Notes: generated from the sequence alone by a model not told the origin. A stretch of DNA of 32,000 bases from Candidatus Nitrospira inopinata (GCF_001458695.1 NZ_LN885086.1:2970001-3002000), one strand, 5' to 3'; positions 1 to 32,000 are shown, counted from the first letter of the stretch. Program-made: numbers and translations.

Positions 1-752
1 TCATCTCGGTGGATGAAGACTATCGCATCACCCGCTTCGACGAGAAGCCGGCCAATCCAACGCCCCTGCCGGACAATCCCACCCACGCGTTCGCGTCCAT
101 GGGCATCTATCTGTTCCGGACCAAGGCCATTCGCGAACACCTCATCGGGGATGCCCAAGAAGGAGGTGCCCATGATTTCGGCAGAAACATCATCCCGCGG
201 ATGATCGGGCAACACCGCGTCTATGCCTTTAAGTTTCAGGACGCCAACAAAAAGGCGATCCAGTATTGGCGCGACATCGGCACGTTGGACGCCTTCTGGG
301 AAGCCAACATGGACCTGGTGTCCGTGGATCCCCAGTTCAATTTGTATGATCCCGAATGGCCGATCCGCACCTATCAAGGTCAATTTCCCCCGGCCAAATT
401 CGTGTTCGCCCAGGATTTTCAAGGGGGCCGGATGGGAGTCGCCCTTGATTCCATCGTCAGCGGCGGGTGCATCGTTTCCGGCGCGCGGGTGCAAAATTCG
501 ATTCTTTCACCCAACGTCAGGGTGCAAGATCACGCCGACGTGCGGGAATCCATCCTCATGGACAACGTGCAGATCGGCCCCCACAGCCGCATCAAACGGG
601 CGATCATCGACAAAGACGTCGTCATCCCGCCCCGCACGGAAATCGGATACGATCGCGAGGCCGACGCCAAGCGATTCAAAGTGACCGATTCCGGAATCGT
701 CGTGATTTCGAAGGGAATGGACCTGCATGCCGCCATCGATTCATCCGGTTGA
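1..752 (+). CDS. glgC: Glucose-1-phosphate adenylyltransferase, C-terminal part (5' end lies outside the window)
   Basis: The frame is open from base 3. The translation (FDEKPANP..., AFASMGIYLF, WRDIGTLDAFWEANMDL, then a left-handed beta-helix repeat region SIVSGGCIVSGARVQNSILSPNVRV) matches the conserved GlgC architecture. Stop is TGA at 750-752. Confidence 0.9.
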   Translation, partial: ISVDEDYRITRFDEKPANPTPLPDNPTHAFASMGIYLFRTKAIREHLIGDAQEGGAHDFGRNIIPRMIGQHRVYAFKFQDANKKAIQYWRDIGTLDAFWEANMDLVSVDPQFNLYDPEWPIRTYQGQFPPAKFVFAQDFQGGRMGVALDSIVSGGCIVSGARVQNSILSPNVRVQDHADVRESILMDNVQIGPHSRIKRAIIDKDVVIPPRTEIGYDREADAKRFKVTDSGIVVISKGMDLHAAIDSSG

Positions 753-2583
753 CCTGATCGACGCCCTGCGCCAGAAACACCTGACTCCCGCCATCGTTTT
801 TCTGACGTCGCGTCGCGCCTGCGACGAGGCGATGGAATCGTTCGACCACGCCGCCGTCGTCCTCCCTCCCGCTCGTCAAGAGGCCATCGACGCCGTGCTC
901 CAACAGGTGATCGCGCAATACCCGAGCGTGGCGGACCATCCGTTGATTCCCACCGTGCGACGGATCGGCGTCGCGGCGCACCATGCGGGGCATCTGCCAT
1001 CCTGGAAAATCGCCGTCGAAGAACTGATGCGGCAAGGCTGCCTCGACGCCGTCTTCGCCACGACCACGTTGGCCGCCGGTGTGGACTTTCCCGCCCGCAC
1101 CGTCGTTATCACCCAATCCAGCATTCGCAAAGCGCGGGACTTTACCGATCTGACGATCGGCGAAGTACAACAAATAGCCGGACGCGCGGGGCGGCGCGGA
1201 AAAGACCAGGTCGGCTTCGCCGTCGTAGCCCCCTCGCCCTATATCGACCTGAGCGTGCTCACCAAGGGATTGACCGGCCATCCGGAACCCATCGACAGTC
1301 AATTCACCATCACCTATCCGATGGTGCTCAACCTGCTGAAGGCTCACCCCCTTGAGCAGATTCAGTCGATCCTGGCCAAGAGCTTCGCCCAGTTTCAGCT
1401 CAATCGGCGCGCCGAGCTCTTGGAACGCAAACTGGACGCCCTGCACGTTCAGATGGAGCCCTTCGGCCCCCGAATTTGCACCGATTGGATCACTCAATGG
1501 CAGACCTTCGACCAAGCCCGTCGGCAACGTCCACAACGCCACCAGGCCCGCCATGAGTCGCCGGAACTGACTGCGCGCTTTCACTTCATGACACCGGGCC
1601 GGGTCGTTGGTCTCGCCCGTGGGCGCGGCGTCGTGCTCCGGCAGTATCGGAGCAAGGGCCAGCGACACCCCATGATTTCGGTGCTCCGGCCGAACGGCTC
1701 CGTGACGGAATGTCCCGCCGCCGCCGTGGTCGAGATCTTCGACCGCGTGTTCGATTGCGAAGAAACCGCCTCGTTTCCCTGGTGCTCGGCGGCGTCTTTT
1801 GACGAGCTCTGCTATCAACTGACGGAACTGCCTCCGCGACTGCCGGTTCTGCCGATTTTGGTTTCCCACGAGTCGGCCCCCCTTCCCGACACCGTCGTTC
1901 AGTCCCTCGGCGATTTTCCCTGCCCGACCTGTCCTTCCCGTCCGGCCTGCCAGAAGGATTTCGCCACCGCGCACCGGCTCCGTCAGGAACAGCACCGCCA
2001 CGTCAAATCCATTCAAGCCCTGCGAGCCAGTCTGTGGCACCGATTTCAAGAGCGGGTCGACGTGCTCCAGAAATTCGGGTATTTGACCCCCTCCGCACAA
2101 CTGACGGCCGAGGGAGAATGGGCGCGATTGATCCGGATCGACCATTCGTTGCTGATCACGGAATTGATCCGAGCCGAGGCGTTCAGCGGCGTCGAGCCCG
2201 CCGTTCTCACGGGCATCCTGGCCAGCATCGCGCACGACGATGATCGCCCCGGCGCCTTTCCTCGCATCAGCCCGGGCTTGAGCTCACTATTGGGCCAAGT
2301 GCGAAAACTGGCGGAGAGTCTGTCACCGTACGAAGAGCCGCCGCTTCTGAGGGCCGATGTCGCGGCCATCGCCGAACGGTGGGTGGCCGACCCCAACCTC
2401 ACATGGATCGGACTCTGCCGCATGACCACGATGGCGGAAGGCGATCTCTACAGGCTTCTGGCCAGGACCTTGGAGTTCCTCTCGCAGATCCACGCTTTGC
2501 ATGCTACGCATCCAGGACTGGCGGACACGGCTTCAAGGGCCATCGCCCTCATTCGCCGGGGAGTGTTGGAGGAATTGCCATGA
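727..2583 (+). CDS. Ski2/HelY-type helicase, C-terminal half only (RecA2 domain, arch/KOW-like insertion, DSHCT-like C-terminal domain)
   Basis: Begins exactly at helicase motif IV (PAIVFLTSRRACDEA). This is followed by GVAAHHAGHLPSWK, motif V FATTTLAAGVDFPARTVVI and motif VI QIAGRAGRRGKD. Next come a KOW-like segment (TPGRVVGLARGRGVVLRQY), a Cys cluster (CPTCPSRPAC) and a DSHCT-like tail (LTAEGEWARLIRIDHSLLITELI...EGDLYRLLARTLEFLSQI). No motif I, II or III is present. The ATG at 727 overlaps the last 26 nt of glgC. Confidence 0.8.
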   Translation: MPPSIHPVDLIDALRQKHLTPAIVFLTSRRACDEAMESFDHAAVVLPPARQEAIDAVLQQVIAQYPSVADHPLIPTVRRIGVAAHHAGHLPSWKIAVEELMRQGCLDAVFATTTLAAGVDFPARTVVITQSSIRKARDFTDLTIGEVQQIAGRAGRRGKDQVGFAVVAPSPYIDLSVLTKGLTGHPEPIDSQFTITYPMVLNLLKAHPLEQIQSILAKSFAQFQLNRRAELLERKLDALHVQMEPFGPRICTDWITQWQTFDQARRQRPQRHQARHESPELTARFHFMTPGRVVGLARGRGVVLRQYRSKGQRHPMISVLRPNGSVTECPAAAVVEIFDRVFDCEETASFPWCSAASFDELCYQLTELPPRLPVLPILVSHESAPLPDTVVQSLGDFPCPTCPSRPACQKDFATAHRLRQEQHRHVKSIQALRASLWHRFQERVDVLQKFGYLTPSAQLTAEGEWARLIRIDHSLLITELIRAEAFSGVEPAVLTGILASIAHDDDRPGAFPRISPGLSSLLGQVRKLAESLSPYEEPPLLRADVAAIAERWVADPNLTWIGLCRMTTMAEGDLYRLLARTLEFLSQIHALHATHPGLADTASRAIALIRRGVLEELP

Positions 2584-2674
2584 GGACACGTTCTCTTCTG
2601 CTTCAAACCGGCACGTCGGCGGCCAGTCGTTTGACGGAAGATTGCCGCCGAATCATGAGCGGTCAGGTGAGGCC

Positions 2675-3745
2675 ATGACGACGGACGAGCTCGAACAACT
2701 CTTGGCGCAACAGCCGGTTGCGCTTTTGCATCGCTTGGCCCGCGGACGGGTGCATCGCCATTTCCGCGCCGGCAAGCGGCGCCTGATCGAGCTGTTGCTT
2801 CAACATTCAAGCCAAAACCTGGCGGGCCTCGAGTCGGATTTGCAAACATTGCTCGCCGAGCGGCAGGCTCTTCCTCAGCGACCTAAAACTCCCGCACGGC
2901 GAAAAGAAGAACCGGCGCCCGCCCATCCCAAACGTCAACAGTCCCCGACCACGGGAGGAGAGTCGGAAACGAGCGGACCGGCTGTCTCGCTCGCAAACTG
3001 GCTTGAAGGGATCGGCGTTCCCCCGCCTCAACCGTTCGTGCCCGACCCCTGGCAGGTCGAAGCCTTGGCCGCCCTGGCCGACGGCGACGTCGTCGTCAGC
3101 GTACCGACCGGCAGTGGAAAGACCTACGTGGCGGTCGAAGCCGCCCGCCGCGCCATGGAGGATAACCGCACGGTGATCTACACGTCGCCGCTCAAAGCCT
3201 TGTCCAACACCAAGTTCACTGAATTTTCCCGTCTCTTCGGACCCGAGAAGGTGGGGATTCTCACCGGCGACCGTCAGGAAAACGGTCAGGCTCCCCTGCT
3301 GATCATGACGACGGAGATTCTACGGAACCTGCTTTATGACGCGGCAAGCGGCGAAATCGACGTGCGGTTGGATACCTTGGGGCTCGTCATCTTGGACGAA
3401 TCGCAGTATCTGGCCGATCCGGAGCGGGGTGTCGTCTGGGAAGAAACCATCATCTTTTGCCCATCGCAGGCCAGACTCCTGCTCCTGTCGGCGTCCATCG
3501 GCAATCCGCAGGACATCGCCGACTGGCTGTCGTCGATCCGCACGACGACCTGCCGCTTGATCCGGCACAACAAACGCACCGTGCCGCTCCGCGCGGGCTA
3601 TCTCCATCCCAACGGCAAATTGGTGCCGCTGTTCAAGACGGCGGCGATCCCCTACGGCCACCCCAATCAGCTCCACCCGGAAGCCAAACGGCTCTTCATG
3701 CAATATGAGGAAGAAACGATGCCGTCCGGTCGTCCCAGACGGTAA
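2675..3745 (+). CDS. Ski2/HelY-type helicase, N-terminal half only (about 130-aa extension plus RecA1 domain)
   Basis: Contains the Q-motif region PFVPDPWQVEAL, motif I VPTGSGKTY, motif Ia TSPLKALSNTKF, LIMTTEILRN, motif II ILDESQYL and motif III LLSASIGN. It ends at RTVPLRAGYL, the RecA1/RecA2 linker. The ATG at 2675 is preceded by GGTGAGG (SD-like) 3 nt upstream. The longer 2501 start overlaps the upstream ORF and was not favoured. Confidence 0.8.
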   Translation: MTTDELEQLLAQQPVALLHRLARGRVHRHFRAGKRRLIELLLQHSSQNLAGLESDLQTLLAERQALPQRPKTPARRKEEPAPAHPKRQQSPTTGGESETSGPAVSLANWLEGIGVPPPQPFVPDPWQVEALAALADGDVVVSVPTGSGKTYVAVEAARRAMEDNRTVIYTSPLKALSNTKFTEFSRLFGPEKVGILTGDRQENGQAPLLIMTTEILRNLLYDAASGEIDVRLDTLGLVILDESQYLADPERGVVWEETIIFCPSQARLLLLSASIGNPQDIADWLSSIRTTTCRLIRHNKRTVPLRAGYLHPNGKLVPLFKTAAIPYGHPNQLHPEAKRLFMQYEEETMPSGRPRR

Positions 3746-3746
3746 T

Positions 3747-4778
3747 CTAGAACCGATAGAGAATACCCGCCGTCAGACCGTGCCGCAGTGATTCCATTTC
3801 GGTCAAGGGGTAGGAAAATGACTGCCCATCGGCCTGGTGGCTCTTCCACGTCCCATCGATCAACCGATTCCACCAGACGCGATAGCCCACATAGCCGGAG
3901 AATGAAGTCGTCAACGACACCGTCGCCATGATATCGGCATCCGCACCGAAACCGATGCCCCTCATCGTAAAGCTGGGATCTTGAAACTCACTCGGCACGC
4001 GAAGGTGGTGGGTGTCGTCGTTCGTAACGAAATTGATCGGCTTGATAATCACCGATCCGCGCACGCTGAACCAGCGAGTCAGGTGATAATCGGCTTGAAT
4101 CCCGGTTCGAAGCGAATACCAGGTATTGGTGTTGGAAACGACAAGAATATTATTGGAAGTTGGAGCAGCTCCCGGGTCACAGAGGGGGTTGACGCCGGGC
4201 GTGACCGGATCAAGGTCGATGGAGGATCCCGCCGCCGAGCAGAGTACTTGACGCACGCCATAGGCGCGATGGCGCTGCCGCCAGTATTGAAACCCACCGA
4301 TTGCCTCAAGATTGCCCTTGCCGTGGTGAAATTCCAGCACCCTGGCGCCAACGTCCGCGTTCAAATACCACACGCCGGACCCGTCCAGATCACTGTGAGT
4401 CCTCAAGGACGGAGCTCCGCCATCCGGTGTGAGAAAGTCGTCATCCGTGAGACGACCGCCGCCGATGCGGGCGCCGCCGACGTTCAAGCGACCGAACCAT
4501 CGCGGTCCCACCGACACCTTGGCGGTCAACTCCACGATATTGGTCGAGTGGTCCTCATAAATCAGGCGAGACGTCGGATTCCCAAGCGGCGGGAACGATG
4601 AGGCGTTGTGGCTCCATCTTGTCTCGCCGACACTGATCCAGGTTCCAAGACCAAGCTCGACGGCCACCCGCTTGGCCGGCGGCGGCTCTTGAGCTGAAAC
4701 CGAGCCGATCGGTAGCAGCAAGCAAAGGGCCGCGGCCGCCGGCAACGAACCGATTACAGAGGAGCGGCATCTTGTCAT
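3747..4778 (-). CDS. Omptin-family (peptidase A26-like) outer-membrane beta-barrel protease, with signal peptide
   Basis: Signal peptide is MTRCRSSVIGSLPAAAALCLLLPIGSVSAQE. GGGRLTDDDFLTPDGG...RTHSD aligns with E. coli OmpT GGNMVDQDWMDSS...SRHPD (catalytic D83/D85, recalled from memory). NDDTHH aligns with OmpT DNDEHY (D210/H212). The C-terminus TAGILYRF resembles OmpT TAGLKYTF, an aromatic OMP terminus. The start at 4778 forms an ATGA overlap with the upstream ORF. Confidence 0.6.
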   Translation of the reverse strand: MTRCRSSVIGSLPAAAALCLLLPIGSVSAQEPPPAKRVAVELGLGTWISVGETRWSHNASSFPPLGNPTSRLIYEDHSTNIVELTAKVSVGPRWFGRLNVGGARIGGGRLTDDDFLTPDGGAPSLRTHSDLDGSGVWYLNADVGARVLEFHHGKGNLEAIGGFQYWRQRHRAYGVRQVLCSAAGSSIDLDPVTPGVNPLCDPGAAPTSNNILVVSNTNTWYSLRTGIQADYHLTRWFSVRGSVIIKPINFVTNDDTHHLRVPSEFQDPSFTMRGIGFGADADIMATVSLTTSFSGYVGYRVWWNRLIDGTWKSHQADGQSFSYPLTEMESLRHGLTAGILYRF

Positions 4779-5053
4779 CGTTTGCCCCCGCCTCGCTGAA
4801 GAGTGACCGTATCGACGCACCGTTGCACCTTTTCCGGCATCGTCCGTTCGCAAGCAGCTCGTATGGCCTGATCGTCCAGCTCACGCTGAAGATGGAGCGA
4901 AAACCACACCAGCCACGTTCCGACCGCCGCTAGGAGAAGAATTCCGCCCGCCACATAGCCCCAGATCATCCAGGGGGACAGCCTCCGATCGGAAACAACG
5001 GGCCTCGTCTCTTTTTCCGAGTCAGTGACCAGATGAACCGGCGGCATCGACAT
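4775..5053 (-). CDS. Small single-pass membrane protein of unknown function (92 aa)
   Basis: The ATG at 5053 is preceded by GGGAGG 7 nt upstream. There is one clear TM segment (WMIWGYVAGGILLLAAVGTWLVWF) followed by a ~45-aa tail with two Cys. Its stop overlaps the omptin-like start (ATGA at 4775-4778). No family was recognised. Confidence 0.5.
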   Translation of the reverse strand: MSMPPVHLVTDSEKETRPVVSDRRLSPWMIWGYVAGGILLLAAVGTWLVWFSLHLQRELDDQAIRAACERTMPEKVQRCVDTVTLQRGGGKR

Positions 5054-5230
5054 AGGCAAGCCTCCCACCCCACTGTTTCCTGACCGTTCCTTAACCACTC
5101 TCCCGAACGACGATCTCGGCGGAAATCATACCTGAGAGTGAAAATCCGAGACAGTAGTTTTCATTCTTCATTCAAGAGCGCTCACGGCAGCCGATCGCTG
5201 AATCGGCATGCTTACGCCTGTACCGGTTGG

Positions 5231-5331
5231 GGCGGAAAAGGAGTGGAACTTAACCGGGTCATCTTGGTAAGATGCGGCCCGTTCGGAAGAGCCGAACGGG
5301 AATAAAGTCGAGTAGCCCTTTTGCTTCCGCC
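5231..5331 (+). ncRNA. Structured ~100-nt element of unknown identity, directly upstream of tRNA-Phe (strand not established)
   Basis: A closing 7-bp stem, GGCGGAA (5231-5237) with TTCCGCC (5325-5331), encloses two hairpins. The first is CATCTT/AAGATG (5260-5274). The second is a perfect 9-bp stem CCCGTTCGG/CCGAACGGG (5278-5300, loop AAGAG). No protein-coding signal is present. I could not match it to SRP, tmRNA, 6S or tRNA consensus. Confidence 0.3.
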
Positions 5332-5354
5332 AGAGTCAGTGCCGTCACGTCCGT

Positions 5355-5430
5355 GCCGAGGTAGCTCAGTTGGCAGAGCACAGCCCTGAAAAGGCTGGTG
5401 TCGACAGTTCGATTCTGTCCCTCGGCACCA
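5355..5430 (+). tRNA. tRNA-Phe (anticodon GAA), 76 nt with encoded CCA
   Basis: GCCGAGGTAGCTCAGTTGGCAGAGCACAGCCCTGAAAAGGCTGGTGTCGACAGTTCGATTCTGTCCCTCGGCACCA. The 7-bp acceptor stem is GCCGAGG/CCTCGGC, with D-loop AGCTCAGTTGGCAGAGC. The anticodon stem CAGCC/GGCTG carries loop CTGAAAA (GAA at 5388-5390). The T-arm is GACAG-TTCGATT-CTGTC, with discriminator A followed by CCA. Confidence 0.95.
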
Positions 5431-5614
5431 CTGTTCACACCCGATCCACATCGATAAAATTGCTTGGCGCTTAGAGCGATGCGGCCGGGAACCGCGTCAT
5501 AAACCGTCTTTCGTGAGAACTTATTGCGTCATGGAGAGAAGGCGGCCATCGTACCGAACAAATCGGCGCAATTGAGTTCCACGACGCATCGAGAATTTCC
5601 CTCTCTTCGCCCCC

Positions 5615-5643
5615 TTGACCGTCCATCACCATCGGTCTAGACT
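5615..5643 (+). promoter_or_regulatory. Candidate sigma70-type promoter for the His-rich protein gene
   Basis: TTGACC (5615-5620), a 17-nt spacer, then TAGACT (5638-5643), about 47 nt upstream of the GTG start. The spacer contains the inverted repeat GACCG...CGGTC. Prediction by eye only. Confidence 0.35.
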
Positions 5644-5689
5644 TTGCTCATCGACTTGCAACCAACCTTCCACGAAAGGAGCCCCCGCC

Positions 5690-6037
5690 GTGAGCGATCA
5701 CCCGATTCACGATCAGCACAGCCATCGACACGGAACCGGTTGCGGCCATGCCGCTGTTCTTCATGACGGCCACACGGATTATCTGCATGACGGCCACCTG
5801 CATCACCTCCATGGCGACCATGTCGATGAACATCGCCTGGACGTGACGCAACAGAACCCCGTTGCCTGCACGCCGACCCATCGCTGCGAGGGTCACGATG
5901 CGGATCATCGCCACGGCGCAACCTGCGGGCATCAAGCCGTCCCTCACGGCGATCACGTGGACTATTTGGTTGCCGGCCATTTGCACTTCGCCCATGGGGC
6001 CCATTGCGACGACCATGGAGCCGTGCGGTTCGCCTAG
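5690..6037 (+). CDS. Histidine-rich putative metal-binding protein made of two tandem ~45-aa repeats (115 aa)
   Basis: The GTG at 5690 is preceded by AAGGAG (5676-5681) at 8-nt spacing. Repeat 1 is HRHGTGCGHAAVLHDGHTDYLHDGHLHHLHGDHVDEH. Repeat 2 is HRHGATCGHQAVPHGDHVDYLVAGHLHFAHGAHCDDH. About a quarter of the residues are His. The longer 5615 start lacks an SD. Confidence 0.65.
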   Translation: MSDHPIHDQHSHRHGTGCGHAAVLHDGHTDYLHDGHLHHLHGDHVDEHRLDVTQQNPVACTPTHRCEGHDADHRHGATCGHQAVPHGDHVDYLVAGHLHFAHGAHCDDHGAVRFA

Positions 6038-6074
6038 AACTGCTTGACGCCGAGAAGGTTTGATCCACTCAGCC

Positions 6075-6115
6075 CCCCTGACCACCTTTTTCTCTGGGTC
6101 ACCAATGGTCAGGGG
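6075..6115. terminator. 10-bp inverted repeat between convergent genes, a possible bidirectional terminator
   Basis: CCCCTGACCA (6075-6084) pairs with TGGTCAGGGG (6106-6115). The loop contains a T-run (CCTTTTTCTCT). It lies between the His-rich gene stop (6037) and the ZIP remnant stop (6134). Confidence 0.4.
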
Positions 6116-6133
6116 TCGCTTCTCTCACGATCT

Positions 6134-6441
6134 TCATCCCTCCCGATGGTGACGGAAATGTAGCAAGAGGGTCAACGGCACGATGGTGACCATGCCGACA
6201 ATCATCATCGTAAATTGCCCCCCTTGGGCACCCCCATGTGCCCATGTAACGTCGGGACGAGATCGGCCGGCCCCACGTAGAGAAAACTTGCCGCTACCAC
6301 AGACAGCGCAGAGGGAATTAAGGTGTCGGCATAGGCCAACCCTCCATAGCCCATGCCAAGGCCAATGGACGGCTGAGCAAGCAGGAAGAAATGATTATCG
6401 TCGAGAAACCGATGGAGCCTTGACGTGAAGCCAAGGTCCAT
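6134..6441 (-). pseudogene. ZIP-family (ZupT/GufA-like) metal transporter remnant: the C-terminal ~100 aa only, also frameshifted
   Basis: FFLLAQPSIGLGMGYGGLAYADTLIPSALSVVAASFLYVGPADLVPTLHGH resembles the last TM helices of ZIP transporters (compare E. coli ZupT ...GGVLAYL...AGIMVALSVDELMPLA, recalled from memory). The frame stops at 6205. A +1 shift at the C6/G6 homopolymer (6218-6223) continues as GQFTMMIVGMVTIVPLTLLLHF..., a typical final ZIP helix, to the TGA at 6134-6136. The N-terminal ~150 aa, including the HNxPEG motif, are absent. Confidence 0.5.
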
Positions 6442-6467
6442 CGGTTCTCCTATGCTGAACTGTTCCC

Positions 6468-7295
6468 TTACCCTTTGTCGCTCGATGACCCTCGTCTGGC
6501 CAGCAGGCCAAGCGAAGCCAGCCCAGCCCCCATCAGCCACACTGCGGCGGGCAAGGGCACAGGCCTGAAGTCAAAATGAAAGATGCCGCTGTGCCCCGCT
6601 CCGCCGTTGAGATCGATCAACCGGAACGATGCCGTGTAGCGAGACTCATCGGCCAGCACTGTATAGAACGTCGGGAAGAACGAGAATCGGTCTCCCTCCC
6701 CTAACACATAGGTTTGCCCAGGGCCGGTAAAAATCGTAGTGCCGGTCTGGTCCATCACCCGAAGACCGGGCGTCAGCCCCACTGTCTGAAGCGCGAGCCT
6801 GGTTCCTTCCAAGGATTGTGTCCACCTTCCTCCAGAACTGTGGAAGAGATAGTGTTCCGGCGATCCCAGTTCGGCATCACGGATCCGGTCGGTTGGAGCC
6901 CACTCCAACAGACTGTATTCCAAGCCGGGGACCGGCCGGCTCACCCAGAGGCCGGCATGGACACCTTCACCTGGGAAGAGGGGTAAGGGTGGCTGCGCCG
7001 TATAGGTCTCCGGAATCCGGTTGTTGGCATTCGTTGGATTGATCACGGGCGCATCGGCCGGTCCACTGTAAGTATAGGCCCCAATCCCGTGGTAATGGTT
7101 CCTCGTCGGATCCGTTTCGTTCAGATGGGCATACAAAAACGTGAGCCGCCCATAGTTGGGATTGTCGAGCCCCGCGTAGGTGCCGGTGGGAATCACCGCT
7201 CGCCCATCGATGCCCACATAATATTCCACCGCCTGAGACTCGACGCCCTGGGCCAGCGCCAATCCCAGCGCAAGGGCCGCGAAACCTTGCGCCAT
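6468..7295 (-). CDS. Secreted protein with a C-terminal VPLPA-CTERM (PEP-CTERM variant) sorting signal, possibly a Zur-regulated metal-binding protein
   Basis: N-terminal signal peptide MAQGFAALALGLALAQGVESQA. The C-terminus is RPVPLPAAVWLMGAGLASLGLLARRG, that is VPLPA followed by a TM helix and an Arg-rich cluster. The mature part has conserved-looking His sites (RNHYHGIG, PEHYLFH, GHSGIFHF). AAGGAG lies 7 nt upstream of the ATG at 7295. Confidence 0.75.
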   Translation of the reverse strand: MAQGFAALALGLALAQGVESQAVEYYVGIDGRAVIPTGTYAGLDNPNYGRLTFLYAHLNETDPTRNHYHGIGAYTYSGPADAPVINPTNANNRIPETYTAQPPLPLFPGEGVHAGLWVSRPVPGLEYSLLEWAPTDRIRDAELGSPEHYLFHSSGGRWTQSLEGTRLALQTVGLTPGLRVMDQTGTTIFTGPGQTYVLGEGDRFSFFPTFYTVLADESRYTASFRLIDLNGGAGHSGIFHFDFRPVPLPAAVWLMGAGLASLGLLARRGSSSDKG

Positions 7296-7325
7296 TGGCC
7301 TCGCTCCTTTCCGCTTAAACCGACT

Positions 7326-7343
7326 TCACATAGCGACCTCCTT
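7326..7343 (-). promoter_or_regulatory. Strong SD followed by a minimal start-stop ORF (ATG-TGA) in the leader of the VPLPA-CTERM gene
   Basis: The minus strand reads AAGGAGG (7343-7337), TCGCT, ATG (7331-7329), TGA (7328-7326). This is about 30 nt upstream of the main ORF's start codon, and the main ORF has its own SD. Confidence 0.3.
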
Positions 7344-7512
7344 GATAAAAATGGTTGGACGTTCGCCGCGGCTTCCTGCCACGGCAACAGGGCCGGCGCG
7401 CCTTGTCTCTACCACGAGAGCCTATGCAAGCCGGGCCCCTATCGCTAGAGGAAGGTACTGGTGGTCCGTCAATCCGGCGAGAGAGTTTTTACGAACGGCT
7501 TGTATCGGCCAA

Positions 7513-7986
7513 TCAGCAGTCGCTGCGGCCGATGTTCATCCATGGAAAGAGTGAATGATCGTTTACGACAAGAACCGATGATTCGAGAGATCGATGACCC
7601 TGGCCATGACACCACCTCGGTGGCTGACCGACGGGGAAGTCCGTCGGCCACCCGTACATGTGCCCATGCTCCTCCCGTACAGAGCAGGGCACCAGGACCG
7701 TCAATGGGATGTTGCCGCCTGATTCCTCTGTTAGAGAACTGCATTCTCCTCCTCCGGCTCCATCCGGCGAGCCGGCTTTGCGCAACATCCGATCCATCGG
7801 CACACCAGCCTGAACGGGTCCGGATGAGCCAGGCCGAGGGATTGATCGACCTGATCCGTCGCTCGACCTGATCGGTCTGCCGGTCGTCGGCTTCATCAAG
7901 AAGCTTGTTGAACACCGAACAAGCGGATCGAACACGAAGGCGAGCGGCAGGTAGGCCACCCACACCCCCTCCGAAGCCATGTACAT
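7513..7986 (-). CDS. Low-confidence candidate ORF immediately downstream of the Fur-family gene (N-terminal hydrophobic segment, Cys/His-containing C-terminal part)
   Basis: The ATG at 7986 lies 12 nt after the fur stop, with GAAAGG 5 nt upstream. The translation is MYMASEGVWVAYLPLAFVFDPLV...CSVREEHGHMYGWPTDFPVGQPPRWCHGQGH.... Third-position GC is high in parts but uneven, and another minus-strand frame is also open here. It may equally be decayed or non-coding DNA. Confidence 0.25.
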   Translation of the reverse strand: MYMASEGVWVAYLPLAFVFDPLVRCSTSFLMKPTTGRPIRSSDGSGRSIPRPGSSGPVQAGVPMDRMLRKAGSPDGAGGGECSSLTEESGGNIPLTVLVPCSVREEHGHMYGWPTDFPVGQPPRWCHGQGHRSLESSVLVVNDHSLFPWMNIGRSDC

Positions 7987-7997
7987 CGCCGCCTTTC

Positions 7998-8414
7998 TTA
8001 GCGACATTGCGGACACCATCCGAGAAACTCAAGACTATGGCTATCGACCGCAAACTGAGTCTGTGCTTCGATCACCGAAGTCAGTTTCTTGATCGGACAC
8101 ACCATCAAGTCCACGATCTTGCCACATCCGCGACATTGGATGTGATGGTGATGCTCCCGGCCATGTCGAACCTCATATCGCATCTGACCATCATGGAGGC
8201 CGACCGTCGTGACGAGTCCCAGCTTCTCAAGCATGGCCAGATTGCGATACACGGTGACGAGATCAATTGGCATTCGAGCCTTCGCCAGCCGAGCGTGCAG
8301 CTCCGCCGCGGTCATCGGGAGTGGGCTCTGCTCAAGAATCCCAAGAATGGCTCTTCGGGCCTTCGTGAGTTTCTTGCCACCGGCCTTCAGTCTTTCGATG
8401 ATCGAGTCCGTCAT
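7998..8414 (-). CDS. Fur-family transcriptional regulator (Zur suspected from genomic context)
   Basis: Winged-helix N-terminus (LTKARRAILGILEQSPLPMTAAELH...VTVYRNLAMLEKLGLV). Metal sites are HGREHHHHIQCRGCGK and the C-terminal CPQCR (CxxC...CxxC). The start is taken at MTDSIIERLK (8414). An alternative start at 8444 is possible. Confidence 0.85.
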   Translation of the reverse strand: MTDSIIERLKAGGKKLTKARRAILGILEQSPLPMTAAELHARLAKARMPIDLVTVYRNLAMLEKLGLVTTVGLHDGQMRYEVRHGREHHHHIQCRGCGKIVDLMVCPIKKLTSVIEAQTQFAVDSHSLEFLGWCPQCR

Positions 8415-8767
8415 GGGCAGAGTCCGTCGCGGGCGAATCATCACATGCAGACGATTTGCGATTATCAGTTCCGTTCTCTCCTGTCAAGGGTTGCACCGAC
8501 CGGTTTCCTTTTCCCAACGACACATGTAACCGGCCGATGCACGATCCGGTCATCAACCACGCTTCGTGACCCCCGTCATCCGGATTCGGCCGGTCCATCA
8601 ACGGCGCCCGACACACGAGCGGCTATGCCAGTACCGCCGCAACTCCTCCGATCGGCGGTCTCCCTTTCATCTTGCGACCGGTCTCAGAGAAGACCTTGCT
8701 GCTCTCACCTCCTCGCGAGCCGATCTCGCTCTTTCTCCCGCGCGACGGCCCATGCTACGATGGCGCC

Positions 8768-9538
8768 ATGTTTGTGGATACCCACACCCATCTCGATGAC
8801 GCCCGTTACAGCCACGACCGGGACGCCGTGATGGCCCGCGCGCGCGAGGCCGGGGTCGAAGCCTTTGTCACGATCGGCTGTGATCTTTCATCCAGCCTGG
8901 CCGCCGTCGCCCTTGCCGACCAGTATGATTCGGTCTACGCGGCTATCGGAGTCCATCCCCACGAAGTCCGACACATCGCCGATGGCTGGTATGACGAACT
9001 CCTCCGGCTGGCGCGGCACAAGAAAGTCGTGGCCTATGGGGAAATCGGCCTCGATTATCACTACAACCACTCGTCGCCCAAGGAACAGCAGGACCGGTTC
9101 CGCGAGCAGGTGCAACTCGCCCGCGAACTCAAGCTGCCAGTCATCGTCCATACGAGGGAAGCGCAAGAGGACACGATCGCGATTTTACGAGAAGAACAGG
9201 CGTCGGAAGTCGGCGGGGTGTTTCACTGCTTTTCAGGAGATGCGTGGCTGGCTAAGGACGCGCTCGATCTTGGATTCTATCTGTCGTTTTCCGGCATCGT
9301 GACGTTTCAGAACGCCGCCATGTTGCGGGAGATCGCCAAGACCGTTCCTTTGGATCGGCTGTTGATTGAGACGGATTGCCCTTACCTTGCGCCGGTCCCT
9401 TATCGCGGGAAACGAAACGAGCCCGCCTATGTCGCCCACGTAGCCGACAAACTGGCGGCGATTCATGGGACCTTGTCTCCGACGGACATCGGATTCCGCA
9501 CGACTGAAAACGCCAAGCGCCTGTTCAAAATCGCTTGA
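8768..9538 (+). CDS. tatD: TatD-family metal-dependent hydrolase/DNase
   Basis: Canonical N-terminus MFVDTHTHLD, then GVHPH, GEIGLDYHY, PVIVHTREA, FHCFSG and IETDCPYL. The start was chosen at the conserved MFVDTH rather than the 8672 ORF start. Confidence 0.9.
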   Translation: MFVDTHTHLDDARYSHDRDAVMARAREAGVEAFVTIGCDLSSSLAAVALADQYDSVYAAIGVHPHEVRHIADGWYDELLRLARHKKVVAYGEIGLDYHYNHSSPKEQQDRFREQVQLARELKLPVIVHTREAQEDTIAILREEQASEVGGVFHCFSGDAWLAKDALDLGFYLSFSGIVTFQNAAMLREIAKTVPLDRLLIETDCPYLAPVPYRGKRNEPAYVAHVADKLAAIHGTLSPTDIGFRTTENAKRLFKIA

Positions 9539-10043
9539 GCTGGTGCTGCCGCCGCCGTTCCGCTTTCGGCAGCTTTCGAGGGTTCCCTCTTTTCTCCGGT
9601 CCCCGGCCCCGCCGCTCATCCTCTCCGCTATCCAATTCTTTGTATGGGACCATGCCGCCGGCCGGCGGGCCATGCAGCTTGGCCGCGAATTCCCGGGCCT
9701 CCAGAACGAACGCGCCGTGCGATCGCGCCACGTGGATGATCTCGCGATCCGAGGTCACCACCGCGCAGTCTCCGCCATAATGGCGCGCCAGCCGTTGGAT
9801 CACTTGATCGGCCTTCTCTCCTCTCTTGGAATAGATGACCTCGATGCCGCCGTAGCGCTCATGCTGTTCGACCGGTCGGTCATGCCGCCACCCGTCAAAC
9901 ACCACCGTCATGGCATACTGTCTCCGATGGCGATACGCCGCCAACGATTCCAATAAGTCCTCACGAGCGGATTCCAGCCCGTCCGAAAGGCCCCACATTG
10001 CGCCCAACAGGTTGTATCCATCAATAATCAGGCGCGTGCTCAC
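9525..10043 (-). CDS. YacP-like NYN-domain (PIN-like) putative RNase
   Basis: RLIIDGYNLLG...VVFDG...EVIYS...ADQVI...VVTSDREI fits the YacP/NYN pattern, followed by a basic C-terminal tail. GTG 10043 is the preferred start, and TTG 10073 is also possible. Its 3' end overlaps the tatD 3' end by 14 nt (convergent). Confidence 0.7.
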   Translation of the reverse strand: MSTRLIIDGYNLLGAMWGLSDGLESAREDLLESLAAYRHRRQYAMTVVFDGWRHDRPVEQHERYGGIEVIYSKRGEKADQVIQRLARHYGGDCAVVTSDREIIHVARSHGAFVLEAREFAAKLHGPPAGGMVPYKELDSGEDERRGRGPEKRGNPRKLPKAERRRQHQLKRF

Positions 10044-10107
10044 AACGTCACCGGCCCTCTCACCGAAGACCAACAGCGCTCATTTTTTAGGAAAACTTTG
10101 CAACTCC

Positions 10108-10137
10108 TTGACAAGATAGGACGCTTCTGAGAATAGT
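10108..10137 (+). promoter_or_regulatory. Candidate promoter for the amidase gene
   Basis: A perfect TTGACA (10108-10113), an 18-nt spacer, then AATAGT (10132-10137), in the 91-bp divergent intergenic region. By eye only. Confidence 0.3.
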
Positions 10138-10164
10138 TGGCTACGCTTCCCCATCAAGCCTCTC

Positions 10165-11457
10165 ATGCGATTCTACAGGGAACATCGCTCCTTTGCCACA
10201 TGGGTCAAGACGGTCATCATGGGCGTTTGCGCGGTGACCGCCGCCGAGATGACGGCCCCCATCTCCTTGCTCCTCGCCGCGCCGCCGAACGACCGCCCCC
10301 CTCCCTCCCGTCCTTTGACGCCCACGAAAACGCCCAAGGTCAAGAGCGCTCCCGTCGCTCTGGCCCCCGCCACCGTCCATAATCTTCGCGTTTGGAGCAC
10401 GCAGGAAAAAACCAGGTTGGTGTTGGATCTCGATCGGCAGATTCAACCGACCGAGCGTCGCATGCCGAACCTGGAACAGGTCGTGATTTCGCTTCCCAAC
10501 GCTTCGATGAGCCAATCCGCCAAGACCAAGGCCGACAACGGCTCCCTGCCGCCGCTCTTTACCGTCACCCAGACGGAGGGACCCACCGTTTCCGTCTTGT
10601 TTTCTCTCGGCGGACTTCGTGCCTACAAACAATTTACCCTGTCCAATCCTCATCGTCTCGTGATCGACGTCGTCCCTCTGAACGAATCGCCTTCTGCTCC
10701 ACCGACCGAAGATCAAGCAGCAGCGCAGCCCCCGGCCGATCTTCCTGCTCAACCTATTATTCCTCCGTCGAAGGGCCATACGACCATCGTGATCGATCCC
10801 GGTCACGGGGGAAAAGATATGGGAGCGAAGGGCCTTCGGCACACGGAAGAAAAGGATATTACCTTGAAGGTCGGATTGAGTCTCCGCGACTTGTTGAGCA
10901 AGCAGCCCAACCTGCGAGTGCTCATGACGAGAGATCGAGACGTGTTCGTCGAACTTGAAGAGCGGGCCAAGTTCGCCAACAGTCATAACGCCGACTTGTT
11001 CGTATCCATCCACGTCAACTCGCACCCTTCACACCACGTCAAGGGCGTCGAGATCTACCACTTCGGAGAGGCCAAGGATCAACGAGCGCTTGAAGTGGCG
11101 GCGCGCGAGAACGGCACGCCGCTCAACAGCACCGGCGTCGGCTGGGAGTATCTGGTCGCCGACTTGTTGACGACAAAAAAAATCGAGTCCTCCCTCGATC
11201 TTGCATGGACCGCCAAAGAGTCCCTGATCGCGCACATGAGCCGTCGCTATTCGATCCACGATCACGGCGTCAAGACCGCTCCCTTTTACGTCCTTCGCTT
11301 CACGACCATGCCGAGCATTTTGGCCGAGATCGCCTTTATCTCCAACCCGGACGAAGAACGGTTGCTTCGACAACCGGCCTACCTCAACGACGTAGCCCTG
11401 TCGCTCTACAAGGGAATCACGTCGTTCCTTGCCGCCAATGGAAACGGCGCCCGATGA
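10165..11457 (+). CDS. amiC: N-acetylmuramoyl-L-alanine amidase with an N-terminal AMIN domain (AmiC-like)
   Basis: Signal/anchor segment, then an AMIN-like region (VHNLRVWSTQEKTRLVLDLD...HRLVIDV) and a Pro-rich linker. The Amidase_3 core follows (IVIDPGHGGKDMGA, DLFVSIHVNS, GVEIYH, ILAEIAFISNP). Confidence 0.9.
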   Translation: MRFYREHRSFATWVKTVIMGVCAVTAAEMTAPISLLLAAPPNDRPPPSRPLTPTKTPKVKSAPVALAPATVHNLRVWSTQEKTRLVLDLDRQIQPTERRMPNLEQVVISLPNASMSQSAKTKADNGSLPPLFTVTQTEGPTVSVLFSLGGLRAYKQFTLSNPHRLVIDVVPLNESPSAPPTEDQAAAQPPADLPAQPIIPPSKGHTTIVIDPGHGGKDMGAKGLRHTEEKDITLKVGLSLRDLLSKQPNLRVLMTRDRDVFVELEERAKFANSHNADLFVSIHVNSHPSHHVKGVEIYHFGEAKDQRALEVAARENGTPLNSTGVGWEYLVADLLTTKKIESSLDLAWTAKESLIAHMSRRYSIHDHGVKTAPFYVLRFTTMPSILAEIAFISNPDEERLLRQPAYLNDVALSLYKGITSFLAANGNGAR

Positions 11458-11484
11458 CCGACGCGGACTCATCGGCGGACCTTC

Positions 11485-12246
11485 ATGCCCGTCGTTAAAC
11501 TGATTCTCGAATATGACGGATCGGCCTATTTGGGATGGCAGCGCCAACCGGACCGGCCCACGATTCAAGAAGCGGTAGAAACCGCAGTCGAACGCGTCGT
11601 CCAAGCCAAAGTGCCGGTCATCGGCGCCGGCAGGACGGACGCAGGCGTCCATGCTCTCGGACAAGCGGCCAGCTTCCGCATCGAACGCACCCTAACACCT
11701 CGCGATTGGGTCCGGGCGCTCAACGCCCACCTGCCGGACGCGATCACCGTGCTGGCTGCGGAACTGATGCCGGACACCTTCCACGCCCGTTATTCGGCCA
11801 CCGGAAAACTGTACGAGTATCGCATTCTCAATCGACCGGAGCGGCCGGCCCTCGATCGACTGTTTTGTTGGCATATTCGAAAACCGCTGGACGAGGGCGA
11901 CATGGGCCGCGCCGCCGCGAGCCTGATCGGAGAACATGATTTCTCCTCGTTCCAAACCCAACCGACCGATAACGACGATCCCGTCTGCCGTCTCAAGCGG
12001 CTGGCCGTCATCCGGGAAGGACACCGCCTCAGAATCGAGGCCTATGCCGACCGGTTTCTCAAACAAATGGTCCGTTCCATCGTCGGCACGTTGGTCGACG
12101 TCGGATTGGGCAAACTCCCGCCTGAAGCTGTAAAACCAATTCTGGACGCGCGCGACCGTTCTTCAGCCGGCAGGACCGCGCCGCCAAGCGGGCTGTTTCT
12201 CGTGCGTGTCGATTATGAAGACGCGTCGGAAACGACGGAGAAATAA
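11485..12246 (+). CDS. truA: tRNA pseudouridine(38-40) synthase
   Basis: ILEYDGSAYLGWQRQ and GAGRTDAGVHALGQ (catalytic Asp motif), then HDFSSF and RFLKQMVR. Confidence 0.92.
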   Translation: MPVVKLILEYDGSAYLGWQRQPDRPTIQEAVETAVERVVQAKVPVIGAGRTDAGVHALGQAASFRIERTLTPRDWVRALNAHLPDAITVLAAELMPDTFHARYSATGKLYEYRILNRPERPALDRLFCWHIRKPLDEGDMGRAAASLIGEHDFSSFQTQPTDNDDPVCRLKRLAVIREGHRLRIEAYADRFLKQMVRSIVGTLVDVGLGKLPPEAVKPILDARDRSSAGRTAPPSGLFLVRVDYEDASETTEK

Positions 12247-12346
12247 TCCCGGAAAGAGGACTGAGCGGCGTCCGGCCTCTGTATTCGACCGGCCACCGAG
12301 CGCGAGGAGAGGATGGGAAGGCATGAATGCGGTTGTGTCGGGGCCA

Positions 12347-12994
12347 TCACGAATCGCGGTTTTCGAGTTTTTTACGTAGTTCGATCAGCTCCTGCTCCAA
12401 GGCGACAAACCGATCGTTGATGGGGTCCGGAATGTTGGTGTGATCCATGGTTGCATCCGGCAGCCGTTCGCCCTGGGACTTGATGATACGAGCCGGCACT
12501 CCGATGACGGTCGAGTTGGCCGGGACGTTCTTCAGAACGACGGAATTCGCTCCGATCTTGACGTTGTCGCCCACCTTGATGGCCCCCAGAATCTTGGCGC
12601 CCGCGCCGATGACGACGTGATTGCCGATCGTGGGATGGCGCTTGCCTCGCTCTTTGCCCGTCCCGCCGAGCGTGACTCCCTGAAAGAGGGTGACATAGTC
12701 CCCGATCTCCGCGGTTTCCCCGATGACCACACCCATACCGTGGTCGATGAAAAAGCCCGTGCCGATCTTGGCGGAAGGATGGATCTCGATCCCGGTCAGC
12801 CAGCGGGCCGCCTGCGAAATGAAGCGCGGCAGGAACGGCACGCCGTGCGCCTGAAGCCAGTGGGCGATGCGGTAGGCGAGCAGCGCGTGGAACCCGGCGT
12901 AGGTCAGCACGACCTCCAAGCGGCTGGTCGCCGCCGGGTCCCGATCGAAAACGGCCTGCAGGTCTTGGCGGATCGCTTGCAGCGCTTTCACCAT
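12347..12994 (-). CDS. cysE: Serine O-acetyltransferase
   Basis: [64 protein letters not shown]: a hexapeptide-repeat CysE signature. Confidence 0.92.
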
Positions 12995-13013
12995 GGCGGA
13001 TATCTTACGTCGC

Positions 13014-13487
13014 TCAGGCCGGCACGATCAAACACACCGCGTGGGCGACCATGCTTTCTTCTTTCCCCACCGAATCGAGGCCCTCGCCGCTCTTCACCTT
13101 CACATTGACCAACCCCGGCTCGATCCTCAGCGTCTCGGCCAGTCGTTTGGCCATGGCGGATAAATGACCGGCCAGCCTCGGGGCCTGCGCGACGATGACG
13201 CTGTCGATATTCCCCACCCGATAGCCCTTGGCCTTGAGTTTATCGGCGACATCCTCCAATAGCTTCAAACTGGAAATATCCTTGTAGCGGGGATCGGAAC
13301 TGGGAAAATGCCGGCCGAGATCTCCTTCGCCCATGGCGCCCAGCAACGCATCGCACACCGCATGCACCAGCACGTCGCTGTCCGAGTGGCCCAGCAATCC
13401 TTGGCCGTGCGGAATCTCGATCCCGCCCAAAATCAACTTCCGTCCCGGCCCCAACGGATGCACGTCATAGCCGTAACCGATTCTCAT
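13014..13487 (-). CDS. ispF: 2-C-methyl-D-erythritol 2,4-cyclodiphosphate synthase
   Basis: [12 protein letters not shown]...[19 protein letters not shown]...GDLGRHFP is the canonical IspF pattern. The start is at the conserved MRIG. Confidence 0.93.
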
Positions 13488-13578
13488 GGAACTCCTCGTC
13501 AAGCTTCACTCGTCATGGTCAATCGTAAGCCGAGGCCGAAAGGACGTCCTTCGACGATCGCCGGTCGTCGTTCAACGG

Positions 13579-14340
13579 TTAACGTCCCGTCCGCCGCGAC
13601 GCCAGAATCGCTTCCCCCACAATCATGTCCTCCGGTCTGGTGACCTTGATGTTCTCGCCGCTCCCTTCGACCACCACGACCGGATACCCGGCCCACTCGA
13701 ACAAAAACGCGTCGTCGGTGGCATGCACCCCCTCCGCGTGGGCTTTGCGATGGACCGTGAGCAATCGATCGAATCGAAACGCTTGCGGCGTTTGGGCCAG
13801 CCAGAGCGGCCGCCGATCGACCGTTCGCTCGACGTAGCCCTGCGCCCCCACCTGCTTGACGGTATCCCTCATCGGCAACGCCACGATCGCGCCGCCCACC
13901 CGGCGCGCCGCTTCCACCGTGTCGCCCACCATGCGTTCCGTCAAAAACGGACGAACGGCGTCGTGAACCACGACGATCTCCGTTTCATTCGGAACATGTT
14001 CGAGGGCGTGCCGGACGGAATCCTGACGTTCCTTCCCTCCGGCCACCACCTTGGTGATCTTCGTAAAACCGAATCCGGGAATAAGGTGGTTCAGGCAATA
14101 ATCGAGATCGGGTTGAGGAACCGCCAGGATGATCTGATCGACGACGGACGAGGCCTCAAACACGCGCAGCGCATGAACGACCACCGGCTCTCCGCCCAAG
14201 GCAAGAAACTGCTTGGGAACGGCGCCGCCCATGCGCAGCCCCTTCCCCGCCGCCGGAACGACGGCGACGACGAGCGAAGCCTTTCTGATCGGAACATCCT
14301 TCCGATCCGTCCGTCGCGTCGGTTCATCCGCCGACTTCAT
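13579..14340 (-). CDS. ispD: 2-C-methyl-D-erythritol 4-phosphate cytidylyltransferase
   Basis: VAVVPAAGKGLRMG..PKQFL (P-loop-like IspD motif), VVVHDAVRPF and the downstream conserved TVKQV. Confidence 0.9.
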   Translation of the reverse strand: MKSADEPTRRTDRKDVPIRKASLVVAVVPAAGKGLRMGGAVPKQFLALGGEPVVVHALRVFEASSVVDQIILAVPQPDLDYCLNHLIPGFGFTKITKVVAGGKERQDSVRHALEHVPNETEIVVVHDAVRPFLTERMVGDTVEAARRVGGAIVALPMRDTVKQVGAQGYVERTVDRRPLWLAQTPQAFRFDRLLTVHRKAHAEGVHATDDAFLFEWAGYPVVVVEGSGENIKVTRPEDMIVGEAILASRRTGR

Positions 14341-14405
14341 TCAGCCAACCGCACGGGAGGACCGGATAATCTTCATACGCATCAGCCGGCATACGCATCG
14401 GCCGG

Positions 14406-15950
14406 TTAGGGACGAAGCGTGAGATAAATCGTTCGCCCTTGCCGTTTCAGAAGGAGCAGCACCGCTTGATCTTTCGGCAACTTGCCGATGATCTTTTCGT
14501 ACGTTTTAAGTGAGGTCACCGCCTGTCGGTTCACTTCCAAAATGACGTCTCCCTCACGGACGCCGAGCTCTTCGGCTATACTTCCCGGCTTCACCCTGAT
14601 GACGATGACGCCGCGCTCGCCGGATTTCAACCCGTATCGCCCGGCCAGCTCGTCGTTCAGTTCACGGACATCGATGCCGGACAGGACGCCGCTGGGAGTC
14701 GCCCCCTCGTTTTCGTCGTCGCCGCCTGATTGGGACATCGATTTCGGCTGCTCCGCGATCGTCAATTCCATCGTCCTGGGCTTTTTGTCGCGAATGATCT
14801 TGACCGCCACCTTCTTGCCCACGGGAGTCTGCGCCACCGCGTTGCGAAGATGCGTGGGGGAATCCATCGGTTTGCCGTCGTACTCGACGATGACGTCGCC
14901 GCGCTCGAACCCCGCCTTCTTGGCCGGGCTGTCGTCCACGACGTCGCTGACCAACACTCCTTTTGTATCGGCGATGCCGAATTGGGACGCCAGCTCCGGC
15001 GTCAGGTCTTGAATCGACACGCCCAGCCAGCCCCGCACGACCCTGCCGGTCTGCACGAGCTGCTGCATGATCGATCTGGCCATGTTGCTCGGCACGGCAA
15101 ACCCGATGCCCATGTTTCCGCCGCTCTGACTGAAGATGGCGGTGTTGATGCCCACCAGTTCGCCTTGTACGTTGACCAGGGGTCCCCCTGAATTCCCGGG
15201 ATTGATCGCCGCGTCGGTCTGGATGAAATCCTCATATTCGGCGATACCTGCGGATCGGCCCAACGCGCTGACGATTCCCATCGTCACCGTTTGGGTCAAT
15301 CCGAAGGGATTGCCGATCGCCAGGACAAACTCACCAACCTCCAACTTGTCCGAGTCCGCCCACGGCACGACCGGCAACCCCGTCGCGTCAATCTGCACGA
15401 CCGCAATGTCGGACTTCGGATCGGTGCCGATGAGCTTGGCCTTGAACTCCCGCTTGTCCGACAGGGTGACGCGAATATCTTCCGCCTTCCCGACCACGTG
15501 ATTGTTGGTGATGATCAACCCGTTGGGGTCCACGATGACGCCGGATCCCAATCCCCGTTCTTTCCGCTCTCTCGGCTGCTGCTCGAACCGCCTGAAAAAT
15601 TCGTCTCCGAAGAATCGGCGGAAGAACGGATCGTCAAACGGCGTGGCATGGGGCCCGTCTCCCCGTCCGGTTTTCGTCGCGTAGATGTTCACCACCGCGG
15701 GCTTCACCGCCTTGGCGATATCGACGAACGATTGCCCTCCTCCACCCGGCAGGATCGGTTGCGGCGCCGTCGCAACCGGCCTGGCCATTGGCGCGGACGG
15801 GGTCTCGGGGACCGCGTGGCCTGTCGGCATCCAATTGAGATCGGAGGCCACCACAAAGCCGATGATCACTCCCGCCGTAATCAACGCCGCCGCCAGAATC
15901 CAGCTTCGGCTTCCCCTCGGAGACTGTCGCTCTGGATTCGGCTGAATCAT
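14406..15950 (-). CDS. degP: Do/HtrA-family periplasmic serine endoprotease with two PDZ domains
   Basis: N-terminal TM/signal segment (WILAAALITAGVIIGFVV). The catalytic triad context is IITNNHVV, SDIAV and GNSGGPLVN, followed by two PDZ-like segments. The start at 15950 avoids overlap with the upstream aldolase gene. Confidence 0.9.
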   Translation of the reverse strand: MIQPNPERQSPRGSRSWILAAALITAGVIIGFVVASDLNWMPTGHAVPETPSAPMARPVATAPQPILPGGGGQSFVDIAKAVKPAVVNIYATKTGRGDGPHATPFDDPFFRRFFGDEFFRRFEQQPRERKERGLGSGVIVDPNGLIITNNHVVGKAEDIRVTLSDKREFKAKLIGTDPKSDIAVVQIDATGLPVVPWADSDKLEVGEFVLAIGNPFGLTQTVTMGIVSALGRSAGIAEYEDFIQTDAAINPGNSGGPLVNVQGELVGINTAIFSQSGGNMGIGFAVPSNMARSIMQQLVQTGRVVRGWLGVSIQDLTPELASQFGIADTKGVLVSDVVDDSPAKKAGFERGDVIVEYDGKPMDSPTHLRNAVAQTPVGKKVAVKIIRDKKPRTMELTIAEQPKSMSQSGGDDENEGATPSGVLSGIDVRELNDELAGRYGLKSGERGVIVIRVKPGSIAEELGVREGDVILEVNRQAVTSLKTYEKIIGKLPKDQAVLLLLKRQGRTIYLTLRP

Positions 15951-15981
15951 ACCCCCCGTCCTTTCATCGGCCAGCCGTCGC

Positions 15982-16905
15982 TCATTGAACCTTGCCCGCG
16001 TAGATATCCATGATCGTATGGAGAAACGCGATCGCCTCGGCTTTCGGTCGCTGGAACGAATTCCGGCCGATGATGCTGCCGAATCCCCCTCCGTCGCGGA
16101 TCGCCCGTACTTCCTCAAAGACGTTCTTGTCCTCGCTCTTGGCCCCGCCCGAGAAAATCACGATGCGCCTCCCGTTGAACGCGCTTTGCACCACGTGCGC
16201 CACCCGCTCCGCCAGCGTCTTGATCGGAATCTGAGCCGACTCATAGACCTTTTTGGCGGCGGCCTGTTCCACGTGCGCGGTCGGCAGCTTGACCTTGATG
16301 ACGTGGGCGCCGAGCTGCGCCGCGATTTGAGCCGCGTAGGCCACCACGTCGATCGCCGTCTCGCCTTCCTTGCTCAGCGAGGAGCCGCGCGGATAGGACC
16401 ACACCACCACGGCCAAGCCGTGCTCCTTGGCTTCGGCGGCGATCTCCCGCAACTGTTGGTACATGGTGTTGCAATGGGCGGAACCGGGATAGATCGTAAA
16501 GCCCACTGCGGAGCAGCCCAACCGGAGAGCGTCCTTGACGCCGCCGGTCACGGAGGGAAGCGGGTCTTTGTCCTCGTGCAGGACGTCATGATTGTTCAGT
16601 TTGAGAATCAACGGAATCTGCCCCGCGAAGTCCGCCGCGCCGGCTTCCAAGAAGCCCAGCGGCGCCGCGTACGCGTTACAGCCGGCGTCAAGGGCGAGTT
16701 GAAAGTGATAGTGCGGGTGATAGCCGGGAGGATTGGGCGCGAAACTTCTCGCCGGCCCATGTTCGAAACCTTGGTCAACCGGCAAAATCACCAGCTTGCC
16801 CGTGCCCCCGAGCCTGCCCGATCGCAACATGCGGGCGAGATTGGTTTTCGTGCCGGCATTGTCGCTGCCGTACCAACTTAAGATTTCCTGCACCCGGTCT
16901 CCCAT
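15982..16905 (-). CDS. fbaB: Class I fructose-bisphosphate aldolase (FbaB/DhnA type)
   Basis: ILPVDQGFEHGP, LILKLNNHD and HVIKVKLP (Schiff-base Lys region) match the FbaB/DhnA family. The ATG at 16905 has GGAGG 9 nt upstream. Confidence 0.8.
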   Translation of the reverse strand: MGDRVQEILSWYGSDNAGTKTNLARMLRSGRLGGTGKLVILPVDQGFEHGPARSFAPNPPGYHPHYHFQLALDAGCNAYAAPLGFLEAGAADFAGQIPLILKLNNHDVLHEDKDPLPSVTGGVKDALRLGCSAVGFTIYPGSAHCNTMYQQLREIAAEAKEHGLAVVVWSYPRGSSLSKEGETAIDVVAYAAQIAAQLGAHVIKVKLPTAHVEQAAAKKVYESAQIPIKTLAERVAHVVQSAFNGRRIVIFSGGAKSEDKNVFEEVRAIRDGGGFGSIIGRNSFQRPKAEAIAFLHTIMDIYAGKVQ

Positions 16906-16945
16906 AAGAGTGTCCTCCCCCGTCAACCTACCATAAAAAATACGC

Positions 16946-17950
16946 CTATGCCTTCCCTTGAACGAAGGATTCCGCCTCTTCGACGTCAAGGCGACTTCCG
17001 ATGATCAAGGGTACCCGCTGATGCAAGGTCTTGGGCTCTATCTCCAAGATTCGCGCCATCCCCGTGGATGCTTTTCCGCCGGCCTGTTCGACGATCAAAG
17101 CCAACGGATTTGCTTCGTACAAAAGCCGAAGCTTTCCTTCAGGCTTGTCCGTCTCTCCGGGATACAGATAGATCCCTCCGCCGAGCAACAGCCGATGGAC
17201 GTCGGCGACCAAACAGCCGGAATAGCGGCTGCTATAGGGACGGCCTGTCGCCTGGTCGTTGACTTTCAGCGACTCCACGTATCGCTTCACGCCGGGCTGC
17301 CATCGGTGAACGTTTCCCTCGTTGGCCGCGTACACCTTGCCCCGGTCCGGCATTTTGATCCGATCGTGCGACAGCAAGTATTCGCCGGTATCGGGATCGA
17401 GCGTGAAGCCGTAGACTCCTTGTCCCAGCGTGAACACCAACATGGTGCTCGAACCATAGAGGAGATAGCCGGCTGCAATTTGTTCCATTCCCGGTCGAAG
17501 CAGATCTTCTTCCCGCGGCGACCGATCGGCGCGGCCGTGCTTGAGTACGGAAAAAATGGCTCCGAGGGGCATGTTATTGTCCGTATTGGAAGATCCGTCT
17601 AGCGGGTCGAAGAGCAACAGATATTTGCCCTGCGGCCAATTCTCCTGAAACATGAGCGGCCGTTCCATTTCCTCCGACGCCACGGCGCAGACGCATCCGC
17701 TGCGGAGAAACACCTTGACGAAATCGTCGTTGGCGATCTCGTCCAATTTTTTGACGGCCTCGCCCTGGACGTTCGTCCCGCCGGTTGCGCCTAGAATCGG
17801 AATGAGTCCCGCGCGTCGAAGATCATGCGCGATCAACTTTCCGACCAAACCAATCTGCGTGAGGAGCGTCGAAAACTCGCCGGTCGCCCCCTGATACGCA
17901 GCTTGGCCGCGAATGATAAATTGGCTTAATGTAAGGGGAAATTCTCTCAT
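16946..17950 (-). CDS. fbp: Fructose-1,6-bisphosphatase class I
   Basis: TLSQFII, GEFSTLL, NVQGEAVKKLDEIAN, FDPLDGSSNTD, LRLLYEANPLA. ATG 17950 is preferred, and an in-frame GTG at 17959 is also possible. Confidence 0.9.
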   Translation of the reverse strand: MREFPLTLSQFIIRGQAAYQGATGEFSTLLTQIGLVGKLIAHDLRRAGLIPILGATGGTNVQGEAVKKLDEIANDDFVKVFLRSGCVCAVASEEMERPLMFQENWPQGKYLLLFDPLDGSSNTDNNMPLGAIFSVLKHGRADRSPREEDLLRPGMEQIAAGYLLYGSSTMLVFTLGQGVYGFTLDPDTGEYLLSHDRIKMPDRGKVYAANEGNVHRWQPGVKRYVESLKVNDQATGRPYSSRYSGCLVADVHRLLLGGGIYLYPGETDKPEGKLRLLYEANPLALIVEQAGGKASTGMARILEIEPKTLHQRVPLIIGSRLDVEEAESFVQGKA

Positions 17951-17959
17951 GCGGCTCAC

Positions 17960-17988
17960 AGTATAGCGGGTTTGCGCCCGGTGAACAA
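17960..17988 (-). promoter_or_regulatory. Candidate promoter for fbp that would give a near-leaderless transcript
   Basis: The minus strand reads TTGTTC (17988-17983), a 17-nt spacer, then TATACT (17965-17960). Only 9 nt separate the -10 element from the ATG at 17950, and there is no SD. Confidence 0.35.
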
Positions 17989-18025
17989 CAGCCTCTCGTC
18001 AGCCTTCTCTTCTCGAAAGGGCTCG

Positions 18026-18802
18026 CTATTTCCCGGGACCACCCCCCGAGAATCCATCCACCAGGTCGGCGACGATCGATCCTAAAACAACCTTCGCCCT
18101 CATGCGCAGAGGGGTGCGGCGTGCATCGGTCGTGAGCCACACGCGGATGTTCCCTTGATTCATAAACAGTCCGTGAAACGGCATGATCACCAGCAGTCTG
18201 GCGGTTTCCGCGCTGCCCCATCGCCCCTTGATGACTTCGATCTCCTCGACCCTGACCTCGACCGGCCTGTTCTTCTTGTCGTGATAGACGTTCATCGTCA
18301 AAGACGAGCCGGGCGTCAACGACAACACGCTCCTCGTGTAATACAGACATGAAATGATGTCCTGCGTGCCGGTCGGAATCGGCAACGTTTCGGTCGTCCC
18401 TCCCCTCATCGCCGTCACCGTTCCTTCCCGCTGATGAAACACGTACTCGATGTCCTCTTTTCTTTTTCCCTCCCGCCGCCGAAACGTCATGTGCGCCGGA
18501 ACGAGCGAGGGGAGATCGATTTCGGATTCAACGCGGTTGTCGACGGGGAAAATCCTGGTCAGAATCGGTCTGGATTGAGCGGTCCCCACCAATTTCGCGA
18601 GCGTACCGTCCGCAGCCCGATCAAGGCCGCTGATTTCCATGACGGCGACGGCGGCATTGATATTGAACCATGAGACTTCATACGTCAGCCGCTCACCCAC
18701 GTGGAACGGATGTTTTCCGCCGGACGGGAATTCGTCTCCGGCCTGCGCCGGCCACGAGCAACACAGAACCAGCAGGACGACCGCCACCGGTTCCCTTCGC
18801 AT
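18026..18802 (-). CDS. DUF3108-like secreted protein (function unknown)
   Basis: Signal peptide MRREPVAVVLLVLCCSWPAQA. GERLTYEVSWFNINAAVAVMEI and the repetitive beta-strand pattern are reminiscent of DUF3108. The family assignment is from memory only. Confidence 0.55.
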   Translation of the reverse strand: MRREPVAVVLLVLCCSWPAQAGDEFPSGGKHPFHVGERLTYEVSWFNINAAVAVMEISGLDRAADGTLAKLVGTAQSRPILTRIFPVDNRVESEIDLPSLVPAHMTFRRREGKRKEDIEYVFHQREGTVTAMRGGTTETLPIPTGTQDIISCLYYTRSVLSLTPGSSLTMNVYHDKKNRPVEVRVEEIEVIKGRWGSAETARLLVIMPFHGLFMNQGNIRVWLTTDARRTPLRMRAKVVLGSIVADLVDGFSGGGPGK

Positions 18803-18845
18803 GAAGACTCCCCCACGGGTGAGAAGATCGTTCAAGCCGTTTTGC

Positions 18846-20246
18846 CTAACAGCCGAGCGTCCGTCTCGCGGAAGCCAATTCGTCCTCGATGAAGGAACGA
18901 ATGGCGTCGAGTTTCGCCGGGGAGACCGCCTCAAACCGCAATACCAGCGCAGGCTGGGTATTGGAAGCCCTGATCAATCCCCACCCGTCGTCGAAGATCG
19001 CTCGAACTCCGTCAATGGTGATAAGCTCCCGGAGCCTGAGACCATCGGACCGGCTTGCTTGCCGCTCCTCGATATACCGTTCACATTGTGTTTGGATCGA
19101 CCGGACCACCTCGAATTTGATCGCATCGGGCAAGTCCACACGGATCTCCGGAGTGACCACGGTCGGAGGGAGGTCGGCGACCAACACCGAGAGCGGCTTC
19201 TTCCTTTTTGCCAGGATCTCGACGAGCCGGCACGACGCATAGACGGCGTCGTCATAGCCGAAGTACCGATCGGCAAAAAACATGTGCCCGGACATCTCGC
19301 CGGCCAACACCGCCGATTCCTCCTTCATCTTGGCCTTGATCAACGAATGGCCGGTCTTCCACATGATCGGACGCCCGCCCCGCCTGGCGACATCGTCGTA
19401 GAGGCTTTGCGAGGCCTTGACCTCCGAGATGATCGTCGCCCCCGGTTTCTCGGCCAAAATCTCGCGCGAATACAGAACCAAGAGCTTATCCCCCCACAAG
19501 ACCTCGCCGCGCTCGTCCACCGCACCGATGCGGTCCGCGTCGCCGTCATACCCGATCCCCACGTCCGCGCCGTGTTGTTTGACCGCCCTCATCAGATCCG
19601 ACAGATTTTCCAACACCGTGGGGTCGGGATGATGGTTGGGAAAGCGTCCGTCCAGATCGCCGTACAACGTCGTGACCTTGCATCCCAACAGTTTCAGCGC
19701 CTGCTCGGCCACGAGAGAGGCGGCGCCGTTGCCGCAATCGATCACGACATGCAAATGACTCGCGTCCACTGTCTCAAAGCTCCGGCGAAGATAGGCCAGA
19801 TAATCCGGAATGATCTCGCGCTCGACCAGCCGTCCGGCGCCGGAAACGAAGGCGTCCCCTTCCATCACGCGCCGCAACTCTTGAATTTCCTCGCCGTGAA
19901 TCGCCCCCTTGCCCACGCAGATCTTGAACCCGTTATACTCGGCGGCGTTGTGGCTCCCCGTGATCATGATTCCGCCGCCGACCGGCAACGTGAACAGCGA
20001 AAAATAGACGAGCGGCGAGGTGCAGACGCCAATGTCAACGACGTCCAGCCCGCTGGCGAGCAGACCGTGAAGCAAGGCTTGGTGAAGCGAGGGCGAACTG
20101 GTCCTTCCATCTCGGCCCAGACTGATCGTCGTCACGCCCTTTTCCCTGACATAGGTCGCATACGCGCGCCCCAACCGTTCGGCGACGGCCTCGGTCAATT
20201 CCTGACCGACGATGCCGCGCAGATCATATTCGCGAAAGAGTCCCAT
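18846..20246 (-). CDS. manB: Phosphomannomutase/phosphoglucomutase
   Basis: FREYDLRG, the active-site loop ITGSHNAAEYNGFK, the metal loop GYDGDADR and the sugar loop GEMSGH. Confidence 0.9.
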   Translation of the reverse strand: MGLFREYDLRGIVGQELTEAVAERLGRAYATYVREKGVTTISLGRDGRTSSPSLHQALLHGLLASGLDVVDIGVCTSPLVYFSLFTLPVGGGIMITGSHNAAEYNGFKICVGKGAIHGEEIQELRRVMEGDAFVSGAGRLVEREIIPDYLAYLRRSFETVDASHLHVVIDCGNGAASLVAEQALKLLGCKVTTLYGDLDGRFPNHHPDPTVLENLSDLMRAVKQHGADVGIGYDGDADRIGAVDERGEVLWGDKLLVLYSREILAEKPGATIISEVKASQSLYDDVARRGGRPIMWKTGHSLIKAKMKEESAVLAGEMSGHMFFADRYFGYDDAVYASCRLVEILAKRKKPLSVLVADLPPTVVTPEIRVDLPDAIKFEVVRSIQTQCERYIEERQASRSDGLRLRELITIDGVRAIFDDGWGLIRASNTQPALVLRFEAVSPAKLDAIRSFIEDELASARRTLGC

Positions 20247-20305
20247 ATCCTTTGTTCCTTGTCATGGAGAACCGGCGAGAAGCCATGTCATCACCGGGAG
20301 CGGGG

Positions 20306-21790
20306 CTATGAATGCTCCACCTTTCTTCCATAATCATCTTTAAACCGCACGATATCGTCTTCTCCGAGATAGGGCCCGTTCTGCACTTCGATGATGTGGA
20401 GCGTCTCATGGCCGGGATTCTCCAATCGATGGGGCGTCTCGACCGGAATCGCCGTGCTCTGTCCGACCCCCAGTTCGAATACCTCCGCCCCTCTCGTCAC
20501 ACGAGCCCTGCCGGCGATCACCACCCAGTGTTCGCTCCGTTGGTGGTGCAATTGCAGCGAGAGCCGGCCTCCCGGATCGACCGTAACCCGTTTGACCTTG
20601 AAGCCGGGCCCCTCCTCCAGCACCGTGTAGGACCCCCATGGCCGCTGAACCGTCAGGTGTTCCAGGTGTTCCGGCGCCTGTTGCCGTTTGAGGACTTCGA
20701 CGACTTTTTTGACGTCCTGCGCCCGCGCCTTGGGGCACACGAGCGTCGCGTCCGGCGTGTCCACGACCACCATGTCTTTCAATCCGATCGTCGCCACCAC
20801 TCGACGATCGGCGTACACGATCGAGTCGGCGCTGTCGAGATCGACGACTCGCCCGTTCAGAATGTTGCCGGCCTTATTTTTGACCGCCACTTCGTCCAAG
20901 CTGCCCCAACTGCCGACGTCGGACCAGCGGAACGAGACCGGCACCATTGCCGCCTTCGATGATCGTTCCATCACGCCGTTGTCGATCGAAACAGATGCCG
21001 CGCCGCGATACGCTTCATCGACCGAAGAGGCGGGCGCACCGGACGCCTTCAGTTGCCGAATCCGATCCATCACCTCCGCGAGGGCCGGTTGATGCCGGCG
21101 GATTTCATCGAGAATCGTCGAGGCTTTCCAGACGAACATCCCGCTGTTCCAATAATAGGAACCGGCCTTGAGATATCGGGCGGCCTTGACGGCATCCGGT
21201 TTCTCCACGAATTGACGGACGCGATAGCCGCGAAGCCTCCCCAGACTGCCAAGCACTGTCTTGTCGTTCGGTTTGATGTAGCCGTAGCCGGTTTCCGGCC
21301 TGATCGGCTTGATTCCGAACGTGACCAGATAGTCCTCTTCGGCCAGTCGGGCCGCGAGTGCGACCGCGATCTCAAACTCTCGCTGTCCCGTCACCACATG
21401 GTCGGCCGGCACGACCAACATCAAGCCGTCCGGGTTACGCGACTGGACCTCGATCGCCGCCAATGCGATCGCGGGCGCCGTATTTCGCCCCTCCGGCTCC
21501 AGCACATAATTGTCCTTGACGTCGTCTTTCCAGTCGGCCAATTGGATACGAATCAATTCGGCCTGAGAGCCATTGGTGGAAATCAGCACGTTGCGCGCCG
21601 GAGCGCATCCGAGCACGCGCCGCATGGTTTGCCGGATCAGCGTGTCCTCGCCGCCGATCCGCAACAATTGTTTGGGAAACAAATGCCGACTCAACGGCCA
21701 AAATCTCGTTCCGCTGCCGCCCGCCATGATGACCGGGTACAGGCGGGCCTTAAAGTCACTTCCTTGAGTCCGTCCACCGCGCATCGCCAT
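20306..21790 (-). CDS. manC: Bifunctional mannose-1-phosphate guanylyltransferase / mannose-6-phosphate isomerase
   Basis: PVIMAGGSGTRFWPLSR, an NTP-transferase core, and a C-terminal cupin (RPWGSYTVL...VKRVTVDPGGRLSLQLHHQRSEHWVV). Confidence 0.9.
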   Translation of the reverse strand: MAMRGGRTQGSDFKARLYPVIMAGGSGTRFWPLSRHLFPKQLLRIGGEDTLIRQTMRRVLGCAPARNVLISTNGSQAELIRIQLADWKDDVKDNYVLEPEGRNTAPAIALAAIEVQSRNPDGLMLVVPADHVVTGQREFEIAVALAARLAEEDYLVTFGIKPIRPETGYGYIKPNDKTVLGSLGRLRGYRVRQFVEKPDAVKAARYLKAGSYYWNSGMFVWKASTILDEIRRHQPALAEVMDRIRQLKASGAPASSVDEAYRGAASVSIDNGVMERSSKAAMVPVSFRWSDVGSWGSLDEVAVKNKAGNILNGRVVDLDSADSIVYADRRVVATIGLKDMVVVDTPDATLVCPKARAQDVKKVVEVLKRQQAPEHLEHLTVQRPWGSYTVLEEGPGFKVKRVTVDPGGRLSLQLHHQRSEHWVVIAGRARVTRGAEVFELGVGQSTAIPVETPHRLENPGHETLHIIEVQNGPYLGEDDIVRFKDDYGRKVEHS

Positions 21791-21844
21791 GCTTCACTCC
21801 ATCCGATTGAGCCGATTGAGTCTTGCCGAATAATCGACCGACGA

Positions 21845-22378
21845 TCATTTTCGGCGAGGTTGCTGCGCCTCTAAGATCATCTCGACGACTTCTCTGACCG
21901 CCCCTTCCCCACCCTTCTTGCGGCACACATAATCGACGGCCTGCAGCACTTGGGGCATCCCATCGGCTGGTGACGCGGAAAACCCCACGGCCTTGAGCGC
22001 TTCCAGATCGTTCACATCATCGCCGATATAGGCCACCTGATCGAGCGCCAGGCCATAGCGGGATGCCATGTCTCGGATCATGGACAATTTGTCCGTCACG
22101 CCCTGGTGCACCTCCGGGATTGTGAGCTTTTCAGCCCGGCGCGCGACCAATCGTGTCCGCTCCTGCGTCACGATCGCCGTGATAAGACCGGCTTTTTGAA
22201 GCAGCTTGATCCCCATGCCGTCGCGCGTGTTGAACTTCTTCCATTCGTCGCCGGACTCCGAATAATACATGCCCGCGTCGGTCAAGACTCCGTCCACATC
22301 CGTGGCGAACAGCCGGATGTGTTGCAGCAGCCTCTTGGCGGGTCGCCTGGCGGCGGACCGCCGAATGTTCGAGTTCAC
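21845..22378 (-). CDS. KdsC/YrbI-family HAD phosphatase (Kdo-8-P or related sugar-phosphate phosphatase)
   Basis: FATDVDGVLTD (HAD motif I), NTRDGMGI, and YIGDDVNDLEALKAVG (motif III). Confidence 0.8.
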   Translation of the reverse strand: MNSNIRRSAARRPAKRLLQHIRLFATDVDGVLTDAGMYYSESGDEWKKFNTRDGMGIKLLQKAGLITAIVTQERTRLVARRAEKLTIPEVHQGVTDKLSMIRDMASRYGLALDQVAYIGDDVNDLEALKAVGFSASPADGMPQVLQAVDYVCRKKGGEGAVREVVEMILEAQQPRRK

Positions 22379-22459
22379 ATGCCCCCCTCGTGAATCATCG
22401 CCATATCGACAGGCCGGAATACAACATCCGGCTCATACGGCCATGGTCGTGCCGAGCCG

Positions 22460-23302
22460 TCAGGGCCCGGCCTCGGCCTGGGCCGTGACGAAAGCCGCCA
22501 GAGACTGTCGCCATTTCGGCATCACGATGCCCAACGACAGCAGGCGGTCTTGGTTTAACACCGAAAACCGAGGCCGCTTGGCGGCACGCCCCGCCTGCTC
22601 GGTCGTGATCGGAACCACGGGAACCGGCAATCCGATTTCTTGCACGATCGCCACGGCAAATTCGTGCCACGTACAATCGCCTTGATTCGTAACATGAATG
22701 ATCCCCCCCACGTTCTTCGTCATGAGCACTCCGATGGCGGAGGCCAGATCGTCGGCGGAAGTGGGACAGCCTCGCTGATCGTTCACGACTTTCAAGCTCT
22801 CTTCACGGCGCGCGGCGCGGATAATCGACTTCACGAAATTCTTGCCGTGATGCCCATAGAGCCATGCCGTCCGGACGACAAGCGCGTCGGCGCCCGAATC
22901 CAGAACGGCCTGTTCCCCTCTCCATTTCGAGAGGCCGTACACATTGATCGGATTCGGCGCGTCCGCTTCGGTGTAGGGAATCGAGCCGGTTCCGTCGAAC
23001 ACATAGTCGGTGGACACATAAATCAGGCGCGCTCCGGTCCGGGCGGCGACGCGCGCGACTCGGTCCGTTCCATCCCGGTTTACGGCCATGGCCACGTCCG
23101 GTTTGTGCTCGGCTCCATCCACATCGGTATACGCCCCGGCATGAATAATGACGTCCGGCTCCGCGTCCAGCACCTGCGCTTCACTGTCCGGCCGTGTCAG
23201 GTCGAACTCGGGCAGATCCTTGGGAATCACCGTTTCGCCCGCCAGCATCCGGCAAAGCGCGGTGCCGAGTTGTCCGCCGGAACCGGTCACCAAGACCCTC
23301 AT
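22460..23302 (-). CDS. rfbD: dTDP-4-dehydrorhamnose reductase
   Basis: MRVLVTGSGGQLG (Rossmann fold), HAGAYTDVD, STDYVFDG, YGLSKWRGE (YxxxK). Confidence 0.88.
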   Translation of the reverse strand: MRVLVTGSGGQLGTALCRMLAGETVIPKDLPEFDLTRPDSEAQVLDAEPDVIIHAGAYTDVDGAEHKPDVAMAVNRDGTDRVARVAARTGARLIYVSTDYVFDGTGSIPYTEADAPNPINVYGLSKWRGEQAVLDSGADALVVRTAWLYGHHGKNFVKSIIRAARREESLKVVNDQRGCPTSADDLASAIGVLMTKNVGGIIHVTNQGDCTWHEFAVAIVQEIGLPVPVVPITTEQAGRAAKRPRFSVLNQDRLLSLGIVMPKWRQSLAAFVTAQAEAGP

Positions 23303-23369
23303 GGTCTCCTCTCAATCCCTCCGGAAACGGACCGACGTCGCGATGGCCCGCCCGCCGGGGCTCATGGCG

Positions 23370-23480
23370 TCATGACAGCCGTTCAAAGGCCAGGGAATTG
23401 AACTTCGGAACGAGCCGTTTGAGATCCGGCAGCACTTGGTCCTCGTCGGCCTCCGACAGTGTGGCCGGCCGCGCCTGCTT
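23370..23480 (-). pseudogene. Relic of the 3' end of a second CapD/WbpM-type gene (last ~36 codons)
   Basis: The minus-strand frame gives KQARPATLSEADEDQVLPDLKRLVPKFNSLAFERLS-stop. Its last 26 aa align without gaps to the C-terminus of the intact CapD-like protein in this window (SDDDELLQDLKRLIPSFKPSLSERVS-stop), with 13 of 26 identical including DLKRL. An in-frame TGA lies immediately upstream at 23481-23483. Confidence 0.55.
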
Positions 23481-23508
23481 TCAAGATCCGCGCGGCTTTC
23501 CCTCAGGG

Positions 23509-24609
23509 TCACGCAGGCAGAGACTCCCGATTCTCGACGGTTTCTGACAGAAGTGCGGTGCGGTCCGATTCTAAACTCGAATAGCCCTTGCTGTAATCAG
23601 TGCCCATGAACCGGCAGCCGTTGAAGCCGCCGAGGCCGGGAATCACTTCGTACGAAAGCAGTTCGAATCGACGGTTCAGCAGGAACACCACTCCGGCGGC
23701 CGAGGACCGCTTTTCCCTGTTGGTTGATGTGCCGCCGACGATGACGATGTGTTCGTCATCCATCGAAAAATCCTTGCAGAAATATTGACTCGGATCGTAC
23801 GGGAACACGAGAGTCTCCTCCATCATGAGTCCCGCCTTGCGCGGATGGGACGTCTGCGCCTGAGACCTCCAGGAGAAACAACTGAGATGAAACATGCGGC
23901 CGTCAATGACGGATAGAGCATGAGACTCCCAACCCAGGGCGCGCCGTTCCAGCTCATTCCAGTCGAGATCAAATTTGGCATAGCCGCCCTGCCCTGGGCG
24001 GCCGGCATAGCGATTCAGACAGACGTAATAATGCCGGCCGTCGCAGAAGACGTTGTTCAGGTGGAAATAATCCAGGATGTGCGGCTGCAGCGGAATTCTT
24101 CGCTGAACATTGAGATCCAGATCCATGACCCAGACTTCGTTCCACGTCGTCGCGGCCGCATACAGAGACGAACCGTACAGGTTCATTTGGTGGAGGCCCG
24201 GCTTGTCGTACGGGATGACACGTGAGTGAGCCCCGAGCTCCGTCCAGAACCACCGCATCAATTTTCTGGCCTGACCCCGAAGAGGTGGAGGAAAGGGGCT
24301 GCGGATCCGGATGTCCTGTAGTTGGGTGCCGCACAACCGGCCGCTGGCAAGAAACGTCGCCCCTGACAAAAACACCTGATCATCTTTGTGCGTCACACCG
24401 AAGACAGATTCGCGATCAGGATGTTGAAAGAGGACCTCGAATCGACGAGAACCCAAATCGAGTCGAATGAGCTTTCCACTTTCAGTGGTGACGAGCAGCG
24501 ATTTGCCTCCCTGTTGCATGACGTCCTCCAACATGATCATCATTCTCATGCGCACACCGTGCGCGGCCTGCCAACCGCAGGCCCTGAAGTCATACCATTC
24601 GGCCCTCAT
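23509..24609 (-). CDS. Uncharacterised protein (~340-366 aa, start uncertain), probably a soluble repeat/beta-rich fold
   Basis: A long ORF inside the LPS operon with coding-like composition. No signal peptide, TM segment or catalytic motif that I recognise. The start is uncertain: possible starts are TTG 24618, ATG 24609, or the Met cluster at 24549-24534. None has a clear SD. Confidence 0.6.
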   Translation of the reverse strand: MRAEWYDFRACGWQAAHGVRMRMMIMLEDVMQQGGKSLLVTTESGKLIRLDLGSRRFEVLFQHPDRESVFGVTHKDDQVFLSGATFLASGRLCGTQLQDIRIRSPFPPPLRGQARKLMRWFWTELGAHSRVIPYDKPGLHQMNLYGSSLYAAATTWNEVWVMDLDLNVQRRIPLQPHILDYFHLNNVFCDGRHYYVCLNRYAGRPGQGGYAKFDLDWNELERRALGWESHALSVIDGRMFHLSCFSWRSQAQTSHPRKAGLMMEETLVFPYDPSQYFCKDFSMDDEHIVIVGGTSTNREKRSSAAGVVFLLNRRFELLSYEVIPGLGGFNGCRFMGTDYSKGYSSLESDRTALLSETVENRESLPA

Positions 24610-24851
24610 AATAGACAAGCCGGACCCAGAAGCAAGCGCACATCCGGATTCAACCGCGCAGCTCGACCACCACGGACATTAGAAGCAACCTCAAACGGCA
24701 GCAAGGGCCGAACCATTCCCGCGGACGCGGATCAACCTGGCACGTAACGCAGCGGCCTCACGACGGTCGGAGTGTCCGGCATGATGGAAGGATCGGTTCG
24801 GCGCTCGAAACAACGCGGCAAGGCAAACCGTTGCGCTCCGCACGATGGCGA

Positions 24852-26747
24852 TTACGACACTCGTTCGGACAAGGAGGGTTTAAAGCTGGGAATAAGCCGT
24901 TTGAGGTCTTGCAGCAGTTCATCGTCGTCGCTTCCGGGAAGACTGCTCTCCAGCCTCTCCAACCATCGGTCCAACTCGTCCACAGGCACCGGGACCCCAA
25001 CCGCCTGATTGATCTTTGCATGGGGGGTCTTTTCCACCTGTTCACTTGCTTCAAACAGCTCTTCGTACAGCTTTTCTCCCGGCCGCAACCCGGTGTAGAC
25101 GATCTCGATATCCTTCCCCGGCACAAGACCGGACAACACGATCATGTTCCGCGCCAAGTCGGCCACCCTGATCTGCTCGCCCATATCGAGGACGAACACC
25201 TCTCCTCCCTGCCCCATGACACTGGCTTGCAGAACAAGCTGGACGGCTTCGGGAATCGTCATGAAAAATCTCCGGATCTCCGGGTCCGTCACGGTCACCG
25301 GCCCGCCCTTGCGGATCTGTTCGGCAAACAACGGCACGACGCTGCCGTTGCTCCCCAACACATTTCCAAACCGCACGACCGTGAATTTGGTGAGTCCCTT
25401 GTGACTGAACCCCCGCACCAGGTGTTCGGCGATCCGTTTGGTCGCCCCCATCACGCTCGACGGATTGACCGCCTTGTCCGTCGAGATGAGCACGAACCGA
25501 TCGACGCCGGACTTCATCGACTCTTCAGCCACCACGCGAGTCCCGATGACATTGTTCCGAACCGCTTCCTTGGGGTTGAGTTCCATCAACGGCACATGTT
25601 TGTGCGCGGCCGCATGAAAGACAAGGTCGGGCTTGGCCTGCCGAAAGACTTCGGCCACACGATCGGGCATGGTGACATCCGCAACTATTGGGAGCACACC
25701 GACTCGAGGAAAGGCCGCGCGCAGCTCCAACAACAACGCATGCAGAGCGTTTTCATATCGTTCGAACAGGACCAACGACTCCGGTTTGTATCGCGCAATC
25801 TGCCGACATAATTCGGAGCCGATAGAGCCGCCGGCGCCGGTGACCAACACGGTTTTCCCTTCGATCAACGGATGCAGCTCCTGGCAATCCGTTTGAATCG
25901 GCTCACGCTGCAGCAGGTCCTCGAGGCTCATCGGACGGACTTGCTGGAGCGACACAGGATCGCCGAGCAGCCGTTTGACGCTGGGAAGGATCTTGATCGG
26001 CGCCGTGCAGCCTTCGGACCCCGCAAGAATCTTTTGTTTTACATGGGTGGACGCCGACGGAATGGCCACGATGATCTCATGGGCCTCCACCCGATCCGCC
26101 ACCGTCTTGATGTCGGCCGTCGTGCCCAACACGGGGATGCCGTGAATCTTCATCTTCCGCTTGACCGGATCGTCGTCCACAAAGGCGACCGGACGACTGT
26201 TATAGTCGGGATCGGACAGCATATCTCTGACCAACTGCTCACCCGCATTCCCCGCTCCGACGATCAACACCCGCCGCGCGGTCGGCCCGATGATCTGGAG
26301 CCATTCTCGGAACCACCGTACCCCCAACCTGATGCCCGCCAAATAGAGCCCGCTGAGCAGGCCCGTCAGAATGATGACCGACCGAGGATATTCGGTATTT
26401 CCGAGGATCAGGTGGACCACTCCGTAAAAGAGCGTCGCACTGGCAAGAGACGCCCACAGAATCCTGCCCAAATCGTGCAGACCGACATAACGCCACAGCC
26501 CGCGCTGAATCCCGAAGACCCACAAGCCTGAACCGAAGATCAGCAGGACGGCGGGCAGATGCTTCCACATGACCGACCGATACAGAGGCGGAATGTCCGC
26601 ATCGAACCGCAACGCGAAGGCGGTGAGGTTGGCGGCGGCAATGAGCGCCAACTGCGTACCGATGACGACCAACGAACGATAGTCCAGCAACAGCTGGCCG
26701 TATCGCTGGGCAATGGCGTGGAACAGTTTTGCGGCAAGCTGTTTCAT
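24852..26747 (-). CDS. Membrane-anchored polysaccharide biosynthesis NDP-sugar 4,6-dehydratase/epimerase (CapD/WbpM/PglF type)
   Basis: Four N-terminal TM helices. The first Rossmann region is LIVGAGNAGEQL. The SDR domain has VLVTGAGGSIGSEL, STDKAVNP and MGATKR. The start at 26747 forms an ATGA overlap with the upstream GT9 stop. Confidence 0.88.
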   Translation of the reverse strand: MKQLAAKLFHAIAQRYGQLLLDYRSLVVIGTQLALIAAANLTAFALRFDADIPPLYRSVMWKHLPAVLLIFGSGLWVFGIQRGLWRYVGLHDLGRILWASLASATLFYGVVHLILGNTEYPRSVIILTGLLSGLYLAGIRLGVRWFREWLQIIGPTARRVLIVGAGNAGEQLVRDMLSDPDYNSRPVAFVDDDPVKRKMKIHGIPVLGTTADIKTVADRVEAHEIIVAIPSASTHVKQKILAGSEGCTAPIKILPSVKRLLGDPVSLQQVRPMSLEDLLQREPIQTDCQELHPLIEGKTVLVTGAGGSIGSELCRQIARYKPESLVLFERYENALHALLLELRAAFPRVGVLPIVADVTMPDRVAEVFRQAKPDLVFHAAAHKHVPLMELNPKEAVRNNVIGTRVVAEESMKSGVDRFVLISTDKAVNPSSVMGATKRIAEHLVRGFSHKGLTKFTVVRFGNVLGSNGSVVPLFAEQIRKGGPVTVTDPEIRRFFMTIPEAVQLVLQASVMGQGGEVFVLDMGEQIRVADLARNMIVLSGLVPGKDIEIVYTGLRPGEKLYEELFEASEQVEKTPHAKINQAVGVPVPVDELDRWLERLESSLPGSDDDELLQDLKRLIPSFKPSLSERVS

Positions 26748-27901
26748 GCGCGCCGTTGCATGGTCGAGAGCACCGACATTCGACTCATTGACCGATCGCA
26801 TGGTTCATCCGGCCTTCCCAGGGTCAGCATCGTTTCCACGGCGTGAATCACGCGGTCAACGGACAGATTCTGGAGGCAGTCGCTCCGACTGTCGATATGG
26901 CGATCGCAGCCTTCGGCATAACAGGGCACACAGTCTCCTTCACCTTGGAGGAGCAGCACATTACCCTGCCGCTGAGTTCCCTTGGTCTTCCATGGACTGT
27001 TTTCGCAGAACGGAAAGTCCTTGGGCCACGGCCCCCACTTGACCGGATTCGACGGCCCGAACAACACCACCGTGGGAGCCCCCACCGCCGCCGCCATGTG
27101 ACTCACCGCCGTATCGGTGCCCACATACACCGCCGCACGGCTCAAGAGATAGCCCAACGCCGGCAGGCCGAGTTGACCGGCAAGATTGACCGAGCCTCCC
27201 GGTAAGCGCCGCGTCACATCCTCGCAATAGGCCAGTTCCTCCTGCGTGTCTCCCCCCGTGACGATCACCGGCAGTCCTTGGTCCGTCAGCCACCGTCCGA
27301 GCCCGGCCCATCCCTCCGCCGTCCACATCTTATAGGAGAATTTCGGGGACACATGGAGCACGGCAAAGGGCCGGTGGCCCAAGACAGACGGAAAGAGACG
27401 CTGAACCGCTTCCTCATCGTCTCCCTTCCACTCGACAACCGGGTTAGCAAGGGGCTTGATCCCCACCGGCTCCAGAAGGCGGAGATTCATGGCGACGGTA
27501 TGGGTGTCCAATCTGTCGAACGGTACCCATTGGTTCAGCAACCTCCGCTTCCACCAGGCTTTCTTGCCGGGTCGCAAAAGACCCACGCGGCGCCGTCCTG
27601 CAACCCATGCATAGAACGTCGGGCGGTCCCCCGCCAAGACTGACAGGGCCAGATCGTACCGGCGCCAGAGAGACCGCAACAACCTCGCATGGGCGGCAGT
27701 CGTCGGTCGTTCGGCCACCGTCCAGACTCGATCGATGTCGGGATTGGCCGAGATCACGTCTTCAGTCCCTTCAAAGACCAACATGTCGATCGCGGCGGTT
27801 GGATAAGCGGTTTTGAGCGATCGCACGACGGGCGTCGCCAGTAACACGTCGCCGATGCGGCGTGTACAGATCACCAGCACATGGGCAACAGGGCCGATCA
27901 C
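26744..27901 (-). CDS. Glycosyltransferase family 9 (LPS heptosyltransferase-like)
   Basis: VLVICTRRIGDVLLATPVVRSLK is the typical GT9 N-terminus. The C-terminal region is GGDTQEE...VGTDTAVSHMAAAVGAPTVVLFGPSNP. Confidence 0.85.
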   Translation of the reverse strand: MIGPVAHVLVICTRRIGDVLLATPVVRSLKTAYPTAAIDMLVFEGTEDVISANPDIDRVWTVAERPTTAAHARLLRSLWRRYDLALSVLAGDRPTFYAWVAGRRRVGLLRPGKKAWWKRRLLNQWVPFDRLDTHTVAMNLRLLEPVGIKPLANPVVEWKGDDEEAVQRLFPSVLGHRPFAVLHVSPKFSYKMWTAEGWAGLGRWLTDQGLPVIVTGGDTQEELAYCEDVTRRLPGGSVNLAGQLGLPALGYLLSRAAVYVGTDTAVSHMAAAVGAPTVVLFGPSNPVKWGPWPKDFPFCENSPWKTKGTQRQGNVLLLQGEGDCVPCYAEGCDRHIDSRSDCLQNLSVDRVIHAVETMLTLGRPDEPCDRSMSRMSVLSTMQRRA

Positions 27902-28750
27902 TCACACCTTTCTCAAGAACGCCGGCATGTCGTGGCCCTTGTGGCACCACATGGCCGGCACATTCAACACTTCGGCCACAATTTTCAATGTCCGGTACAC
28001 CACGTGGGATGCTTGAAACGACTCCGCGAACCGCACCCGCTTGGTCTCCAGCCGTTCAATCCGAAATCCACAGCGGCCGGCCAATCGTTCCAGCGAACGG
28101 GGCGTAAAAAAACTGATGTGGCCCCCGTACCGTTCCATGTGAAAATAATCCCAGCGCTCGCGCATGATCGACACGGTCCAACTGTCGGCATTGCCGGTCC
28201 CGATCACCAGGATTCCACCGGGCGCCAAGATATTCCAGATTTCTTTGACCACGTCAATCGGCTGACGGAGGTGCTCGATCACTTCCATCATGGTCACGGC
28301 TTGAAATCGCTCGGCGGGATACCGCGCCTCGTGCAACATCCCGGCAAACACCGTCAACCCGGCCGCTCGCGCCGTCTCCGCCGCACGCATCGCCGGTTCC
28401 ACACCTTCGGCCTCGATGCCTTCCTTCACCGCACTGAGCAGCAAGGCCTCGCTGGAGCAGCCGACATCCAGCAGATGAAATGACGAACCAGGGTTGAGTC
28501 CCAGCAGTTCGCGCACCCTTGCGAACAACCGCCTGGCCCGCTGATCATGACGCTTCTGCGAGAGCTGGCTTGGCAACGTGCCGGCGTGCGTGTCGAACTT
28601 CGCGAGCGCCGCGAGGTAGTCGGTTTCCTCGATCTGGCTCACGAGGTGCCCACATGCCGTGCAAACCAGCAACGGCCCCTCCGGCATGGCAATGTCGCTC
28701 TCTCGAAACCCCGCGCCACACCCGGCGGGGCATGAGGTGACCAAGAGCAT
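27902..28750 (-). CDS. Class I SAM-dependent methyltransferase with an N-terminal Cys4 zinc-ribbon
   Basis: CPAGCG...CTACGH is the Cys4 ribbon. The SAM motif I is LLDVGCSSE, followed by APGGILVI and then GHISFF. Its stop abuts the GT9 start (27902/27901). Confidence 0.8.
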   Translation of the reverse strand: MLLVTSCPAGCGAGFRESDIAMPEGPLLVCTACGHLVSQIEETDYLAALAKFDTHAGTLPSQLSQKRHDQRARRLFARVRELLGLNPGSSFHLLDVGCSSEALLLSAVKEGIEAEGVEPAMRAAETARAAGLTVFAGMLHEARYPAERFQAVTMMEVIEHLRQPIDVVKEIWNILAPGGILVIGTGNADSWTVSIMRERWDYFHMERYGGHISFFTPRSLERLAGRCGFRIERLETKRVRFAESFQASHVVYRTLKIVAEVLNVPAMWCHKGHDMPAFLRKV

Positions 28751-28761
28751 GGCACCCTCCT

Positions 28762-29577
28762 TTATCCAATGTGATAGCGATCCAGTCCCTTTTCAGCCCA
28801 CATCCGATCCGATCGAATGAGTGCCTTCAGGCGGGCCCGGTTCTCCGGCATCGCCGATCGATCCTGTTCCGGATGCCACAGATGAAACACCGGCGCCGCG
28901 AATCGGGCGCTCTTGTGCTTGACGCCGGCACGGAGCAACCGAATGACCAGATCGGAGTCCTCGAGCCCCCAGCCTTCATACGATTCATCCAGCCCGTTGA
29001 CGCGAGTCAAGTCATGCCGCCAGACGGAGAGGTTGCAGGTCTTGATCCCTTCCCATCGATTCGGCATCCCCTTGCGAAACGGCCAGTCGGGAACCGTGAG
29101 CAACGGCAACAGTCGATTGACTTCTTTTCGTCCCCACGCCCTCATCCAATCCCTCCATCCCCACTGATGGATCGGCAGGTGCTCGCGCAACACCCGTCCA
29201 GTTAACGCCTCGCTCAGCAAGATACGGTTGGAACCCAAAAAATAGCCGGCCTCGGCCAAGGTCTTATGGGCTTGGACGAAATGGCGGGACGGCACACAGT
29301 CGCCGTCGGTAAAAACAATGTACTCGGCGTCCGTCGCCGCGACCGCCCGATTGCGGATCGCCGCCGCCCGAAATCCGCGGTCTTCATGCCAGACGTGCGT
29401 GAGCGGCATGATCCCACGCCGTTGGAACGATCGGATGACCGCCGCCGTCTCATCGGTCGAACCGTCATCCGCCACGACCAGCACGAAGTCTCGATCACTT
29501 TGATGAGAGTACCCCTCCAGCACACAGGCCAGAGCGTCAGGACGATTGTACGTCGTGACGATCACCGCGGTTTTCAT
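28762..29577 (-). CDS. Glycosyltransferase family 2 (with a galactosyltransferase-type C-terminal region)
   Basis: AVIVTTYNRPDAL, VVADDGSTDET, the DxD motif in FTDGDCV, and later NGLDESYEGWGLEDSDL. The start at 29577 forms an ATGA overlap with the upstream GT2. Confidence 0.85.
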   Translation of the reverse strand: MKTAVIVTTYNRPDALACVLEGYSHQSDRDFVLVVADDGSTDETAAVIRSFQRRGIMPLTHVWHEDRGFRAAAIRNRAVAATDAEYIVFTDGDCVPSRHFVQAHKTLAEAGYFLGSNRILLSEALTGRVLREHLPIHQWGWRDWMRAWGRKEVNRLLPLLTVPDWPFRKGMPNRWEGIKTCNLSVWRHDLTRVNGLDESYEGWGLEDSDLVIRLLRAGVKHKSARFAAPVFHLWHPEQDRSAMPENRARLKALIRSDRMWAEKGLDRYHIG

Positions 29578-30374
29578 CCTGAAGAGAGGTGGTCCGGTCT
29601 CCGCAGCGGGGGCTGCTTGGGAATGGCCCACTGTTCTTGTTGTTCGAACCGTTTCGCGTAACGGTAGAACGTACCTTCAAAGTTGCCGAAGGCGATGACG
29701 AAGCCGGGCCAGCCATCCAACAATCCACGCTTGGCAATGTAATGTTTGAGAAACGACCACATCGCATGCCAGAGCGCCGCGCCCATCGACACCCGCTTGC
29801 CGTCCAGCTTCTGTGCTCCCAGCGTGGAATACCGATTGGCTTTTTTGACGACCTCTTCGAAATCCCTGAAGGGAATCTGCCAAATGGCGTGGCGCAATCG
29901 GCCGACCGGCTTGTCGGTCAACAGTTCATACCCCTCATGGACGGGCAACTCCATGTACTGCATCGCGCCTTTCCGGAACAACTGCGGCTGGCGAAAATTG
30001 GGATACCAGCCTGAATGTTTGATCCACCGCCCCATGAAATAATTCCGCCGCGGCACGAGATAGGCGTCGTGCGCCGGGGTCCTCGACAGAAGCGCCAGAA
30101 TTTCGTCCCGCACTTCGGGCGTACAGATCTCGTCCGTGTCCAGGCTGAAAATCCATTCATGTTGACAGGCCTCAACCGCCCGATTGCGTAAATGCCCGAA
30201 CCCTTCAAAGGGAATTTGGACAATCTTGGCCCCGAGTGCCTGGGCAATGCGATCGGTGCCGTCCGTGCTGTGGGAGTCGGCCACCACCACTTCATCGGCC
30301 CAGAGGACGCTGTTGACGGCATCGGCAATCCTATCAGCCGAGTTATAGGCAATGATATACGCCGACACCTTCAT
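29574..30374 (-). CDS. Glycosyltransferase family 2, WaaE/KdtX-like LPS core glycosyltransferase
   Basis: SAYIIAYNSADRI...WADEVVVADSHSTDGT...FGHLRNRA...SLDTDE matches the WaaE-like pattern (recalled from memory). ATGA overlap with the upstream ligase gene at 30371-30374. Confidence 0.8.
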   Translation of the reverse strand: MKVSAYIIAYNSADRIADAVNSVLWADEVVVADSHSTDGTDRIAQALGAKIVQIPFEGFGHLRNRAVEACQHEWIFSLDTDEICTPEVRDEILALLSRTPAHDAYLVPRRNYFMGRWIKHSGWYPNFRQPQLFRKGAMQYMELPVHEGYELLTDKPVGRLRHAIWQIPFRDFEEVVKKANRYSTLGAQKLDGKRVSMGAALWHAMWSFLKHYIAKRGLLDGWPGFVIAFGNFEGTFYRYAKRFEQQEQWAIPKQPPLRRPDHLSSG

Positions 30375-31660
30375 GACGTTTGCTCCTGCACATCGGGAGA
30401 ATTATGCGCGGCACGACAGTCGTTGTCATGTCGGTGCGCCGGCGCCAATAGCACCCCCAGAAAGGTGGTCACCAGGTGCCCTTCTGCAAAGGTTCGAAAA
30501 TGTGAGCTAAACAGGCTGGTCAGGCACCAGCCACAGAGAATCGCCACCGCCAGCCCTCGAGAGGGACCAGCGGGGGTGGCCACGAGCGCACCTAGCCAGA
30601 TCACAAACACCAGAAGGCCCGGCAGTCCGTGCTGAACGACGATCGCCAAGTATTGATTGTGCGGATCGCCGGCGACTTCCGATCGCCAGTCGTTCGGGTC
30701 GTACTTGCCGGCAATCTGCTCGGCATAGGCGGCTTTAAATCCTCCCGTGCCAATACCCACGATCAAGTGGCGCGCCGCGATCTCCATGGTATGCAGATAA
30801 AACACCTTTCGCACTCCCATCGACGTCAGATCCGCCGACTTCTCCGCATTGTTCCATTCTTGAATCGCTTGCGCCACTCGCTGCTGCATGTGCGGGGAGA
30901 CGGCGAACATCACGGCAACAAGGATCGGCAAGATCAATGCTACAGCGATTCTCTGCTTGCGAGTGACGTGCCACAGGCCAAAGATTATGAGCCCCGCGAA
31001 CAGCGCCAGGTAGCCGCTACGGGCGCCGGAGAGAAAAATCACGTTGCCCGCGAAAAGAACAGCCGGCAACAGCAGCCATCGCACCGGCCCCTGCCATCGC
31101 TTGCCCCACACCAACCAGAGGCAGAGCAACGTGGCGATGGTGAAACTCATGGCTTGGGTGACATTGTTGCGCAACAGTGCCCCTGGCGATTTCCAGAGGC
31201 TGATCCCGCTCAACAGGCTGGCAAACGAAGCGGTCACTCCGACCCCTGCCCCAATTAAGAAAGCGTAGAGGAGCCGCCGTTTCCACAATTCACTGTCAAA
31301 GAGGGCAAACAGGATGATGAACCAGAGGACCGTCCGCCATTTCAGCACATCGGTCCACCGTTCCTGCCAGGAAGCCGGTCCATAGGTCATCCCGACGATG
31401 ACGAGACCGAGAAACGCCAGGCCCCAGTACACCGGCGGATAAGACACCACGCCTTTCAACCGTGCCAGAGCCTCGCCACTGGCCAGAAACGCGATATAGG
31501 TCGCGACCAGGCCGATGCTCGCCACCGTGGGAGAATACAAGAGGCCGACCAACGCAAGGATGGCCGATCCCCTTGCGACTTCGATCATACGATTGGCCCC
31601 TGCCCGCTCAGCCAAGGAGTCCAGAGAAATCACCGAAGATACGGCCTCATGCTTGAGCAC
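30371..31660 (-). CDS. O-antigen ligase/polymerase family (Wzy_C domain) integral membrane protein
   Basis: About 10-12 hydrophobic helices. The central loop region is GARSGYLALFAGLIIFGLW, followed by a periplasmic loop with GDPHNQYL (the H-containing Wzy_C signature). An alternative start is at 31588. Confidence 0.75.
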   Translation of the reverse strand: MLKHEAVSSVISLDSLAERAGANRMIEVARGSAILALVGLLYSPTVASIGLVATYIAFLASGEALARLKGVVSYPPVYWGLAFLGLVIVGMTYGPASWQERWTDVLKWRTVLWFIILFALFDSELWKRRLLYAFLIGAGVGVTASFASLLSGISLWKSPGALLRNNVTQAMSFTIATLLCLWLVWGKRWQGPVRWLLLPAVLFAGNVIFLSGARSGYLALFAGLIIFGLWHVTRKQRIAVALILPILVAVMFAVSPHMQQRVAQAIQEWNNAEKSADLTSMGVRKVFYLHTMEIAARHLIVGIGTGGFKAAYAEQIAGKYDPNDWRSEVAGDPHNQYLAIVVQHGLPGLLVFVIWLGALVATPAGPSRGLAVAILCGWCLTSLFSSHFRTFAEGHLVTTFLGVLLAPAHRHDNDCRAAHNSPDVQEQTS

Positions 31661-32000
31661 GGTAGAAGTATTTCCTCCTCAGCCTCTGAAGCGCAAACTT
31701 GATTCGCTGCACGAACTTGGGAGGAGCCGGCTCCAGTGCGGAGCGAAACGTCCCGTTTTTACTCCCTTGGACCGCCACCGGCTCTTCCAACCAATAGGAC
31801 GCAATGCTCTGTTCGCGATCGATCCGTTCGAACAGGTTGTCGGCGGGCAAGACAATCCCGTGCTGTTCAATCCATGACACACGCAGTTCCGCAGCCCTCC
31901 TGCCCACAATATAGGCTTCGGCCAATCGTCCTCGTGACGATCGATAGAGCCGCCGCCCCGGCACCAGCCGACTGCGCGGTGTGTACAGATTGCCCCCGCT
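31647..32000 (-). CDS. 3' part of an unidentified ORF whose 5' end lies beyond the window edge
   Basis: The frame is open to base 32000 (SGGNLYTPRSRLVPGRRLY...KFALQRLRRKYFYRAQA-stop). It overlaps the ligase-like gene start by 14 nt, consistent with the same operon. No family was recognised. Confidence 0.45.
   Translation of the reverse strand, partial: SGGNLYTPRSRLVPGRRLYRSSRGRLAEAYIVGRRAAELRVSWIEQHGIVLPADNLFERIDREQSIASYWLEEPVAVQGSKNGTFRSALEPAPPKFVQRIKFALQRLRRKYFYRAQA

Follow-up and report, generated by a model that had tools for sequence, protein, structure and literature searches.

Organization of the locus

The window analyzed here is a stretch of 32,000 nucleotides from Candidatus Nitrospira inopinata (NZ_LN885086.1, positions 2970001-3002000). 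The features described below are located at its beginning and are collected in Table 1. The 3' end of glgC overlaps by 26 nt the start of the first of two ORFs, an overlap which is also present in nearly all Nitrospiraceae loci, and the neighbours of the locus are housekeeping genes. The two ORFs lie in different frames, the one encoding the C-terminal half of a helicase (C-half) preceding the one encoding the N-terminal half (N-half). Their coordinates, the gap between them and the separate ribosome-binding signal of the second ORF, all proposed in a first-pass annotation, were confirmed. The mechanical ORF of the N-half extends back to position 2501; the ATG at 2675 was retained as its start because all homologues begin with MTT[DE]ELE.

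Table 1. Coordinates of the genes, domains, motifs and signals at the split helicase locus
Feature	Position (nt)	Strand	Remarks
glgC 3' part (glucose-1-phosphate adenylyltransferase)	9..752	+	Pfam NTP_transferase, Hexapep_GlmU, LbH_GLGC; truncated by window edge
C-half subunit gene, 618 aa	727..2583	+	RecA2 minus first strand, arch, DSHCT
RecA2 remainder, aa 1-230	727..1416	+	Aligns to Mtr4 chain residues 324-526; dN/dS 0.038
Motif IV PAIVFLTSRR	787-816	+	In C-half RecA2 remainder
Motif V FATTTLAAGVDFPA	1054-1095	+	In C-half RecA2 remainder
Motif VI QQIAGRAGRRG	1168-1200	+	In C-half RecA2 remainder
Arch/stalk helices with small beta-barrel (KOW-like) insertion, aa 231-457	1417..2097	+	dN/dS 0.077
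DSHCT (ratchet/helical bundle), aa 458-614	2098..2568	+	Pfam PF08148; dN/dS 0.05
Bridging mini-ORF, 32 codons	2580..2678	+	ATG overlaps C-half stop (ATGA); TGA overlaps N-half ATG (ATGA)
Intergenic spacer, 91 nt	2584..2674	+	Hypervariable between species in length (-4 to 141 nt) and sequence
Shine-Dalgarno-like AGGTGAGG	2665..2672	+	5' of N-half start codon; direct sequence reading
N-half subunit gene, 356 aa	2675..3745	+	N-terminal extension, RecA1, RecA2 first beta-hairpin and helix
N-terminal helical extension, aa 1-65	2675..2869	+	Conserved within Nitrospira type, including L087
Pro/Arg/Gln-rich variable linker, aa 66-100	2870..2974	+	Not conserved; predicted disordered, pLDDT <50 at residues 67-100
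RecA1, aa 119-300, including Q-motif region	3029..3574	+	Aligns to Mtr4 chain residues 71-245; dN/dS 0.041
Motif I GSGKT	3110-3124	+	In N-half RecA1
Motif Ia PLKALSN		+	In N-half RecA1
Motif II DESQ	3395-3406	+	In N-half RecA1
Motif III SAS	3488-3496	+	In N-half RecA1
RecA2 first strand/hairpin and helix, aa 301-348, RTVPLRAGYLHPNGKLVPLF...HPEAKRLFMQYEEE	3575..3718	+	On N-half; aligns to Mtr4 'RPTPLQHYLFP'

Domain content and family placement

The two products match complementary parts of a single helicase. The N-half is recognized by the Pfam DEAD (E=8e-22), ResIII and DEXQc_Suv3 profiles, and the C-half by Helicase_C (E=3e-6) and DSHCT (E=3.2e-24, 86 bits against a cut-off of 22.7, covering profile positions 3-170 of 172). 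Yeast Mtr4 is the best solved relative of both, being matched by the N-half over chain residues 71-257 (E=2.5e-39) and by the C-half over residues 324-607 and 782-967 (E=7.5e-36). The Pfam MTR4-like_stalk match in the C-half is sub-threshold (E=0.055); in the AF2 model of the joined halves, helices 576-622 and 761-805 stand on either side of strands 648-697, and residues 576-805 thus display the long helix pairs around a strand-rich module that are expected of a Ski2-like arch. This model, which was computed as a single joined chain and not as a multimer, has a pLDDT of 82.5 and a pTM of 0.72, drops to low confidence (57) at the junction only, and retrieves the whole of Mtr4 in Foldseek (E=5e-52, about 950 aligned columns). 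The Q motif and motifs I, Ia, II, III, IV, V and VI of Ski2-like helicases are all present but spread over two polypeptides; to our knowledge, the helicase core is one polypeptide in all characterized members of the group. Motif II reads DESQ instead of DExH and is invariant in the Nitrospira type, so that the coupling chemistry may differ.

Both halves fall into the same HelY-like subclade in neighbor-joining trees, and relatives carry the source name 'ATP-dependent RNA helicase HelY'. Taken jointly, they are collinear with fused HelY-like proteins of about 900 aa, with neither loss nor duplication at the junction. The proposal that they compose one complete helicase, encoded in the order C-half then N-half, is borne out by these results, and an origin of the halves from unrelated helicase families disagrees with their common best relatives and subclade. 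Other families were considered and rejected. The NCBIfam Hel308-type models are matched at complementary positions (about 28-215 by the N-half and 246-440 by the C-half), but the halves score 62-75 bits against equivalog cut-offs of 887-1216 for Hel308 and archaeal Ski2-type DNA helicases, and the Hel308 matches in the PDB are far weaker than those to Mtr4. PADLOC matches to Hachiman HamB and other defence helicases are limited to the core motifs (20-57 bits over about 90-190 residues), and no HamA partner gene was found among the locus neighbours.

Position of the cut

The first-pass annotation placed the split exactly between the two RecA domains, with the N-half ending in the interdomain linker (RTVPLRAGYL) and the C-half starting precisely at motif IV. 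These boundaries had to be revised. The N-half runs about 55 aa beyond RTVPL, a segment modeled as a beta-hairpin (strands 305-310 and 316-318) followed by a helix (335-348), and its strands align to the first strand of Mtr4 RecA2. The C-half begins about 20 aa upstream of motif IV, at the helix which precedes that motif. The cut is therefore inside RecA2, in a hypervariable basic loop between the first beta-strand/hairpin with its short helix and the pre-motif-IV helix. Residues 301-350 of the N-half reach a pLDDT of 78-92 in the joined model versus 47-68 when the N-half is modeled alone, a contrast that is only suggestive as the latter model was built on a shallower alignment. The tail carrying the donated strand (aa 301-356) has a dN/dS of 0.077.

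At its other end, the N-half carries an extension predicted to be helical (residues 3-65, at a low pLDDT of 51-63), and residues 1-118 have a dN/dS of 0.146. Neither the fused relatives examined nor the N-halves read in other split lineages possess this extension (aa 1-65). The extension has no similarity to the N-terminus of a fused relative (P0260) and no Pfam match was found in the region.

Conservation of the arrangement

The glgC, C-half, N-half layout was found in about 80 Nitrospiraceae species genomes, including the complete chromosome of the isolate N. moscoviensis NSP M-1. The single-contig chromosomes displaying it, which include metagenome-assembled ones, measure 4.1-4.4 Mb, and it also occurs in a relative of 60% identity flanked by other genes. 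The halves of the nearest locus (L030) are 98.5% and 97.5% identical in amino acids to those of the window. An assembly or binning artefact could be invoked since the window itself most likely derives from a metagenome-assembled genome. However, a chimeric contig, or one mis-joined as a circle, which would have swapped the halves of a normal gene is refuted by the recurrence of the same order in these independent assemblies from different projects, and the probability of such an artefact is negligible.

Both genes are under purifying selection, with median dN/dS values of 0.053 for the C-half and 0.083 for the N-half over 303 pairs. Motifs I to VI, including Ia and DESQ, show little or no variation in 66-82 species. 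Invariant residues amount to 237 of 618 in the C-half (82 species) and 139 of 356 in the N-half (66 species), and lengths are steady at 618-620 and about 350-357 aa in more than 100 clusters for each half. The alternative of a broken helY, that is a pseudogene pair produced by frameshift or rearrangement and drifting to loss, could draw on database entries called, for instance, 'helicase-related protein' or 'Putative Helicase (N-terminal...', which treat the pieces as fragments, and on one locus (L074) with an in-frame stop in the C-half. It is effectively refuted, and very improbable in our estimation, given the low dN/dS of both genes, the purifying selection in every sub-region, the steady lengths and the invariant motifs. 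No inactivating change was seen in the catalytic motifs, which agrees with the initial impression that the locus does not result from simple decay.

Spacer and possible translational coupling

The spacer of the window contains a mini-ORF whose ends overlap the stop codon of the C-half and the start codon of the N-half. Such a bridging ORF is found in 34 of the 62 spacer-bearing loci. Its frame is free of stops in 45 of these 62 loci, versus 13 and 24 for the other two frames (counts not properly corrected for relatedness), and an open frame is obtained in 31% of shuffled spacers with the right phase. Four species display instead a direct 4-nt overlap of the two genes. The two genes thus appear to be translationally coupled, judging from their sequences, through either the 4-nt overlap or the small ORF, the latter being a candidate termination-reinitiation relay. 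No bridging ORF was seen in the Acidobacteriota loci described below. Long-hairpin folds with z<-2 were obtained for 31 of 56 spacers; that of the window itself has z=-0.26.

The open spacer frame and the 4-nt overlaps might also suggest a single circularly permuted polypeptide, with the C-half fused to the N-half by read-through, frameshifting or protein splicing. The phase between the genes is nevertheless not conserved, being 1, 0 and 2 in 41, 16 and 9 loci respectively, and the occurrence of all three phases excludes a permuted single chain. In addition, the open frame belongs to neither gene and ends at a TGA, the spacer varies in length and its peptides are not conserved, and no intein-like sequence was seen in a profile search of the ORFs. 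Such a product is scarcely credible. The term 'permuted' of the first-pass annotation holds for the order of the genes and fails for the polypeptide.

Proposed mode of action

We consider it likely that a gene fission has divided one HelY/Ski2/Mtr4-type SF2 RNA helicase into two subunits, which are the products of the two ORFs. This supports the functional two-subunit helicase put forward as one option at the outset: the arrangement is not a misassembly, the halves belong to one family and the motifs are intact. The genes would be co-transcribed behind glgC. The N-subunit would contribute RecA1, with the Q motif and motifs I-III, together with the donated RecA2 strand, and the C-subunit the rest of RecA2 with motifs IV-VI, the arch and the DSHCT/ratchet domain. 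One chain would bind ATP through its motifs I and II and the other would sense it through motif VI, the subunits being held together by the donated strand and by the ring contacts typical of Ski2-like helicases. With an ATP site divided in this manner, both ATPase and unwinding would require the heterodimer, and the pieces, to judge from their sequences, almost certainly must reassemble to work.

Alternatively, the two proteins may no longer cooperate, the C-half binding RNA or serving as an adaptor without a catalytic role and the N-half working as an ATPase module with a different partner. The additional N-terminal domain of the Nitrospira N-half would fit such a role, as would the fact that the halves can be unlinked: no N-half lies within 6 kb downstream of the C-half in one Nitrospiraceae locus (L024), and another lineage (P0256) has a C-half without an adjacent N-half, so that linkage is not absolute. 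The halves are nevertheless adjacent in 66 of the 67 Nitrospiraceae loci with enough flank (window included), with coupling signals in between. The C-half shows no variation in motifs IV-VI, the arginines of motif VI included, which is sensible only beside a RecA1 ATP site, and we know of no functional unit made of RecA1 alone with one orphan RecA2 strand. Separate functions are hence improbable in our opinion.

Other split lineages and origin of the swapped order

Comparison of the synteny in relatives revealed the Nitrospira type to be split and swapped, while other lineages are fused, split in the canonical order or unlinked. The same loop is cut, with the N-half gene first, in Acidobacteriota (P0253 family) and in the P0249, P0301 and P0340 lineages, that is in at least four lineages. 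As in Nitrospira, their genes are adjacent and on the same strand; they differ by their order, by a DE[AIT]H motif II and by a basic N-half tail in place of the helical extension. The 'RPVxL...PL' hairpin resides on the N-half in every N-half read (Acidobacteriota L082 and L085, L088 and L090, the P0301 and P0340 lineages being among those read). With 100% bootstrap, the Acidobacteriota pair groups with a fused protein as its sister, so that the fission was probably independent there. Among the split lineages found, only the Nitrospira type has its halves swapped. Of the unusual character first ascribed to a permuted and split helicase, the swapped order stands, but the split itself is recurrent. 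Our literature search retrieved no description of the swapped Nitrospira pair nor of canonical-order split HelY-like pairs.

Two routes to the swap explain the data equally well: the gene may have been split and its pieces then rearranged, or a tandem duplication may have lost its outer halves. A C-then-N order of ancestral segments is the expected signature of the permutation-by-duplication model, which is one candidate route to the Nitrospira order although no permuted single polypeptide exists here. No relics of lost outer halves were found.

Implications

SF2 helicase motors operate within one chain, in which ATP drives RecA2 against RecA1. The Nitrospira type provides a natural and strongly selected helicase whose chain is cut inside RecA2, whose ATP site would be common to two proteins and whose cut probably arose more than once at the same loop. 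It therefore offers a simple bacterial system to ask how much covalent continuity a helicase motor needs, and the RecA2 loop constitutes a permissive split site for the engineering of two-piece or conditionally assembled Ski2/Mtr4-type helicases. The apparent relay ORF offers a case in which the enforced co-translation of split subunits can be tested. There is also an annotation problem, as the pieces appear as unrelated 'helicase-related protein' or 'DEAD/DEAH box helicase' entries in hundreds of Nitrospira and Acidobacteriota genomes, and domain-based censuses would miss a complete HelY in both groups.

Ski2-type helicases normally require a free 3' end and pass the RNA through a closed ring. 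It is conceivable, although doubtful, that the repeated independent cuts at the RecA2 loop are adaptive and not merely tolerated, yielding a two-piece helicase assembled or opened on demand. If so, the enzyme could be loaded onto internal RNA sites or its activity set by subunit supply, which the dedicated relay ORF would fix in Nitrospira, and the lineage-specific N-terminal domain would be a docking or targeting module.

Comparison with known systems

Bacterial HelY (M. smegmatis MSMEG_3885, M. tuberculosis Rv2092c, S. coelicolor SCO1631) possesses the same set of RecA1, RecA2, arch and DSHCT domains. It is however one polypeptide with a DExH motif II, whereas the Nitrospira type consists of two and has the extra helical domain on its N-half; the actinobacterial-looking fused sequences form a separate clade with 28-30% identity. 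The M. smegmatis enzyme displays RNA-stimulated ATPase and 3'-to-5' RNA unwinding activities (Uson et al. 2015, as cited in PMC8931766), and that of S. coelicolor is ribosome-associated under tetracycline (PMC7157823). By homology to the mycobacterial enzyme, the Nitrospira pair would also be an RNA helicase. Eukaryotic Mtr4 and Ski2 give the best solved-structure matches to both halves (E of about 1e-36 to 1e-39) and have the arch insertion and DSHCT in common with them, but each consists of one chain of about 1000-1290 aa, has N-terminal regions and partners specific to eukaryotes, and shares only 23-25% identity with the joined model.

One ancestral helicase-containing protein also occurs as two cooperating polypeptides in the reverse gyrase of Nanoarchaeum equitans, in Cas3'/Cas3'' and in T4 UvsW/UvsW.1. 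In those enzymes, what is cut off from the core is an accessory module or a small C-terminal piece, whereas in the Nitrospira type the cut runs through RecA2, in the motor core itself, and the ATP site would span the two chains.

Complementary halves of one helicase

The first-pass annotation had described two neighboring ORFs as complementary halves of one helicase, the carboxy-terminal part (C-half) being encoded before the amino-terminal one (N-half), and this description is upheld by the matches of both products in Pfam, NCBIfam and to Mtr4. The two genes lie on the same strand with a spacing of 91 nt, and AGGTGAGG is found immediately 5' of the N-half ATG. The NCBIfam models of the Hel308 type are matched at complementary positions, approximately 28-215 by the N-half and 246-440 by the C-half. 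Yeast Mtr4 is the best solved relative of both products and is aligned to the N-half over chain residues 71-257 (E=2.5e-39) and to the C-half over chain residues 324-607 and 782-967 (E=7.5e-36). Since these matches to common families and to Mtr4 are complementary, the halves are considered as pieces of one Ski2/Mtr4/HelY-type helicase. The pieces are listed separately in the databases, as 'helicase-related protein' and 'DEAD/DEAH box helicase', and no published account of a split Ski2/HelY helicase came out of a literature search. There is good support for a HelY of two subunits with the cut through RecA2; this kind of split recurs in bacteria, and Nitrospira combines it with a reversed order of the genes and what appears to be a relay ORF.

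Features of the window at and around the helicase genes
Feature	Coordinates	Strand	Product or size	Remarks
C-half gene	727-2583	+	618 aa	Pfam Helicase_C and DSHCT
Bridging ORF	2580-2678			counterparts at the junctions of loci L001-L081 and L087
N-half gene	2675-3745	+	356 aa	mechanical ORF reaches back to 2501; Pfam DEAD/ResIII/DEXQc_Suv3
Motif II	3395-3406		N-half residues 241-244	DESQ
Convergent ORF	3747-4853	-	368 aa	no Pfam match
tRNA-Phe	5355-5430
Histidine-rich ORF	5615-6037	+	140 aa	no Pfam match

The DESQ sequence of motif II is invariant across the Nitrospira type, which comprises the Nitrospiraceae pairs and a relative of 60% identity; DE[AIT]H occupies this position in the fused (single-chain) relatives examined and in the other split lineages. 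The Pfam Suv3 DExQ model matches the N-half with E=2.5e-8. The N-terminal extension of the N-half displayed neither a Pfam match nor similarity to the N-terminus of one fused relative.

The convergent ORF has its stop codon 1 nt apart from that of the N-half gene and possesses a signal-peptide-like N-terminus; the gene at the equivalent position of locus L001 gives only a faint OMP beta-barrel match. Just downstream of the tRNA-Phe gene, the 140-aa ORF has an extreme histidine content, with runs such as HDGHTDYLHDGHLHHLHGDHVDEH, and may encode a metal-binding protein.

Position of the break

The break had initially been placed exactly between the two RecA domains, a location that does not hold. 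The N-half extends past the inter-domain linker and its segment 'RTVPLRAGYLHP' aligns with 'RPTPLQHYLFP' of Mtr4, a strand which is the first of domain 2 in the RecA fold of SF2 helicases. Beyond that strand, the N-half contains another strand and then a helix, the modeled elements being E305-310, E316-318 and H335-348 (see below), and the C-half starts at the next helix, approximately 20 residues before motif IV. In an alignment with 29 fused relatives, the N-half stop and the C-half start map to a basic loop of very variable length, with no residues lost and none duplicated at the junction. As an example, the fused protein P0254 reads '...HQRQRPSAY/VPPFSNIL...', to be compared with '...SGRPRR' at the N-half end and 'MPPSIHPVDL...' at the C-half start. 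From these alignments, the cut is located inside RecA2.

A single chain in which the two halves were linked at their natural junction was modeled, using an unpaired block alignment and natural fused relatives. The joined model has a mean pLDDT of 82.5 and a pTM of 0.72, its low-confidence parts being restricted to the N-terminal extension and linker, two arch loops and the junction (57). In Foldseek comparisons it matches entire Mtr4 chains (E=5e-52, approximately 950 columns, TM about 0.6) as well as Ski2, with Hel308 far behind. The pLDDT of N-half residues 301-350 is 78-92 in the joined model versus 47-68 in the N-half alone, and that of the RecA1 core falls only about 10 points when the N-half is modeled alone. 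Because the two alignments differ in depth, the contrast is suggestive, and not a proof, of residues 301-350 being ordered only against the C-half. As judged from homology and pLDDT, the N-half would donate a strand to the RecA2 domain of the other subunit by strand complementation.

Conservation in Nitrospiraceae

For each half, over 100 protein clusters were matched (79-99% identity); their named source is Nitrospira and their contigs reach 4.4 Mb. The same called genes are displayed by a 4.4-Mb chromosome. Lengths are constant among clusters, mostly 618-620 aa for the C-half and approximately 350-357 aa for the N-half. One C-half match of 79% identity (P0120) bears the NCBI name 'Petrachloros mirabilis', a cyanobacterium, all other close matches being Nitrospira; this name is probably due to contamination of that assembly rather than to transfer.

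The GTDB species genomes were also scanned. Among the best 80 of 506 relatives, all from Nitrospiraceae and among them the complete chromosome of N. moscoviensis NSP M-1, the order glgC, C-half, N-half is found in every locus with enough flank, with the sole exception of L024. In N. moscoviensis, the two helicase genes occupy approximately 2,243,569-2,246,570 of NZ_CP011801.1. The spacing between the halves across Nitrospiraceae loci ranges from -4 to 141 nt. The first-pass annotation had proposed such a synteny comparison in relatives, and the recurrence of this order, complete chromosome included, rules out an assembly artefact. Locus L024 (MAG Nitrospira sp. CTOTU46610, 7861-9092) is the only Nitrospiraceae locus among the best 80 of 506 to lack the N-half after the C-half despite ample downstream sequence; an ORF resembling an NAD-dependent epimerase/decarboxylase comes next, and relocation, loss or a chimeric contig could account for the absence. 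In locus L074, the otherwise conserved C-half gene contains an in-frame stop within the DSHCT region (LTWIG-stop-CRATT), which could be a sequencing error or denote a recent pseudogene.

The median pairwise dN/dS (303 usable pairs) amounts to 0.053 in the C-half versus 0.083 in the N-half. Within the latter, aa 301-356, which form the tail with the putatively donated strand, have a value of 0.077, and aa 1-118 one of 0.146. The helicase motifs are all invariant across 66-82 species. A decaying gene is ruled out by these low values in both halves and by the invariant motifs, in agreement with the earlier view that intact motifs did not reflect simple decay.

Split helicases in other lineages and origin of the swapped order

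Relatives at ≤40% identity were examined in a HMMER search of 1.8 billion representatives, and phyla beyond Nitrospiraceae were reached solely via the matches of this search and look-ups of their contigs. Most of these relatives are fused proteins of approximately 800-1100 aa, matched from about residue 280, and a few are C-halves starting at the same point. P0319, P0327 and P0272 were rejected as further split C-halves, since their first residue is an internal Met of motif IV and they are probably truncated calls.

Arrangement of the two halves in relatives of the Nitrospira pair
Lineage	Order	Spacing	Remarks
P0253 family	N-half directly upstream of C-half	gap of 129-157 nt	more than 100 clusters, named Acidobacteriota; N-half of 289-301 aa
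P0249	N-half, C-half	gap of 26 nt
P0301	N-half, C-half	gap of 39 nt
P0340	N-half, C-half	overlap of 11 nt
P0256	C-half, no N-half adjoining
P0241	C-half, N-half		60% identity, different neighbors; DESQ, N-terminal extension and bridging ORF present

For the P0253 family, the arrangement was read from contigs of relatives of P0253. The same 'RPV[DE]LRYGF...PL' hairpin terminates the N-half in both the P0301 lineage (locus L088) and the P0340 lineage (locus L090). In loci L091 and L092 of the P0256 lineage, an arch-less C-half of 446 aa has lytB downstream, a neighbor shared with the Acidobacteriota loci, and a divergent glycosyltransferase upstream; the two halves of this lineage may not be linked. 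A metagenome scan using P0241 as query returned no match.

Neighbor-joining (NJ) trees were built on Kimura-corrected identity distances and bootstrapped. The two Nitrospira halves group in one subclade and share Mtr4 as best solved relative, so that the two ORFs are not derived from unrelated helicases, a possibility considered in the first-pass annotation. With 100% bootstrap for both halves, the Acidobacteriota pair groups as sister of a fused protein of 977 aa, a topology in favor of the RecA2 loop having been cut independently at least twice. Since the deeper nodes are weak (14-54% support), the fission count is settled only to the extent that the Acidobacteriota are separate from Nitrospira. 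Splitting at the RecA2 loop is therefore recurrent and the swapped order, seen in Nitrospiraceae and one relative of 60% identity, is specific to the Nitrospira type among the lineages covered.

Two routes to the swapped order fit the data. Fission may have occurred in canonical order, as in the other lineages, and been followed by rearrangement of the two genes; NJ support is too weak to place a canonical-order split lineage as sister of the Nitrospira type. Alternatively, a fused or split gene may have been duplicated in tandem and the outer halves then lost; a search for relics of the deleted halves in the flanks found none (best E=0.4). A single permuted polypeptide is excluded because the inter-gene phase varies among loci, being 1, 0 or 2 in 41, 16 and 9 of them.

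Spacer and bridging ORF

The first 26 nt of the C-half gene lie within the 3' end of glgC. Neither a sigma-70-like promoter nor a + strand terminator was found between the genes, and an Rfam search of the spacer gave no match. The spacer is hypervariable among loci and over half of the spacers fold as long hairpins (median z=-2.25), with z<-2 in 31 of the 56 spacers of at least 45 nt; that of the window is not significant. The hairpin arms are made of short tandem motifs differing by species (GGACTGAG/CTCAGTCC, GTGAAGCGT/ACGTTTCAC, GGGGTA/TACCCC). The 10-mers of some spacers reappear elsewhere in their own locus above expectation (13 hits versus 1-2 expected in L049 and L059, for instance), a hint of dispersed REP-like elements.

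The final C-half codon is CC[A/G] in 76/82 loci versus 53% of proline codons overall, the C-half stop is TGA in 77/82 loci, and the N-half starts with [A/G]TGAC in 65/66 loci. A bridging ORF of 8-40 codons, whose peptide is not conserved, extends from an [A/G]TG overlapping the C-half stop to a TGA overlapping the N-half start in 34 of the 62 loci with a spacer. The bridging frame is stop-free in 45/62 loci versus 13/62 and 24/62 for the other frames, kinship being not properly controlled in these counts; among shuffled spacers with the right phase, 31% are open. Within families of spacers, indels preserve the bridging frame, and a direct 4-nt overlap of C-half and N-half is present in four species. 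No such ORF was found in the Acidobacteriota split loci. The bridging ORF is a candidate translational relay, by which termination-reinitiation coupling would tie N-half synthesis to C-half synthesis. This reading is regarded as a lead because relatedness between genomes is not properly controlled.

Proposed function

In SF2 helicases, motifs I/II of RecA1 and motif VI of RecA2 enclose the ATP site. In the Nitrospira pair these motifs reside on different chains and both sets are invariant; a heterodimer should therefore be needed for activity. The ATP site would be composite, with motifs I/II provided by the N-half and motif VI by the C-half. The Walker A lysine of the N-half is K149, and motif VI of the C-half contains R153 and R156. 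Defence-system models match the generic core of the pair only, and the locus is ordinary chromosome. Such a split HelY is mechanistically instructive and does not overturn the current view of how these helicases work.

The HelY protein of M. smegmatis is an RNA-stimulated ATPase and a 3'-to-5' RNA helicase (Uson et al. 2015, as described in PMC8931766), and the Nitrospira pair would, by homology, display the same activities. The HelY protein of S. coelicolor associates with the ribosome under tetracycline (PMC7157823), and a similar ribosome link may be envisaged for the Nitrospira pair.
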